This document shows, in pieces, positions 1 to 53,978 of a stretch of 53,978 bases of DNA (positions are counted from its first letter, which is position 1; the number at the start of each line of letters is the position of its first letter). This stretch comes from Ktedonobacterales bacterium (GTDB lineage: Bacteria; Chloroflexota; Ktedonobacteria; Ktedonobacterales; Ktedonobacteraceae). Location: positions 1 to 53,978 of the forward strand of contig JBBPYR010000187.1 of NCBI GenBank assembly GCA_038199755.1, read 5' to 3'. The translations under genes and the position numbers were made by a program. The notes under the pieces were generated by a model, which was not told where the DNA came from, did no database searches, and worked only from the letters and a program-made list of their open reading frames with translations.

Positions 1-139
1 TGTTGGGAAGTGGGGTATCATCCCGTACAATGACGGTCCCTGTATCTAATTGGTAGGCATCAAGCTTTCCTGCTTTCCACCAACGAAAAGCAGTCTTGTA
101 ACTGATGCCCATTTTTTTAGCGTAAACACTTAATCTCAT
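1..139 (-). mobile_element. IS607-family serine-recombinase transposase (TnpA), N-terminal fragment; the gene runs off the window start
   Basis: The reverse-strand translation from the ATG at 139 reads MRLSVYAKKMGISYKTAFRWWKAGKLDAYQLDTGTVIVRDDTPLPN, the characteristic MerR-like HTH N-terminus of IS607-type TnpA. An AT-rich stretch (140-395) follows it. Confidence 0.55.
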
Positions 140-395
140 AGGGATATAATAGCGTAAAAGGGAATGAATGTCAATACTTATTGTTGCTATTTATATCCCA
201 TCAACATAACAATTTGGGAACACATCCGCTTTTTCATTAAAACACCAAGTACAGGTTCAGTATCTTCTGAGGATGATGTGACACAAGTGCCTATAAAATG
301 GGATACAACACCTTCAAGCCAGAGTTGACAATAGAATAGGTGTTCTTTACAATACAATAGACAGCAACAGGTTAACCACAAGAAAGACACAAACT

Positions 396-965
396 ATGCT
401 TTCGACATCAACACTCTTCGAGCGTATCATACAAAAATGCACAACCGATGGCTGGTTGCCAGATGAGGCACACCATCGCACTATTATGAATATGCCGCAT
501 CACTATCCCCCTGCCACAGAGCAGCAACTGCTAGCAACAGAAGCAACCCTTGGCTTTGCTCTTCCCACAAACCTGCGTAGCCTTTACACACAGGTTGCTA
601 ATGGTGGCTTTGGGCCAGGCTTTGGCATTGTGGGTGCGCTAAATGGTTTTTCATCTGCTGGCCTCGGTGGAAACATTATAGAAGCATACGCGGCACTGAA
701 CGCAAATACCACAGTAGAAGACTATACGCGCTATCAACAAGCGCACAACAACCAGACCATATATGTATTACCGCAAACCGTCTGGTCACGTCATCTCTTG
801 CCGCTTTGTGATTGGGGTTGCCTGATTACCTCGTTCCTGGACATTGATAACGGGCACATCCTGCGTGGTGCGCCCACCTCTCGCACAAGCTATACATTAC
901 GACCACAAGCCGCTTCGTTAGAGGCATGGCTAGAGTCGTGGTTGCAAGATACGCTCTTGAACTAA
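396..965 (+). CDS. SMI1/KNR4 (SUKH-1) family protein, a putative immunity protein
   Basis: 189 aa with a LPxxLRxLYxxxNGG core (LPTNLRSLYTQVANGGFGPGFGIV) typical of SMI1/KNR4/SUKH domains. No toxin gene is visible nearby. Confidence 0.6.
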   Translation: MLSTSTLFERIIQKCTTDGWLPDEAHHRTIMNMPHHYPPATEQQLLATEATLGFALPTNLRSLYTQVANGGFGPGFGIVGALNGFSSAGLGGNIIEAYAALNANTTVEDYTRYQQAHNNQTIYVLPQTVWSRHLLPLCDWGCLITSFLDIDNGHILRGAPTSRTSYTLRPQAASLEAWLESWLQDTLLN

Positions 966-1039
966 AAAGATATGCACAATCTAGAACAAGTTTTCCACAT
1001 TAATGTGGAAAACTTGTTCTAGATTGTGCATATCTTTTT
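964..1039. terminator. Perfect 37-38-bp-arm palindrome between convergent genes, a candidate bidirectional terminator
   Basis: AAAAAGATATGCACAATCTAGAACAAGTTTTCCACAT / ATGTGGAAAACTTGTTCTAGATTGTGCATATCTTTTT is symmetric about position 1001/1002. Confidence 0.6.
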
Positions 1040-1047
1040 GGAGCAGC

Positions 1048-1920
1048 CTACGGTTGCGTTGGTGGCATCTGCTGCGTCGTCGCCTCTGGAGCCGCCTCCT
1101 GCCCACGCACAGCCCCCTCTAAGAGCAGCAGATTTGGCAGCGACAGCGTCTCGCGTTCCCCATTGTCGCCAAGCGTATCCAGCACCGTATAGGCCCCACT
1201 CGTCGTGCGCACCGTCCCATTATACTCACCCAGCGTGATGCGCTGACCGGGGCGGAAGTTTTGCCGTACATAAATACCTGCAATCACATTCTTAGCCGCC
1301 TCGCGTGAACCAAGACCAAAGGTGAGCGCAATCGCCAAACCAGCCGCCGCAATAATAATCGTCAGGCTCGTTGTCAGAATAGTCGTATCGATACCGAGCG
1401 TAGAAATTGCCAGCACAACCACAAAGGCCAGAATAGCATACTCAATAATCTTGCCCAGAGCCGTGCTATACGTAATATTCACGCTATCCGCCACCGCCGC
1501 AATCGTGTTGCCCAGGAAACGCGCCAGCATAGAGCCAAACAGAATCAGCAGAGCCGCACTGATCGCTTTAGGGATGAAGAACAGCACACTCGCCAGCAAG
1601 TCCGCCACCGTCGTCAATCCCATCAAACGCACAGCAGAGGTAGCGAAACTGAGGATAAGAAAGAAAAAAATGATCTGTGCAATCATCTCGGGAAGCTGTG
1701 CCCGTATGCCGAGGCCGCGCATAGCATTCGTGATGCCTGCACGATCCGCCAGGTCCTGCAAGCGCACCCGCTGTAGCACGAAACGCACCACCCAACGGAT
1801 GAGCGCACTGATCGCATAGCCAATAATCAGGATAATGAGACCGTTGACAAAATGAGGAATAAACGTGAGGATTTGCGTCAATATTTGATTGAGCGAATCA
1901 AGAACGGGCTGAAAGCTCAT
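1048..1920 (-). CDS. Mechanosensitive ion channel (MscS) family membrane protein
   Basis: 290 aa with several TM helices followed by an MscS-type beta domain (GQRITLGEYNGTVRTTSGAYTVLDTLGDNGERETLSLPN). It lies downstream of the sigma/anti-sigma pair on the same strand. Confidence 0.6.
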   Translation of the reverse strand: MSFQPVLDSLNQILTQILTFIPHFVNGLIILIIGYAISALIRWVVRFVLQRVRLQDLADRAGITNAMRGLGIRAQLPEMIAQIIFFFLILSFATSAVRLMGLTTVADLLASVLFFIPKAISAALLILFGSMLARFLGNTIAAVADSVNITYSTALGKIIEYAILAFVVVLAISTLGIDTTILTTSLTIIIAAAGLAIALTFGLGSREAAKNVIAGIYVRQNFRPGQRITLGEYNGTVRTTSGAYTVLDTLGDNGERETLSLPNLLLLEGAVRGQEAAPEATTQQMPPTQP

Positions 1921-1946
1921 AACATAACCTCTTCCTACAAGAACAA

Positions 1947-2312
1947 CTACGCGGTTTGTGGCTTGCTCCTCGCTATCACACCTGCCTCTGGCGAAAGCAA
2001 AGCAGCAACAAGATTAATAAGTTCAGCTAACCATTGCACAAAGGTTTGTGAGGAGAGATCAAGCAAATCAAGATTACCATGCTGGCGGCGAATGCGGGTC
2101 AGCAAACGTGCCTCAAAACCGGGGGGAACACGGAACTGCTCATTCTCACTCTGCAGCTGTGCCAGAAAAAGATGTATCTGCCGCGCCAACTCAAATTGTC
2201 GCTGGCAATCTGGACAATCGTTTAGGGCCGCCATTGCCTCGACGCGCCGCTCTTCGCTGAGTGTGCCATCAATTAAATCTGGTAAAAGTTGTGTTAATTC
2301 ATCGCAATCCAT
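1947..2312 (-). CDS. Anti-sigma factor (zf-HC2 / RsrA-like zinc-binding), cytoplasmic
   Basis: 121 aa with an HxxxCxxC-type motif (LNDCPDCQRQF). It sits 15 bp downstream of the ECF sigma gene. Confidence 0.55.
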   Translation of the reverse strand: MDCDELTQLLPDLIDGTLSEERRVEAMAALNDCPDCQRQFELARQIHLFLAQLQSENEQFRVPPGFEARLLTRIRRQHGNLDLLDLSSQTFVQWLAELINLVAALLSPEAGVIARSKPQTA

Positions 2313-2327
2313 CCAATATTACCCCTT

Positions 2328-3017
2328 CTATGCTTTCCCATCCCCACCAGACGACGTGCCTTCACTACGTGTGCCACTCGTGCTCCCTGACGCGAAAGAG
2401 AGCAGATGATCGCGCCCGCAGCTATTACTAAATAGCTCCTGAAAGGCTAAGCGGGCACGATGAATCCGCATCTTCACCGCGCTCAATTTCACCTTGAGAC
2501 TCGCAGCAATTTCGTCATAGCTCAAATCGTTAAAATCACGCATGATAAGCAGACTTGACTGTTGACGATCTAATTGCTGCAAGACTCGCCCAATACATTC
2601 GCGTAGTTCCCGTTGCAAGGCATTCTCTTCCGGCCCCACATCTTTTGAGGGTTGAAAGGAGAATGCATCACTCTCCTCTTCTTGTTCCTTGTTCTTGGTA
2701 AAAGCAAACGGCGATACCGTCTTTTGCTGCCGCTTGAGCTTGTCAAGGCTATCAAGGGCACTATTCGTAGCGATACGATAGAGCCAGCTTGAAAACGATG
2801 CCTGCTGCTCGAACTTTTTCAAGCCGTTGAAGACCTTCACAAACACTTCCTGCGTAATGTCCTCGGCCTCCTCCTTATTGCAAACAACACGATAGACAAT
2901 ACTATACACACGATGCATATGGCGTTGTACCAGCAACTCATAGCTTTGCGTATTGTTGGGAAGTTCTCGTTTACAACGGAGGACCAATTCTTCATCGGTC
3001 ACAGTATAGGTTAGCAC
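2328..3017 (-). CDS. RNA polymerase ECF-type sigma-70 factor
   Basis: Sigma-70 region 2 (HRVYSIVYRVV...ITQEVFVKV) and region 4 (LSYDEIAASLKVKLSAVKMRIHRAR) are both present. Confidence 0.85.
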   Translation of the reverse strand: MLTYTVTDEELVLRCKRELPNNTQSYELLVQRHMHRVYSIVYRVVCNKEEAEDITQEVFVKVFNGLKKFEQQASFSSWLYRIATNSALDSLDKLKRQQKTVSPFAFTKNKEQEEESDAFSFQPSKDVGPEENALQRELRECIGRVLQQLDRQQSSLLIMRDFNDLSYDEIAASLKVKLSAVKMRIHRARLAFQELFSNSCGRDHLLSFASGSTSGTRSEGTSSGGDGKA

Positions 3018-3113
3018 AATGTCGATATTCCCTTACATACTTTTTTACATTCGCCGCTCATTATACGGGGAGAGTGCGTAATTGTCTATCATAGTAAAAG
3101 CCTCTCTTACCGC

Positions 3114-3551
3114 TTATTCAGGTGATGCACTCGCCAAAAATTTTGCCTCATTCACCCACGATCGCACTTGTGCCAGTGTCGGTGCATGATAGGCAACACG
3201 CTGCCCTATATGAATTTCCGCCAGTCGCTTATATAAGTGTTCGGGAACACAATCTTGTAATTCACGGCAATTTCTCACACCCGCACAGGCCAAAAGATAT
3301 GACAGATCATGCCCAATACCACGCATACGCATAAGGTCTGCACAATACACTAGGGCCTGCACCGTCTTGGCAGAAATGCCAGTGCGCTCAGCGAGTTCAG
3401 CACGCTGCTGTCTGGTTTTCCCTATCTCTAATAATTGATGAGCATATTTAATGCCCTCCGCGAGAAGCTTTTCCTTCACCACTTCATCCACTCCCCGTAG
3501 TGAGCTGATTGGGTCATACATACGTTTTGATCGATCCTGCTCTTTCGTCAT
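3114..3551 (-). CDS. DUF4332-like helix-hairpin-helix protein
   Basis: The start was moved to the internal ATG at 3551 (MTKEQ...). It carries a GxG/HhH-like repeat pattern (LRGVDEVVKEKLLAEGI..., MRMRGIGHDLSYLLACAGV). Confidence 0.45.
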   Translation of the reverse strand: MTKEQDRSKRMYDPISSLRGVDEVVKEKLLAEGIKYAHQLLEIGKTRQQRAELAERTGISAKTVQALVYCADLMRMRGIGHDLSYLLACAGVRNCRELQDCVPEHLYKRLAEIHIGQRVAYHAPTLAQVRSWVNEAKFLASASPE

Positions 3552-3836
3552 AGTCAAGTTTTTATTCCTCTTATCATTAGGCCTATAGAAAAAACCGCGT
3601 AACGGAAGATATTTAGGCCCTACCTTCTTGCCAATACTTTTCCGATGCTGGCGAGTAACGCACAGCACTGGGCATTTAGACGCCAGGGCATAAAAAAAGT
3701 CACAAGCCGCAAAACAGCAACAAAATGGTAAAGGCCGTTCACAAGAGTGCTCACAACCTCTTGGCTATGACTTCTATAAAAAATGTAGAGCCCGTTATAT
3801 ATCCTTAATCCTATTTTGCAGTAACATGCGGAAAAG

Positions 3837-3881
3837 TTATCCACAAGTTATCCACCAAGCGGAAAGAAAATTGGTGGATAA
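3837..3881. promoter_or_regulatory. Cluster of three DnaA-box-like 9-mers: TTATCCACA, TTATCCACC and an inverted TTATCCACC
   Basis: The motifs are at 3837-3845, 3848-3856 (both + strand, 11 bp apart) and 3873-3881 (- strand), upstream of mraZ. Confidence 0.4.
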
Positions 3882-3980
3882 TACCCTTTTCTTATGCATG
3901 GTGGGCATGGTAAAATCCTAGTGGGGAAAAGTGGGGCGTTTTGGTGAATCCTAACGGTGAGTGGGGGAAGTAGGTGAAGA
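3872..3980 (+). promoter_or_regulatory. Phased GTGG(G) direct-repeat array with 10-bp periodicity, a candidate MraZ operator in the dcw promoter region
   Basis: GTGG(G) motifs occur at 3874, 3901, 3921, 3931, 3944, 3961 and 3974, all on multiples of 10 bp, about 120-230 bp upstream of the mraZ ATG. Confidence 0.5.
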
Positions 3981-4104
3981 AAACCTGGAAAGGGAGAAAT
4001 TCAGGCTAGCTTCCCAAAGGGATCACCGCTGGATTTACCGGAATCAGTGGGGAAAATGACAACCAACACGCGGAAGAGACCTTCCACGTGGAAAGAAAGC
4101 AACT

Positions 4105-4512
4105 ATGTTTCTCGGCGAATACGAGCATACAATCGACACAAAAGGGCGCATGGCGGTTCCAGCACGGTTTCGTGCACAACTGGACCATGGTGCCGTCATA
4201 AGCAAAGGCATGGGGGCCTGTTTGTCGATATATACGCTCGCACGTTGGGAAGAAAAATCGAATGAACTGGTAGCAAGCAAGACAAGCGAAGAGTTGCGCG
4301 ACTTTGAACGCCGCATCTTTCCCAGTGCCGGTGAAATCGAGCTAGATCATCAGGGACGCATCGTGATACCCGTTAAGCTCCGCCAATATGCGAGCTTAGA
4401 GGGAGAAGTCACCATTGCCGGTGTACGCGACCATTTCGAGATTTGGGACCGTGCCGCCTGGCAAGCGTACCAGGAAAGACTTGACGCCGAGGGGAATAAC
4501 ATCCCCTTCTAA
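4105..4512 (+). CDS. mraZ: Transcriptional regulator MraZ
   Basis: 135 aa with the duplicated MraZ fold motifs (GEYEHTIDTKGRMAVPARFR...QGRIVIPVKLRQYA). It is the first gene of the dcw cluster. Confidence 0.95.
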   Translation: MFLGEYEHTIDTKGRMAVPARFRAQLDHGAVISKGMGACLSIYTLARWEEKSNELVASKTSEELRDFERRIFPSAGEIELDHQGRIVIPVKLRQYASLEGEVTIAGVRDHFEIWDRAAWQAYQERLDAEGNNIPF

Positions 4513-4515
4513 GTT

Positions 4516-5625
4516 ATGAACATTAAAGAACCTGAAACAATGCAGACACAACATGTGCCAGTTATGCTGGAAGAGGTGCTTGCCTACCTCCAGCCCCGCC
4601 CTGGTGGTTATTATATCGATGGCACACTAGGCGGTGGTGGACATACAGCAGCCATTCTTGAGCGTTCCGCTCCCGATGGCAAAGTACTCGGCATTGATGC
4701 CGATGAGCAAGCACTTGAGCGTGTCCATGCTCGCCTCTCACACTACGTTGAAAGCGGGCGGCTCATGCTAGCGCACGGCAATTTCGCCGATATTACGCGC
4801 ATCGCCCATGAAACACGTTTCGTGTCTGCCCATACCAGCACCAGCACAGCGGAACACGCGGTGTACGCAGAGAAAGAACGAGACGCCGTACAAGGCATTT
4901 TGCTTGACCTCGGCTTCTCATCGGACCAGATGGACAATCCGCAACGCGGCTTCTCCTTCAGTGCCGATGGACCGCTTGATATGCGACTCGATCAATCGCT
5001 TCCCTACTCAGCCGCTGACCTAGTAAACAGTGCCAGTGAGCATGAGCTAGCGGATATCATCTGGCGCTACGGTGAAGAGACACGTTCACGGCAGATCGCA
5101 CGACGCATCGTGCGCGAGCGTGAGAAGGAAGCTATCACACATACAGCTCAATTGGCAAAACTGGCAGCGGCGGGGGTGCCCTTTAAAAGGGGGGCCATTC
5201 ATCCGGCTACCAAAACCTTTCAAGCCTTGCGTATCGCGGTAAACAAAGAGTTGGAGCAGTTGGAAACAGCACTCCCACAAATACGCGATCTCTTACAAAA
5301 GCATCCCGCAAGCACTCAAGGAGCACAAGGGAGCACCGCTGAAGAGGATGAAAGAGGGAAAGAAAAGCAGGAGAATGAGTCAAGCGAAGGCGGACGAATG
5401 GCAATCATCGCCTTTCACTCGCTTGAGGACCGCATCGTAAAAGAGTTTATGCGACACGAGGCAAAAGATTGCATTTGCCCACCGCATGTACCAATTTGCA
5501 TTTGCGGCCACAAAGCCAGCTTACGCATATTGACACACAAACCTGTGACACCAACGCCACAGGAAATCGCAAATAACCCGCGTGCCCGCAGTGCCAAACT
5601 ACGAGCCGCCATCACGATACCGTAG
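4516..5625 (+). CDS. rsmH: 16S rRNA (cytosine1402-N4)-methyltransferase RsmH, with an internal charged insertion
   Basis: VPVMLEEVL...[15 protein letters not shown]...[12 protein letters not shown]. The TAG stop at 5623-5625 lies inside the first REP-like repeat copy. Confidence 0.9.
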
Positions 5626-5750
5626 GGGCGAGATTTATCGCGCCCCCCGTCGCAAACAAACACCCGTAGGGGCGAGATTTATCGCGCCCCACACGTCACG
5701 ACACGACGGATCGTCACAACACCGTAGGGGTGAGATTTATCGCACACCCT
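5621..5750. repeat. Tandem array of three copies of REP-like hairpin repeat family 1 (CCGTAGGGGCGAGATTTATCGCGCCCC)
   Basis: Copies are at about 5621, 5665 and 5723. Each unit is an imperfect hairpin, GGGGCG(A/C)G...CGCGCCCC. Confidence 0.85.
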
Positions 5751-5767
5751 ACCGTAAGGAAAGAACT

Positions 5768-6178
5768 ATGTACAGCCTGAAAGAACGTGCCAGTGCTCCA
5801 CAGGCAGCCGTATCGCAGCCTATCTTGGCTGCCAAACGCCGCCGACAGTTGCACCCATTTCTTTTTCACATGGGTCCTGTTGCGCTCTGCGTGACAAGTG
5901 TGCTGCTCATCGCACTGATGGCACTGCTCTATCTCAGTCAGGTTGGACAGGCCGTTTCCGCGAACCAGCAACTACAGGACCTGCACTATCAGCAAAGCAA
6001 ACTGCAACAGCAAAACCAGGACCTAGCATTAGTAATCTCGCAAGAACAATTACCGGAATACATCGCGGCCCAGGCCGCCAAGATGGGACTCGTATTAGCA
6101 GACCCATCCAAAGTACAAAACGTCGTTGTCCATAATTTGCAACCCATTCACAAATTTAGCACACCCATTCAACCGTAA
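5768..6178 (+). CDS. ftsL: FtsL/DivIC-like cell division protein
   Basis: The start is set at ATG 5768 with an upstream aagga. It has one TM helix (PVALCVTSVLLIALMALLYL) and then a coiled-coil Q/L-rich segment, in the canonical position between rsmH and ftsI. Confidence 0.55.
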   Translation: MYSLKERASAPQAAVSQPILAAKRRRQLHPFLFHMGPVALCVTSVLLIALMALLYLSQVGQAVSANQQLQDLHYQQSKLQQQNQDLALVISQEQLPEYIAAQAAKMGLVLADPSKVQNVVVHNLQPIHKFSTPIQP

Positions 6179-6180
6179 CC

Positions 6181-6303
6181 GTCACGACACCGTAGGGGCG
6201 AGATTTATCGCGCCCCCGTCGCAACACAACACCGTAGGGGCGAGATTTATCGCGCCCCACCGTCGCAACACAACACCGTAGGGGCGAGATTTATCGCGCC
6301 CCA
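6181..6303. repeat. Second tandem array of three copies of REP family 1, each followed by a 15-18-bp gtcgcaacacaacac linker
   Basis: Copies are at 6191-6217, 6233-6259 and 6277-6303. Confidence 0.85.
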
Positions 6304-6337
6304 CCCGTCGCAATACAACAGGACAAGGAGACCATCA

Positions 6338-8182
6338 ATGAACATTGAACTACAGCGCGCACGCAAACGCCAGATGTTCATTTTCTTGCTGGTCTGTTTT
6401 GGCATGATCGCCCTCCTTGGCCGCGCCTACTATTGGCAAGTCATCAATCCTGTCGTGCTCGATGGTTACACTACAAAGCAGTTGGCAAATTTTGAGCACG
6501 TCAAAAATCGTGTGCTCGACGCGCCACGCGGCCTCATCTACGACATGAATGGCCAACTGTTGGCAAGCAACGTTGTACGCGACGATGTCTACATCGAGCC
6601 CATCCAGTTCTGGAGCGACCACACCGACAGCACACAGACGATGACCGACCTGTCAGTGCTGATCAACAAACTGCATCAAATTCTGAATATAGCAGAAGAC
6701 AAACTGTATAAGGCGTTTAATTTAGGGCAAGGCAAATATCCGCTGGCAACCTACATGATCGCGCCAAGCATCAATCCGGCGACGAGCCAGCAATTACGCG
6801 CCTCGCACCTGTCGTACGTCTTTTTAGAGCCGCACCCAGTGCGCGTCTATCCCGGCGGCGATCTCGCAGCCCAAATACTGGGTTATGTAGGACCAGATCC
6901 AGACCCGAACGCCGCGACCCAGTATACTGGCTTTTATGGTATTGAGGGGCAATACAATAGCCTGCTTTCAGGCAAGCCCGGCACATTCACAGCAGAGACA
7001 GACCTGAACGGCAACCCGCTCACCGTGGGAGCAAGCTCCGGTCAACAGGCCGTCAATGGAGCAAATATCACGCTCACCATCGACAGCGTTGTCCAATACT
7101 ATGCACAGCAGATACTGGCCGAACAGGTCAAGAAAACACAGGCACAAAGCGGCACCGCCATCGTCATGAATGCGCGCACAGGTGCGATCATCGCTATGGC
7201 GAACGCGCCAACCTTTGACCCCAATAACTTTGGGAAGAGTGTTTCTGTCAAAGGCTGCGAAAACCAGCTCAGCGTGTACCTTAACTCAGCCCTGTATTGT
7301 GCCTACGAGCCAGGCTCGACCATGAAATCGGTGACGATGGCCGCCGGTCTCGATCAAGGCGTCATCACACCAAACACGACAGTTAATGACCCAGGCATCT
7401 ACTATTTTAATGATGCACAGGCGGTCACAAACTGGAACGACTTAGGCTATGGTCTCGAAACCATGACTGGCGTGCTAGAGCATTCCGCCAACGTGGGGGC
7501 TGCATTCGTGGCACACGACAAATTGGGAGCTAGCCGCTTCTACCCTTACCTGCAACAATTCGGCTTTGGCCAGCGCACCGGCCTGGCCCTACCGAATCTG
7601 GAATCCCCAGGTACCTATCGTTCGCCTCAGAACGCGCCCGCGAACTCATTGGTACCCTGGACACCTAGTGATCTGACACGGCAAGCCTTTGGCCAAAGTA
7701 TCCTGGTGACGCCTATGCAAATGGTGCAGGCATACCAAACCATCGCCAACGGTGGTGTTATGATGCGCCCCTATCTGGTGGCATCCATCAATGACAACGA
7801 CCATGTCACTACAACACAGACGCAGGTGAAGCGCCGCGTCATCAGCGCACAAGCGGCCCAACAGCTCATTAGCATGCTCAATGCAGCCGCTGACTATAAC
7901 AAACAGGCAACCTTCCCTGGCTATAGCGTCGCCGTCAAAACCGGCACCGCGACCACCCAGGGTATATCAGCAGATCAAACCGTGGCTTCGATGGCTGGCT
8001 TCTTACCAGCATCCAATCCACAATATGTCATTTTAGTAAAAATAGACCGCCCACAGGCCACCATCTTTGGTGGCACCGCAGCGGCACCTGTATGGAAATT
8101 ACTCGCGCAAGAATTAATGTGGCATTATAGTGTTCCACCCGACCTGCCTATCAATCCGACAGGGAGCAGTGGACAACCATAA
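6338..8182 (+). CDS. ftsI: Peptidoglycan D,D-transpeptidase FtsI (class B penicillin-binding protein)
   Basis: N-terminal TM helix, PBP dimerisation domain, and the transpeptidase motifs STMK (EPGSTMKSV), SAN (EHSANVG) and KTGT (AVKTGTA). Confidence 0.9.
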   Translation: MNIELQRARKRQMFIFLLVCFGMIALLGRAYYWQVINPVVLDGYTTKQLANFEHVKNRVLDAPRGLIYDMNGQLLASNVVRDDVYIEPIQFWSDHTDSTQTMTDLSVLINKLHQILNIAEDKLYKAFNLGQGKYPLATYMIAPSINPATSQQLRASHLSYVFLEPHPVRVYPGGDLAAQILGYVGPDPDPNAATQYTGFYGIEGQYNSLLSGKPGTFTAETDLNGNPLTVGASSGQQAVNGANITLTIDSVVQYYAQQILAEQVKKTQAQSGTAIVMNARTGAIIAMANAPTFDPNNFGKSVSVKGCENQLSVYLNSALYCAYEPGSTMKSVTMAAGLDQGVITPNTTVNDPGIYYFNDAQAVTNWNDLGYGLETMTGVLEHSANVGAAFVAHDKLGASRFYPYLQQFGFGQRTGLALPNLESPGTYRSPQNAPANSLVPWTPSDLTRQAFGQSILVTPMQMVQAYQTIANGGVMMRPYLVASINDNDHVTTTQTQVKRRVISAQAAQQLISMLNAAADYNKQATFPGYSVAVKTGTATTQGISADQTVASMAGFLPASNPQYVILVKIDRPQATIFGGTAAAPVWKLLAQELMWHYSVPPDLPINPTGSSGQP

Positions 8183-8199
8183 CAAGTTGTAGGGAAATA

Positions 8200-8520
8200 A
8201 TGCAATCAGAAAAAAAACAATCGTCTTCCAACAATATGGAACTCAGCAATATATGGCAAGAATTATTAGGAGAGCAATCACTTGACGCGGAAAATTCACC
8301 TACTGCAAGTGAGAGCACAAGTGTCGAGGAAGTCGAGCAAATGCAAGAGGCCACGACACCAACAGAAGCGATTCCAACCTTACCCAGCGATCCCTGGAGT
8401 GAACTAGTACTAGCCAGAGGTACCGAAATGATAGACCTGAGCCAGCTCCAATTACATATGAGCGATCAGGATGTAGAGCAAATCTTGCAACTAATGCAAG
8501 AAGACCAACCCAACCCGTAG
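8200..8520 (+). CDS. Hypothetical small acidic protein with lower-GC, atypical codon usage
   Basis: 106 aa, rich in E/D/Q/S, with no TM helix. The TAG stop is supplied by a degenerate REP copy (ccgTAGggacgag). It occupies the slot where murE-murD normally sit. Confidence 0.3.
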   Translation: MQSEKKQSSSNNMELSNIWQELLGEQSLDAENSPTASESTSVEEVEQMQEATTPTEAIPTLPSDPWSELVLARGTEMIDLSQLQLHMSDQDVEQILQLMQEDQPNP

Positions 8521-8846
8521 GGACGAGATACCTCCTTGCCGACTGCCTGAGCGAAGCTAGGACGATAGTCCGTTGACAGAATGAGTAAGGAGTTCGTTGG
8601 CAGTTGGAATAGAGAGTTTATCGCGCGCCCCGTCTCGACACGACGAGGCCATCACAACACCGTAGGGGCCAGATTTATCGCACCCCTTGTCAACCAGTAG
8701 GGATGTCCCTCGTGGGCATCCAATGCCAACCAATAATCTGCCTCTTGTGGGCACTCAATACCCACAAAGGTATACACATAATTTATATCTGTTCTCTGTA
8801 GTGAGTATACTAGAATAAATGTTCTATGTCAAGGGCTAAATAATTT

Positions 8847-10505
8847 ATGGCACGTGATTGGTCAAAAAGAACACAAAAAGCGAATGAAGAATCGGCAAAA
8901 AGCGAACGCGCCAAAGCAAGAGCGCGTCAAGAGCAGGTGCCACCAATAGTACGCTCTCCCGCATTGGAGTCAGCGGAAAAAGAGCGTGCTCAGGACCAGG
9001 CGAAGAAGGGCACAGCTCGTGCCAATTTGCGCCCACATCGTGATGCCAACTCTGTGCGCTACGCAGCAGAGGAAACGCTTGTCCGACCATCATTACCGCG
9101 TAAAAGCCTACCACGCCAGAAAAACATTCTTGGCCGCGCCGGTGCTCTTGACATACCTTCTGTGCGCCAGAACATACAGCCGCGCTCCGGCATCACCGCA
9201 GCTTGGCGTCTACGTACGCCAGAGGCTGCCTCGGCACCCAAGCAAGAGGCTGAATATCCCAGCATTAGCGAGGAAGAGAAGAAAAAACTTGCCGAGCTAG
9301 AAATGCGCTTACCGCGTGTAGCTGGCAAAATTGATGCATGGTTACTCATTGTGGTCATAGCCCTGATCTGCCTTGGACTCATCATGGTCTTTAGTTCCAG
9401 CTCTTTTATCGCCGCCCAGTACTATGGTGATGCATCCTACTTCTTCCAGAAGCAGTTACTGTGGGTCATCATCGGCATTCCGGTGATGCTCGTCACCATG
9501 CGTATAGATTATCGTCTGTGGCGGCGTTTCTCGCTGGTTGGCCTGATTATCGTTGTGCCAATGCTGGTCCTTGTGCTCAAGTTTGGTACAACCACCTATG
9601 GAGCCTCGCGCTGGTTCAAACTAGGCTTTGCCTCTTTTCAACCAAGCGAATTTGCCAAACTCGTGTTGGCCTTATACATCGCAGATTGGTTGGCTCGCAA
9701 AGGCAAACAGGTCAGCACCTTCCTTTACGGACTGGCTCCATTTATTATCCTTCTTGGTGTCATTCTCGGATTGGTGTTGCTGGAAAACGACATGGGAACC
9801 GCCATCATCATCGCGGGTCTCGCGGCAGCCATGTTCTTTACAGCAGGCGCAAATATCATACAGTTTCTGCTCGCGATGGCTGGCGGTGGCGTGGTCTTTT
9901 TCCTGCAGGCCATCTTCAAAGCTTATCGCTATGCACGTTTGATTGGCTTTCTCAATCCCTTCAAGGGCATTTATGATCTTAACTTACAACTCTATCAATC
10001 ATTATTAGCACTGGGGTCCGGTGGCTTGTTCGGCGTTGGTCTGGGTGCCAGCCGCCAGAAGACAGGCTACTTGCCATTTCCTTATAGCGACTCGATCTTC
10101 GCCATTCTCGGTGAAGAACTCGGTTTTATTGGTTCTGCTCTTATCATTGCGCTTTTCCTTTTCCTGGCGTTCCGGGGCTTCCGCCTCGCACGCCGCACGC
10201 CGGACATCTACGGCGCACTACTGGCAACAGGCATCACAACATGGTTGGTGTTACAGGCATTGATTAACATCGGTGCCTCGACCGGCTCCATCCCATATAC
10301 GGGTGTTCCGCTACCGTTTATCAGTTTCGGTGGTTCATCGCTGGTCATCTCTATGGGTGCCATCGGTGTACTACTCAATATCTCTCGTTATATTCAGGAG
10401 CCAGAAGTTCCCGCGCTCTCTCGTCGCACCATTGCCATTGGCAAGAATACTATCGCAAAGAAGACGAAAAAGCGCTCGGCTACGGCTTCGGCAACCAACT
10501 CGTAG
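8847..10505 (+). CDS. ftsW: Peptidoglycan glycosyltransferase FtsW (SEDS family), with a roughly 150-aa basic N-terminal extension
   Basis: The SEDS core starts near the MRLPRVAGKIDAWLLIVV motif and has a multi-TM FtsW/RodA pattern (GASRWFKLGFASFQPSEFAKL...). The true start could be the internal ATG at 9303. Confidence 0.8.
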   Translation: MARDWSKRTQKANEESAKSERAKARARQEQVPPIVRSPALESAEKERAQDQAKKGTARANLRPHRDANSVRYAAEETLVRPSLPRKSLPRQKNILGRAGALDIPSVRQNIQPRSGITAAWRLRTPEAASAPKQEAEYPSISEEEKKKLAELEMRLPRVAGKIDAWLLIVVIALICLGLIMVFSSSSFIAAQYYGDASYFFQKQLLWVIIGIPVMLVTMRIDYRLWRRFSLVGLIIVVPMLVLVLKFGTTTYGASRWFKLGFASFQPSEFAKLVLALYIADWLARKGKQVSTFLYGLAPFIILLGVILGLVLLENDMGTAIIIAGLAAAMFFTAGANIIQFLLAMAGGGVVFFLQAIFKAYRYARLIGFLNPFKGIYDLNLQLYQSLLALGSGGLFGVGLGASRQKTGYLPFPYSDSIFAILGEELGFIGSALIIALFLFLAFRGFRLARRTPDIYGALLATGITTWLVLQALINIGASTGSIPYTGVPLPFISFGGSSLVISMGAIGVLLNISRYIQEPEVPALSRRTIAIGKNTIAKKTKKRSATASATNS

Positions 10506-10579
10506 GCGTGGGGCCTTGCCCCTATGGAAACGTTCATTACTAGTTCTGGTTATTGTTTTAATAAAACCTTTAGGACCAT

Positions 10580-11740
10580 ATGAAAGTACTTATATCTGGC
10601 GGCGGTACTGGCGGGCATATTTATCCAGCCCTAGCGGTAGCGCAGCAACTACAACAAGAATATCAGGCAGACATTCTCTATCTCGGTAGCGACGATGGTC
10701 TAGAAACCTCATTGATTCCCGCGGCTGGCCTGCGCCTCGCGCTCATTAAGGCTGGCAAGCTGCAACGTTTTATGTCGTGGCGTACAGTAACCGACGTAGC
10801 GCGTATTCCTGTAGGGATGGCCCAGGCCATCAACATTGTCCGTCAGTTTCATCCTGACGTGGCATTCACCAGTGGCGGCTATGTCGCAGTCCCCGCCGGG
10901 CTTGCCGCTCGTCTGAACGGTGTCCCATTCCTAATGCACCAGCAAGACGTGCCGCCAAACCTGTCGAATCGCTTGCTAGCACCCTTAGCAACACGTATCT
11001 CAGTCGCGTTTGCTGACTCGCTGCCCTACTTTCCGGCGCACAAAACCGTGCAACTCGGCAACCCGATGCGCCAAGCCATTCTAGACATACGGCAGCAATC
11101 GTCACAGCAGGCACGTGCTACACTCGGCATGTCAGCAAACTTGCCCTTGCTGCTCGTGACAGGTGGCAGCCAGGGAGCGCGACACCTGAATCAAACCGTC
11201 TGTGATGCCTTACCCGAACTCTTGCAGTTTTGCCAAGTTCTACAGATCAGTGGCCCAAAACTCTTCGCGGAGACGCGTGATCGCGCCAATTCCACCCTGA
11301 GTAGCCTGAGTGAGGAGTTGCAGCAGCGTTATCGTCTCGTGGCCTACATGGACGAAGACATGCCACTAGCATTACAAAGCGCAACGGTCATCCTTTGTCG
11401 TGCCGGAGCCTCAACGCTGAGTGAACTGGCAGTACTTGGCAAGCCGAGCATTCTGGTGCCATTGCCGCCAGCTATCGGCAACTCGCCACAAGAGGCCAAC
11501 GCCGCCATGTTTGGTAACAAGCAGGCCGCCGAAGTTATCTCTGATACAGATCTGAAACCCGAATTACTTGTAATGCGTGTCAAATCTATAACTACCTCTT
11601 TTACATCTTTGCAGCATATGGCTGAGGCTGTCAGCTCGTTTGCACGGCCAGACGCCACGCAAGACATTGTGAAACAGGTTGTGCAGTTAGCAAAAAAAAC
11701 AACAACCCTAACATCCCGACGCGAGGTATTAAGCATTTGA
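10580..11740 (+). CDS. murG: UDP-N-acetylglucosamine--N-acetylmuramyl-(pentapeptide) pyrophosphoryl-undecaprenol GlcNAc transferase MurG
   Basis: MKVLISGGGTGGHIYPALAVAQQL at the N-terminus and a GT28 C-terminal domain. Confidence 0.9.
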   Translation: MKVLISGGGTGGHIYPALAVAQQLQQEYQADILYLGSDDGLETSLIPAAGLRLALIKAGKLQRFMSWRTVTDVARIPVGMAQAINIVRQFHPDVAFTSGGYVAVPAGLAARLNGVPFLMHQQDVPPNLSNRLLAPLATRISVAFADSLPYFPAHKTVQLGNPMRQAILDIRQQSSQQARATLGMSANLPLLLVTGGSQGARHLNQTVCDALPELLQFCQVLQISGPKLFAETRDRANSTLSSLSEELQQRYRLVAYMDEDMPLALQSATVILCRAGASTLSELAVLGKPSILVPLPPAIGNSPQEANAAMFGNKQAAEVISDTDLKPELLVMRVKSITTSFTSLQHMAEAVSSFARPDATQDIVKQVVQLAKKTTTLTSRREVLSI

Positions 11741-13278
11741 GCAAGTCACGATTGCATTTCATGGGCATTGGCGGTCAAGGTATCTCGGCGATAGCGCAGA
11801 TGGCGCAAATCGCTGGTGAGACCGTGAGCGGTTGCGACCAGCGTGCATCTGCCACCACTCAAGCCTTGGAGCGCGTCGGAATTCCTATCGCCATCGGGCA
11901 CGATGCAGCACATCTTGCAGATATCGATACGCTGGTAATTAGCCCGGCAATTCCTGCCCTCGACCCACACAACCCAGAGTTGGTGGCGGCACGCGAAGAG
12001 GGGAAGCGCGTCATCACATGGCAAGAATTGCTTGGCGACCTGATGCACGATAAATGTGTCCTTTCCGTCAGTGGTGTGCATGGCAAAGGCACCGCCACCG
12101 CCATGCTCTCACTCATGCTGGTTGATGCTGGGCTTGATCCAACCTGCGAGATTGGTGCCATTGTGCCGCGTTTCGCCGCCAACTATCGCCTGGGCAAGAG
12201 CCAGTATTTTGTCAACGAAGCCGACGAGTTCAACCATAATTTCTGGCACTATCACCCACGCCTGGTGATCGTGACCTCTATTGAGTTTGAGCATCCAGAA
12301 TTCTTCGCTGACTACGAGGCCTTTATGAATGCCTTCGTGCATTTTATCCGTGGCATGGACATGCACAGCGACTGGCCCTTACCGCCAACGCTTATTCTCA
12401 ATGCCGATAGCCCTGGTTGCCTGGACCTGCAACAGCGACTCAGCGATTGGCCAGGACAGATCGTCCACTATCGCATTGCCATGAATAGTGCAGACACAAG
12501 CGAAACATCTGCAACAAGTGAAACAATGCTAGTAGAAAAACAAAGCAGTGAAACGCCAACTCAAGCGAAAAACCATGCAACCTACGTTGCATTTGATATA
12601 CGACTGGATGGTGAAACGAGCTTTCGTGTGCGCACAGATCAGGTTGGCGAAGCGTCACGGACAGAGGAGCCAACCATCCATTTACAGTTGCCAGGCATAC
12701 CGAACATTCAAAACAGCCTAGCCGCGTTTGCCGCGGCATCAATGCTAGGAATAGATGTCCAGACCATCAAGCACACCCTAGAGGGTTTTAGCGGCATACG
12801 GAGACGTTTTGAAATTCGTCACCAGGGTCCGCTGACACTCAACGGGCGCGTCGCCGATATTCTGCTGATCGATGATTACGCACACCATCCGACAGCGATT
12901 GCCGCGGCTATTGAAGCCACACGCCGTCGCTATCCAGGGCATCGCATCGTAGCCGTCTATCAACCGCATATGTATAGTCGTACCAAAACATTTTTTGCGC
13001 AATTCTTATCTGCATTCGATAGTGCCGATAGTATCATTATTGCCGATATTTTTCCGGCACGAGAGCACGATACCGGACTTGTGCATGCACGCGATTTGGT
13101 CGCGGCCATGACACAACGTTCAGCTACACAAAGACAAGTCCAGCACAGTGGCAGCATAGCAGCCACAACCACACTCTTACAGCAGCACCTGCGTACAGGT
13201 GATGTTGTGCTGATTATGGGTGCGGGCGATATCTATCTCGTAACGGAAAACCTGTTACGTGGAGCAAAGCAAGCATAA
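11737..13278 (+). CDS. murC: UDP-N-acetylmuramate--L-alanine ligase MurC
   Basis: LHFMGIGGQGISAIA, the Mur ligase central domain (SVSGVHGKGTATAM) and C-terminal domain. The TTG start overlaps the murG stop; an alternative ATG lies at 11761. Confidence 0.88.
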   Translation: MSKSRLHFMGIGGQGISAIAQMAQIAGETVSGCDQRASATTQALERVGIPIAIGHDAAHLADIDTLVISPAIPALDPHNPELVAAREEGKRVITWQELLGDLMHDKCVLSVSGVHGKGTATAMLSLMLVDAGLDPTCEIGAIVPRFAANYRLGKSQYFVNEADEFNHNFWHYHPRLVIVTSIEFEHPEFFADYEAFMNAFVHFIRGMDMHSDWPLPPTLILNADSPGCLDLQQRLSDWPGQIVHYRIAMNSADTSETSATSETMLVEKQSSETPTQAKNHATYVAFDIRLDGETSFRVRTDQVGEASRTEEPTIHLQLPGIPNIQNSLAAFAAASMLGIDVQTIKHTLEGFSGIRRRFEIRHQGPLTLNGRVADILLIDDYAHHPTAIAAAIEATRRRYPGHRIVAVYQPHMYSRTKTFFAQFLSAFDSADSIIIADIFPAREHDTGLVHARDLVAAMTQRSATQRQVQHSGSIAATTTLLQQHLRTGDVVLIMGAGDIYLVTENLLRGAKQA

Positions 13279-13292
13279 AAAGGATTGTACAG

Positions 13293-14330
13293 ATGACATT
13301 TGAGACCGAGACAGCCTATAACGAACTACACACACACTTTGGTAAGCGGGTGAAGCGCGAAGAACCCTTAGCGCGTCACAGCACCTTTGGTGTGGGCGGC
13401 GTTGCTGATCTCTGGATCTCACTCGACACACGTGCAGACCTTATCAGTCTGGTCTCGCTCTGCGCTGATCGTCAATGGCCGTTATTGTTCGCGGGCAATG
13501 GCACTAACGTGCTGTATGCCGATACAGGCGTGCGTGGCATTGTCGCCCGCATAGCCCTCAATGGCTACACTATTGAAGATCAAGGCAATGGCCATGCACT
13601 CTTACAAGCAGAGGCTGGCGTGAGTTGGCCGCGCTTGCTGAACGAGTTAGCTCCCATGGGCTGGGGAGGGCTAGAATTTGGCCCAGGCATCCCTGGCACC
13701 CTTGGTGGCGGCGTCATCAGCAATGCAGGAGCGCACAACAGTGATTTGGGGCGTGTCCTTGAGTGGGTTGAAGTATTGGATGCACGAGCAAGCGATGCAG
13801 GTGACAGCAACCCACACAGCATCGCACCCGTCACGCTACGCTACGCCCATGATGAGTTAGATCTGGCCTATCGTCATAGCCGTTTTCGCGCACAACGACG
13901 TGTGCAATTTGATGAACATGGCTATCCTGTAGCGGCTCCACGCAAACTCATCGAGCCATCCGAAATTATCTTGCAGTTGGGCATTCAGCTTCATCACGAA
14001 GACCCGCAACAACTGCGTCAGACCATAGAGGCACATAAACAACATCGCAAGACGACCCAGCCCGTGCAACAAAGCGCAGGCTCCGTCTTCAAAAACCCGC
14101 TGGGGGATCACGCGGGACGACTCATCGAGGCCGTAGGCCTGAAAGGGGCAAAACATGGGGGCGCACAAATTTCACAGCGTCACGCGAACTTTATTGTCAA
14201 TGTAGGCGGCGCAAGTGCGGCAGACGTTGCCGCACTCATTCAGGTGGCACACAACCGCGTCAAAGAACAATTTGGTGTGGAGTTGGAGCTAGAAGTGGAA
14301 TTGCGCGGAGAGTGGAAGGTATTATCATGA
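13293..14330 (+). CDS. murB: UDP-N-acetylenolpyruvoylglucosamine reductase MurB
   Basis: FAD-binding PCMH domain (TFGVGGVADLW...) and a MurB C-terminal domain. Confidence 0.88.
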   Translation: MTFETETAYNELHTHFGKRVKREEPLARHSTFGVGGVADLWISLDTRADLISLVSLCADRQWPLLFAGNGTNVLYADTGVRGIVARIALNGYTIEDQGNGHALLQAEAGVSWPRLLNELAPMGWGGLEFGPGIPGTLGGGVISNAGAHNSDLGRVLEWVEVLDARASDAGDSNPHSIAPVTLRYAHDELDLAYRHSRFRAQRRVQFDEHGYPVAAPRKLIEPSEIILQLGIQLHHEDPQQLRQTIEAHKQHRKTTQPVQQSAGSVFKNPLGDHAGRLIEAVGLKGAKHGGAQISQRHANFIVNVGGASAADVAALIQVAHNRVKEQFGVELELEVELRGEWKVLS

Positions 14331-15505
14331 CGGAGAAAAAACCACTACGAGAACAAAGAGCCTCATATAGCTATGGACAACAGGAGCGGCAGCAACAGCG
14401 CGAACAGCAGCAGCCCCTGATGTCTGAAGCAAGGGTTGCCCGCCCAGGCAACAGACATGAGCTAGCGGACAATGACGTTGTACAATCACGAAAACGCAAT
14501 GTTGTAATGACACCACAGGCTGACCCCTCGGCGGCGTGGAATACCTTCGCGCAACGCCAGGAGGAGCGCAGGCGCGCACGGGCACAACCGCGCACCTATA
14601 CACGGTTAGTGCCGCGCACCTTTGCCCAGACAGGCATACACGCATCCAGCGGACGTATCCCTGCGGTCAAACGCCTATCGGCACAAAATAACTCACCTAT
14701 TCCGACCCGTAGCGGACGTGTTGTCGCCAAACGCAACTGGTTCTTGCGCATTCTCGCCCTGCTCTTTGGCAGTACAGCGATTATCTTGGCCGCAACCTTT
14801 GTCTTCACCAGCAACGCGTTTCGCATCGAGCAGGTCAATGTCAGCGGTACCCATAACCAGACACTGATCGACGCCATTCAGCGCATGGGCATGCAGAAAC
14901 AAAACATCTTCCTGGTCAATGTTACTGCCATTACCAGCCAGGTAGAAGCGTATCCACTCGTCGCCTCAGCCAGTCTGAGCAAACAGTGGCCCAACCAGTT
15001 ACTCATCAACGTTGTTGAGCGACAGCCTGTTCTCCTCTGGCAAACCACCCAGGGGACATACAGTGTCGATAGCCAGGGCGTAGTCATCGCCCGCGCCAGC
15101 GACACTATTGGCATTGATCGCCTGATGACCGTCGTCGATACACGGGTACAGAACAAAAATCAGATCATACACCCTGGAATGCGCTTAAATGCCAGCGACA
15201 TCGCCTTTGCCAGCAATGTATTCCAACGCCTACCACAGCTGATAGGCACAAGTACATTCAAGCTACGCTATGACGGTGGCTCAAAGGCCAACCAGAGCAG
15301 CAATACAACCAACATGACGACATATACCATTGAAAGTTCTTCTGGTTGGGTCGCCTATCTCGGCACCGCCGACGATAGCAATCCACTAGATAACCGTTTG
15401 ACCGAATTGCAGACCATTCTCTCACTGGCCCAGCAGCAGCAAATGTCGCTGGCAACCATCGACCTGCGCTATGGTCTGCATCCGGTCTACACCGTAAAAC
15501 CCTAA
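14312..15505 (+). CDS. ftsQ: Cell division protein FtsQ/DivIB with a long disordered N-terminus
   Basis: One TM helix (WFLRILALLFGSTAIILAATFVF), then a POTRA domain (FRIEQVNVSGTHNQTLIDAIQ...) and an FtsQ beta domain. It overlaps the murB 3' end. Confidence 0.7.
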   Translation: MEGIIMTEKKPLREQRASYSYGQQERQQQREQQQPLMSEARVARPGNRHELADNDVVQSRKRNVVMTPQADPSAAWNTFAQRQEERRRARAQPRTYTRLVPRTFAQTGIHASSGRIPAVKRLSAQNNSPIPTRSGRVVAKRNWFLRILALLFGSTAIILAATFVFTSNAFRIEQVNVSGTHNQTLIDAIQRMGMQKQNIFLVNVTAITSQVEAYPLVASASLSKQWPNQLLINVVERQPVLLWQTTQGTYSVDSQGVVIARASDTIGIDRLMTVVDTRVQNKNQIIHPGMRLNASDIAFASNVFQRLPQLIGTSTFKLRYDGGSKANQSSNTTNMTTYTIESSSGWVAYLGTADDSNPLDNRLTELQTILSLAQQQQMSLATIDLRYGLHPVYTVKP

Positions 15506-15528
15506 AACATTTTCGTAGTGCGTCTCAC

Positions 15529-16791
15529 ATGGACCGCCCAATAGGAGCGAATATCGTGCAAGAGCGGGTGATTGTTGGTATCGACGTTGGCACAACAAAG
15601 ATCTGCGTCCTCGTCGGCGAGTTAGATCGTGACGGGAAGCTGAATATTGTTGGCGTCGGCACCTGCCCTTCGCAAGGGTTACGCCGCGGGGTGGTAGTGA
15701 ACATTGAAGAGACGGTCACTTCCATCGCGGCGGCGTTAGATCGTGCGGAGCGGCTTTCTGGTAAAAAAATTACATCGGCCTACGTCGGTATCGCGGGAAG
15801 CCATATCGAATCGGAGAATAGCAAAGGCTTCGTCGCTATCTCGCCTAGCCATCGCGATATCGTTCAGAACGATATCAGCCGCGCTATCGAGGTGGCACGC
15901 GCCATCGCCATCCCAGCCAACCGCGAGGTGATTCACGTCATCCCTCGTGGCTACGTCGTGGATGGACAGGAGGGCATTAAAAACCCGATTGGCATGTCCG
16001 GTTTTCGCCTGGAAGTAGAGACGCACATCATCACCGGCGCGGTATCTTCCATCAACAATCTCATCAAGTGCGTCCATAAGGCACAGGTCGAGATCGAAGA
16101 CCTCGTGTTAGAGCCGCTCGCCTCTAGCGAGGCGGTGCTAGCGGATGGCGAAACAGATCTGGGTGTGGCTCTCGTTGACATCGGCGGTGGCACCACTGAT
16201 ATCGCCGTCTTCACCGACGGTGCTATTTGGCAATCAGTGGTGCTACCCATCGGTGGCAACCATGTGACCAATGACATCGCTATTGGCCTACGCCTACCCT
16301 TCGCGGTTGCCGAGGAATTGAAAATCACCTATGGACATTGTGACCCTGCAGCCATCGACGATGATGACATGATTGACCTGTCACAGTTCATGCCCGATTG
16401 CAATGATCTCGTGCCGCGCAAATTGCTTGCGGAAATCATTCAGGCCCGTGTCGAAGAACTCTTCAGCATGGTCCACGAAGAAATCAAAAAAGCTGGCTAT
16501 GATGGGCTTCTTCCCGCAGGATTAGTAGTGACGGGTGGCTGCGCAGAGCTACCAGGCATTCTCAACCTCGCGGGCCAAACACTCGATTTACCTGCTCGCA
16601 TCGGCTCGCCGCTCGGCCTGCACGGGTTGGCTGACTCTATCAGCCGTCCCGCCTATGCTACCGCCGTCGGCCTGCTACTTTGGGGGCTACGCCATACCTC
16701 TCTTCTCATCGATGAGGAGGAGCCAGAGACGCAAGAAACGAACGATGTCTTCTCTCGTCTCGGCCGTTGGCTACGTGCATTCATTCCATAA
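15529..16791 (+). CDS. ftsA: Cell division protein FtsA
   Basis: Actin-like ATPase fold (VGIDVGTTKICVLVGE...DIGGGTTDIAVF). Confidence 0.9.
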   Translation: MDRPIGANIVQERVIVGIDVGTTKICVLVGELDRDGKLNIVGVGTCPSQGLRRGVVVNIEETVTSIAAALDRAERLSGKKITSAYVGIAGSHIESENSKGFVAISPSHRDIVQNDISRAIEVARAIAIPANREVIHVIPRGYVVDGQEGIKNPIGMSGFRLEVETHIITGAVSSINNLIKCVHKAQVEIEDLVLEPLASSEAVLADGETDLGVALVDIGGGTTDIAVFTDGAIWQSVVLPIGGNHVTNDIAIGLRLPFAVAEELKITYGHCDPAAIDDDDMIDLSQFMPDCNDLVPRKLLAEIIQARVEELFSMVHEEIKKAGYDGLLPAGLVVTGGCAELPGILNLAGQTLDLPARIGSPLGLHGLADSISRPAYATAVGLLLWGLRHTSLLIDEEEPETQETNDVFSRLGRWLRAFIP

Positions 16792-16810
16792 GCGATGAAA
16801 GACGCGGTTT

Positions 16811-16836
16811 CTGCTCTGTAGGGAGACAGAGCAGTT
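16811..16836 (+). terminator. Hairpin between ftsA and ftsZ, a partial terminator or RNA processing element
   Basis: ctgctctgt-aggga-gacagagcag forms a perfect 9-bp stem. Confidence 0.35.
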
Positions 16837-16893
16837 CCTCTGCTACATCTCGTTCGTCCTACAGTGTAGAACCTTGAAAGGGGCCACGGAGAT

Positions 16894-18630
16894 ATGTTAC
16901 CAATGGGAAATCATCAAATAGAAGGCTTCGCACAGATTCGTGTAATCGGCGTCGGTGGTGGAGGTAGCAATGCAGTCAATCGTATGATTCAGGCAAATAT
17001 GATGGGCATTGAATTTATTGCTATCAACACCGATGCCCAAGCTCTGCTTCTGACCGAGGCTGCACATCGCATCCGCATCGGCGATAAGTTGACCCGTGGT
17101 CTCGGAGCTGGCGGCAACCCTAGCGTGGGTGGCAAAGCCGCCGAAGAGAACGCGGAAGAGATTTACGAAGCTCTTAAAGGCTCGGATATGGTGTTCATCA
17201 CCGCCGGTATGGGCGGTGGCACCGGCACCGGAGCCAGTCCTGTCGTCGCGCAAATCGCCCGCGAACTCGGCGCGCTCACCGTCGGCGTCGTCACGAAGCC
17301 CTTCACATTCGAGGGCAAGAAACGCCAACTCTCAGCCGAAGAGGGCATCGCCAATCTGAAACAACACGTCGATACCCTCATTACCGTACCGAACGACCGC
17401 CTCTTGCAGGTGGCCGACAAGCGCATGCCGCTCTCTGATGCCTTCCGCCTCGCGGATGACGTTCTCCGTCAAGGCATCCAGGGCATTAGCGACCTGATCA
17501 CTGTCCCAGGCTTGATTAACTTGGACTTCGCCGATGTGAAAACTATCATGTCTGCCGCAGGATCCGCGCTGATGGCGATTGGCGAGGGCACAGGCGACAC
17601 CCGCGCCATCGATGCCGCACAGATGGCGATTGCCAGCCCATTGCTCGACATCGATATCAGCGGTGCGCGTGGCGTGCTCTTCAACATCACAGGTGGTACC
17701 GACCTGACGCTGTATGAAGTCAATGAGGCTGCCGACATCATCAGCCGCGCCGCCCATCCAGAGGCCAATATCATCTTTGGGGCAGTGCAGGACAGCAAAT
17801 ATGATGGCAAGGTCAAAATCACGGTCATCGCGACTGGCTTTGACAATGTGCAGCATCCGCATGCACGTCAGTCAATTGCAACTCCACACCAGTACTCACA
17901 ACCACAGCAGCCCGTACGACCAGAGTATGATCGCAGCAAAATTTATCAGGTATCGCAGGCACAGTCCAACAACGGGGGTAATAGCAACAACGGCACGGGC
18001 AACACACCCACCCGTTCACCCTACGCTCAATCGCAGGGCTATGGCTCCTTGCCAATCACACCGCCGCCGCTCAATGTCTCGAACCATCCAACGGGACCGC
18101 TACCAAATAGGCAAGCGGCTCCCCCGTCAGTATCAACGCAACCTGAGCGCACCAATATGCGACCAAACATGAACGTACAGAATGGCATGGTTAGCTCGCT
18201 ACAGTCCGACACCGCCGGACGCATGCGCGTGGCCACACCACCAATGTCGGTTGCACAACCTGTTCAGCCCATGCAGCCTATGCAGCCGCCAGTATCAGTC
18301 ATGCAACAGCCCATGCAGCAAGCGCATAGCCAGGCTTACGATGCTGTTATGGACTACGAGGACCAAGAAGAGTTCACGCTACTCGACGAGCCTGTTGACT
18401 CGGCAGAGCAAAGGGGCGACACCTCACCCATCACCGATGGACACCGAGGACATAACCTCCCTGTCCCTGAGCCAGAGGCACAGCCGGTGCAACGTCCACC
18501 AGCCGCACAGCGTCCTATTCGCCGCGTAGACCGTAACGCCGCCGATATGCCGCGTAACAATCCGCCGCCGCGCAATAACCCGCCCTCCGGAGATGTCATC
18601 GACATCCCCGCCTTCCTACGCAAACGCTAA
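16894..18630 (+). CDS. ftsZ: Cell division GTPase FtsZ with a roughly 250-aa Pro/Gln-rich disordered C-terminal linker
   Basis: [13 protein letters not shown] and the tubulin signature [13 protein letters not shown] are present. The protein ends in the conserved C-terminal peptide [12 protein letters not shown]. Confidence 0.95.
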
Positions 18631-18680
18631 GGAAGCGATAAAGGCGATAAAACTCGGCTAGCTCCGCCTAATCTTGCCGT

Positions 18681-18711
18681 AACGCTCAGTTAACCGCTGA
18701 GCGTTACGCTT
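18681..18711. terminator. Hairpin between convergent ftsZ and the GT4 gene
   Basis: cgtaacgctcag-ttaaccg-ctgagcgttacg forms a perfect 12-bp stem followed by cttta. Confidence 0.55.
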
Positions 18712-19883
18712 TATATTGATGATCTTGTATTTGCACATATGCTTGCGTAGAGTTCCTCCCAACAGCTCAGCACCTTCTTGCTACTATGTTTGGCAATGAT
18801 ACGCAGACTTTCCTGTCCCATACGCTCGCGTAACGCTTCGTCTTGCAACAGCACATTGATAGCGTGTGCCAGTTCATCGCTTTGTCCAGGAGAGAAGAGC
18901 AAACCATTTTCGCCATCATGTACCAGTTCGGGCAATGCATAGGCATTCGCGGCAATCACAGCTAGACCACAAGCCATAGCCTCCATCGTGGAGAGGCTTT
19001 GCAACTCCGCCTCGGAAGGAATGACAAAGAGTGCCGCCTCACGCCGTAGGGCCAAAAGATCCTCATCTTGTACATATCCTAAAAAACTGACACGATGAGC
19101 AATACCAAGTTGAGTTGCCAATTTGCGCAGGCGCATCTCGTCTGGTCCAGCCCCCACCAGCACACAATGAGCATTATCCTGCACATGCGGGATGGCACGG
19201 AGCAGCACCTCGACGCGCTTCTCACTGCTCATACGATTCACATGGAGTATCAGAGGCTGCGTTTCTGGTAGGTGTAGACGTGAACGTAAGAATGGGGTGG
19301 ACGGTCCGGGCGAGAATTGATGCAAGTCAATACCGTTCGAGATGACAGCGGATGGCCTGCGCAAGCCTTGTTCGTGCAAGAGGTTGAGACCCGTCTGCGT
19401 TGGCACAGTGATGAACGTACACCGGCTGTAAAGGCTAGTGAGGTAGGCGTGGGTGAACAAACTGATGCCCTTGCCGATGAATGGGACAGAGGCAAGGGAG
19501 GGAAGCGTATTGACCGCCAGATAATGATTTGTAGCGATGACAGGCCTGCGCAAATGCCGACCCAATAGTTGTGCAAGCGTCCCCATAACGATTGGCGAAT
19601 GAATGTGAATGATATCAGGCTTAAGCTTTGTGAGCAACCTGTGCATGGTCACAAAGGGCCAGAGGGGAATGCGCTGACCCTTATAAGTTGGCCATTCAAA
19701 CGAGGCAAAACGATACACCCGCACCTTCTGCTCCAAAGCATGTCCATTGCGTGCCGTGGCACTGGGTGCTGCAACCCATACACGGTGCCCAAGTGCCGCA
19801 AGGCTTGTCGCTAGGCGATGGACAACAGTGGGCACGCCACCGGGCATGGGATGATACTGGTCGGTCACTAATACAATTCGCAT
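18711..19883 (-). CDS. Glycosyltransferase family 4 (GT4; Glyco_transf_4 + Glycos_transf_1 domains)
   Basis: MRIVLVTDQYHPMPGGVPTVVHRLATSLAALGHRV at the N-terminus. The C-terminal retaining-GT motif is FVIPSEAE...EAMACGLAVIA. Confidence 0.8.
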   Translation of the reverse strand: MRIVLVTDQYHPMPGGVPTVVHRLATSLAALGHRVWVAAPSATARNGHALEQKVRVYRFASFEWPTYKGQRIPLWPFVTMHRLLTKLKPDIIHIHSPIVMGTLAQLLGRHLRRPVIATNHYLAVNTLPSLASVPFIGKGISLFTHAYLTSLYSRCTFITVPTQTGLNLLHEQGLRRPSAVISNGIDLHQFSPGPSTPFLRSRLHLPETQPLILHVNRMSSEKRVEVLLRAIPHVQDNAHCVLVGAGPDEMRLRKLATQLGIAHRVSFLGYVQDEDLLALRREAALFVIPSEAELQSLSTMEAMACGLAVIAANAYALPELVHDGENGLLFSPGQSDELAHAINVLLQDEALRERMGQESLRIIAKHSSKKVLSCWEELYASICANTRSSI

Positions 19884-19922
19884 AACATTCCACTTTCTGT
19901 TCGATACATCGCCATTGTACCA

Positions 19923-21092
19923 CTAGCACAAGTCAGCGGAGAGCGCATGCACAAGTGGCACAATGCGCTTGGTGCCCTCAACATTCCAGGAGCGGTAGGC
20001 ATTGATGGAGGCCGACATCGTGTGAAGCTGTTCGGGATAATGAACGAGCGCTGTTAGCAGCGCTTGCTGCTCATGCTGCTGCAAGGCAATCCAACCTAAA
20101 CCGTAACGTCGAATAAACGTCAAATTTGCGTGTTCCTGACCGGGGATATAGGAGGTAGCAATAAAGGGTTTGCCTAACATAAGCGACTCGAACAGCATAT
20201 TAGGACCAGCCTTGCCCATAATCACATCTGCGGCAGCCATATACGGGGCAATTTCTTTCGTGTAGGGCAAGACAGCAAGGTTGCGCGTATCTTTGTAACG
20301 CTCGTATAAGACGCGATTGGTGCCCGTAGCCAGGATTACCTGCACCCGTCCTGTGCGGTCATTCACTGCCTGGATATGCTCTATGGTACGCTCAACATGC
20401 GCCGCACCTTCACTGCCTCCCTGCAGAAAGATGGTGAAGCGGTCTGAGACAAGATGGAGTTGAGCTAGCAGTTCGTCGCGTTGCTCTTTATTCATGTCGA
20501 AAGCGCGAGCGAATTGAGCGCGTACAGGCCAACCAACCAGATGTAAGCGTTCGGGCGCAAAACCCGCGCACAGTGCTTGTTTATAGGTCTCACGCGTGGA
20601 AGCAAGGGTAGCAGCAGCCCCACGTTCGCTGAGCCATGCCGCGTGAACACCATTGGCGTCTGAGAAGAGAGAGACCAGCGGCACGGTTGAGGAGTGTTTC
20701 TCCACTACCCGCAAGACCTCATACGTAAGAAACGGATAGGTGCTGATAATAAGATCTGGTTGCACGGTATCCAGCAAGAGAGTAAGTTGACGACGAAACA
20801 CAGCAGCAAAAACCTGATGTGCGACTAATGCCCGTGCTGGTGCATCAAAAAATTGAAATTCCGCAGCCCACAGCCAGAGGGCATAGCGACTCACCATCCG
20901 ATAATGCCACTGAAAGAAGGATGGTTGCGGATCGACAATCGTGACGGTAGGCAGAGTTACCTTTTGCTCGTTTTCTCCACCACTCACTAACGCATCCTCG
21001 ATCAGTAAGTCTTGCAGGGCTTCGGCCAAACTGACGTGACCTCCGCCAGTCCTTGAAGTCAGCAGCAAAATATTCTTATAGCGTTGCATCAA
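19923..21092 (-). CDS. MGDG-synthase-like diacylglycerol glycosyltransferase (GT28 family)
   Basis: N-terminal ILLLTSRTGGGHVSLAEAL (MGDG_synth-type G-G-G-H motif) and a C-terminal Glyco_tran_28_C-like region. Confidence 0.7.
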   Translation of the reverse strand: MMQRYKNILLLTSRTGGGHVSLAEALQDLLIEDALVSGGENEQKVTLPTVTIVDPQPSFFQWHYRMVSRYALWLWAAEFQFFDAPARALVAHQVFAAVFRRQLTLLLDTVQPDLIISTYPFLTYEVLRVVEKHSSTVPLVSLFSDANGVHAAWLSERGAAATLASTRETYKQALCAGFAPERLHLVGWPVRAQFARAFDMNKEQRDELLAQLHLVSDRFTIFLQGGSEGAAHVERTIEHIQAVNDRTGRVQVILATGTNRVLYERYKDTRNLAVLPYTKEIAPYMAAADVIMGKAGPNMLFESLMLGKPFIATSYIPGQEHANLTFIRRYGLGWIALQQHEQQALLTALVHYPEQLHTMSASINAYRSWNVEGTKRIVPLVHALSADLC

Positions 21093-21212
21093 ATTCTTTC
21101 TAGTAGCGTAATTGACGTGTATATCATATAATAAAGCACCTCTATATCACATCTTGCCAGTTGCCCTGGTTGAGAATATCCGAAAATCTGTAAGAAGGTC
21201 GTCAATAGCTTT

Positions 21213-22049
21213 ATGTTGTCATATCAACTACAAGGGAGCGGTAATCCCTTACTCCTTATCCACGGCTGGGGTGTGACCTACCCAACATGGCGTGAACTCA
21301 TTCCGTTGCTTGTCCCTCATTTTCAATTGATTCTGATAGAACTTCCCGGTATGGGTACAACCCAGGAGATCGCGCCAGAAAAGCCATACTATCCCGCTTG
21401 CGCTGAGGCATTGGAAGAACTACGTATCGCGCTGCACATCGAAAGATGGGCGATTCTTGCTTACTCAACGGGTACACGCGCGTCTGAGGCCTATATCCAA
21501 GCATATCCACAACGTGTGTCACAGGCGGTCTTCCTCTGTCCTGCCTACATACGTAAGTCCTGGCAGGCCGCGATCCAAATTGAGCAATGGATCGACTCGA
21601 AGTACTCGCGGGTGGCAAATTGGTTTTTATCTGGTTGGCCACTCTACGGCTTTTTGTTCGGCTTCGGCTTCAACCTGCGAAATCACGATTATGTTCAGGA
21701 ATGGATGAACGAGATTACCATGCACCCACAGCATACACTTAAACGCACGCTATTTGACCTCCCAGGCAAAGGGCGCGCTCCCTTTATGCTGCCCACGTCC
21801 CCAGCAGTCCCCTCGCTCTTCATCTGGGGACGACAAGACGCTCTGATTGCACGCCCACCTCGTTTACATCCCAACGACATCATTATTTTTGCCAACCACA
21901 GCGCACCCATCGTGAACCCACACAGCATCGTCTCAATTGCGCTAACATTTTTTCAAGAGGAACAGAAAAGTGATGGTGTAGCAAGAGGGCAGAAAAGCCC
22001 TTCACATGATATGATGATACAAGAGCCTGCAAAAAGTTTGCAGCAATGA
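21213..22049 (+). CDS. Alpha/beta hydrolase fold protein
   Basis: LLIHGWGVTYPTWREL at the N-terminus, with a nucleophile elbow region within ILAYSTGT. Confidence 0.65.
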   Translation: MLSYQLQGSGNPLLLIHGWGVTYPTWRELIPLLVPHFQLILIELPGMGTTQEIAPEKPYYPACAEALEELRIALHIERWAILAYSTGTRASEAYIQAYPQRVSQAVFLCPAYIRKSWQAAIQIEQWIDSKYSRVANWFLSGWPLYGFLFGFGFNLRNHDYVQEWMNEITMHPQHTLKRTLFDLPGKGRAPFMLPTSPAVPSLFIWGRQDALIARPPRLHPNDIIIFANHSAPIVNPHSIVSIALTFFQEEQKSDGVARGQKSPSHDMMIQEPAKSLQQ

Positions 22050-22071
22050 GTTCCTACCTCAGAGGTTATGG

Positions 22072-24996
22072 ATGAACACAGACAACACAGACAACATAGG
22101 CAACATAGCACCCAACACGGCTTTTATTACCTTTCTCAAGGGCCCCCTCATCGGCCAAACGTTTCGCATTGATAAACCGATCACCACCATTGGACGCCAT
22201 GTGAGTAATGATATCTTCATTCCTGATGCCCAGGTTTCAAGATATCATGCCCGCCTGTTACGCAATGAAAAGTCGTGGAGCATTGAAAATCTCTCCCAAG
22301 CGAGCACGACGACGATTGATCAAAACCGTATACAACAGGGAACCATTGAGAACAATAGCAAGGTGAGCTTGGGCGGAAATACCTCGTTCCTCTTCTCGTT
22401 CACACCCAACAACGAACTACTGGAAAATACACTCATCACCACCCAATCATTAGCAACCCAAAAAGCATCTACCCCTCCGATGCATGCAGAAGCGCAGGTC
22501 TCAACCAACCCAGAACTGTCTCCGCAACCCGCCGACAGTGTACGACCAGCACCATCTCCTCAACCAGCACCGCGCCCTGGCGACCGCACAGAAATAGCTT
22601 CATTCTCAGCACTCGGCATCCCTTCCTTTGAGGTGACAGATAATACAACTGGCCTACACAAGAATTATCCATTGGCACAACCAATCATCAACATTGGACG
22701 CGACCAGACTAACGATATCGTTATCGACGATCCCATCGTTTCCGATTTTCACCTCCAAATTGAACGTCAGAATAACCAATGGGTGCTCATCCATCCTCAC
22801 CCTAGCCAGAAACAAACGAGCAACGGTCTACTTTATCAGGGTAGTAAACTGCAAGGCAATAAGTCCTTTCGCAAACCGTTAATACGCGGAGATGTGTTCC
22901 GTATCGAAGATAAAAACGGCACACTGATCACCCTCACCTACAATGATGGCAGTGCCGGGCCGCAGGTCATCCTTCCCAGCATCCAGCCCATTGCGTTGAA
23001 CGCTGCTCAGATGACTATTGGACGACAGCCCGACAATACCATCATACTCAATCATCCACAAGTCTCCGCTCATCATGCTAGCCTCAGCACAGAAGGAGCG
23101 GCACATCGTCTCATCGACCTGAACAGTAGCAACCGCACCTATGTCAATGGCATCAGTATTACCAGTACGGTGCTGAAGCCCGACGATGAAATCCATATCG
23201 GCCCATATCGACTTATCTATACAGGCAGTGAACTCAGACAATACGACGAAAGTGTAAGCATTGGTATTAATGCCATCAATCTCAAGAAAGTGGGCAACAA
23301 TCAAACAGTCCTACTCGACTCTATTTCACTCAGCATCCCACCACGCTCCTTCGTTGCCCTCGTTGGGGGATCTGGCACAGGAAAATCGACGCTACTGGAT
23401 GCATTGAGCGGTCTACGGCCTGCACAAGAGGGTTCGGTTTTCTATAATGGACAAGATTATTATAGCCATCTCTCCGCCTTCAGATCACAGCTTGGCTATG
23501 TCCCGCAGGAAGACATCATTCACCGCGATCTCACAGTAGAACGGGCACTGTATTATGCTGCTAGACTACGCCTGCCAGCAGACTTTACACAGGAGCAAAT
23601 CAATCAGCGCATTGATGAGGTGTTGGAAGACGTGGAGATGACATACCGCCGTTCGCTACTGATCAAAAAGCTCTCCGGTGGCCAACGCAAACGTGTCTCC
23701 ATCGCGCTCGAGTTACTGGCTAATCCCAGCATCTTCTTTCTAGACGAACCAACCTCTGGACTTGATCCGGGCCTGGATCGTAAGATGATGCTCCTCTTAC
23801 GCAAGCTCGCCGACAAAGGGCATACGATTCTCTTGGTCACGCACGCGACCAATAATATTAATGTATGTGATATGGTCTGCTTCCTGGCTCAAGGTGGACG
23901 TCTGGCTTATTTCGGGCCACCAGAGGAGGCAAAAGCGTTCTTCAAGCAACCAGACTTTGCTGAAATCTACAATAGTCTCGAGCCAACCGATGAACAGCCA
24001 GCTATTCCCCAGGAGGCCAAAGAACGCTTCAATACATCACCCGCCGCTCAAAAATATATCGCACAACCGCTGCTTCAGGGTACACAGAAAACGGCTGGTG
24101 TAGCACAGAAAGCATTACCCGGGAATACGCAGGAACAACAGCGAGCAAAAGTATCAGGGCGGCGCAATCCCTTTAAGCAATTCGGTATTCTGTGCCAACG
24201 CTACATAGAGTTACTCTGGAATGATAAATGGAATCTCGCCATTTTACTGTTACAGGCCCCGATCATAGGCGTCATTCTCTTTATTCTGGTACACACACTG
24301 AACGAAACGACCATCTTCAAGGCTCCTATCTCGCTTGCTAATCAAGGAGACGCACAGCGGTTTCTCTTCATCCTCTCTTTCGCTGCCCTCATGTTTGGCT
24401 GCATCAATGCCTCACGTGAGATCATTAAAGAGATACATATTTATGAGCGAGAGCGCACCGTCAATCTAGGCATCCTTCCCTACCTGCTATCCAAGGTGAC
24501 TATATTGGGTACAATCTGCCTTTTACAATGTGCGGTGTTGCTCGCAATCATGGCTCTAGCCGCGCAATTTTATCAGGGAATATTCATTTCAGAACTCTGG
24601 GAAGCCTATATCACGATAGCCCTTGTATCGGTTGGCGGTGTCATGATCGGCTTGACTATCTCAGCATTTGTGCGCAACAACGACCAGGCTATGAGCTTTA
24701 TCCCATTGCTACTGCTACCACAGATTATCTTTTCGGGTAGCATGTTTCCCTTAAAAAATATCCCGATGCAAGTGTTCGGCGCACTCTTTTCCCTTCGTTG
24801 GGGTATGGCAGCACTGGGATCCTCTATGAACTTGATCGGGAATGGGGATAAAGTCTTCGGTACCTGCGATGCCTGTAATACCTACCAACATAGCCAGCAT
24901 TACCTGCTATTGACGTGGGGGGCAATCATCGCCTCAATCCTGCTGCTGACAATACTCACGGCCATCTTGCTCAAGCGCAGAGATGTGAAAAGATGA
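22072..24996 (+). CDS. ABC exporter with three N-terminal FHA domains fused to an ABC ATPase and an ABC-2 permease (Rv1747-like architecture)
   Basis: The three FHA cores are TIGRHVSNDIFIPDAQVSRYHARL, INIGRDQTNDIVIDDPIVSDFHLQI and MTIGRQPDNTIILNHPQVSAHHASL. Walker A is GGSGTGKST, the signature is LSGGQRKRVS, Walker B is IFFLDEPTSGLD. Six predicted TM helices follow. Confidence 0.85.
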   Translation: MNTDNTDNIGNIAPNTAFITFLKGPLIGQTFRIDKPITTIGRHVSNDIFIPDAQVSRYHARLLRNEKSWSIENLSQASTTTIDQNRIQQGTIENNSKVSLGGNTSFLFSFTPNNELLENTLITTQSLATQKASTPPMHAEAQVSTNPELSPQPADSVRPAPSPQPAPRPGDRTEIASFSALGIPSFEVTDNTTGLHKNYPLAQPIINIGRDQTNDIVIDDPIVSDFHLQIERQNNQWVLIHPHPSQKQTSNGLLYQGSKLQGNKSFRKPLIRGDVFRIEDKNGTLITLTYNDGSAGPQVILPSIQPIALNAAQMTIGRQPDNTIILNHPQVSAHHASLSTEGAAHRLIDLNSSNRTYVNGISITSTVLKPDDEIHIGPYRLIYTGSELRQYDESVSIGINAINLKKVGNNQTVLLDSISLSIPPRSFVALVGGSGTGKSTLLDALSGLRPAQEGSVFYNGQDYYSHLSAFRSQLGYVPQEDIIHRDLTVERALYYAARLRLPADFTQEQINQRIDEVLEDVEMTYRRSLLIKKLSGGQRKRVSIALELLANPSIFFLDEPTSGLDPGLDRKMMLLLRKLADKGHTILLVTHATNNINVCDMVCFLAQGGRLAYFGPPEEAKAFFKQPDFAEIYNSLEPTDEQPAIPQEAKERFNTSPAAQKYIAQPLLQGTQKTAGVAQKALPGNTQEQQRAKVSGRRNPFKQFGILCQRYIELLWNDKWNLAILLLQAPIIGVILFILVHTLNETTIFKAPISLANQGDAQRFLFILSFAALMFGCINASREIIKEIHIYERERTVNLGILPYLLSKVTILGTICLLQCAVLLAIMALAAQFYQGIFISELWEAYITIALVSVGGVMIGLTISAFVRNNDQAMSFIPLLLLPQIIFSGSMFPLKNIPMQVFGALFSLRWGMAALGSSMNLIGNGDKVFGTCDACNTYQHSQHYLLLTWGAIIASILLLTILTAILLKRRDVKR

Positions 24997-25007
24997 CCGC
25001 GTGCATC

Positions 25008-25562
25008 TTATGGTAGTTCAGATATGTGCTGTACAAGCAGTTTCCGGCGATAGCGTAACTGATGCCAGATGATCCATGCGAGGCAGAAGAGTGGTAACGA
25101 GCCAATCAGCCAGCCCAACCAGATAGGCATAGCTCCTGGCGCGGATACCACGATGGGAAAACTCGCCTCAGCTGAGCCGCGTGGTCCGTCGAGCTGCACC
25201 GCAATCTGCCAAGCACCACGTACAGGCATACGAATGTTGCCTGTGAGTGTACTGGTCGCGTTCAGCGGCGACAACTGCGCATGTAATGGAATAGCATCAG
25301 TGCCTAGTCCCGGTAACATATTGATATGTCCTGAAAGTCGCAATGCGCTTTCTTGAGGCACAACCGTCACTTGCACCGCTTGATCGGTTATCGGCGGATA
25401 TTGGTAGAGATTGACCTGTACGATGTAGGGGCCAACAGCTAGCGTTCTCGTGAGCGCAGGCCCGTCGTTCGCTTGCGCTACCCGCGAAGTAAGCAGCATA
25501 ACACCTATCATCAGAGCAAGCGTAAAACAACTACCTGCGAGCATTCTTCCTAATGCGTGCAT
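25008..25562 (-). CDS. Hypothetical exported protein with a C-terminal membrane anchor
   Basis: The start is set at ATG 25562 with a gggaga RBS. It has an N-terminal signal/TM (MHALGRMLAGSCFTLALMIGVMLL...AQA) and a C-terminal TM helix (WLGWLIGSLPLFCLAWIIW). Confidence 0.4.
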   Translation of the reverse strand: MHALGRMLAGSCFTLALMIGVMLLTSRVAQANDGPALTRTLAVGPYIVQVNLYQYPPITDQAVQVTVVPQESALRLSGHINMLPGLGTDAIPLHAQLSPLNATSTLTGNIRMPVRGAWQIAVQLDGPRGSAEASFPIVVSAPGAMPIWLGWLIGSLPLFCLAWIIWHQLRYRRKLLVQHISELP

Positions 25563-25593
25563 AGTGATTGATTCTCCCAATCGCAAACTATAC

Positions 25594-26823
25594 TTACCTT
25601 TTATTGAAGTACCAGACATCGCCGAAGCTCGCCCCACCAAATGTGCCAATAATACCGAAAACAAGTAGTATCGGCACCGCAATTAGGACAACCTGAACCA
25701 TCGTGTCAGGCGCAATCAGAACGCCCGGTTCTTCCAGAAAGACACGCGGCAAATCCCACGAACCCATGATAATGCACGGAGCAATCACCAATTGTGGCAA
25801 TGTAATCAGTATACCCAGTAGCCAGTTCCCCCGCGTCACGCCACCGAGTTTGCGCTTATGCGTGAGCCGCCAGAATGCCACGCCATCTATGATAAATGCG
25901 GAAATGAGAAAAGTCAGCGGGAACACCGCATCAGAGAGTCTAAAATAAGGCTGCTGTGCTACACGGTACGATAAACCTTGCCAAACCACGCCAACACGAA
26001 TGGCCCACGGCACAAAAAGTTCCTCCAGGAAGGTATGCACCAGCAACAGAAAGACTGTAAGCAATGCCGTACCTGGTAGACGTGTAAAGCGAACCGCGGC
26101 AATCAGCATCAGTGCGCCGCAGAGCACCAGAGGTATGCCATAGGTGGGAATAATCAATAGGCCAAATACAGCAATGGGAGCCTGTAAAAAGCCGATTAAC
26201 GTGAAATTCATTAATCCAGCAATGATGAAGAGTGTTCCCCACTCAAGCACATTCAAGCCCAGAAAGCGACGGGAAGGATAATCACTAGTGCGCTCGTGGG
26301 CCGCTTCTGAGGCAAAGATATAGATCATGCCGAGGATGGCAATCAGGCCACCTGAGATCCCCATCAAATGAAAAGGTGCCCACAGTGCGATATCAATGCC
26401 GTACATTTCATGCCAGTAGTTGTCAAGCGGAGCCGCGCTAAGCGTGCCAAGTGCGCCAATTCCCGCCAGCAAAAAGCCTATCGGGGCATGGAAAATCTTC
26501 ATAAAAGGGATAGTCGAAGTATCGTCAACACCGGGTCTATGCCTATAGTAGCGCACGGTGTCAGTCAGTACAACGATCAGGGCAATCAAGCCTGCACCAG
26601 CGACACATGAGTAAATGAGCGTATGCGGCGGCGTCCAGAACCAATCGCGCCCAACATAGAAATGCCACTCTCTATCCCAGATTGCGCCTAGCTCACCTTG
26701 CAGCAGAAAGAAGAGCATCAACCAAGCAGCTACACGTCGCAGACGACGTTCATCCTTATCGAAACGCGCACCTTGCTTTAGCGAAGGCTCCGTTACAATA
26801 GCCTGTACCTCTGATTGTGCCAT
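25594..26823 (-). CDS. Hypothetical polytopic integral membrane protein, about 12 TM helices
   Basis: 409 aa, highly hydrophobic, with Trp-rich loops. No family was recognised. Confidence 0.45.
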   Translation of the reverse strand: MAQSEVQAIVTEPSLKQGARFDKDERRLRRVAAWLMLFFLLQGELGAIWDREWHFYVGRDWFWTPPHTLIYSCVAGAGLIALIVVLTDTVRYYRHRPGVDDTSTIPFMKIFHAPIGFLLAGIGALGTLSAAPLDNYWHEMYGIDIALWAPFHLMGISGGLIAILGMIYIFASEAAHERTSDYPSRRFLGLNVLEWGTLFIIAGLMNFTLIGFLQAPIAVFGLLIIPTYGIPLVLCGALMLIAAVRFTRLPGTALLTVFLLLVHTFLEELFVPWAIRVGVVWQGLSYRVAQQPYFRLSDAVFPLTFLISAFIIDGVAFWRLTHKRKLGGVTRGNWLLGILITLPQLVIAPCIIMGSWDLPRVFLEEPGVLIAPDTMVQVVLIAVPILLVFGIIGTFGGASFGDVWYFNKR

Positions 26824-26974
26824 AGAGCATGTTCCCTTTTATCGTCTTCAAGCTCATACCCATAGTAGTAGGGGTTTTTCAAGTGTACAAAAAGTCTAAG
26901 CCGAAAGTCAAATTGGAGCCACACCTCCAGGCCTTTCTTTCTTCCTCGTCCACTCCCCTTGACAACATGGTGAA

Positions 26975-27010
26975 CATCCTGTTACCATCTATATGGATGG
27001 TAACAGGATG
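26975..27010. promoter_or_regulatory. Perfect 15-bp inverted repeat (CATCCTGTTACCATC-tatatg-GATGGTAACAGGATG) between a TTGACA box and the RBS of the RHH gene, a candidate autoregulatory operator
   Basis: The arms are at 26975-26989 and 26996-27010. TTGACA is at 26959-26964, AAGGAGG at 27013-27019 and the ATG at 27027. Confidence 0.55.
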
Positions 27011-27026
27011 TAAAGGAGGTGGCAAT

Positions 27027-27422
27027 ATGGCAGAACTTGAAAAAACGGAAAAAATTACCATCAATTTGGGGTTAGTCGACCTGGGACAAATTGACCTGTT
27101 AGTGCAAGAAGGCTTTTATTCTAACCGCACTGACTTTATTCGTACAGCGATCCGCACCCAGATTTCCACGCATGCAGATGTGGTCAAGCGTACGGTAGCT
27201 CGTAAGACATTAGTACTTGGTGTGCAGCACTACACAAGGCAGGATTTGGAGACGGTTCGCGCCGCAGGCGAAACGTTGCAAATCAACGTGCTCGGCCTGG
27301 CGAGTATTGCTGAGGATGTCTCACCCGAACTAGCCCTTGCCACCATCGACTCTATCGAAGTACTTGGTGCCTTTCGTGCCAGCCCTGCCGTGAAAGCGGC
27401 ATTGGCAGAGCGTATCAGGTAA
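27027..27422 (+). CDS. Ribbon-helix-helix (CopG/Arc/MetJ-like) DNA-binding protein with an uncharacterised C-terminal domain
   Basis: The start is set at ATG 27027 after a strong AAGGAGG. The N-terminus KITINLGLVDLGQIDLLVQEGFYSNRTDFIRTAIRTQI fits a beta-strand plus two helices RHH fold. Confidence 0.5.
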   Translation: MAELEKTEKITINLGLVDLGQIDLLVQEGFYSNRTDFIRTAIRTQISTHADVVKRTVARKTLVLGVQHYTRQDLETVRAAGETLQINVLGLASIAEDVSPELALATIDSIEVLGAFRASPAVKAALAERIR

Positions 27423-27482
27423 ACTTTCAGGTGCTCAAGTTTCTCTATTCAGAGCATCACCAACAGGAAGGAACTCTTTCCA

Positions 27483-28574
27483 TTGAATAACCCTATGCAA
27501 GATAGCATGTTAGAAGCGGCCCGTCTCACACGCGACGGAAAACTCAAGGAGGCAACTGCACTTATTCAGCGTACACTTGCTGCTCACTCTTCGCCCGTCA
27601 GCACTACCAACACCGCCAACATGCCAGCAATAACACCGAGCAAGGCCAATCAGCCAATTGAAGCCGAGTTTCGTGTGCTGGATGATTCCCCTGCACCTCA
27701 TAAGAGCAAGCAAGGGCAATTCATTGAGAAGAGCTACAGCAATCCAGCTGGCACACGTCCCTACAAACTCTATATTCCCAGCGGCTATACAGGACAGGCG
27801 GTTCCTCTCGTAGTCATGCTGCACGGCTGCTCACAGAACGCCACCAATTTTTCCATCGGCACACGCATGAATACGCTTGCCGAAGAAGCAACCTTTCTCG
27901 TTGCCTATCCAGAACAAGGCAGTGCGGCGAACAGCACAAAATGCTGGAATTGGTATCAAAAGGCAAACCAGCAGCGCGACAAAGGCGAACCATCACTCAT
28001 CGCAGGCATCACAGAACAGGTCATGCGCGACTATCAGATTGATACGCGCCGCATCTATATCGCAGGGCTATCTTCGGGCGGGGCTATGGCGGCTATCATG
28101 GCCGCCACCTATCCCCATCTCTATGCCGCCGTCTGCGTCCATTCCGGCCTTGCTTATAGTGCCGCGCACGACCTCCCTTCCGCCTTCGCTGCGATGAACC
28201 AAGGGGCAAGCCAACCTGCGAAACAACTGACAAAGGCGATCCCGCTGATCATCTTCCACGGAGACCGTGACACAACCGTAGCCCCTAGCAACGCAGACAC
28301 GCTCCTCAACCAGTGGCTCCAGGCCACGTCTCGCACGCAAGGAGCGGCACTAGCCGCTACGGTAGAACGCGCACACGCAAAGAATGGGTATGCCTACACA
28401 CGCTCTCTCTACCGCAATCGCCGAGAACAAGTGCTTATTGAGCAATGGCTCGTCCATCAAGCAGGCCATGCCTGGTTTGGCGGAAATCCCCAAGGCTCTT
28501 ATACCGACATGCGTGGACCCGATGCCTCCAGCGAAATGCTGCGCTTCTTCAATCAGCATCCCAAAGAGCAATAA
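27483..28574 (+). CDS. PHB-depolymerase-family esterase (Esterase_phd)
   Basis: LVVMLHGCSQNATNF...AYPEQ...CWNWY...IYIAGLSSGGAMAAIMAATYP...VHSG matches the extracellular PHB depolymerase / feruloyl-esterase-like family pattern. Confidence 0.75.
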   Translation: MNNPMQDSMLEAARLTRDGKLKEATALIQRTLAAHSSPVSTTNTANMPAITPSKANQPIEAEFRVLDDSPAPHKSKQGQFIEKSYSNPAGTRPYKLYIPSGYTGQAVPLVVMLHGCSQNATNFSIGTRMNTLAEEATFLVAYPEQGSAANSTKCWNWYQKANQQRDKGEPSLIAGITEQVMRDYQIDTRRIYIAGLSSGGAMAAIMAATYPHLYAAVCVHSGLAYSAAHDLPSAFAAMNQGASQPAKQLTKAIPLIIFHGDRDTTVAPSNADTLLNQWLQATSRTQGAALAATVERAHAKNGYAYTRSLYRNRREQVLIEQWLVHQAGHAWFGGNPQGSYTDMRGPDASSEMLRFFNQHPKEQ

Positions 28575-28629
28575 CTACAGCAAAAAAGGCCACTCTCGTC
28601 GAGAGTGGCCTTTTTTGCTGTAGTTATTG
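28568..28629. terminator. Long (about 30-bp arms) palindromic bidirectional terminator with A6/T6 tracts
   Basis: caataactacagcaaaaaaggccactctcg-tc-gagagtggccttttttgctgtagttattg lies between convergent genes. Confidence 0.7.
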
Positions 28630-28631
28630 CT

Positions 28632-29429
28632 CTAAATCTTGTTGCGCGTCCTGCCCAGGTTCCCTGGAATATCCTCGTTCAGGCCAATGTGGTTTACCAC
28701 CACACGTACGCCCGGAATACCAATCAGTTCGCGTTCCAGCATCAACTTCATATCCTCTGTGGGAACATCACCGTATAGTTGCAGAATGTAATTCTCAACC
28801 AGCACCGTAATATTGTGCGACCCATCCAGCTTGCCCTTTTCCTGCAAACTCGTGATCCGAGCATTCGCCAAGTTCAAAATAGCATCCTCGGCGACGACAA
28901 AATTTTTCACATTGGCAACGTTGGGCAACTGCCACAACGCATCCTCAAGCTCATCACGCTGTGCCTCAAGCTCCACCTTGCCATAGACCGCCAGAGCCAC
29001 CGTATCGCCCTGCACATCCTCAAGCTCCACACGCACGGGATGCGTGCTGTAGGCCGTGCTGCTGACCGTTACCACGCGCTCAACCATCTCCTGAGCCAGT
29101 TCCAGCACCTGCTCTGGTGTCAAATCGGGCTGATAATTCTCAACCCCCTCTTTAGCTTGCTCGCCCGCCATGGGATCCTCTAATGCCCAACCCATAATGC
29201 CAATCAGCACAAAGGGTGTCGCAATAATCGTCAACCAGGGATTTTTTGGAATAAAGAGCAAACCCGTAATCGCAGCAATGACCGCTAAGCTCAAGATCAA
29301 TGGCCAGTAGCTGGGACCGGGCAAATGTATATGATGCCCTGCCTCATCCCCGTGTGCATCTGCATGAACGTCGAGTGACGAGTGTACTTCGCCCTCTGTC
29401 AGATTAGCACTTTGAAGAGACGTATCCAT
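28632..29429 (-). CDS. Membrane protein with tandem C-terminal BON domains
   Basis: An N-terminal His-rich segment, two TM helices (WPLILSLAVIAAITGLLF, IIATPFVLIGIMGWAL), then two BON-like repeats (VVAEDAILNLANARIT..., VENYILQLYGDVPTEDMKLMLERELIGIPGVRVVVNHI). Confidence 0.55.
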   Translation of the reverse strand: MDTSLQSANLTEGEVHSSLDVHADAHGDEAGHHIHLPGPSYWPLILSLAVIAAITGLLFIPKNPWLTIIATPFVLIGIMGWALEDPMAGEQAKEGVENYQPDLTPEQVLELAQEMVERVVTVSSTAYSTHPVRVELEDVQGDTVALAVYGKVELEAQRDELEDALWQLPNVANVKNFVVAEDAILNLANARITSLQEKGKLDGSHNITVLVENYILQLYGDVPTEDMKLMLERELIGIPGVRVVVNHIGLNEDIPGNLGRTRNKI

Positions 29430-29601
29430 AAGTGTCGTTCTCCTCTAGCTTGATATACAAAAATTATTGATTTCGTAAAAAGCAAATATTCCTTCTTTTG
29501 TAAGCATACCAAATATCATCAGTTCATGCAACTGTTACATGATTGACGGCTATGAGAGAATGATAAAAATACCATTATCCTTAACTACATTTGAGAAACA
29601 C

Positions 29602-30783
29602 ATGCCATCATTTTCATTCACTATAGACGCAGAATGTCCCGAAACATGGGCGCGGGCTAGCACCATCCAGACACCACACGGTGCCATCCAGACGCCCATC
29701 TTTATGCCCGTTGGCACCCAGGCCACCGTCAAAAGTGTCTCGCCAGAAGAACTCCATGCCGTTGGAGCGCAAATCATTCTTTCCAACACCTATCACCTCA
29801 TGCTGCGCCCCAGTTCACCGCTGATCGACTCGTTCGGTGGCCTGCACAACTTCATGCACTGGGATGGTCCCATCCTCACCGATAGCGGCGGCTTCCAGGT
29901 ATGGAGCCTCGCCAGCATGCGCACACTCAGCGAGGACGGCGTCACCTTTCGCTCACACATAGACGGCTCCAAGCACATCATGACCCCCGAAAGCGTCATG
30001 CAGACCGAGGCCGAGATCGGAGCAGACATCATCCTGCCCCTCGACATCTGCTCGCCCTATCCCTGCACGCCACTAGAGGCACGTAGGGCGATGGAGCAGA
30101 CGCACCGTTGGGAAGAGCGCGCCCTCCTCGCCAAAGAGCAGTATAACCCCGCACAGACGCTTTTCGGCATAGTGCAGGGTGCCTTCGAGCCAGAGCTGCG
30201 TCGTGAAAGCGCACACATCATCGGCAACATGCCCTTTAAGGGGCTTTCCATCGGTGGCCTCTCGGTCGGTGAACCAAAAGCGATGATGTGGGACATGCTC
30301 AAATACGTCACGCCAGCATTGCCACGCGACAAGCCACGGCACCTGCTCGGCGTCGGCTCACCGGAAGACCTTGTCATCGGCGTTGGCTTGGGCATGGATA
30401 TGTTCGATTGCGTGCTTCCCACCCGTGTCGCACGTCACGGCGGCCTCTTCACACGCACTGGCCGCATCAGCATCAAAGGCGCACGCTACCGCAACCAGCA
30501 TGGCCCCATCGAAGAGGGCTGCGACTGCTACACCTGCCGCAACTATAGCGCGGCCTACGTCAATCACCTCATCCGCAGCGAAGAACTGCTCTACGAGCGG
30601 CTCGGCACCATCCACAATCTCCGCTTCATGCTGCGCCTCGCCGCCGATCTGCGCGCCAGCATCCTCGCGGGCAGCTACCCTGCCTTCCGCGACGAATTTC
30701 TCGCGCGCTACATTCCGGCCTCCGAAAAGGTGCGCGATGAACAACGAGAAAAGTGGAAATTGGCCCGTACACAAAAAGGCTAA
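29602..30783 (+). CDS. tgt: Queuine tRNA-ribosyltransferase
   Basis: TPHGAIQTPIFMPVGTQATVK...LTDSGGFQVWSL and the zinc site CxCxxC...H (CDCYTCRNYSAAYVNH). The start is uncertain between 29539 and 29602. Confidence 0.88.
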   Translation: MPSFSFTIDAECPETWARASTIQTPHGAIQTPIFMPVGTQATVKSVSPEELHAVGAQIILSNTYHLMLRPSSPLIDSFGGLHNFMHWDGPILTDSGGFQVWSLASMRTLSEDGVTFRSHIDGSKHIMTPESVMQTEAEIGADIILPLDICSPYPCTPLEARRAMEQTHRWEERALLAKEQYNPAQTLFGIVQGAFEPELRRESAHIIGNMPFKGLSIGGLSVGEPKAMMWDMLKYVTPALPRDKPRHLLGVGSPEDLVIGVGLGMDMFDCVLPTRVARHGGLFTRTGRISIKGARYRNQHGPIEEGCDCYTCRNYSAAYVNHLIRSEELLYERLGTIHNLRFMLRLAADLRASILAGSYPAFRDEFLARYIPASEKVRDEQREKWKLARTQKG

Positions 30784-30820
30784 AAATGTGATATATCTAT
30801 GGGTAAAGAGTCATTGTAAA

Positions 30821-30888
30821 GGGCACCCGTAAAGGGATGCCCACAAGCGAAGCGGTATCATGGTAGAGGCATCCCTTTACGGGTACCT
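30821..30888. repeat. Inverted pair of REP-like repeat family 2 (GGGCACCCGTAAAGGGATGCCC / GGCATCCCTTTACGGGTACC)
   Basis: Copies at 30821-30842 and 30869-30888 in opposite orientation. Related copies lie at 40626-40647 and 53701-53722. Confidence 0.7.
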
Positions 30889-30924
30889 TCTCTGCTGTCC
30901 ATACGTATTATCGAGGAAACGCTC

Positions 30925-31746
30925 ATGCAGACATATCGTTATGTTGACACAGGCACACAGGATGCAGCCTTAAACATGGCCATTGACGAGGCCATACTCA
31001 CTCATTATCTCAATGGCGAGGTACCACCCACCCTGCGCGTCTTCCGCTGGACACAGCCTGCTATCTCGCTTGGACGCTTCCAAAACGTCGAACGCGAAAT
31101 CGACGGCGAGGCATGCCAGCGGCAGGACATAGCATTAGTGCGTCGTCCCACTGGTGGACGGGCCGTCTATCACCGCGATGAGTTCACCTATAGCATCATC
31201 ATTGGCAAGCGTGAAGGTGTTCCTTCTGGTGTCGTCGCAGCCTACGCCTATCTCGCGCACGGCCTCATTGCCGCCCTCAACGCCTTGGGCGTACATGCCA
31301 TCTTGAGCGATGAGCACGTCAGCAAACATCCATCCGCCGCCTGCTTCGCATCCTCCACCCAGGCCGACCTCACCAGCAACGGCTACAAGCTCGTGGGCAG
31401 CGCACAGGTCTGGAAAGATGAAGGCTTGTTACAACAAGGCTCCCTGCCACTCGATGACTGCTCCGCCGAATTCTTCGCGCTGCTATGCTACCCTAGCGAA
31501 GCAGACCGTCAGGAAGCCCTAGCATCCTATCGCGAAAAAACCACGCCGCTACACAGCTTCGTCCCCGACACGCCATGGGACGACGTAGCCACCGCCTTCA
31601 AAAGCGGCTTTAGCGCAGCCCTGCAAACCTCATTCGAGACGGACACCCTCTCACCAAAAGAATGGGACCTTGCCCACCAGCTCGTCGCAGAAAAATATAG
31701 CAAACTGACATGGCGCAAAGACCGCGTCACATTGGTACAAGGATAG
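30925..31746 (+). CDS. Lipoate--protein ligase / octanoyltransferase family protein (BPL_LplA_LipB domain)
   Basis: AALNMAIDEAIL...LRVFRWTQPAISLGRFQ...VRRPTGGRAVYH is the LplA/LipM catalytic core. The TAG stop abuts a REP family-1 copy. Confidence 0.78.
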   Translation: MQTYRYVDTGTQDAALNMAIDEAILTHYLNGEVPPTLRVFRWTQPAISLGRFQNVEREIDGEACQRQDIALVRRPTGGRAVYHRDEFTYSIIIGKREGVPSGVVAAYAYLAHGLIAALNALGVHAILSDEHVSKHPSAACFASSTQADLTSNGYKLVGSAQVWKDEGLLQQGSLPLDDCSAEFFALLCYPSEADRQEALASYREKTTPLHSFVPDTPWDDVATAFKSGFSAALQTSFETDTLSPKEWDLAHQLVAEKYSKLTWRKDRVTLVQG

Positions 31747-31770
31747 GTAGGGGCGAGATTCATCGCACCC
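31747..31770. repeat. Single REP family-1 copy (GTAGGGGCGAGATTCATCGCACCC) between the lplA-like stop and the next gene's RBS
   Basis: It runs directly into the aggagg RBS of the CDS starting at 31783. Confidence 0.7.
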
Positions 31771-31782
31771 AGGAGGTACATC

Positions 31783-32571
31783 ATGAGATTCGGTATCTGC
31801 GCACCCTTTCAAGAGGTAGCCACACTTGCCAGCTATCCCTTCGACTATCTCGAAGAAAACGTACAGCGCTTCCTGCTGCCAGAAAGCTCCCAGGAAGACT
31901 TCATGGCACTCTGGCAAGCGGCCCGCCAACTGCCAATTCCCATTGAGGCCGCAAATAGCTTCCTGCCGGGCAGCATACCAGTGGTAGCCACAGCCACGCA
32001 AACGGTAGACACAACCCGCCTGCAACGCTACGTAAAAACCGCCCTCCAACGTGCCGAACAGGTTGGCATCCGCGTCATCGTCTTTGGCAGCGGCGGTGCT
32101 CGCGCTTGCCCACCAGGATACAATCGCGACGAGGCCACCCAACAAATCGGCGCACATCTCACCCGTTGGAACGACTGGGCGCAGCAACACGGCGTCATCA
32201 TCGTGCTTGAGCCACTACGCTACGAGGAGACCAACACCCTCAACACCGTGGCTGAGGCAGGCACCCTCGTCGCTAGCATCAAGCAACCCGCCATCCAACT
32301 CCTCGCCGACATCTACCACATGGCCTGTAATCACGAGACACCGGCAGACATTCCGCCGTGGGCCACACTTCTCTACCATGTGCATGTCGCGGAAAAGCAA
32401 GATCGCGCCGCCCCTGGCCGCTACAAAGAAGATTTTCGCCCCTATTTCGCCGCCCTGCACCAAGCCAACTATGATCGTCGCATCTCCATCGAATGCAACT
32501 GGCAACAACTCGCCACCGAGGTAGGACCAGCCATCCAAACCCTACGCGAGCAATGGCAAGCTAGCGAATAA
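31783..32571 (+). CDS. Sugar phosphate isomerase/epimerase (xylose-isomerase-like TIM barrel)
   Basis: AP_endonuc_2-type pattern (IRVIVFGSGG...VIIVLEPL...HVHVAEK...ISIECNW). Confidence 0.7.
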   Translation: MRFGICAPFQEVATLASYPFDYLEENVQRFLLPESSQEDFMALWQAARQLPIPIEAANSFLPGSIPVVATATQTVDTTRLQRYVKTALQRAEQVGIRVIVFGSGGARACPPGYNRDEATQQIGAHLTRWNDWAQQHGVIIVLEPLRYEETNTLNTVAEAGTLVASIKQPAIQLLADIYHMACNHETPADIPPWATLLYHVHVAEKQDRAAPGRYKEDFRPYFAALHQANYDRRISIECNWQQLATEVGPAIQTLREQWQASE

Positions 32572-32572
32572 C

Positions 32573-32612
32573 AGCTAAACACAACATGGGCATGCCCGTG
32601 TTGTGTTTAGCT
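32573..32612. terminator. Hairpin between convergent genes
   Basis: agctaaacacaacatgggcatg / catgcccgtgttgtgtttagct, with one mismatch. Confidence 0.55.
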
Positions 32613-32616
32613 CTAA

Positions 32617-34509
32617 TTATCCATTCAGGGCAACCACCACCTCCGCCAGAAAGCGATGCAGCGGTGCCAGCGCATCGTCTATAGTGCCGTCGAAAATCAG
32701 CAAAAAGCAGGGGCGATTCTGCTCCAACATAGCTTGCCACGTGCTCACCGCCTGGGCACGCAGAAACGTATCATCATAGCTACCGAGCAGGCTCTGCTCA
32801 TGGTCGCGTGCCAACACACGCAAACTCACCAAGAACGGTGGCCCATCCATCTCGCTCTGCTCCGTCGAATGATATGCGGCAGGTGCCCTTCGTCGTTTCA
32901 CCGCTATCCCAAGCAGCTTATTCCCCAGCACACCCACGTCTGCGTCAGCTTGCAAAGCAGCCTCTGCCAGCGACAATAGCTCACCATTCAACGTGAAATC
33001 AAGATAGCCCAGCGAACCATATGCAGGCGTTTCCGTAACGCTTGCGCGCAATACGCTCGCAAAGACTACGGCGGGCGACCCAGTTACTGCTAGCCCCGCT
33101 GGTGCAAGCAAACGGTACGACATACCGCTTACAGCATCCTGGCCGGACGAGGTTGCGGCCCAACTGTCCGTCACCTGTAACGGATGGCCCTGTGTACGCA
33201 AGGCACGGGCTCTTGCCTTATAATTTTCCACCGCTGGCTGACCGGAAAAAGTAATATCCTGAACATATCCATAAAGTGCCATGCTCAACTGCCAGCCCAA
33301 AAAGCTAGCAGCCAGACCCGCCAAACGCGCACGCGGCTCCGCGCTAGCGAACAACGGTTGCGCAAGCACAAACGTAGCATCCCCCTCTTCAACCTTTCCT
33401 ATCCCTACAACCCCCACAACCCCTCCACCACTGGCGATCTGTACATGGAGTGTGCCACCCTCAGAGCGAGCGGTTTGACGCCGCAACGGCTGCTCAGGAA
33501 AGACAACCACGCCCTTGTTCCCTTTGCCCAGACTCTCCTCCATCAATTGCTCGATCCAGAGCATAAGGCTCTGCCACTCTTCGGGCAAGTTCAAGAGCAA
33601 ACGGCAAGCACCATCTATGCTAGCATCGCTCAAGGCCACGGCCAAGCGCACAAAGGGATGTTCGGCAGGCTGCGTCATTGCGGCGTCAAGATTGTACTCG
33701 TGCCATGCTCTTTGCAATACTGCCCGCAATTGCCCGCTCTCAGGCGAGAGGCGCGTGAGATAGAGCGCGGCAGGCAGCAAAAATACACGCGTCGTGGGAG
33801 CACTCATGCGGCCACCAGTACCCGTGCCATGATCCAACTGTAAGGGCAAACTCGGTGCCTGCTGCTGCTGCGCAAAGAGGTCAAGATATGAGCCAGGCAG
33901 CGTCATCACCAACAAGTGCTCTGACGGAGAGAGGCCCGCCTGTTGCAAAAGCGCAGTAAACCATTCCAGGTGTGTAATGGGTTCTTCCGATGTCATGCCC
34001 ATTGAGACACCAATCATCATCACATCATCCAGCAATGCTTGTAAGAAACCAGCGTCCACTTCCTCCGGTAAACCAGACAACGTCAGTTTCTTCGCTTGAG
34101 CTATCTTTCGCACAATGCTATTCAGGCTGGCCGGGTCAGTGCTGTCCAAGGGATAAATCGTTACCCGCTTTCCCTGATCCTCATCGTGGCCACCACAAAA
34201 GCCAAGATCACGCATCACATGCACGGCCATAATCGAACCGCCCATGCCCGCCCAGAGAATATGCCGGATGCCACGCTCCCACAGTGTACGAGCCTCCTCC
34301 TCCACCTGTTCCAGCATGCTGCTGTCCGCTAATAACCGCTCTATCCCCTCAACCCAATCCAGCTTCAACACGCCATTCTCGCTGCCCAACATCGCCATAC
34401 GCCCCTTTTGTTGGCGCAACTGCTCAACCGCGTTCTCCGCAATCAAGCGTTGTAGTGCTGGTGACACATCCTGTGTTGCCATCGCTTGCTCCTTTGCACA
34501 ATAATCCAT
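32617..34509 (-). CDS. Glucose-6-phosphate-isomerase-like SIS-domain protein (tentative)
   Basis: 630 aa with PGI-like motifs in the expected order, ILWAGMGGSIMAVHVM and GTGGRMSAPT. The family assignment was not verified. Confidence 0.4.
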   Translation of the reverse strand: MDYCAKEQAMATQDVSPALQRLIAENAVEQLRQQKGRMAMLGSENGVLKLDWVEGIERLLADSSMLEQVEEEARTLWERGIRHILWAGMGGSIMAVHVMRDLGFCGGHDEDQGKRVTIYPLDSTDPASLNSIVRKIAQAKKLTLSGLPEEVDAGFLQALLDDVMMIGVSMGMTSEEPITHLEWFTALLQQAGLSPSEHLLVMTLPGSYLDLFAQQQQAPSLPLQLDHGTGTGGRMSAPTTRVFLLPAALYLTRLSPESGQLRAVLQRAWHEYNLDAAMTQPAEHPFVRLAVALSDASIDGACRLLLNLPEEWQSLMLWIEQLMEESLGKGNKGVVVFPEQPLRRQTARSEGGTLHVQIASGGGVVGVVGIGKVEEGDATFVLAQPLFASAEPRARLAGLAASFLGWQLSMALYGYVQDITFSGQPAVENYKARARALRTQGHPLQVTDSWAATSSGQDAVSGMSYRLLAPAGLAVTGSPAVVFASVLRASVTETPAYGSLGYLDFTLNGELLSLAEAALQADADVGVLGNKLLGIAVKRRRAPAAYHSTEQSEMDGPPFLVSLRVLARDHEQSLLGSYDDTFLRAQAVSTWQAMLEQNRPCFLLIFDGTIDDALAPLHRFLAEVVVALNG

Positions 34510-34542
34510 AAAAACAAGGCAGGCCGAAAGGCTGTAACCGCT

Positions 34543-34572
34543 GTAGGGGCGCGATGTATCGCGCCCCTACAG
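34543..34572. repeat. Perfectly palindromic variant of REP family 1 (GTAGGGGCGCGATGTATCGCGCCCCTAC)
   Basis: A 30-bp element in an intergenic region on the - strand operon side. Confidence 0.75.
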
Positions 34573-34578
34573 CAGAAG

Positions 34579-35418
34579 TTACCCAGCGAGCCTTGCCTCG
34601 GCTTGGCGTACTACGCGCACAAAATCCGGCAGGGCAACCTCTGGCTCCTCAATCTCAGGATGCCAGCGTTTCTCCCACTCAAACGCGATCCAGCCCTCAT
34701 AACCACCACGGCTCAATAGTTGTAACACCTCGTCGGTGGGTACCGTTCCCTGGCCCATCAGGCAATAACGCACTCCCTCGTCTGTCGGTAGCGAGTCCTT
34801 CAAGTGTACATGCCTGATATATGGCTTGAGTCGTTCATACGTCACCGCGACCGGCTCCGCGAAAAACCTATACGGATGATGCACATCCCACAGTACAGCC
34901 GCCTGGGGATGCTGCACAGCCTGCATCACATCCAGTATATTCTGCACGTCAGCAAAATCTCCATGTGATTCCAGCAACACCTGCACGGACGTTCCTTCGG
35001 CATGATGCGCCAGGGCTACCATGCCCGTGACAACCTGCTCGATAATCTTCGCCCGCGCCTGAGCATCACGAATGCGATCCCCAAACACACGAATATAGGG
35101 GGCAGACAACGCATGCGCAAGATCGATAGCACGCTTGCCCTCGTCAATGTTCTTGTCAAGCTCGGCGACCTCATCAAAGCGACACGAGGTATCCAGACAC
35201 ACAATCGCTAAACCGCTCTCTTGCAACTCGCGCTTCGTGCTTGTCAAGCGGCTACCCACAAACGGAGCCGCCTTCGGCAGATCCAACTCGCCCTCCACAC
35301 CGCGCAGTTCTAAACCCTGATAGCCATACGCGACGGCCTTCTGGACAATCTGCTGCCATGACCAATTGGGACATGCTAGCGTGGTAAACGCAAGCGGGTA
35401 GTGAGGATTCGTTGCCAT
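34579..35418 (-). CDS. Sugar phosphate isomerase/epimerase (xylose-isomerase-like TIM barrel)
   Basis: The start is set at ATG 35418 (MATNPHYPLAFTTLACPNW) with an aggag RBS. TIM-barrel His/Glu metal-site pattern (LESHGDF...WDVHH...HVHLKD...FEWE). Confidence 0.72.
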   Translation of the reverse strand: MATNPHYPLAFTTLACPNWSWQQIVQKAVAYGYQGLELRGVEGELDLPKAAPFVGSRLTSTKRELQESGLAIVCLDTSCRFDEVAELDKNIDEGKRAIDLAHALSAPYIRVFGDRIRDAQARAKIIEQVVTGMVALAHHAEGTSVQVLLESHGDFADVQNILDVMQAVQHPQAAVLWDVHHPYRFFAEPVAVTYERLKPYIRHVHLKDSLPTDEGVRYCLMGQGTVPTDEVLQLLSRGGYEGWIAFEWEKRWHPEIEEPEVALPDFVRVVRQAEARLAG

Positions 35419-35701
35419 ATGTAACTCCTTCCAGCGTGATATAGGCCACTTTCGTGAACGGTAGTTTTGCACAGTCGCATTCAGTGTACGACACAACGTC
35501 ATGGTCAGAAAGGCTACCATCAATACATTCAGCCCAAAAACGAATTTTGCGGTAGCGAATGTGTCAAATGATAAGATTGGCATAAGCCAATAATGGACAT
35601 TCATCATTTTGATGAGCATACTTAGTACTATTTGGTAGAGCTACTTGTTTCTTCTTCCTATTTTCGGGTACAATTCATGATGGTGGAGTTACGACTCCTG
35701 G

Positions 35702-37222
35702 GTGGATATGTTGAAAGGAACAATTATAGTGGCTAGTGTGGTGTCGCCGCAGAATAGTGTAGGCGAAAAAGTACTTCCCTCCGAAGACTACGTGTCCAGG
35801 GCCATGCCCTACAGGTTAGGCACGTTCGACATGACGATGACCTTCCTGATGATTATGTTTTTCATTAATAACCCGGTGGAAACTGTTAGTGGTGGAGCTG
35901 CCGCGTTTACCTACTGGACGATTGGTACCCTCATCTTTTTTGTGCCATGCCTGATTGTTACGGCCCAGTTGGGAAATATGTTCCCTCACGAGGGTTCTCT
36001 CTACAACTGGACGTATAAGGCTCTCGGTGCCTTCTGGAGCCTCTTTGTTGGCACCTCTTTCTGGGCACCCGGTATTCTGGGGATGGTGACAAGCGCGGGT
36101 ATCGCCGTCACCTTCCTACAAGGCTTAAACAACAAATGGTTGGCAGGACCGCAAATACAAGGTGCGTTGATTGTGCTTATACTCATCTTCTCGTCTATAT
36201 TAGCACTGCAACGCTTTCGTACGCTCCAGCATCTTGTCAACATCAGCATGTTCCTCATGCTCGCTGTGATTGCCTTCCTTGGCCTAGCTGCACTCGTCTG
36301 GCTGCTCAGCGGCCATGCGCCAGCAACAAACTTCTCGCACGTTAACAACTGGTCGCTTCATCCAGACAACTACGTGCTCTTTAGTACGACCATCTTTGCT
36401 TATTTAGGTGCAAATGCATCGATGACCATGGGTAGTGAGATCAGCGACCGCAAAGTAATCTCACGCCACCTTCTCTATGGCGGTGTGCTTGTGTTCATCT
36501 GCTATGTGATCGTCACCTTCGCCTTGTCAGTAGTGCAGGGTTCACACGTAGCTATTGGTCCCTTTTCCATCATTAGCACCATTGATCAGGTATTCGGTCA
36601 GTTCGTTGGTAGCATCGCCAGCGTCTGTGTTACCGCTTTCTTTATCGTCTTCACCGCACTCCTCAACAGCACCTTTGGGCGACTGCTGATGGTGACAGCG
36701 GTTGATCGACGACTGCCAATCAGCCTCGGAAAACTGGATGTCAACCGTGTTCCGGTGAACGCGATCATGGTTCAGACCATCATCGCAGTCCTGTTCGTGG
36801 CGATTGTTTTTATACTGCCCTATCTGATAAACTTTGGCGATCCCACAACGCTCGCCAACAAGTTCTTCACGGTCAGCCTGTACGCACGCAGCCAGGTATG
36901 GATCATCTCCACCCTCTTTTTGTTTATCAATTTGCTCGTCCTCTACCTGCGGGACCGCAAAGCGTTTCATGCGCGCCGCATCTTCCCCATGCCTGTGTTG
37001 TGGGCGTGTATGATTGTTGCCCCGCTTGCCTGTGTACTCGCCATTGTTGTCACGCTCACCCACTCACCAATACCACAACTTATTCCCACCAATGCCTGGG
37101 GTTATGTCGTTAGCAGCCTCACGCTCATCTGGCTCAGTGGAACCGCAATTGGCAGCATGTTAGCCAGCGGCGGAGCAGCCTGGGAAGACGTTTCAAGCGA
37201 AATGAGTAGGGACCAGCTTTAG
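35702..37222 (+). CDS. APC-superfamily amino acid permease
   Basis: 12-TM pattern with APC motifs (TIGTLIFFVPCLIVTAQLGNMFPHEGSLYNW). The ORF begins with GTG; the true start may be ATG 35708 or further downstream. Confidence 0.75.
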   Translation: MDMLKGTIIVASVVSPQNSVGEKVLPSEDYVSRAMPYRLGTFDMTMTFLMIMFFINNPVETVSGGAAAFTYWTIGTLIFFVPCLIVTAQLGNMFPHEGSLYNWTYKALGAFWSLFVGTSFWAPGILGMVTSAGIAVTFLQGLNNKWLAGPQIQGALIVLILIFSSILALQRFRTLQHLVNISMFLMLAVIAFLGLAALVWLLSGHAPATNFSHVNNWSLHPDNYVLFSTTIFAYLGANASMTMGSEISDRKVISRHLLYGGVLVFICYVIVTFALSVVQGSHVAIGPFSIISTIDQVFGQFVGSIASVCVTAFFIVFTALLNSTFGRLLMVTAVDRRLPISLGKLDVNRVPVNAIMVQTIIAVLFVAIVFILPYLINFGDPTTLANKFFTVSLYARSQVWIISTLFLFINLLVLYLRDRKAFHARRIFPMPVLWACMIVAPLACVLAIVVTLTHSPIPQLIPTNAWGYVVSSLTLIWLSGTAIGSMLASGGAAWEDVSSEMSRDQL

Positions 37223-37227
37223 CGCGT

Positions 37228-37287
37228 CCATAGGGCGAGATAATGGACATTGACGAAATGATCTGACAACGTCCATTATCTCGCCCC
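37228..37287. repeat. 16-bp-stem hairpin (GGGCGAGATAATGGAC...GTCCATTATCTCGCCC), a REP-related variant or terminator
   Basis: The two arms are perfect and are separated by a 22-nt loop. Confidence 0.55.
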
Positions 37288-37304
37288 GAGAGAGGGGAAG
37301 ATTT

Positions 37305-38792
37305 ATGAATAAAGAGAGTGTGTTTTTGATGGCAACCAAAGGTATTACGCTACCTGAACAGCCACAAAGCATTGAAACGCAAGAGCGGCTACCTGAACAA
37401 CCACAAAGTATTGAAACAATCCAAACGAAGGAACGACAGCAAAGTTTTGAGACGCTGGGCATAGAGCGGATTTCACCTGCTTCCAGAAGTCATCTCCATA
37501 TTGTTGATAACTTCACATTCTGGTTATCCGCAAATATGGTTATCTCTACACTGGCAATCGGCGTAATCGCGACCAGCATCTTCCAGCTAGGATTTTGGGA
37601 TAGCGTGCTGGCTATCGTTCTCTTTAATGTGTTGGGTGCTCTTTCCGTCGCCTTCTTTTCGACATTGGGGCCGCTATTAGGTTTACGCCAGATGATCATT
37701 ACGCGTTTCTCATTTGGTTGGGTTGGTGCAAGCATCATCGCATTGTTTAATGTCGTGGCGTGTATCGGCTGGGCCACGGTGAATGCCATAGTGGGTGGTC
37801 AACTCATTACGGCACTCAGTGGTGGGACCATTAACCGCCCACTGAGCATTCTCGCGGTGGCGATGCTCACGACGATTATTGGCATGTATGGCTACCGTTA
37901 CATCCATAACTTTGCACGTTACGCCTGGATACCCGTCACCATCATTTTCTTCTTCCTGTTCATCATTGCGGCCCCAAAAGTGATCATCATCCCAACGCCA
38001 GCCTTCAACATCGCCGAGATCGCATCCTTCATCTCCTTTGGTGGTGCTGTCTACGGTTTCTCTGCCGGGTGGAACGCCTATGGTGCCGACTACAATGTGT
38101 ATCAGCCACAGGAGACACCAGCACGACGCGTCTTCTGGTATACCTTCCTGGGGGTGGTCCTTCCTTGTATCGCTTTAGAGATATTTGGTATGGCCTTGAC
38201 CACTATCTATAAAGGCATGAGTGGAGCTGATCTACTGGCAGCAGAGGTCCTGCCGTTTGGAAACACTGGCACAGTCCTCCTGATTATACTCGCCCTGAGT
38301 GTTGTGACGAATAATATCCCCAACGTCTATAGTCTGGGCCTGTCCATGCAGGTATTAGGCAAGCCACTACAGCGCATCAGCCGCTCCATCTGGACGCTGT
38401 TTGGTTCCGTGTTATATCTGCTGATTGCCATTCCAGCGGTTGTCAACTTCAATGGCACCCTGTCAGACTTTCTGTTGATCATTGCTTACTGGCTTGGTCC
38501 TTGGACCATTATCCTGATTGAGGAACACTTCTTTTTCCGCCACGGCAAGTATAATGTTGACGATTGGAATAGGCCGAGCAAATTGCCAATTGGCTCTGCT
38601 GCCCTCATTGCGTTCTTGCTTGGCCTTGTCGGAGCCTACCTTGGCGCGGATCAAGCGGTCTTTGTTGGTCCCGTCGCTCGTCTCTTCAATCCCCCCTATG
38701 GTATGGATATTGGTTTTGAACTGAGCCTCGTCTTCGGTGGCATCTCCTACTACGTCCTGCGCAGAATTGAGCTAGCGCGCTTTGGTCGCTAG
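37305..38792 (+). CDS. NCS1-family purine-cytosine (nucleobase:cation symporter-1) permease
   Basis: 12-TM fold with NCS1 N-terminal pattern (FTFWLSANMVISTLAIGV...GPLLGLRQMIITRFSFG). The N-terminal tail carries a duplicated LPEQPQSIET repeat. Confidence 0.75.
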   Translation: MNKESVFLMATKGITLPEQPQSIETQERLPEQPQSIETIQTKERQQSFETLGIERISPASRSHLHIVDNFTFWLSANMVISTLAIGVIATSIFQLGFWDSVLAIVLFNVLGALSVAFFSTLGPLLGLRQMIITRFSFGWVGASIIALFNVVACIGWATVNAIVGGQLITALSGGTINRPLSILAVAMLTTIIGMYGYRYIHNFARYAWIPVTIIFFFLFIIAAPKVIIIPTPAFNIAEIASFISFGGAVYGFSAGWNAYGADYNVYQPQETPARRVFWYTFLGVVLPCIALEIFGMALTTIYKGMSGADLLAAEVLPFGNTGTVLLIILALSVVTNNIPNVYSLGLSMQVLGKPLQRISRSIWTLFGSVLYLLIAIPAVVNFNGTLSDFLLIIAYWLGPWTIILIEEHFFFRHGKYNVDDWNRPSKLPIGSAALIAFLLGLVGAYLGADQAVFVGPVARLFNPPYGMDIGFELSLVFGGISYYVLRRIELARFGR

Positions 38793-38805
38793 GCCGATAA
38801 CTACT

Positions 38806-38841
38806 ATGAGGGATGTATACTTTAGGTTGCATCCCTCATAC
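38806..38841 (+). terminator. Terminator hairpin after the NCS1 permease gene
   Basis: tatgagggatg-tatactttaggtt-gcatccctcata forms a perfect 11-12-bp stem. Confidence 0.5.
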
Positions 38842-38980
38842 CATTATTGCGTGTATTTCACATCTGAGGTACAATGGACAAAATATGAGATGCTAGACTC
38901 TGCCATATTTTGTAAATTATTCATAATTGTAGAATTACAATTATTCACATATTGAACGAGATATACAGAGAGAAGGAGTT

Positions 38981-39772
38981 TTGGGCGTGACAATATCAAT
39001 GGATATCGCACGCAGGGTGTTGGAAGCGAGTAAACAGCGGGCGCGTGAGTTACGCAGTCCGGTGAGTATCGCGATTGTTGACGCTGGCGGTCATCTTGTG
39101 CTCTTCGAGCGTATGATGTCGCCCTATGGGTGGGCAACAGCCAATATTAGCATTGCGAAGGCGAACACTGCCGTCATGTTTAACCAACCAACCGATGCAG
39201 TCGCACAATGGGGAGCCGCCATCCCTGGTTTTGCCTCTAGTCTATCAAGCATGACGGACGGCAAATTTATTATGGCGGCGGGTGGCTGGCCCATTCGTCT
39301 CAACGGTGTCACTATTGGCGGCATTGGAGTGAGCGGCGGCAATGCCCCCGGGCGTGACGACGAAATCGCACGCGCTGGCATGGGCGCGCTCGAAGCTCTG
39401 TCAGCCGCCATTCCCGCGCAGCCTGCTGCCCCGGTTGCCCCTGTGTCTGCTCAGCCAGTCCAACCTGCCTCGTCCGCGTCATCATATATGCCCTCCGTTG
39501 GACAACCTTTCTACTCGCCCTCTTCTCCATCCCAGAGTGCGATAGGCTCACAAGGCCCCCAGGGTTCGCCAGGACCAGTGCCCCAACAGCAGGCACAGTA
39601 CCGGCAAATCCCGCAGCCTTCACAGCCTGCTAACGGCAATTGGCAAACGCCAAAGAATGAGCCACCTTCTTCTCTCTCCGGTACTAACTATTTGCCAACG
39701 GAACAGGATGAGCAGTTTGGTGATGACGCATTTCAACCATATAGCAATGACCATTCGGGAGACCAAAAATGA
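38981..39772 (+). CDS. GlcG/HbpS-like (DUF336) protein with a Pro/Ser/Gln-rich C-terminal tail
   Basis: GTG start 8 nt after aaggag. IAIVDAGGHLVLFERMMSPYGWATANISIAKANTAVMF is the GlcG core. Confidence 0.7.
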   Translation: MGVTISMDIARRVLEASKQRARELRSPVSIAIVDAGGHLVLFERMMSPYGWATANISIAKANTAVMFNQPTDAVAQWGAAIPGFASSLSSMTDGKFIMAAGGWPIRLNGVTIGGIGVSGGNAPGRDDEIARAGMGALEALSAAIPAQPAAPVAPVSAQPVQPASSASSYMPSVGQPFYSPSSPSQSAIGSQGPQGSPGPVPQQQAQYRQIPQPSQPANGNWQTPKNEPPSSLSGTNYLPTEQDEQFGDDAFQPYSNDHSGDQK

Positions 39773-40605
39773 GCCAGGACTTCAATATAACTAGCCGCAA
39801 AACACGAAGAGCAGGACGCGGCAATCGCAGCCGCCCCGTTCTCGTGACCGCCACATCACCAGAGCAGGATGAGCAGAGCAGCGAAAGCACACTAACGGCT
39901 TCCACCGCTACACCTGTGCAGGAACTCTCTCCGCTGGTGGTGCCCACATCAACAGCAACACAGCCAAAGGCGCGTAAGCTGCCAGGCTTCTTACCCTCAC
40001 TCGCCAAAAGTCTTACAGGAGAGGGCAAGACGAAGGAAATAAAGGAAATTGATCCCGCGCAGGCACGTATCGCACGGGCCACACGCAAGATTCCAGCCAT
40101 CAGCAGCAAAAGTAGTACCGTCAAGAGCCAGAGCAAGGGCGAAAAAGTCGAGGAGACCAAGCCAGCACGTCCTGCCACCAGCACAGCGAAACCCACGCGG
40201 CCAGCGAGTGCGTTTAAGACGCGCTACATCTTTGGCATGGTGCTCTACCTGCTGGCCGCCAACTTTATCGGCGTCTTTGAAACCAACATCCTTCAGGGCT
40301 ATCATCTCGATTCCGTATTGACGCAGTTTAACTTGTTCGGTGGAAACATTATCATTCGTACCTCCACCCTCGTCTTCCTGGCAACCCTGGTTATCATTCT
40401 GGTAGTCCTGGCACGCCTGGATCTTATCCCACGCTCGCTTGGTGCCGCCACTGGCAGACCCGCCAATAATGCTGCTGCCTCAAGCAGTCGCAGCAGTAGC
40501 GAAAGCGAACGTGCCCCCCAACCCACCATCCGTCAGGGCATCAAAGGGGAAAGTGACGACCTGTACCAGCAATATCGCAGCGGCCAACGCCGCCAAAAGA
40601 AATAG
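39769..40605 (+). CDS. Hypothetical membrane protein with a long Ser/Thr/Lys-rich disordered N-terminus
   Basis: Its start overlaps the upstream stop (ATGA), suggesting translational coupling. Two to three TM helices lie in the C-terminal half. Confidence 0.45.
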   Translation: MSQDFNITSRKTRRAGRGNRSRPVLVTATSPEQDEQSSESTLTASTATPVQELSPLVVPTSTATQPKARKLPGFLPSLAKSLTGEGKTKEIKEIDPAQARIARATRKIPAISSKSSTVKSQSKGEKVEETKPARPATSTAKPTRPASAFKTRYIFGMVLYLLAANFIGVFETNILQGYHLDSVLTQFNLFGGNIIIRTSTLVFLATLVIILVVLARLDLIPRSLGAATGRPANNAAASSSRSSSESERAPQPTIRQGIKGESDDLYQQYRSGQRRQKK

Positions 40606-40718
40606 GCAGGACATTTGTTTTGACAGGGTACCCGCAAGGGGATGCCCTGTCTCACCTTGCAATCTCCATATGGAGATTTTGTCTATGCCCTTCTCCCTTT
40701 TACAGCAAATTCATACTC

Positions 40719-40748
40719 TTGACATTACTTGCACAGGGTCCTTATAAT
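40719..40748 (+). promoter_or_regulatory. Near-consensus sigma-70 promoter (TTGACA-N18-TATAAT) for the DAHP synthase leader
   Basis: TTGACA is at 40719-40724 and TATAAT at 40743-40748. Confidence 0.65.
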
Positions 40749-40804
40749 CATAATAAGAGCTACAATAGTTGTGGCGAAAAAAATCATTTCAGGAATTATT
40801 GAAA

Positions 40805-40885
40805 ATGCTCAGCAGCGACATAACCAACCAACAATTTAGCTTTTATTATTGGTTTAGCCCCCCCAGTATGAGGTGGGCTCTTTGA
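40805..40885 (+). CDS. Aromatic-amino-acid-rich leader peptide (MLSSDITNQQFSFYYWFSPPSMRWAL)
   Basis: 26 codons with aggaa 9 nt upstream. It carries the run F-S-F-Y-Y-W-F plus a second Trp, sits between the promoter and the terminator, and precedes DAHP synthase. Confidence 0.6.
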   Translation: MLSSDITNQQFSFYYWFSPPSMRWAL

Positions 40886-40916
40886 GCTGAGCAAAAAAAT
40901 CACCACCGCATACTGG

Positions 40917-40950
40917 GAAGCAGAGGAAATAACCTCTGCTTTTTTGTTTG
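40917..40950 (+). terminator. Intrinsic terminator (attenuator) 25 nt upstream of the DAHP synthase start
   Basis: Stem AAGCAGAGG / CCTCTGCTT, loop aaataa, then TTTTTGTTT. Immediately 5' of the stem lies CATACUGGG, complementary to CCCAGUAUG at 40862-40870, which could form an alternative structure. Confidence 0.65.
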
Positions 40951-40975
40951 CCAAATGTAAGAGAGGATAGAGATC

Positions 40976-42058
40976 ATGATTATCACCACCCGTAATGAAG
41001 CAACCAGCGAAGAACGTGCCCACCTAATGACGTTACTCTGCCGTATCACTGGTAGCCAGCATCCCATTGCCACCTGCGAAATTGATGATAAGACCGTCAT
41101 TGCTCTTGACGGCGTGAAAGTTGACGTGGAAGCACAGCACCTGCTCGCCCAAGAAAAGGCCGTCGAGCGCGTACTAGCCATCAAAACCGCCTACCAACTC
41201 ATCAGCCGCGCCTTCAAGCCAGAGAACAGCCGCATCGTTGTTGGTGTGGGACATGATTGCACGCCCGTTGTCATCGGTGGCGATAATTCTACCCCTGTTC
41301 TCATCGCTGGCCCATGCGCGGTTGAAAATCGCGACCAACTCCTCTCTATCGCACGTGGCGTGAAGAACGCGGGCGCAAACATTCTCCGTGGTGGTGCCTT
41401 CAAGCCACGCACCTCCCCCTACCAGTTCCAGGGGCTGGGCATTGAGGGACTACACCTGCTCTCCGAGGCCCGTCAACTTACCGGCCTGCCCGTCATCACC
41501 GAGGTTATGGAACCAGACACCGTCGAGATCGTGGCTCACCATGCCGACATCCTGCAAATTGGCAGCCGCAACATGCAAAATTACCCGCTCCTCCTCGCTG
41601 CTGGTCGCCACAGTGCCAAACGCCCAGTCATGCTCAAGCGCGGCCTCTCCGCCACCATCGATGAATGGCTACTAGCTGCCGAATACATCATGGCAGCAGG
41701 CAATCCCAACGTCATGCTGTGTGAACGCGGCATCCGCAGCTATGACCCAATGACCCGTAACGTGCTTGACCTCTCCTGTGTCCCACTCCTGCACGAACTC
41801 ACCCACCTTCCCATCATCGTAGACCCCAGCCATGCCACAGGCCGTCGCGAACTCGTCCCCACCATGTCCCGCGCCAGCATCGCAGCTGGAGCTGAAGGGC
41901 TGATCATTGAAGTTCACACCGATCCCAATAATGCCCTCTGCGATGGGCGTCAATCCATCACACCCGAACAACTGGCAAAGATTGTGCGCGACACCCATAT
42001 GCTCACAGCCATGATGAACGAAGCAAGCGCAGTACAGGAATTGTCGAGAGTTGCATAA
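40976..42058 (+). CDS. 3-deoxy-7-phosphoheptulonate (DAHP) synthase, type I-beta with an N-terminal regulatory domain
   Basis: DAHP_synth_1 core ([16 protein letters not shown]...[20 protein letters not shown]...[13 protein letters not shown]...KRG) preceded by an approximately 90-aa ferredoxin-like regulatory domain. Confidence 0.82.
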
Positions 42059-42239
42059 CAATTACAACATGGTAAGGGCAGTACATTCTCATGCGAAGCG
42101 TTATACGAAGCGTCGGCAGAATGCATGAGATTATGCTGCCCCTACCACGCATGGAACAAGTATGATATACTCTAGATAAGTGGAGAGAGAGTAGAACAAC
42201 TTTGTAGGGTGGATGACAGTAAGGCTTGAGGTGACAACT

Positions 42240-42812
42240 ATGCCAACACGCATTATTATTGCAGACGACGAAACCATTCAGCGCATGGACCTAAAAGATG
42301 TGCTGACCAAACAGGGCTATCTTGTGGTCGGTGAGGCAGGCGACGGCTTGAGTGCAGTCAACCTGGCCCGCGAGATACGTCCAGACCTCGTGATCATGGA
42401 TATTCGCATGCCCGATATGGATGGCATCGCAGCCGCCGAAACACTTACGCAGGAAAAAATCGCACCAGTGTTGTTGCTTACTGCCTTCGGTGATCAACCC
42501 CTCGTTGAACGCGCCAAAGAAGCGGGTGTCGTCAACTATGTCGTGAAGCCCCTGCGCGAAAGTGAAGTGGCTTCAGCCATTGAGATCGCGCTGGCCCGCT
42601 ATAACGAATTTCGCTCCCTTGAAGAGAAGACGCGCTCACTCACAGAACAACTGGAGACGCGCAAAATCGTCGAGCGGGCGAAAGGGCTTCTTATGGAAAA
42701 GCAAGGCCTGACTGAGGCCGAAGCTTTCCGCAAGATCCAAAAGGCCAGCATGAACAACCGCAAGTCTATGCGCGAAGTAGCAGAGGCCATTCTGCTCACT
42801 AACGAAATGTAA
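42240..42812 (+). CDS. Response regulator with a REC domain and a C-terminal ANTAR RNA-binding domain (AmiR/NasT type)
   Basis: IIIADDETIQRMDLKDVL...DLVIMDIRMPDMDG is the REC domain. ANTAR helices: RKIVERAKGLLMEKQGLTEAEAFRKIQKASMNNRKSMREVAEAIL. Confidence 0.85.
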   Translation: MPTRIIIADDETIQRMDLKDVLTKQGYLVVGEAGDGLSAVNLAREIRPDLVIMDIRMPDMDGIAAAETLTQEKIAPVLLLTAFGDQPLVERAKEAGVVNYVVKPLRESEVASAIEIALARYNEFRSLEEKTRSLTEQLETRKIVERAKGLLMEKQGLTEAEAFRKIQKASMNNRKSMREVAEAILLTNEM

Positions 42813-42815
42813 TCG

Positions 42816-42843
42816 TGTGGGGCCGCACTTTGTGCGGCCCCAC
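42816..42843 (+). terminator. GC-rich hairpin after the ANTAR regulator gene
   Basis: gtggggccgcac-tttg-tgcggccccac forms a perfect 12-bp stem with no clear T tract. Confidence 0.45.
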
Positions 42844-42874
42844 ATGGGCACTCTAGTAATAGATTTGAGTAGTC

Positions 42875-43987
42875 ATGTCATCGGTAATCAGCCAAGAAAA
42901 GACCGTTGTTATTGTCGGCATTCGTTTTCGTCCAGCCGGGCGTATTTACTACTTTGACCCACAGGAACAATCTTTTCATACTGGACAATTTGTCATTGTC
43001 GAGACAGTACGTGGAGTAGAGGCTGGACGCGTGGTGATCGCCCCCAAGAAAATTGCGGAGAGCGATTTAAGCGATCCGCTCAAACCAGTTCAACGCCTTG
43101 CTACCGAAGACGAATTGCGCATGATGCTCTCTTTCAAAAGCAAAGAGAAAGAGGCAATAGTTCGTTGTGCCGAACGCATCTCGCAACATCGTTTACCAAT
43201 GAAACTCGTCGAGGCCGAATACACCTTTGATGGCAGCCGACTCACCTTCTATTTTACGGCAGAAGAGCGCGTCGATTTTCGCGTGCTTGTTCGTGACCTG
43301 GCTGCTACCTTTCGTACACGCATCGAACTACGCCAGATCGGAGCGCGTGACCAGGCCAAACTTCAGGGTGGCATTGGCCCATGTGGTAAAACACTGTGCT
43401 GCAGCTCCTGGATCAGCGAGTTCGGGGTCGTCTCTATCAAAATGGCAAAAGAACAGGGACTACCACTTAACCCCGCAAAAATCTCCGGCGTCTGCGGACG
43501 TTTGCTTTGCTGCCTCTCATACGAGAACGATAATTATATTCAGAGCAAGCAACAAATGCCAGCAATCGGCTCTATGCTCCCAACACCCAGCGGACTCGGA
43601 CGTGTTGTCTCCGTCAATGTACCTCACAGTACGGTTGAAGTCCTACTCGAAAGCGGCGTCATCATTCAGACGCCCGTTCACCAACCCGAAAATGAGCAAG
43701 CAGCGATGACTGGTTCGGCCAACAAAGAGGCCAGAGGGTGTGGCAGTTGTAGTGCTAAAAGCGGCGGCGGTGGTTGTAGCTCCTGTGGCGTTAGCAGCGC
43801 GAGCAGTGATAGCACAAGCAGTAGCAGTGGCGGTTGTGGCTGTGGCAAGAGCGGTAGCGGGAGGGGTGGTTGTAGCACAAAAGCACATGACACAAAAAGC
43901 AAAGGTTGCGCTTCTTGTAGTATTTCGTCCGCTCAGGGTGTCCCGTCCTCCAATAGAAATGAAGAAAGCAAGCAAACAGTTAGGTGA
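42875..43987 (+). CDS. PSP1 C-terminal domain protein (YaaT/RicT-like) with a Gly/Ser/Cys-rich C-terminal tail
   Basis: VIVGIRFRPAGRIYYFDP...GPCGKTLCCSSW...GVCGRLLCCLSYEN is the PSP1 core with conserved Cys pairs. The tail carries about 12 Cys (GCGSCSAKSGGGGCSSCG...GGCGCGKSGSGRGGCS...GCASCS). Confidence 0.7.
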   Translation: MSSVISQEKTVVIVGIRFRPAGRIYYFDPQEQSFHTGQFVIVETVRGVEAGRVVIAPKKIAESDLSDPLKPVQRLATEDELRMMLSFKSKEKEAIVRCAERISQHRLPMKLVEAEYTFDGSRLTFYFTAEERVDFRVLVRDLAATFRTRIELRQIGARDQAKLQGGIGPCGKTLCCSSWISEFGVVSIKMAKEQGLPLNPAKISGVCGRLLCCLSYENDNYIQSKQQMPAIGSMLPTPSGLGRVVSVNVPHSTVEVLLESGVIIQTPVHQPENEQAAMTGSANKEARGCGSCSAKSGGGGCSSCGVSSASSDSTSSSSGGCGCGKSGSGRGGCSTKAHDTKSKGCASCSISSAQGVPSSNRNEESKQTVR

Positions 43988-44007
43988 AGAGAGGAAGGTG
44001 AGTACAA

Positions 44008-45654
44008 ATGTCATCCAATGAAGCAAATCATACGAACTCAGGTTCAACATGGCAGGGCCCCCTGAATGGTGTAAACGGCATCCCTATGCAGCAACAGCAG
44101 TCATCACAGCCACCATTCACGACAACGCAACCCACGCCACGACAACAGCCCATGCCCCCAGTATCTCCAGAACCCAATACTCCCAGCGATCATTCTTTGG
44201 TGTACGACTCTTCTGATCCCCTGCCGTTGTTTGCACCAGAATACCCTGCAGAGGATACAGATACCAACCTTATCAACGCTCAAAATATGCCAGAGGAAGA
44301 TTTTGACCTGCCAGAGTCGGTTGACCAACCCGTCTCTCGTATGGAGCTACTCGCGCAAATAGGGCAATATGTCTCGCTAGTGCTGGCACCGCTACTTTTC
44401 GCTGGTCTCACCTGCCTTTTCGTGTTACCATTGGTCGCGAATGGACGCGCCAAAATTCCAGTAGAAGGACTTTGGCCGCTGGCTCTCGTGATTATCGCTA
44501 TCGCCATCGCGCAAGGAGTCGCCGTCTACTACTCCGGTTCCAATAACGTCTTTTGGGCAATGAGCACCGTTGGAGCCTTTTTTCTCTTCTTGCTGGTCGG
44601 TTGCTTCGCCATCTTTGGCGTGATCCCCACCTTCTTCCTGCTTGCAGTCTTGATCGTGCTTACGATTATTTTGGCACGCCTCTACGTCCGCCAAGTGCCA
44701 CAGGGCACGGTCGATATGGTCTATCTCTTTGGAAAGTATAACCGCACCCTTGATCCCGGTTTCAACATTCTCTTGCCATGGGAAAAGATACATAACAAAG
44801 GCATCAAGGTAACAGAGCGCACTTGGGCCAGTCCACTACTACGCGTGCAGATGTCACGCACGGAGGACGTAGAAATTAGCGCGACCATATCTTATCAACT
44901 TATACCTGAACAGGCACACATCGCCATCACCCAGGTCGATGCTTGGGAAGCAAATTTACAGGAGCTATTCAACACGACCATCAAGAATGTCGCCACCTCG
45001 ATTTCTCCTGATGATCTTCTGGCATGGCAACGCGGTATGCGTTCACGCCTTGCCCCTACAAGCACATTGAACAGCCCTTTTGAAAATAACCCGCGTTGGG
45101 AGCAGATCAACAACACACTGTTCCAGTATATGCGCGATAAAGCTATCCAACGTGGCATACAGGTGAACTGGGTACATGTGCGCGACGCAAAGCTCATGCC
45201 ACATGGGGCGACCACCCTGGAAAGTACCAGCGAGGCGCGCCCAAGCAACACCGCCACTACGCAACCAGACAAAGGCATGCCGAGCAAACAAAGCCGAGCA
45301 TCCTCCGCAGCCACTCCTGCCCCTGCGGTTGACCTACCTAATATCAGCAACGAGGCGTTAGAAAAAGTTCTCATGACGGCCTATCGCGAGGTACGCAACG
45401 GCAAGATTACCGACCCCAGCACCATTCGTCATCTCGCGCAACAGTTTGAAGCCGTCGCGAGAGACCCTGAAAAAAATAAACATGTCAGCTTCGACGCGAA
45501 GCGTGCAGCCGATAATCTGTATGAAGAAGCCCAAAGCAAATATGAAGAGGCCCTGCAGAATGAATTGCCCGCGAACAACATCCACAACGACGAGACCAAG
45601 ACTGACTGGAATCTCCGTAAACCCAGCGATGAAAACACCCACTTAGGCGGCTAA
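44008..45654 (+). CDS. SPFH/Band-7 (stomatin/prohibitin-like) domain membrane protein with a disordered N-terminus
   Basis: TM helices followed by VRQVPQGTVDMVYLFGKYNRTLDPGFNILLPWEKI...VQMSRTEDVEISATISYQL, an SPFH pattern. RBS aggaaggtga. Confidence 0.62.
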   Translation: MSSNEANHTNSGSTWQGPLNGVNGIPMQQQQSSQPPFTTTQPTPRQQPMPPVSPEPNTPSDHSLVYDSSDPLPLFAPEYPAEDTDTNLINAQNMPEEDFDLPESVDQPVSRMELLAQIGQYVSLVLAPLLFAGLTCLFVLPLVANGRAKIPVEGLWPLALVIIAIAIAQGVAVYYSGSNNVFWAMSTVGAFFLFLLVGCFAIFGVIPTFFLLAVLIVLTIILARLYVRQVPQGTVDMVYLFGKYNRTLDPGFNILLPWEKIHNKGIKVTERTWASPLLRVQMSRTEDVEISATISYQLIPEQAHIAITQVDAWEANLQELFNTTIKNVATSISPDDLLAWQRGMRSRLAPTSTLNSPFENNPRWEQINNTLFQYMRDKAIQRGIQVNWVHVRDAKLMPHGATTLESTSEARPSNTATTQPDKGMPSKQSRASSAATPAPAVDLPNISNEALEKVLMTAYREVRNGKITDPSTIRHLAQQFEAVARDPEKNKHVSFDAKRAADNLYEEAQSKYEEALQNELPANNIHNDETKTDWNLRKPSDENTHLGG

Positions 45655-45668
45655 TCATCATCACCGCA

Positions 45669-45718
45669 GCATAGCAGAAAGGGCTCGTAGCAATTGCCAC
45701 GAGCCCTTTCTGCTGTAT
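45669..45718. terminator. Bidirectional terminator hairpin
   Basis: agcagaaagggctcgt-agcaattgcc-acgagccctttctgct forms a perfect 16-bp stem. Confidence 0.6.
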
Positions 45719-45726
45719 CGAAAGTA

Positions 45727-46248
45727 TTATTTTGATTGGGCAAGTGTTGTCACCACCTGCTCTGCCTTCCCCGGCTCCATCGAGCGTAGTGCGGCGAGTT
45801 CATCATTGAGAATGACACTGTTCGTTTTCGGGTCAAATACCACATCATCACGCGTGCAATAGTCTAACGTCTTCCACACGGCTATGGCCTGATCCCAGGC
45901 GGGGAAACGTTCTGTCGCCTCCGCGTCACCCTTCACCACACGCTGGAATGCAATATAGGACGTTACCAACGCGGTAACAATAGTGAGCAGCGTCAACACC
46001 ACCAACACTAATTGTACCGCGGCTGGCAGGACAGCCTCAGACCCAATCAACACCACAATCAGAAAGACAAAGATGCCTACCAGGATACCAGCACCGAGAA
46101 TCGTCGGCAACATGCGAATATTCTTGGTTGGCATATCTGGCGGCGCGGCACGCGCTACACCAGACTCATATGCGGCTTGCAGCGTCTTTACCTGATCTGC
46201 CTGCTTACACACTGGACAAGTGGGGGTTTGTGCGTCAACAGATGCCAT
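45727..46248 (-). CDS. Hypothetical protein with an N-terminal CxxC zinc-ribbon-like motif and two TM helices
   Basis: TCPVCKQADQV... then hydrophobic segments (LPTILGAGILVGIFVFLIVVLIG, AVQLVLVVLTLLTIVTALV). Confidence 0.4.
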   Translation of the reverse strand: MASVDAQTPTCPVCKQADQVKTLQAAYESGVARAAPPDMPTKNIRMLPTILGAGILVGIFVFLIVVLIGSEAVLPAAVQLVLVVLTLLTIVTALVTSYIAFQRVVKGDAEATERFPAWDQAIAVWKTLDYCTRDDVVFDPKTNSVILNDELAALRSMEPGKAEQVVTTLAQSK

Positions 46249-46501
46249 GTATAAACAAACCTACCTTTCTCATAACGAATAATAAATTTGGGCAAGGTAC
46301 AAAGATACCATAAAATAATGTCTCTACATCTAGCATAACACGTTGTCACCTATTCGACAACGTTTCAGACATATGAATTTTAGCGTACCGGTGAGCAACG
46401 CGGCTCACCCTCTCGCATAATACTATTTGACACAATTCCCCTCTAACCGCTACACTATCGACAATAAGCACTACACATCACAGAGAGGACATTTCATTTT
46501 C

Positions 46502-48031
46502 ATGACCAACGCAGCCATCACCATCCTGGGCCTCGGCCCTGGTAGCATACATGACCTTACCATACAAGCACGCGCCACACTCGTACAGGCCGCACAAACA
46601 CAGCAGACCGTCTACTTTCGCACCACCATCCATCCAACCGTTGACGCACTTCAACAAACCATACCCGACCTACAGATTCGCTCGTTTGACTCCCTCTATG
46701 ACGAGTCGGACAACTGGGATAGCCTGTACACGCAAATCGCCGAAACGGTCTGCACTCTGGCGCAACAACAGCCCATTATCTACGCCGTACCCGGCCATCC
46801 CTTGATCGGCGAATCCTCAGTGCAGCTCGTGCTACAACGCGCCAAAGCGCACAACATCAGCACAACCATCGTCGCAGGCCTGTCCTTTCTTGAGCCAGTT
46901 TGCACGCTCCTCGATCTCGACCCCTTTAACGCGGGCATGCAGATTGTTGATGCCACCAACCTCGCCGCCCAAAGGAACGACGAGATCGCGGGCAAAATTA
47001 TTCCCACCGCGCCCCTGCTCGTCACACAGGTCTATAACCGCCGCCTCGCCAGCGAGGTAAAACTGGCTCTCAGCGAGTGCTATCCCGACGAATGGCCCGT
47101 CAAGCTGGTACGCGCCGCCGGTATTCAACTCGATGGTAGCGAGGAGAGCGAGGTGGTCATCGACATGCCCCTCTACGAATTAGACCGCGAAAACTATGCG
47201 AACCACCTGAGTACCCTCTACGTGCCGCCTGTCGATATGCTCACCTCGCTACGCCTCCCCGAAACGCTGCGCTACATAACAATGCGCCTGCGCCGCGAAC
47301 CCGATGGCTGCCCGTGGGATCGCAAGCAAACGCACCAGAGCCTCACCCGTTACGCCCTGGAAGAAGCCTATGAGGTCGTCGAAGCCATCGAAGAAAATGA
47401 CATGGATCACCTCGCCGAAGAACTCGGCGACCTCCTGCTCCAGGTCTACCTGCACTCCGAGATCGCACGGCAGGAAGGGGATTTTACGCTTGGCGATGTC
47501 TACGAAAACGTCAACGCCAAGCTCATACGTCGCCACCCGCACGTCTTCGGCGATGTCGAGGTAAGCAACGCTGGACAGGTCGTGCAAAACTGGGAGGCCA
47601 TCAAACGTCAGGAAAAGGAGGCGGCAGGCATCAAACAACCGGAAAGCATTCTGGATGGCGTTCCCCTAGCCTCGCCTGCCCTCACCGTCGCGCAAGAATA
47701 TCAGAAAAAGGCCGTCAAAGCTGGCTTCCACTACAACACCATCGATTGGGTCTATCGCAAACTAGACGAGGAGATCGCCGAGCTACAGCAGGCCAGCGAC
47801 CCCGCACACATCCTGGAAGAAGTGGGCGACGTACTCTTCATGGCCGCCATGATCGCCGACTCCCACAACATCAACGCCGAAGCCGCCCTGCGCGCCGCCA
47901 ACCGCAAGTTCCGCATCCGCTTCCTCGCCATGGAACACCTCATCCGCGAGCAGGGCCGCGAACACAGCTCATACAGCACCCAAGAATGGGGACAACTCTG
48001 GGAGCTTGCCAAGAGGCAATTGCAGCAATAA
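46502..48031 (+). CDS. YabN-type fusion of a tetrapyrrole-methylase-like domain and tandem MazG nucleoside-triphosphate pyrophosphohydrolase domains
   Basis: The start is set at ATG 46502 (MTNAAITILGLGPGS). N-terminal TP_methylase-like fold; MazG motifs EEAYEVVEAIE...ELGDLLLQV and EEIAELQQA...EVGDVLFMAA. Confidence 0.72.
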   Translation: MTNAAITILGLGPGSIHDLTIQARATLVQAAQTQQTVYFRTTIHPTVDALQQTIPDLQIRSFDSLYDESDNWDSLYTQIAETVCTLAQQQPIIYAVPGHPLIGESSVQLVLQRAKAHNISTTIVAGLSFLEPVCTLLDLDPFNAGMQIVDATNLAAQRNDEIAGKIIPTAPLLVTQVYNRRLASEVKLALSECYPDEWPVKLVRAAGIQLDGSEESEVVIDMPLYELDRENYANHLSTLYVPPVDMLTSLRLPETLRYITMRLRREPDGCPWDRKQTHQSLTRYALEEAYEVVEAIEENDMDHLAEELGDLLLQVYLHSEIARQEGDFTLGDVYENVNAKLIRRHPHVFGDVEVSNAGQVVQNWEAIKRQEKEAAGIKQPESILDGVPLASPALTVAQEYQKKAVKAGFHYNTIDWVYRKLDEEIAELQQASDPAHILEEVGDVLFMAAMIADSHNINAEAALRAANRKFRIRFLAMEHLIREQGREHSSYSTQEWGQLWELAKRQLQQ

Positions 48032-48107
48032 TACTGTTCTCTGCTGAAAAAGGCTGTAGGGATCAGATTTTGGAGATGAATGAATTAATATGGTGGATGG
48101 TTCAGAA

Positions 48108-48371
48108 GCAGCAGCGAAGCGCGCTGCAGGCCCCCGTAGGGGCGGCATTTATGACTCCTTACAGCATGCCTGAGTGCGATAGCACTAGCGCGACAGCGCG
48201 TTGGCATGCTGAATAAGATGTGACGCCCTCGTACCCGTTCTGTTTGTGTTATTACCAGGATAATTCGTTAATCATGGAAGCCGCTGTAGGGGCCAGATTG
48301 ATCGCCTGTGAACGGGTACGGGGGCGTCATAAATGCCAGCCCCTACGGCCTGCAGCGCGCTTCGCTGCTGC
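48108..48371. mobile_element. Foldback/MITE-like element of about 264 bp with 46-bp imperfect terminal inverted repeats and a nested inner inverted repeat
   Basis: Left arm gcagcagcgaagcgcgctgcaggcccccgtaggggcggcatttatgac (48108-48155). Right arm gtcataaatgccagcccctacggcctgcagcgcgcttcgctgctgc (48326-48371). Inner inverted repeat gacgccctcgtacccgttc (48222-48240) / gaacgggtacgggggcgtc (48310-48328). It embeds REP family-1-like cores. Confidence 0.55.
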
Positions 48372-48411
48372 CTACGCTTGGTAAACACGATTAGCGCGTT
48401 CACAGCGCAAC

Positions 48412-48912
48412 TCATTGCGCGGGCACGGACGTGCCATGTTCCTTGTGTGTTCGCAGCTGTGCAAAATAGCTTTGAATGCGTTCATTCTCTTTTTTGGGAT
48501 TGTGCCGACAGCGATAACAGGCTGGGAGGCAATTCAGAGCGGTCGTCCCGGCTTGCGATATGGGAAGAAAGTGGCTCATGACTTGGACTGGCTGCTCCTG
48601 ACAATAAGCACAACGCCAGTGAAAATAATTGAGCACCTCAATCCACTCAACCAGCGACAGGGTGGCTTCCGCGTGGAGCGTCCTTGCGCGGAAGCACTGC
48701 CTCTCAACACGATCTAGCTCGCGAATAAGGAGCTGATAGATCTCTTCCGTTCCCGCAAGTTGTCGAATCGTGCAACGCAAGTTCCTGTGCGTAGCCGTCC
48801 ACTGGGCAACCTCTAGCAGCGTCTGAGTTTCTTCCAGCAACATAGCAAAAGCCTCCTGCATTGATAGACATGCTAAGCTTGGCTCCGTTCTTTCCAGGGC
48901 AGCTTCTAGCAA
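48412..48912 (-). CDS. HNH endonuclease domain protein
   Basis: CAYC...SHFLPISQAGTTALNCLPACYRCRHNPKK fits the HNH pattern CxxC...H...N...CxxC with His and Asn in the beta-beta-alpha core. Confidence 0.5.
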   Translation of the reverse strand: MLEAALERTEPSLACLSMQEAFAMLLEETQTLLEVAQWTATHRNLRCTIRQLAGTEEIYQLLIRELDRVERQCFRARTLHAEATLSLVEWIEVLNYFHWRCAYCQEQPVQVMSHFLPISQAGTTALNCLPACYRCRHNPKKENERIQSYFAQLRTHKEHGTSVPAQ

Positions 48913-49029
48913 TCGCTCACACCAGACAGTTTATCCCATTATCAACAAGTATACTGTAAAAGAGCTAAATACGCGGTCCGAGGTTCTCCCATCCGCCTCA
49001 ATAATTGCTCAAGATTTGCTCCTCTCTGT

Positions 49030-49140
49030 TTGTTACACTTGTTTCACTTGTTGCAGTTTTCAGAGGCTGGCAAAACCGTCGCAGGAAGCGGCAAAGCACC
49101 GATTGTTACACTTGTTTCACTTGTTTTAGTTTTTAGAGAG
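49030..49140. repeat. Two tandem copies, 74 bp apart, of a 36-38-bp unit (TTGTTACACTTGTTTCACTTGTT + t-rich tail) upstream of the HNH gene
   Basis: Copies at 49030-49065 and 49104-49140. Each also contains an internal CACTTGTT direct repeat. Confidence 0.6.
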
Positions 49141-49390
49141 CGGTTGCACGTTCAGTGGGAAAATGCTGCGACTGAAAGAGTAGGTCGCTGAGGACGAGGC
49201 TGCCGTGGATAGGATCGGGCCGAACCACCCCTATTTATCTCTATCGACCCCCGCAAACCGTTTGGATAGGTCTTATTCGCTTGATGTGTTCATTCTTATG
49301 AGCACATCTCTACTAGTGCAGCGTATGAACACCATCACACACCCAAAAAACAGCAGCGAAGCTTCCTTTCCGCCCACCTGACGCGCAGCG

Positions 49391-49573
49391 TCTTCCTTGC
49401 ATTCTGTCTGAGCGATAGCGCACTCCTCTCCGTCTGAAACGGAGCTCTCGCTCCTACGCTGCGCGTCATCAGACGGAGAGGAGTGCGCTTCGCTCAGCCC
49501 ATCGGAAAGGTAGCTACGCTTCGCGTCATCAGACAGAGAAGAGGTAGCTTCGCTCAGGCAGGATGCAAGGAAG
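49391..49573. repeat. Structured non-coding repeat region with a 30-bp inverted repeat, duplicated 44-bp units and an enclosing CTTCCTTGC/GCAAGGAAG inverted repeat
   Basis: Inverted repeat ctgagcgatagcgcactcctctccgtctga (49408-49437) / tcagacggagaggagtgcgcttcgctcag (49469-49497). Direct units ctacgct(g/t)cgcgtcatcagac.gaga.gag.t.gcttcgctcag at 49454-49497 and 49515-49558. Confidence 0.5.
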
Positions 49574-49681
49574 CTACGCTCGCCATGCAAAAAGTGACGC
49601 ACATACATGTAAAAAATGACGCATATCCAAACAAAACAGGGTCCAGAGCAAAACCGGAGCTTTTCAGATATGCCAGTTTGC

Positions 49682-50527
49682 TCAGTGCGAACCGAGAAAA
49701 TCGAGCAGCAGGGCATTCACCTGCTCTGGCGCGGCATCTGGAAGCCAATGCCCGACTCCATCGAGACGCTCATAACGCCAGGGTCCTTTAACATACTCGT
49801 TGGAGTAAATCATCTGACTCTCTGACATTGCAAAGTCTTTACTACCCCATATGCCCATGGTTGGACACTGAATAAGTGGCACTTCCCCGATCCCATCAGC
49901 TCCCACGGCACTTGGGGAAATGTTCGCTCGATACAGATTCAAGCTTGCGGCCAATGCTCCTGGCCGCGACAAATCCTCAATATAATGGTCGATCTCTCCC
50001 TGCCCAGCCAAAAATGCGCGAAATGCCGCCCAATCGTTTCGGGGCAAGACGGTCTCAGCGACTCCTGGGAAGAGGAACCAGAGGAAATACCAGTGTTGCT
50101 CCCACTGTTTGAGGCCATCATATTTTGCGGCACCGGGATGACCAACTGACAGAGCCACCAGTTGCTCAACCTGGGTCGGGAAATATGTCGCAAATTGCCA
50201 AGCGATGGCCGCCCCCCAATCATGTCCGACCAAGCGAATGCGCTCAACACCAAGTGTTGCCAGTAGCCCCTTCAAATCGCCCAGAAGCGTCGCAACCTTA
50301 TATGCCTCTACCTCTTCAGGTCGGTCAGATTGTCCAAAACCGCGTAGGTCGGGTGCGATGACACGATAGCCAGCATCGACCAAGGCAGGAATCTGGTGCC
50401 GCCAGATATGGCAGGAGTCGGGCCAGCCATGAACGAGTAAGACAGCCGGGCCGCTACCGCGATCAACCACACGAAACGTCAGGCCATTCACCTGAACGCG
50501 CCGCTCACCCTCATATGAATTCGTCAT
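49682..50527 (-). CDS. Alpha/beta hydrolase (epoxide-hydrolase / haloalkane-dehalogenase-like)
   Basis: VLLVHGWPDSCHIWRHQIPAL...APDLRGFGQSD...LVGHDWGAAIAWQF matches the HGWP motif and a nucleophile elbow carrying Asp. Confidence 0.8.
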   Translation of the reverse strand: MTNSYEGERRVQVNGLTFRVVDRGSGPAVLLVHGWPDSCHIWRHQIPALVDAGYRVIAPDLRGFGQSDRPEEVEAYKVATLLGDLKGLLATLGVERIRLVGHDWGAAIAWQFATYFPTQVEQLVALSVGHPGAAKYDGLKQWEQHWYFLWFLFPGVAETVLPRNDWAAFRAFLAGQGEIDHYIEDLSRPGALAASLNLYRANISPSAVGADGIGEVPLIQCPTMGIWGSKDFAMSESQMIYSNEYVKGPWRYERLDGVGHWLPDAAPEQVNALLLDFLGSH

Positions 50528-50789
50528 GTTTCATCCTTTACAAACTACTCAGAAATAAGGGAAACCAAAATCTTGTCTATGCATTAGATCATCCTGCTAC
50601 ACTGTAGCAAATTTGGCTTCCATCCGCAACATCGACGCCTACAATACATCGCCCCTGCCGTTTGACAGGCTAAAAGTTCTAAAATTATTCATGGAAATCT
50701 ATTTACGTTTGATGGAATTAATGATATAATACCATCAAGTTACTAGAATACAGCAACCACTTCATTCTTAAAGAGGAGGATTACATGTC

Positions 50790-51173
50790 ATGGTTCCTCT
50801 TATTCTCGTTCTTGACGATGACCAATCGATACTTGACTTGTATCAACTAGTATTGGAAGAAGAGGGATACCGTGTTCATCTCGTGAAAATTGCTTTTGAA
50901 AAGGTTCAAGAAATTGAAGCGATTCATCCCGATCTCATTATTCTCGATCTCAAAATGAATAGTCACACGGATGGCTTCCTCTTGTTACAGAAACTGAAAA
51001 TGTACCGCCCAACCAAGGACATTCCTGTTATTGTCTGCACCGCTGGTCTAGAGATGATACAAGAGCAAGAAGAAATCTACAGGCAAAAGGGTATTCCCAT
51101 TCTCTATAAACCGTTTGACCTGGATGAACTGCTCGTGTTCGTTCGTCAAGCACTTTCCGCACAAAGTAATTAG
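50790..51173 (+). CDS. Single-domain response regulator (CheY-like receiver)
   Basis: ILVLDDDQSILDLY...DLIILDLKMNSHTDGFLL...IPVIVCTAG is the REC fold. aggagg RBS. Confidence 0.72.
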   Translation: MVPLILVLDDDQSILDLYQLVLEEEGYRVHLVKIAFEKVQEIEAIHPDLIILDLKMNSHTDGFLLLQKLKMYRPTKDIPVIVCTAGLEMIQEQEEIYRQKGIPILYKPFDLDELLVFVRQALSAQSN

Positions 51174-51270
51174 AGAGTGTTATCTTTTGAAGGTAACGAT
51201 ATACCCCTTATTTTTGAAAATGGGAAAGCAACACCCACCCCTCTTTTGCCCTCTGTGGTACAATACCCCC

Positions 51271-51738
51271 ATGCGGAACGAACTATTAGTATGGTTTGCG
51301 CGCGAGGGACTGTTGCTCACCTACGCCTCCTCTGCGAACGACGATCCAGAGCATGATGAGGTGAAGGTCACGGTGAAGACACCAGTGCTGGCGTTGAGCC
51401 GCGCACGCGATGATTGGCGCGAATGCCCCGATCCGGTGCTGTTCGGCTACCCCGAAGAGAGCCTGGACATGATGCTGTTGGACGATATGCACCAGTTTGT
51501 CCTGCAATGGTTTGAGCGGGCCGTGGCAGCAGAGATGGCCCGCTGCTTCGTCTGCAATCAACTATTGGACATGGGCGCGGAAAAGCCGTGGGACGCCGTG
51601 TTTGTCTCGGACCCACTCTTCTGCTGGCTGCTCGTCCACTTCGACTGCAAACGCTATCTCACCCGTGATCTTAAAGGGCGCAACCCCTTCGAGGTCATCA
51701 CCAGCCCACCCGAATTCTTTGATTTGCGTGTCTCATAA
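51271..51738 (+). CDS. Hypothetical protein with Cys pairs CFVCNQ / HFDCKRY
   Basis: The start was trimmed to ATG 51271 to avoid overlap with the REC gene. No family was recognised. Confidence 0.3.
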   Translation: MRNELLVWFAREGLLLTYASSANDDPEHDEVKVTVKTPVLALSRARDDWRECPDPVLFGYPEESLDMMLLDDMHQFVLQWFERAVAAEMARCFVCNQLLDMGAEKPWDAVFVSDPLFCWLLVHFDCKRYLTRDLKGRNPFEVITSPPEFFDLRVS

Positions 51739-51783
51739 CGCCCCTATATGGGCCAAAGTATACATGTCTATAGGAAGATCACG

Positions 51784-53541
51784 ATGGATAAAAACCAGAT
51801 CGCGACCCTGCTTGAAGATATTGCAGCCCTGCTGGCTCTCAAAGAGGGTGCCAGCGTCTTTGAGGTGCGGGCATACGAGAATGCCGCACGCGCCATCAGC
51901 TCGCTTGACGGCGACATCAACGTCTTGGCACAGGATGGCAAGCTCAAAGGCACCCCTGGCCTGGGACCCAAAACCTTGAAAATTATTGAAGAGGCCATCG
52001 AGACAGGTCAGATCAACTATTACGATGAATTGCGTGCGGCAACCCCACAGGTCAAGCTAGACATGCTGCGTATTCAAGGGCTTGGTCCGAAGAAGATCAA
52101 TGCCATCTATGAGCACCTGCACGTGAATAGTATCGCCGAGCTAGAGCAGGCCTGCAAGGATGATAAGGTCGCACACCTACCCAGCTTCGGCAAGAAGACG
52201 CAGGACAAAATTCTGCAAGGCATCGCGCACCTGGCTCAGCACGCCGGACGCTTCCTCTATCCCGTCGCCGAAGACGAAGCCGAGCGCATACGGGCAGCCC
52301 TGGCAAACTTCCCCGGCATCGTGCGCTTGCAGGTCGCGGGCAGCCTGCGCCGCCGCCGCGAAACCGTCAAAGACATCGACATGGTGGCAAGCGTGTCAGA
52401 CGATGCAGGCATTGAGGCGCGCCGTGCCATCATGCAGCAATTCACCGAACAGCCCTCGGTGCAGGCCATCACCGGCAAGGGGGATACCAAGTCGAGCGTC
52501 AATTTGAGTAGCGGCATCTCGATGGATCTGCGCGTCGTCAATGATAGCCAGTTCCCCTACACGCTGCACCACTTTAGCGGCTCCCGCGAACACCATATCG
52601 CCCTGCGCCGCCGCGCCCTCAGCATGAACATAACCATTAACGACTACGGCATATTTCGCGGCAAAGAGCCAATAGCGAGCGAACTCATCCCCTGCCAAAA
52701 CGAGGCCGACCTGTATGCCGCGCTCGGACTGGCCTATATTGAGCCAGAACTGCGCGAAGACATGGGCGAGATCGAGGCAGCCGCCAACGGCACACTACCC
52801 GTATTGCTCAAAGAGAGCGACCTGCTCGGCGTGCTACACGCCCACTCCACCTGGAGCGATGGCCAAAGCACCATTCGCGAGATGGCCGAAGCCTGCATCG
52901 AACGCGGCTATAGCTACCTCGGCCTGACCGACCACAGCAAGCTAGCCGCCTATGCCAACGGCCTGACCGAAGACCGTCTGCGCCAGCAGGGAGAGGAGGT
53001 TGACCGCCTCAACGAAGAATTTCAGGGTCGCCTGTACATCCTCAAGGGCAGCGAGTGCGACATCTTGCGCGATGGCTCGCTCGACTTTGACGACAAAACC
53101 CTAGCCACGCTCGATTTTGTGGTTGCCTCCATTCACAGCAACTTCAACCTGCCAGCGGAGGAGCAGACCAAACGCATGCTCAAGGCCATCGCCAATCCTT
53201 ACGTCGATATCATCGGCCACCCCACGGGCCGCATCCTGCTGGGTCGCTCAGGCTACGAACTCGACATGGAGGCCGTTATCGAAGCCGCCATCCAGCACAA
53301 TGTCTGCATCGAAGTCAACGCCCATCCATCGCGTCTCGACATCGACTGGCGTCTGTTGCGCCGTGCCCGCGACAAAGGTATGAAAACCTCCATCGATCCC
53401 GACGCGCACGTCACCAGCGGCATCGATGTCATGCGCTACGGCGTCGGCGTCGCCCGCAAAGGCTGGATTCGCGCCAGCGATGTCCTCAACGCCATGCCCC
53501 TACAAGACCTGCAAGCCTATTTCCGCGCCCGGCGCCACTGA
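51784..53541 (+). CDS. polX: DNA polymerase X family protein with a C-terminal PHP phosphoesterase domain (PolX)
   Basis: HhH repeats (GLGPKTLKIIEEAI, GLGPKKINAIYEHL), Pol-beta palm (VAGSLRRRRETVKDIDMV) and PHP His motifs (LHAHSTWSDG...IHSN...GHP). RBS aggaag 8 nt before ATG 51784. Confidence 0.85.
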   Translation: MDKNQIATLLEDIAALLALKEGASVFEVRAYENAARAISSLDGDINVLAQDGKLKGTPGLGPKTLKIIEEAIETGQINYYDELRAATPQVKLDMLRIQGLGPKKINAIYEHLHVNSIAELEQACKDDKVAHLPSFGKKTQDKILQGIAHLAQHAGRFLYPVAEDEAERIRAALANFPGIVRLQVAGSLRRRRETVKDIDMVASVSDDAGIEARRAIMQQFTEQPSVQAITGKGDTKSSVNLSSGISMDLRVVNDSQFPYTLHHFSGSREHHIALRRRALSMNITINDYGIFRGKEPIASELIPCQNEADLYAALGLAYIEPELREDMGEIEAAANGTLPVLLKESDLLGVLHAHSTWSDGQSTIREMAEACIERGYSYLGLTDHSKLAAYANGLTEDRLRQQGEEVDRLNEEFQGRLYILKGSECDILRDGSLDFDDKTLATLDFVVASIHSNFNLPAEEQTKRMLKAIANPYVDIIGHPTGRILLGRSGYELDMEAVIEAAIQHNVCIEVNAHPSRLDIDWRLLRRARDKGMKTSIDPDAHVTSGIDVMRYGVGVARKGWIRASDVLNAMPLQDLQAYFRARRH

Positions 53542-53562
53542 TGAATACGCTCGTATGGAACC

Positions 53563-53870
53563 CTCCGTTTCCGTAGGGGCGGGGGAGGACGTGGACGAGG
53601 GGATGGGACCCTCTGGGTCGCCCGTGGGGTGGGGCAAACGCATCTGCCACCAACGTTTTACCCATTGCAAAGGCAATGACAATACCCGACAAATAACGCA
53701 GGGCATCCCTTTACGGGTGCCCTTGCCACCAACGATTCCCGTTTTATTTCGTCAATGTGCATTTATGACGCCCTTGCCCGCCCACGGATACGCATCGGGC
53801 AATGGTTTTGCTGTGGGCATGAGGGTACACATGTCAACGGGTACGTGGGCGTCATAAATGCTGTCTTTTA
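53563..53870. repeat. Cluster of degenerate repeat copies: a REP family-1 core, a REP family-2 copy, and a fragment matching the foldback element's right arm
   Basis: ccgtaggggcggggg (53566-), gggcatccctttacgggtgccc (53701-53722), and aacgggtacgtgggcgtcataaatgc (about 53838-53863, compare 48310-48338). Confidence 0.5.
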
Positions 53871-53978
53871 CCCACATCTCTCAAGGTCATCAATGGCAAG
53901 CCAGATGACAGGCCGAGCGAGATTCTATACCATTCTCATGGATGACCTCGAACTCATCCTTCGCGATTGGCTTTTGAA

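Follow-up and report, generated by a model that had tools for sequence, protein, structure and literature searches.

Two groups of tandem hairpin repeats lie on either side of an ftsL-like gene in the dcw cluster of a Ktedonobacterales bacterium, and the locus raises the question of what kind of element these repeats represent and whether they serve the operon in which they reside. The analysis covered the window, i.e., the whole stretch of 53,978 nucleotides of contig JBBPYR010000187.1, together with matching loci in other genomes and in metagenomes. The evidence described below makes it very probable that the repeats are GTAG-tagged REPs, namely non-coding, non-autonomous selfish elements that are spread by RAYTs (REP-associated tyrosine transposases).

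Repeat arrays on both sides of ftsL

The dcw cluster of the window contains mraZ (4105-4512, assigned by Pfam), followed on the + strand by rsmH (4516-5625; Pfam Methyltransf_5, E 1.6e-104), an ftsL/divIC-like gene (5768-6178, assigned by Pfam and synteny), the gene of an ftsI-type penicillin-binding protein (6338-8182) and a small conserved ORF of 106 amino acids (8200-8520). The genes ftsW, murG, murC, murB, ftsQ and ftsA are located downstream of the ftsI-type gene. The DivIC/FtsL-like Pfam score of the ftsL-like product, 26.4 bits, is just below the cut-off, and the protein shows 56% identity to the product of the syntenic Dictyobacter gene. Its start had been placed at 5769 in the initial annotation and was corrected to 5768.

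Exact copies of the 27-mer CCGTAGGGGCGAGATTTATCGCGCCCC start at positions 5620, 5664, 6190, 6232 and 6276, and inexact copies at 5722 (three mismatches), 8660 (two) and 34541 (three), all on the + strand. These eight matches in the window compare with none in 100 dinucleotide shuffles, which confirmed the initial description of two arrays, each of three copies in the same orientation, bracketing ftsL. A search of the window with a 25-mer pattern added a further copy at 31747.

The first array follows rsmH and comprises two exact copies (5620-5646, consisting of CC, the GTAG head and the hairpin, and 5664-5690) and a degenerate one with three mismatches (5722-5752). It is irregular, with copy spacings of 44 and 58. 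The third copy (5724-5752) is partly double-foot, GTAGGGGTG...CACACCCTAC, and ends 8 nt before the Shine-Dalgarno sequence of ftsL. The second array consists of the copies at 6190-6216, 6232-6258 and 6276-6302; the GTAG head of the first of these is located 13 nt past the ftsL TAA (6176-6178), and the ftsI-type gene starts 35 nt downstream of the last. This array was detected by Tandem Repeats Finder at 6183-6320, with a period of 44, 3.2 copies and 94% matches. All six of these dcw copies are arranged head-to-tail on the + strand. The + strand has a negative GC skew throughout, which is uninformative for the orientation of the REPs with respect to replication.

Short palindromic direct repeats at a regular spacing of ~44 nt could also be taken for a CRISPR-like array in degenerate or miniature form, or for another type of spacer-acquiring locus. 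The probability of such an origin is negligible, given that the spacers are just 15-31 nt long and near-identical, that each array has only three units, that single copies of the repeat are scattered through the rest of the window and over many phyla, and that its GTAG head is typical of REPs.

Anatomy of the repeat unit

The unit is 25 nt long, with a GTAG head and a 9-bp stem (GGGGCG-A-GAT / ATC-G-CGCCCC) that contains a single A·G mismatch and encloses a 4-nt loop. The hairpin energy of the main copy is -14.3 kcal/mol as RNA (z -3.7) and -8.8 as DNA, while that of the double-foot copy reaches -28.2 kcal/mol as RNA. The foot, GGGGCG/CGCCCC, was found in all copies, and the GTAG head is invariant, both in all copies of the window and in 20 of 20 aligned variants, which came from other phyla as well as from the window and its relatives. 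In this alignment, compensatory changes occur at five of the nine stem pairs. The covariation amounts to 17 double-sided cells, versus 4.0 +/- 1.7 in shuffled alignments (none of 500 shuffles reached 17), and the signal collapses in slid controls. In the dcw region the GTAG is preceded by a CA-rich leader of 12-14 nt (...CGTCACAACACC) in seven of seven copies; the leader, the GTAG and the hairpin thus recur as one unit, which accounts for the period of 42-44 nt.

G/C-rich stem-loops positioned right after stop codons would be compatible with a division of the dcw cluster into separate transcripts by attenuators or intrinsic (Rho-independent) terminators, and the same hairpin is indeed followed by a T-run in some other genomes (e.g., L003, L041 and L063). 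Within the window, however, T/U tracts are absent downstream of all copies, the sequence after the hairpin is C/A-rich, and a terminator scan detected no site on the + strand between 4000 and 9000. Since they lack a U-tract, the hairpins do not qualify as intrinsic terminators, and a terminator function is considered very improbable. The structure is consistent instead with that of a REP.

Other copies along the window

Ten copies of the family were counted in the 54-kb window, all of them intergenic and sited after gene ends; across the seven divergent spacers of the window there are none. The additional copies listed in the initial annotation at about 8661, 31747 and 34543 were all recovered. 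The first of them is located at 8660-8686 on the + strand, carries two mismatches and is preceded by a 14-nt CA-rich leader, as in the dcw arrays. Slightly upstream, on the same strand, another copy (8517-8631) is split near its loop: its 5' half, GTAGGGACGAGAT (8517-8529), and its 3' half, TTTATCGCGCGCCCC (8617-8631), are separated by an insert of 87 nt (8530-8616). An isolated + strand copy with three mismatches is found at 31747-31771. At 34543-34570, flanked by two minus-strand genes, there is a perfect double-foot REP, GTAGGGGCGCGATGTATCGCGCCCCTAC, a 28-nt palindrome that presents GTAG on both strands and had been recognised as palindromic from the outset.

The region 48131-48350 had likewise been considered to contain copies of the repeat. 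Its relationship to REPs was borne out, but it belongs to a distinct sub-family (GTAGGGGC.GGCATTTATGAC.CC), related to the main one. Two REPs of this second sub-family form an inverted pair, with their GTAG heads outermost, within a 264-bp element (48108-48371) that is bounded by perfect 25-nt terminal inverted repeats and located between convergent genes. The proposed copy at 53566 was not sustained, as only the head, GTAGGGGCG, is held in common.

Repeat-borne stop codons

The initial annotation had also maintained that the repeats donate stop codons, and this was found to be the case at two genes. The TAG of rsmH (5623-5625) falls within the GTAG head (5622-5625) of the first copy of array 1, and the stop of the small ORF at 8200-8520 is the TAG of the degenerate head GTAGGGACGAGAT at 8517. 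The lplA-like ORF (30925-31746) uses its own TAG, which directly abuts the copy at 31747, in line with the original observation that this gene stops next to a copy. Moreover, the last codons of rsmH (GCC ATC ACG ATA CCG TAG) align with the CA-rich leader, from which it follows that the tail of RsmH, and not only its stop codon, is supplied by the repeat. The RsmH proteins of relatives that lack the repeat end in ...KLRAAE followed by 5-7 variable residues.

The idea that GTAG, as present in natural ...G|TAG stops, served as a pre-existing target of insertion was dropped. The relatives without the repeat have no GTAG at the end of rsmH, and GTAG is known to be an element-borne guide, cleavage taking place at CT/CA beside the REP (Corneloup et al., PMC8266576).

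Variation among relatives

The closest matches to RsmH were found on contigs at 94-78% identity, followed by Ktedonobacteraceae and Dictyobacter at ~69%. One short-read contig with an identical RsmH ends exactly at copy 1, a break that is expected of a high-copy repeat and suggests a high copy number in the host.

Compared with the window, which has three copies at both the rsmH-ftsL and the ftsL-ftsI junctions, contig L118 (RsmH 94% identical) carries one copy between rsmH and ftsL, the head TAG of which is again the rsmH stop; its ftsL-ftsI junction lies beyond the contig. In L116 (82%) there is no copy between rsmH and ftsL, and a single headless, degenerate hairpin is located between ftsL and ftsI. 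In L115 (78%) one copy follows rsmH, which stops at a TGA within a stem variant, and at least two copies follow ftsL, the stop of which is a head TAG. D. kobayashii (L117; 69%) and another Ktedonobacteraceae contig (L119; 70%) have no repeat at either junction, and their junction spacers measure 28-96 bp. The occurrence of zero, one, at least two or three copies at the same junctions indicates old insertion points with unstable copy number. Within Ktedonobacteria, the arrays are not conserved as part of the dcw cluster.

These data bear directly on the alternative that the arrays are a selected cis-regulatory RNA, which would set the RsmH : FtsL : FtsI ratio via stalling at stop codons and protection from 3' exonucleases. 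The hairpin begins at the rsmH stop and ~16 nt past that of ftsL, and in E. coli translation is lowered by REPs located within less than 16 nt of a stop codon (Liang et al. 2015, as relayed in PMC12306157). Copies are also found at these two junctions among relatives with an RsmH identity of 78-94%. However, the close relatives differ in copy number (one versus three between rsmH and ftsL; one, at least two or three between ftsL and ftsI), copies are absent from D. kobayashii and from the other Ktedonobacteraceae contig, the identical repeat also follows unrelated genes, and an Rfam scan of the whole window returned no match at the gathering threshold. A selected regulatory RNA is thus unlikely, and the variation in copy number argues for unstable selfish DNA, i.e., REPs, over a conserved regulator.

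Distribution of the family across phyla

A scan with GTAGGGGCGNGATNTATCGCGCCCC, in which each species was represented by one genome, revealed at least 112 loci. Among the matches listed, the identical 25-mer occurs in at least 14 phyla, as judged from record titles, including Chloroflexota, Armatimonadota, Bacteroidota, Bacillota, Pseudomonadota, Acidobacteriota and Patescibacteria. The listed matches are mostly from MAGs, with some closed chromosomes, and their flanks are unrelated. The plain 25-mer was detected on five contigs in a metagenome scan, none of them Ktedonobacteria-like, and in one of these (L129) the hairpin is located inside a RAYT gene. A single match was obtained among the viral contigs scanned, such that phages are no obvious carrier.

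The preference for gene 3' ends and stop codons, initially proposed on the basis of the window, was upheld in this larger sample. Of the 138 oriented heads from these loci, 22 have a TAG by which an open frame of 100 or more codons is terminated, compared with at most four heads at every other offset from -200 to -6 among the matches listed. In the same listed matches, the cross-phylum sample of spacers included 29 convergent versus 9 divergent ones, and single-foot copies had their head toward the upstream gene in 26 cases and their tail in 12.

Association with RAYT genes

Unbiased clustering of the neighbouring ORFs at the 112 loci listed revealed no recurrent neighbour besides a RAYT-like cluster; the RAYT-like family was found by this clustering together with searches with E. 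coli RayT. In total, the hairpin was found in or beside RAYT genes at seven loci (L002, L018, L031, L038, L059, L094 and L129). At L031 a fragment related to E. coli RayT is located 107 bp from the hairpin, and at the other six the hairpin is embedded in RAYT-like ORFs, just past the HuH motif. The RAYT-like ORFs score 24-57 bits with the NCBIfam model REP_Tyr_transpos, all under its cut-off of 80 bits, and are supported by Pfam Y1_Tnp (25.1 bits; cut-off 23). The in-gene hairpin is in frame, right after MPNH[IV]HG, and encodes VGARFIAPL or RGAIYRAPT, and also RGAINLAPT. The exact A-variant of the window sits inside the RAYT ORF of the metagenome contig L129; a gapped metagenome scan for the A-variant hairpin followed by DNA coding for WQRNYYE gave no match.

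A search with the RAYT protein of L094 retrieved 5,664 homologues, many of them annotated as "REP element-mobilizing transposase RayT". Among the best 120 of these 5,664 homologues, almost every one carries the hairpin-encoded linker, in the forms RG[AT]IYRAPT, VGAxxxxAPT and RGAAMLRPY. Two further loci combine both types of location. At L121 a compensated variant, GTAGGGGCACGATATATCGTGCCCCTAC, is present within the RAYT gene, which itself stops at the TAG of another REP, and at L123 an identical REP is found both inside the RAYT gene and 73 bp downstream.

Neither the 54-kb window nor the contigs of its relatives yielded a RAYT with E. coli RayT, IS200 TnpA or RAYTs of the subclass-2.4 type as queries; these queries matched only the hairpin-encoded peptide. 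Furthermore, RAYTs with the identical hairpin share only 27-57% identity, while RAYTs at 62-70% identity have different hairpins, which implies that the pairing of enzyme and repeat is looser than a simple model would have it. The linker between HuH and Y may be a hot spot at which any currently active REP inserts, or many lineages may have drawn repeatedly on a small sequence space, made up of a fixed foot with ~1000 possible inner palindromes.

Proposed origin and possible effects on the operon

We infer that a HuH/Y1 RAYT of the subclass 2.4 / group 4 type would act on the hairpin in single-stranded DNA. The unit amplified in the dcw region would be ~44 nt long and consist, in order, of the CA-rich leader, the GTAG and the hairpin. 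It presumably spread into three adjoining intergenic spacers and was reiterated head-to-tail, and the arrays may have grown by slippage, by unequal recombination or by repeated enzymatic insertion beside an existing copy. Copies would persist where they are tolerated, i.e., just past or slightly into the 3' ends of genes. A copy that clips the end of an ORF would provide a new stop codon, either the TAG of its head or a stop in a stem variant; such takeover of the stop codon is demonstrated here for rsmH and for the ORF at 8200-8520.

By analogy with E. coli REPs, the hairpins may damp translation or stabilise the upstream mRNA, and the roles initially suggested, in mRNA stability, in differential expression of ftsL versus ftsI or as recombination hotspots, are plausible on such grounds. 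A hairpin 0-15 nt past a stop codon could stall terminating ribosomes, reduce the output of RsmH and act as a barrier to 3' exonucleases. The hairpins of rsmH and of the lplA-like gene fall within the distance of less than 16 nt, and that of ftsL is borderline. Any such effects on expression would be side-effects of selfish DNA and would not constitute a conserved control device.

FtsL is a dose-sensitive divisome protein. The arrays might conceivably operate as a copy-number rheostat, in which each hairpin would alter the extent to which ribosomes stall at the stops of rsmH and ftsL, as well as protection from 3' exonucleases, and slippage by 44 nt would tune FtsL versus RsmH and FtsI between closely related strains. 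This proposal is distinctly unlikely. If the arrays did measurably alter RsmH or FtsL output, they would represent a natural case of division-gene tuning by repeat number.

The arrays provide a clean example of repeats that replace the final codons and the stop of housekeeping genes, even in an essential division operon. Such repeats break short-read assemblies and produce spurious ORFs and odd protein C-termini, and should be masked by annotators of Chloroflexota genomes.

Comparison with known repeat families

GTAG-tagged REPs were defined by Di Nocera et al. (2013), who reported them in Chloroflexi as well (PMC3733652). The repeats of the window share with this super-family a 5' GTAG, a G/C-rich stem of 6-13 bp, a short loop and sites that follow genes. 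They also share the use of the TAG of the tag as a stop codon, since GTAG termini often provide flanking ORFs with their TAG, and the arrangement in tandem clusters, in which the REPs are reiterated together with flanking DNA (PMC3733652). Head-to-tail dimers are rare in the super-family (PMC3733652), and the order of copies in the dcw arrays, as the rarer arrangement, counts against the assignment. Their stem sequence differs from that of the super-family, to which the clustered GTAG-23 of Thermomicrobium roseum, a member of the Chloroflexi, also belongs (PMC3733652).

The hairpin matches REPs of the type associated with TnpA-REP subclass 2.4, the equivalent of RAYT group 4 (PMC6006769; Bertels et al. 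2017). The REPs of this subclass are long, have three G-C pairs in the foot and include double-foot forms (PMC6006769), and the present repeats similarly exhibit a long stem with at least three G-C foot pairs and the double-foot arrangement GTAG...CTAC. REPs of subclass 2.4 also occur in frame within the transposase gene, between HuH and Y (PMC6006769), as do the in-gene copies described here, which were seen in other genomes only. The distribution of the subclass is patchy and extends over multiple phyla (Quentin et al. 2018, PMC6006769). Relative to the pairing of REP and enzyme described for it (PMC6006769), the window and the contigs of its relatives contain no RAYT, and the pairing of hairpin and RAYT lineage appears loose.

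The repeats had originally been termed REP/BIME-like. The first part of this designation is supported by the GTAG head, the hairpin and the link to RAYTs in other genomes; the second is not, in view of the head-to-tail arrays. Clustered REPs between genes of one operon are also known from the BIMEs and intercistronic REPs of E. coli, e.g., in nrdAB, for which effects on mRNA decay, and on translation near the stop codon, are documented (PMC12306157). Unlike the E. coli BIMEs, however, which have alternating orientation, defined linker motifs and protein partners, the repeats of the window show none of these features, and the sequences are unrelated. Similarly, the inverted REP pair at 48108-48371, a potential long hairpin, resembles the REPINs of Pseudomonas but differs from them in that its GTAG heads are flanked externally by an additional terminal inverted repeat of 25 nt, and the dcw arrays are direct repeats, with no inverted doublets.

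All that was initially observed for the repeats is already known for REPs as a class. A literature search found no paper linking REPs with Ktedonobacteria, to which the known range of GTAG-tagged REPs is extended by the present analysis. What is new here is the host class, Ktedonobacteria, and the presence of head-to-tail REP arrays inside the dcw cluster.

Hairpin identity and transposase phylogeny

The REP-associated tyrosine transposases (RAYTs) whose genes carry an identical embedded hairpin (loci L018, L038, L059, L094, L121, L123 and L129 from other genomes or metagenome contigs) share a mutual identity of only 27-57%, and different hairpins are carried by closely related RAYTs. These relationships indicate that hairpin identity is decoupled from transposase phylogeny.

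Reiterated half-hairpins were observed in two of the other loci. In a Ktedonobacteraceae MAG (L080, positions 7640-8000), the TAG of a REP ends an HTH-type gene; half-hairpins (CCCATCGCGCCCC) in reiterated form come after this REP, as does a tandem repeat with a 33-nt unit. A similar reiteration of the 3' arm occurs in L038, where it lies within the RAYT ORF (IAPL repeats).

Additional palindromic elements in the window

A 264-bp element (48108-48371), bounded by 25-nt perfect terminal inverted repeats, is located between convergent genes. The two REPs that it holds belong to a second sub-family, GTAGGGGC.GGCATTTATGAC.CC, and have their heads at the outer ends; related half-sites were found at 53756-53775 and 53834-53861. 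A second GTAG-tagged hairpin family, GTAGGGATGTCCCTCGTGGGCATCC, is found beside the main REP at 8697-8721. In the relative contig L118, whose RsmH is 94% identical to that of the window, the spacer between rsmH and ftsL contains this family along with two copies that lack a head (L118 1215-1330). A further short palindrome, GGGCACCCGTAAAGGGATGCCC, is present in three copies (30819-30842, 40625-40649 and 53699-53724), the first two of which lie just 3' of gene ends.

Two long perfect palindromes were also detected, one of 38 + 38 nt (964-1039) and the other of 34 + 34 nt (28565-28633). Since the latter has runs of A/T and extends into the ends of both members of a convergent gene pair, it may serve as a bidirectional terminator.

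One REP copy is split near its loop by an 87-nt insert (8530-8616), flanked by GAGAT/GAGAG. The insert is 83-89% complementary to the repeats of a tandem cluster at 49392-49573 (within the region 49392-49640), and has the appearance of another small mobile repeat, the second of its kind here, inserted into the REP.

Genes of the dcw cluster

The RsmH of the window (4516-5625) comprises 369 aa, versus about 324-340 aa in most relatives. Its Pfam domain match is broken into two stretches, a pattern suggestive of low-complexity inserts specific to the lineage.

Between ftsI and ftsW lies a small ORF of 106 aa (8200-8520), for which no Pfam match was obtained and whose product is shortened at the C-terminus by the repeat-borne stop. 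It is a real conserved gene; Dictyobacter kobayashii has a syntenic ORF with 44% identity to it. In this part of the cluster (6338-11740), ftsI and the small ORF are followed directly by ftsW and murG; murE, murF, mraY and murD are missing from their usual place, and the same gene order is found in D. kobayashii.

Follow-up and report, generated by a model that had tools for sequence, protein, structure and literature searches.

The question raised by this locus is whether the short region ahead of a DAHP synthase gene in a Ktedonobacterales bacterium acts as a control element that reads the supply of aromatic amino acids. The window, that is, the whole stretch of DNA analysed here, comprises 53,978 nt of contig JBBPYR010000187.1 (assembly GCA_038199755.1, forward strand). 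The original prediction had placed a promoter, a short ORF, a helix and an intrinsic terminator in front of the DAHP synthase gene, and each of these features, the synthase gene included, was located at the coordinates given for it. From sequence, we put the probability at about 75% that the region is a ribosome-mediated transcription attenuator, which would tune DAHP synthase expression to how much charged Phe, Tyr and Trp tRNA is available. The features needed for this reading are as follows.

40719 to 40748, forward strand: sigma-70-type promoter, with TTGACA at 40719-40724, an 18-nt spacer and TATAAT at 40743-40748 (12 of 12 consensus bases).
40759 to 40775, forward strand: predicted 5' stem-loop of the leader transcript, in both the minimum-free-energy and the centroid fold.
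40791 to 40794, forward strand: weak Shine-Dalgarno-like AGGA, 10 nt 5' of the leader ATG.
40805 to 40885, forward strand: leader ORF MLSSDITNQQFSFYYWFSPPSMRWAL plus stop, with ATG at 40805 and TGA at 40883-40885 (26 codons).
40835 to 40855, forward strand: sensor codons F-S-F-Y-Y-W-F (UUU AGC UUU UAU UAU UGG UUU), the aromatic run.
40918 to 40949, forward strand: intrinsic terminator AAGCAGAGG-AAAUAA-CCUCUGCUU followed by UUUUGUUU, -13.7 to -15 kcal/mol.
40961 to 40967, forward strand: Shine-Dalgarno sequence GAGAGGA of the DAHP synthase gene, recognized from the sequence.
40976 to 42058, forward strand: type I-beta DAHP synthase of 360 aa with an N-terminal extension (Pfam DAHP_synth_1, E = 2e-77).

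The promoter, which had been claimed as TTGACA-N18-TATAAT, is present and is the sole 12/12 match that a promoter scan returned within 38500-43000; the orthologues L001-L012 carry an equivalent CTTGACA...TATAAT at the matching position. By eye, the 5' sequences of the orthologues differ from that of the window and yet can form a 5' hairpin too. A Shine-Dalgarno sequence had also been claimed for the leader ORF, and one is there, although it amounts merely to AGGA at 10 nt from the ATG; GGA at a similar spacing before the leader start recurs among the orthologues. On the far side of the leader, folding confirmed the intrinsic terminator ahead of the aroG-like start. A consensus terminator scan did not list the terminator at 40918-40949; the putative reason is that a G-U-tolerant extension of the stem (GGG with UUU) would consume the U tract. 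The encoded enzyme aligns with the type I-beta DAHP synthase of Thermotoga maritima (1RZM) from residue 38, which fits the N-terminal regulatory domain that had been proposed as an allosteric domain. We also considered a link to the downstream ANTAR response regulator and rejected it, as this synteny is confined to Ktedonobacteria and no ANTAR-type dual hexaloop hairpins were seen by eye.

Translation of the leader ORF confirmed that seven of its 26 residues are Phe, Tyr or Trp, including the run FSFYYWF. With six aromatic residues out of seven, this run is the only one to reach at least six among 85,132 seven-residue windows taken from all six frames of the window, far above chance expectation. 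The simplest rival explanation, a chance ORF beside an unremarkable intergenic terminator or insulator, draws on the fact that short ORFs are abundant in any sequence; this uniqueness speaks against it, as does the recurrence of the whole arrangement at more than 140 loci in several phyla, always before aromatic-pathway genes. Conservation across these loci refutes the chance reading, and we assign it a negligible probability.

The original prediction had suggested searching the upstream regions of orthologues, and this search showed the F/Y/W-rich short ORF, the helix and the terminator to be conserved in several phyla. Specifically, the element was present in all 13 Ktedonobacteria-like orthologous loci (L001-L013) and, farther afield, in 10 loci of MAGs that bear the labels Chloroflexota, Acidobacteriota, Dormibacterota and Verrucomicrobiota; a metagenome scan added a further 120 contigs. 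The family has more than 130 distinct sequences. All members keep the terminator, and its core GCAGAGG/CCUCUGC is identical in 23 of the 24 elements from the protein-first search. Since GCATGA and the terminator core were part of the pattern by which the metagenome set was picked, any argument from their constancy in this set would be circular. Of the 131 elements whose downstream sequence could be used (both sets), 118 are followed by a DAHP synthase gene on their own strand, and four of the six unmatched elements with at least 300 nt downstream precede short DAHP synthase fragments. Of the remaining two, one (L102) precedes a chorismate mutase gene and the other (L092) an aroK-aroB fusion. 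The conserved ORF, helix and terminator, together with these two copies, bear out the earlier claim of an aromatic-sensing leader peptide controlling the DAHP synthase terminator. A supposed second leader family in Paenibacillus (..LYIYFSD) was discarded as an artefact because the ORF overlaps the -10 box of a promoter.

The aromatic codons are held at fixed places in the leader. Counting codons back from the canonical stop, the high-GC copies have an aromatic residue at position -5 in 82 of 82 cases, at position -7 in 78 of 82 and at position -6 in 68 of 82; where Phe stands at position -5 of these copies, its codon is UUU without exception. The runs themselves vary across the family (FYF, FFFY, YWF, FWY, YLF); codons and residues change, and the aromatic identity is kept. 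High-GC-type leaders have nearly no 5' UTR and lack a Shine-Dalgarno sequence, and we assume that they are translated.

Downstream of the aromatic codons, the leader runs into a set of helices, listed here for the window.

40806 to 40813, forward strand: 5' strand of helix A, UGCUCAGC, which takes in the UG of the leader start codon.
40862 to 40870, forward strand: 5' strand of helix P1a, CCCAGUAUG, whose AUG at 40868-40870 is the counterpart of the family AUGA overlap.
40872 to 40876, forward strand: 5' strand of helix P1b, GGUGG, from the fold and the Ktedonobacteria consensus.
40877 to 40887, forward strand: inner hairpin GCUC-UUU-GAGC, whose loop and 3' arm hold the leader stop UGA at 40883-40885.
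40886 to 40893, forward strand: 3' strand of helix A, GCUGAGCA, which holds the family's canonical second stop UGA at 40888-40890.
40903 to 40907, forward strand: 3' strand of helix P1b, CCACC, from the fold and the Ktedonobacteria consensus.
40909 to 40917, forward strand: 3' strand of helix P1a, CAUACUGGG, which directly adjoins the terminator stem.

In the relatives, a leader of 20-24 codons ends in SPPA-UGA and is followed by an overlapping second mini-ORF. The leader stop in most of them is part of an AUGA within the 5' strand of P1, and the AUG of this motif opens the second mini-ORF, which has 6-7 codons in 109 of 126 copies and stops near the hairpin tip. Short leader ORFs orthologous to that of the window were found at 23 loci of the protein-first search and at most of the 120 from the metagenome scan, eight of which lacked a detected ATG-initiated in-frame ORF. 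The second stop is TGA in 68 cases, TAG in 48 and TAA in 5, and the first stop in the other two frames comes at a median of about 81 nt; conservation of the second stop is specific to one frame. The 26-codon ORF of the original prediction does exist at 40805-40885, but its length is peculiar to the window, where the relatives have a leader plus a mini-ORF; we infer that it is the family's first ORF fused in frame to the second. Five variants (the window, L008, L012, L023 and L089) join the first ORF to the second stop by differing routes. In 112 of 126 sequences, 26-34 nt separate the final stop from GCAGAGG; the gap is 34 nt in the window. A third ORF, running from a GUG or AUG in the 3' strand of P1 through the terminator, was rejected: its frame is not conserved (54/36/36), and the start-like triplet is therefore a by-product of pairing with the AUG.

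These coding features bear on the idea of a structured non-coding leader, either a riboswitch or a protein-binding site, whose short ORF would either have no role of its own or merely help to load ribosomes. The cores of P1 and of the terminator are conserved far beyond the needs of pairing, which could mean recognition by a factor. However, the nucleotides of the aromatic codons vary and it is their class that is conserved; the start codon and the frame are retained, and so is the stop in the AUG frame, for which all three stop codons are in use. Rfam also speaks against this reading: neither the window nor 12 related loci gave a hit at the gathering score of any family, and no Rfam model matches the family, which is thus absent from that database. 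We therefore regard a non-coding leader as very unlikely.

The 9-bp helix predicted at 40862-40870 and 40909-40917 is present in the minimum-free-energy fold (z-score of the fold -3.98), and the consensus fold of the Ktedonobacteria sequences shows the same helices. Across the helix alignment, 90% of cells are paired, as against 34-48% in slid-partner controls. P1a carries a compensatory change, with GUAUG and CAUAC in the window versus GCAUG/CAUGC in relatives, and the inner hairpin covaries among sequences (GCCC/GGGC, GCCU/AGGC, GCUC/GAGC). GCAUGA/CRUGC is the sole sequence common to the Ktedonobacteria-type and high-GC subfamilies. In 39 Ktedonobacteria-type sequences, helix A has 98.1% of cells paired and three pairs changed on both sides, and its duplex energy is -19.1 kcal/mol versus -13.7 kcal/mol for shuffles; it crosses P1, so the two would make a pseudoknot if both form, and it emerges in folds once the 5' strand of P1 is masked.

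The spacings are kept as well. From the first base of the final aromatic codon to the start of the hairpin made of P1 and the inner stem the distance is 8 nt, or 9 nt in the window, and neither alignment has a single gap between position -5 and the start of P1. Counted from the P site, P1 thus starts at about +11 to +13, where a ribosome halted at this codon has its leading edge. On the other side, the linker between P1 and the terminator measures 0-6 nt in 121 of 121 sequences and 0-2 nt in the window, depending on how far both stems are extended. In the divergent copy L023 the terminator sequence differs and the spacings are identical.

The layout had been likened to the trp, pheA, his and leu attenuators of E. 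coli. Under a trp/pheA-type scheme, the helix would be the antiterminator or the 1:2 hairpin, and stalling would decide between a 2:3 pairing and the 3:4 terminator. The order of leader ORF, hairpin and terminator fits such a scheme, and the Rfam model Phe_leader (RF01859) aligned faintly over its full length to 40819-40948, with 16 bits (E = 5.8), far under its gathering score of 55 bits. The fold check that had been suggested, for an antiterminator and a terminator excluding each other, had the opposite outcome: P1 has no nucleotide in common with the terminator, and every fold, masked for a ribosome or not, contains both, and so the helix does not behave as a classical antiterminator. When a ribosome mask was moved over every codon of full-length and 3'-arm-truncated transcripts, no partner was freed for GCAGAGG, and masked consensus folds of both alignments (82 and 38 sequences) held no conserved partner for the terminator arm. 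Duplexes of this arm with the hairpin region or with the 5' codons were no better than those of shuffles (-10.1 versus -10.4 and -6.3 versus -7.5 kcal/mol, respectively). Moreover, a ribosome stalled at the aromatic codons would leave the 5' strand of the helix uncovered, because the spacing sets the helix at the leading edge. With neither mutual exclusion nor a 2:3-type antiterminator in any test, the proposed resemblance fails in this respect; the folding models largely refute the classical reading, which we hold to be improbable.

Three other pairings or structures were considered and dropped. Pairing of the aromatic-codon pyrimidines with the purine-rich terminator arm occurs in a few single folds (L074) and is weaker than in shuffles for the family, by the duplex energies given above for the 5' codons; moreover, regulation through it would run in the wrong direction. 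The 3' strand of P1 pairs strongly with sequence 3' of the terminator in L013 (by eye) and L012 but not in general (mean z = 0.26). As to a G-quadruplex or a put-like polymerase-modifying RNA, the Ktedonobacteria type has no G tracts, and GCAUGA/CRUGC is all that the subfamilies share.

The conserved end of the leader peptide suggests a further alternative of the TnaC type, in which a nascent peptide (aromatic-x-x-Pro-Ala) would sense free aromatic amino acids in the exit tunnel and block release at the UGA, so that the ribosome would remain on P1, leading to termination. On that account the ribosome would depart in the absence of ligand and P1 would refold. Most copies keep Pro at -2, Ala at -1 and the UGA stop, the aromatic residues stand at a fixed distance from the stop, the Pro is kept through a synonymous change from CCG to CCA that is compensated on the other helix strand, and the regulatory sign comes out right. 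Against these points, the GCA and UGA codons are imposed by the AUGA overlap and by P1 pairing, and the five variants named above, the window among them, have no stop there and continue in frame, so the Pro-Ala-stop context would seem dispensable. The free exchange of Phe, Tyr and Trp is what codon sensing would lead one to expect, not a specific peptide, and a P1-dependent read-through would still be needed, which nascent-peptide sensing leaves unexplained. We consider it unlikely.

Returning to the ribosome-mediated attenuator tuned to charged aromatic tRNAs, its working can be sketched as follows. When aromatic aminoacyl-tRNAs are scarce, a ribosome would stall at the aromatic codons and P1 would remain folded; in Ktedonobacteria, the pseudoknot helix A would strengthen P1 and conceal the leader start codon. 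With an ample supply of these tRNAs, the ribosome would enter and melt P1 and would be held there until the second stop, so as to sit on P1 while RNA polymerase transcribes the last ~30 nt. Since physiology demands read-through on starvation, folded P1 would correspond to read-through and melted P1 to termination. Because no antiterminator was found, physiological logic and spacing are what tie ribosome position to termination, and with no competing antiterminator helix the read-out is probably steric. Folded P1 would press the stalled ribosome against the base of the terminator stem and thereby block completion of the stem inside the polymerase, and the AUGA overlap with its second mini-ORF of 6-7 codons would keep the ribosome on the hairpin until termination. 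Small RNA structures that abut a terminator, the preQ1-I riboswitch among them, are not known to prevent termination; this makes a steric effect of RNA alone doubtful, and a contribution from the stalled ribosome would be needed. As a whole, this antiterminator-free scheme, with a hairpin at the leading edge, a steric block by the stalled ribosome and a hold by AUGA and mini-ORF, is a tentative proposal that we think has less than an even chance of being right.

Compared with the trp, pheA, his and leu attenuators of E. coli, the family shares a short leader rich in codons for the regulated amino acid and a terminator before a biosynthetic gene, and we count as shared that the position of the ribosome would decide the RNA fold. 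It differs in having no 2:3 antiterminator helix, in placing the regulatory codons just 5' of the first hairpin strand rather than within it, in a leader stop that lies in the hairpin, overlaps a start (AUGA) and is followed by a conserved mini-ORF, and in a hairpin that adjoins the terminator by the short linker. The nearest analogue of the proposed steric read-out is found in E. coli pyrBI and pyrE, where no alternative hairpin exists and ribosome proximity decides whether the terminator works. In pyrBI and pyrE, translation reaches or enters the terminator, with UTP-dependent polymerase pausing as the signal, whereas the ORF here ends ~30 nt before the terminator, and closeness would come solely through the folding of P1.

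Leader control had been thought undescribed for DAHP synthases, which does not hold, as two systems were already published, one described in C. glutamicum (aroR-aroF) and one proposed for Acholeplasma (uORFC-13-1). AroF of C. glutamicum is a type I-alpha DAHP synthase, as opposed to the type I-beta enzyme of the window, and the hosts differ as well, with aroR in Actinobacteria and the present family in Chloroflexota and other phyla. As outlined in PMC11802643, PMC4046766 and PMC7356990, which cite Neshat et al. 2014, the aroR leader (Phe-Tyr-Phe) attenuates aroF, and PMC11802643 states that aroF expression rises when ribosomes stall under Phe limitation. Going by these descriptions, the likeness is functional only and consists of an aromatic leader peptide directly before a DAHP synthase gene; many high-GC members of the family carry F-Y-F like aroR, e.g. 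MSPTFYFRCPA. In Acholeplasma, uORFC-13-1 is a candidate uORF before aroF with proposed control (Brewer et al. 2021, PMC8632094). It resembles the present element in its promoter, ribosome-binding site and Phe codons and in lying directly 5' of an intrinsic terminator, exclusively before DAHP synthase, and it also has an additional conserved base-paired element; by description, it differs in belonging to low-GC Tenericutes and in having a U run that codes for Phe, versus the mixed F/Y/W here (PMC8632094).

If the attenuator reading is correct, leader-peptide attenuation of the entry enzyme of aromatic biosynthesis would reach into Chloroflexota and into MAGs from neighbouring soil phyla, where DAHP synthase, chorismate mutase and aroK-aroB would make up a small regulon. 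The family offers genome annotators a clear signature, and in its carriers the leader would be an obvious target for deregulating flux through the shikimate pathway, a step already taken with aroR in C. glutamicum. The layout raises the question of how a terminator can be controlled by ribosome position without a competing hairpin, and its spacing rules make this question testable. Should the antiterminator-free design hold, which at present is possible rather than probable, it would be a new way to build a leader-peptide attenuator.

The leader region 5' of the DAHP synthase gene contains all the parts that the original prediction had placed there, namely the promoter, ORF, helix, terminator and enzyme gene, each at its predicted coordinates.

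Features of the leader region and of the genes downstream in the window
40719-40748: promoter TTGACA-N18-TATAAT, the sole 12/12 match within 38500-43000
40805-40885: leader ORF, product MLSSDITNQQFSFYYWFSPPSMRWAL
40862-40870 with 40909-40917: helix, 5' strand CCCAGUAUG paired with 3' strand CAUACUGGG
40918-40949: terminator stem-loop and U tract, directly 3' of the helix, about -14 to -15 kcal/mol
40976-42058: DAHP synthase gene (Pfam DAHP_synth_1, E = 2e-77)
42213-42812: response regulator with ANTAR RNA-binding domain, 3' of the DAHP synthase gene
42875-43987: PSP1-domain protein, after the ANTAR regulator

Within the leader product, FSFYYWF is the only seven-residue window with six aromatics among 85,132 windows in the six frames of the 54-kb window. 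The 221-nt leader RNA was more stable than 200 of 200 shuffles (z = -3.98). No Rfam family reached threshold in the window leader (Phe_leader scored 16 bits, threshold 55), and Rfam searches of 12 related loci returned tRNAs and no other family. Alignment of the enzyme to the type I-beta enzyme of Thermotoga maritima begins at residue 38. Two hairpins (40613-40651 and 40661-40678, the second listed as terminator-like) lie between the leader promoter and the upstream gene (39769-40605; 278 aa, low-complexity, no Pfam match), which they probably terminate; in L001, one of the closest related loci, a similar hairpin stands 3' of the homologous gene.

The enzyme search, with one genome per species, grouped the window with Ktedonobacteria, the best match being a Ktedonobacteraceae MAG (76% identity), followed by Dictyobacter, Thermosporothrix and Thermogemmatispora. 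Conservation among orthologues was confirmed, as the same arrangement was found 5' of the gene in 13 of the 13 closest loci. The promoter is followed by ATGCTCAGC..., then by some variable sequence and by FSFYYWFSPPA or a similar peptide; after these come the helix, a small hairpin that covaries, and a terminator of the form AAGCAGAGG-loop-CCUCUGCUUUUUUGUUU. A compact version with different base composition occurs in 10 more distant loci, from MAGs labelled Chloroflexota, Limnocylindrales, Polarisedimenticolia, Dormiibacterota and Verrucomicrobiia (labels that may be wrong), with leaders of 10-12 codons such as MSTFFFYRTPA, MNAPYWFTPPA, MTTYFWYPSPA and MNDLFYFRRPA. A variant element in L023, a Thermomicrobiales MAG, has a different terminator sequence (CCGAGG/CCUCGG). 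Pattern scanning of metagenome contigs gave at least 120 further loci, and at least 130 distinct elements when combined with the 24 found through the enzyme search (the protein-first set); the scan pattern contained GCATGA and the terminator core, so at those bases the protein-first set alone is free of selection bias. Among the matches listed, a DAHP synthase follows on the same strand in 118 of 131 elements with usable downstream sequence, and four of the six unmatched elements with at least 300 nt downstream precede short DAHP synthase fragments; the remaining two of the six, L092 and L102, precede the other aromatic-pathway genes named below.

Several features of the surrounding loci were also observed. 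A tRNA gene pair lies on the opposite strand, up to about 1.3 kb 5' of the element, in all seven high-GC loci searched (L013, L025, L035, L064, L065, L070 and L074), which points to conserved synteny across seven high-GC MAGs. In 9 Ktedonobacteria loci, the DAHP synthase gene is likewise followed by the ANTAR regulator and then by PSP1; the regulator (about 87-93% identical in these loci) is conserved more than the enzyme. No link to the leader was found. In the Paenibacillus and Cohnella loci (L014-L080), an 8-nt unit with the pattern NNAAAGCN is repeated 4-9 times in tandem in the 5' UTR, about 60-150 nt 5' of the DAHP synthase start and right after a TTGACg-N17-TATATT promoter, with five perfect ATAAAAGC units in L038 and about nine in L021. 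This array looks like the target of an oligomeric regulator of the gene that binds RNA or DNA. A mini-ORF there ('..LYIYFSD') overlaps the -10 box and was rejected as an artefact.

The sensor codons keep their aromatic character while residues and codons change (FYF, FFFY, YWF, FWY, YLF and others). In the high-GC alignment (82 distinct sequences), with positions numbered backwards from the canonical stop, an aromatic residue is present at position -5 in all 82 leaders, at -7 in 78 and at -6 in 68. Since aromatic codons are conserved as a class and all the genes controlled by the element belong to the aromatic pathway, the sequence data support a ribosome-mediated attenuator responding to aromatic aminoacyl-tRNA supply. 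In the same alignment, Phe is encoded by UUU at -5 in 47 of 47 cases and by UUC at -7 in 52 of 53. UUU is the rarer Phe codon in GC-rich genomes, so the last sensor position would be the slowest to decode; this strong position-specific preference may come from such slow decoding or from an RNA-level constraint.

From the first base of the -5 codon to the start of the long helix 3' of these codons (P1), the distance is 8 nt (9 nt in the window), with zero gaps in both alignments. With the -5 codon in the A site, P1 begins at +11 to +13 from the P site, which published helicase-site work places at the ribosome's leading edge. Thus, stalling on the last sensor codon would leave the ribosome just touching P1, and any further step would melt the helix. 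An unpaired linker of 0-6 nt, in most cases 0-3, separates P1 at its 3' end from the terminator stem at full extension in 121 of 121 aligned sequences, and L023 keeps both spacings despite its different sequences. Paired cells amount to 90%, versus 34-48% with slid partners. Five of seven inner-hairpin pairs show changes on both sides, and the P1 core, near-invariant within the high-GC type, has compensated differences from one type to the other and again in the window (GUAUG/CAUAC). In the Ktedonobacteria type only, the start of the ORF, UGCUCAGC, forms a further helix with GCUGAGCA, the segment that holds the second stop described below (98% paired, three compensated changes, -19.1 versus -13.7 kcal/mol for shuffles). 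This helix crosses P1, so a pseudoknot would form with an A-rich stretch as third loop; it can form only when no ribosome sits on the second stop, and it would hide the leader start codon. In L012, a segment about 30 nt 3' of the terminator is almost perfectly complementary to the P1 3' strand (-27.9 kcal/mol; z = -5 relative to shuffles), and a similar one was seen by eye in L013.

In most members, the leader ends in Pro-Ala-UGA, with the stop inside the P1 5' strand (CCCGGCAUGAyC or CUCCAGCAUGAUGGUGG), where AUGA forms a stop/start overlap. Among the matches listed, a second mini-ORF begins at this AUG and runs for 6-7 codons in 109 of 126 sequences. Its stop (TGA 68, TAG 48, TAA 5) lies 26-34 nt 5' of the terminator arm GCAGAGG; in the other two frames, the median distance to the first stop is about 81 nt. 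That this one frame ends in any of the three stop codons speaks for selection to halt ribosomes there. Five variants reach the second stop by other routes. In L008, UGC stands in place of UGA and the hairpin is one base longer, while in L012, L023, L089 and the window the leader ORF is fused to the second mini-ORF. The window has seven C at 40858-40864 where close relatives have six bases (CCCTCC or CCCCCC), and the extra C shifts the frame; with six C, the leader would be canonical, ...FSPPV-UGA overlapping the AUG, then MRWAL-stop. Hence, the predicted 26-codon ORF is present in the window, but its counterpart in relatives is two elements. The seventh C may be genuine variation in this lineage or a sequencing error in the homopolymer.

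Attenuation by leader peptides is in itself a classical mechanism. The classical alternative-hairpin layout implied by the original prediction was not found: P1 and the terminator have no bases in common, and both are present in every fold. No competing helix appeared with ribosome masks at every codon (six sequences), with masks at the aromatic codons and stop (fifteen sequences), or in consensus folds under three ribosome positions. The terminator arm pairs no better than shuffles with the hairpin region (-10.1 versus -10.4 kcal/mol) or with the 5' codons (-6.3 versus -7.5 kcal/mol), and the P1 3' strand showed no general pairing with downstream sequence in the family (mean z = 0.26). A read-out through pairing below the detection of these searches is possible.

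From the sensor codons, frames, helices and spacings, all established computationally, we infer the remaining steps. Under starvation, the ribosome would stall at -7 to -5 and P1 would remain folded, locked by the pseudoknot in Ktedonobacteria. Under plenty, it would enter P1, terminate at the first stop and re-initiate at the overlapping AUG (in the window, the fused frame would simply carry it into P1 without re-initiation), occupying the hairpin up to the second stop while the polymerase transcribes onward through the 28-33 nt between the P1 end and the U-tract end. Since a biosynthetic gene must rise on starvation, read-through would go with folded P1 and termination with melted P1. In the absence of a competing helix, a steric read-out is the best candidate: folded P1 would put the stalled ribosome 0-6 nt from the terminator stem base, and the lower stem would be blocked from completion in the polymerase exit channel. 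We hold this tentatively, at roughly three chances in ten. Its ribosome-proximity logic resembles that of the pyrBI and pyrE attenuators, whereas proximity is reached here by RNA folding and there by translation up to the terminator.

A factor recognising the terminator core is another possible read-out. The core GCAGAGG/CCUCUGC (40920-40939 in the window) is identical in 23 of 24 protein-first elements (L001-L013, L025, L034, L035, L039, L054, L061, L064, L065, L070 and L074), the sole exception being L023, and is followed in most copies by U6-G-U3, in genomes of very different GC content. A hairpin as such requires far less invariance. Within the core, GAGG(U) is Shine-Dalgarno-like and CCUC anti-Shine-Dalgarno-like.

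Leader control of DAHP synthases had been predicted to be undescribed. According to PMC11802643 and PMC4046766, the aroR leader (Phe-Tyr-Phe) controls aroF in C. glutamicum, and PMC8632094 presents a candidate upstream ORF, uORFC-13-1, beside a terminator 5' of aroF in Acholeplasma and refers back to an earlier suggestion that E. coli aroF is controlled by attenuation. Since aroR-aroF and uORFC-13-1 precede it, the novelty claim was wrong. What is new, with aroR and uORFC-13-1 compared by description only, is the present family, with its occurrence across Chloroflexota and neighbouring phyla, the lack of an Rfam entry for it and its antiterminator-free layout. Copies of the leader and terminator also precede a type I (AroH) chorismate mutase (locus L102, 2866-3008) and a shikimate kinase/3-dehydroquinate synthase fusion (locus L092, 2057-2204, minus strand), so that in some genomes of the Ktedonobacteria type the element defines a small regulon of aromatic-pathway genes.
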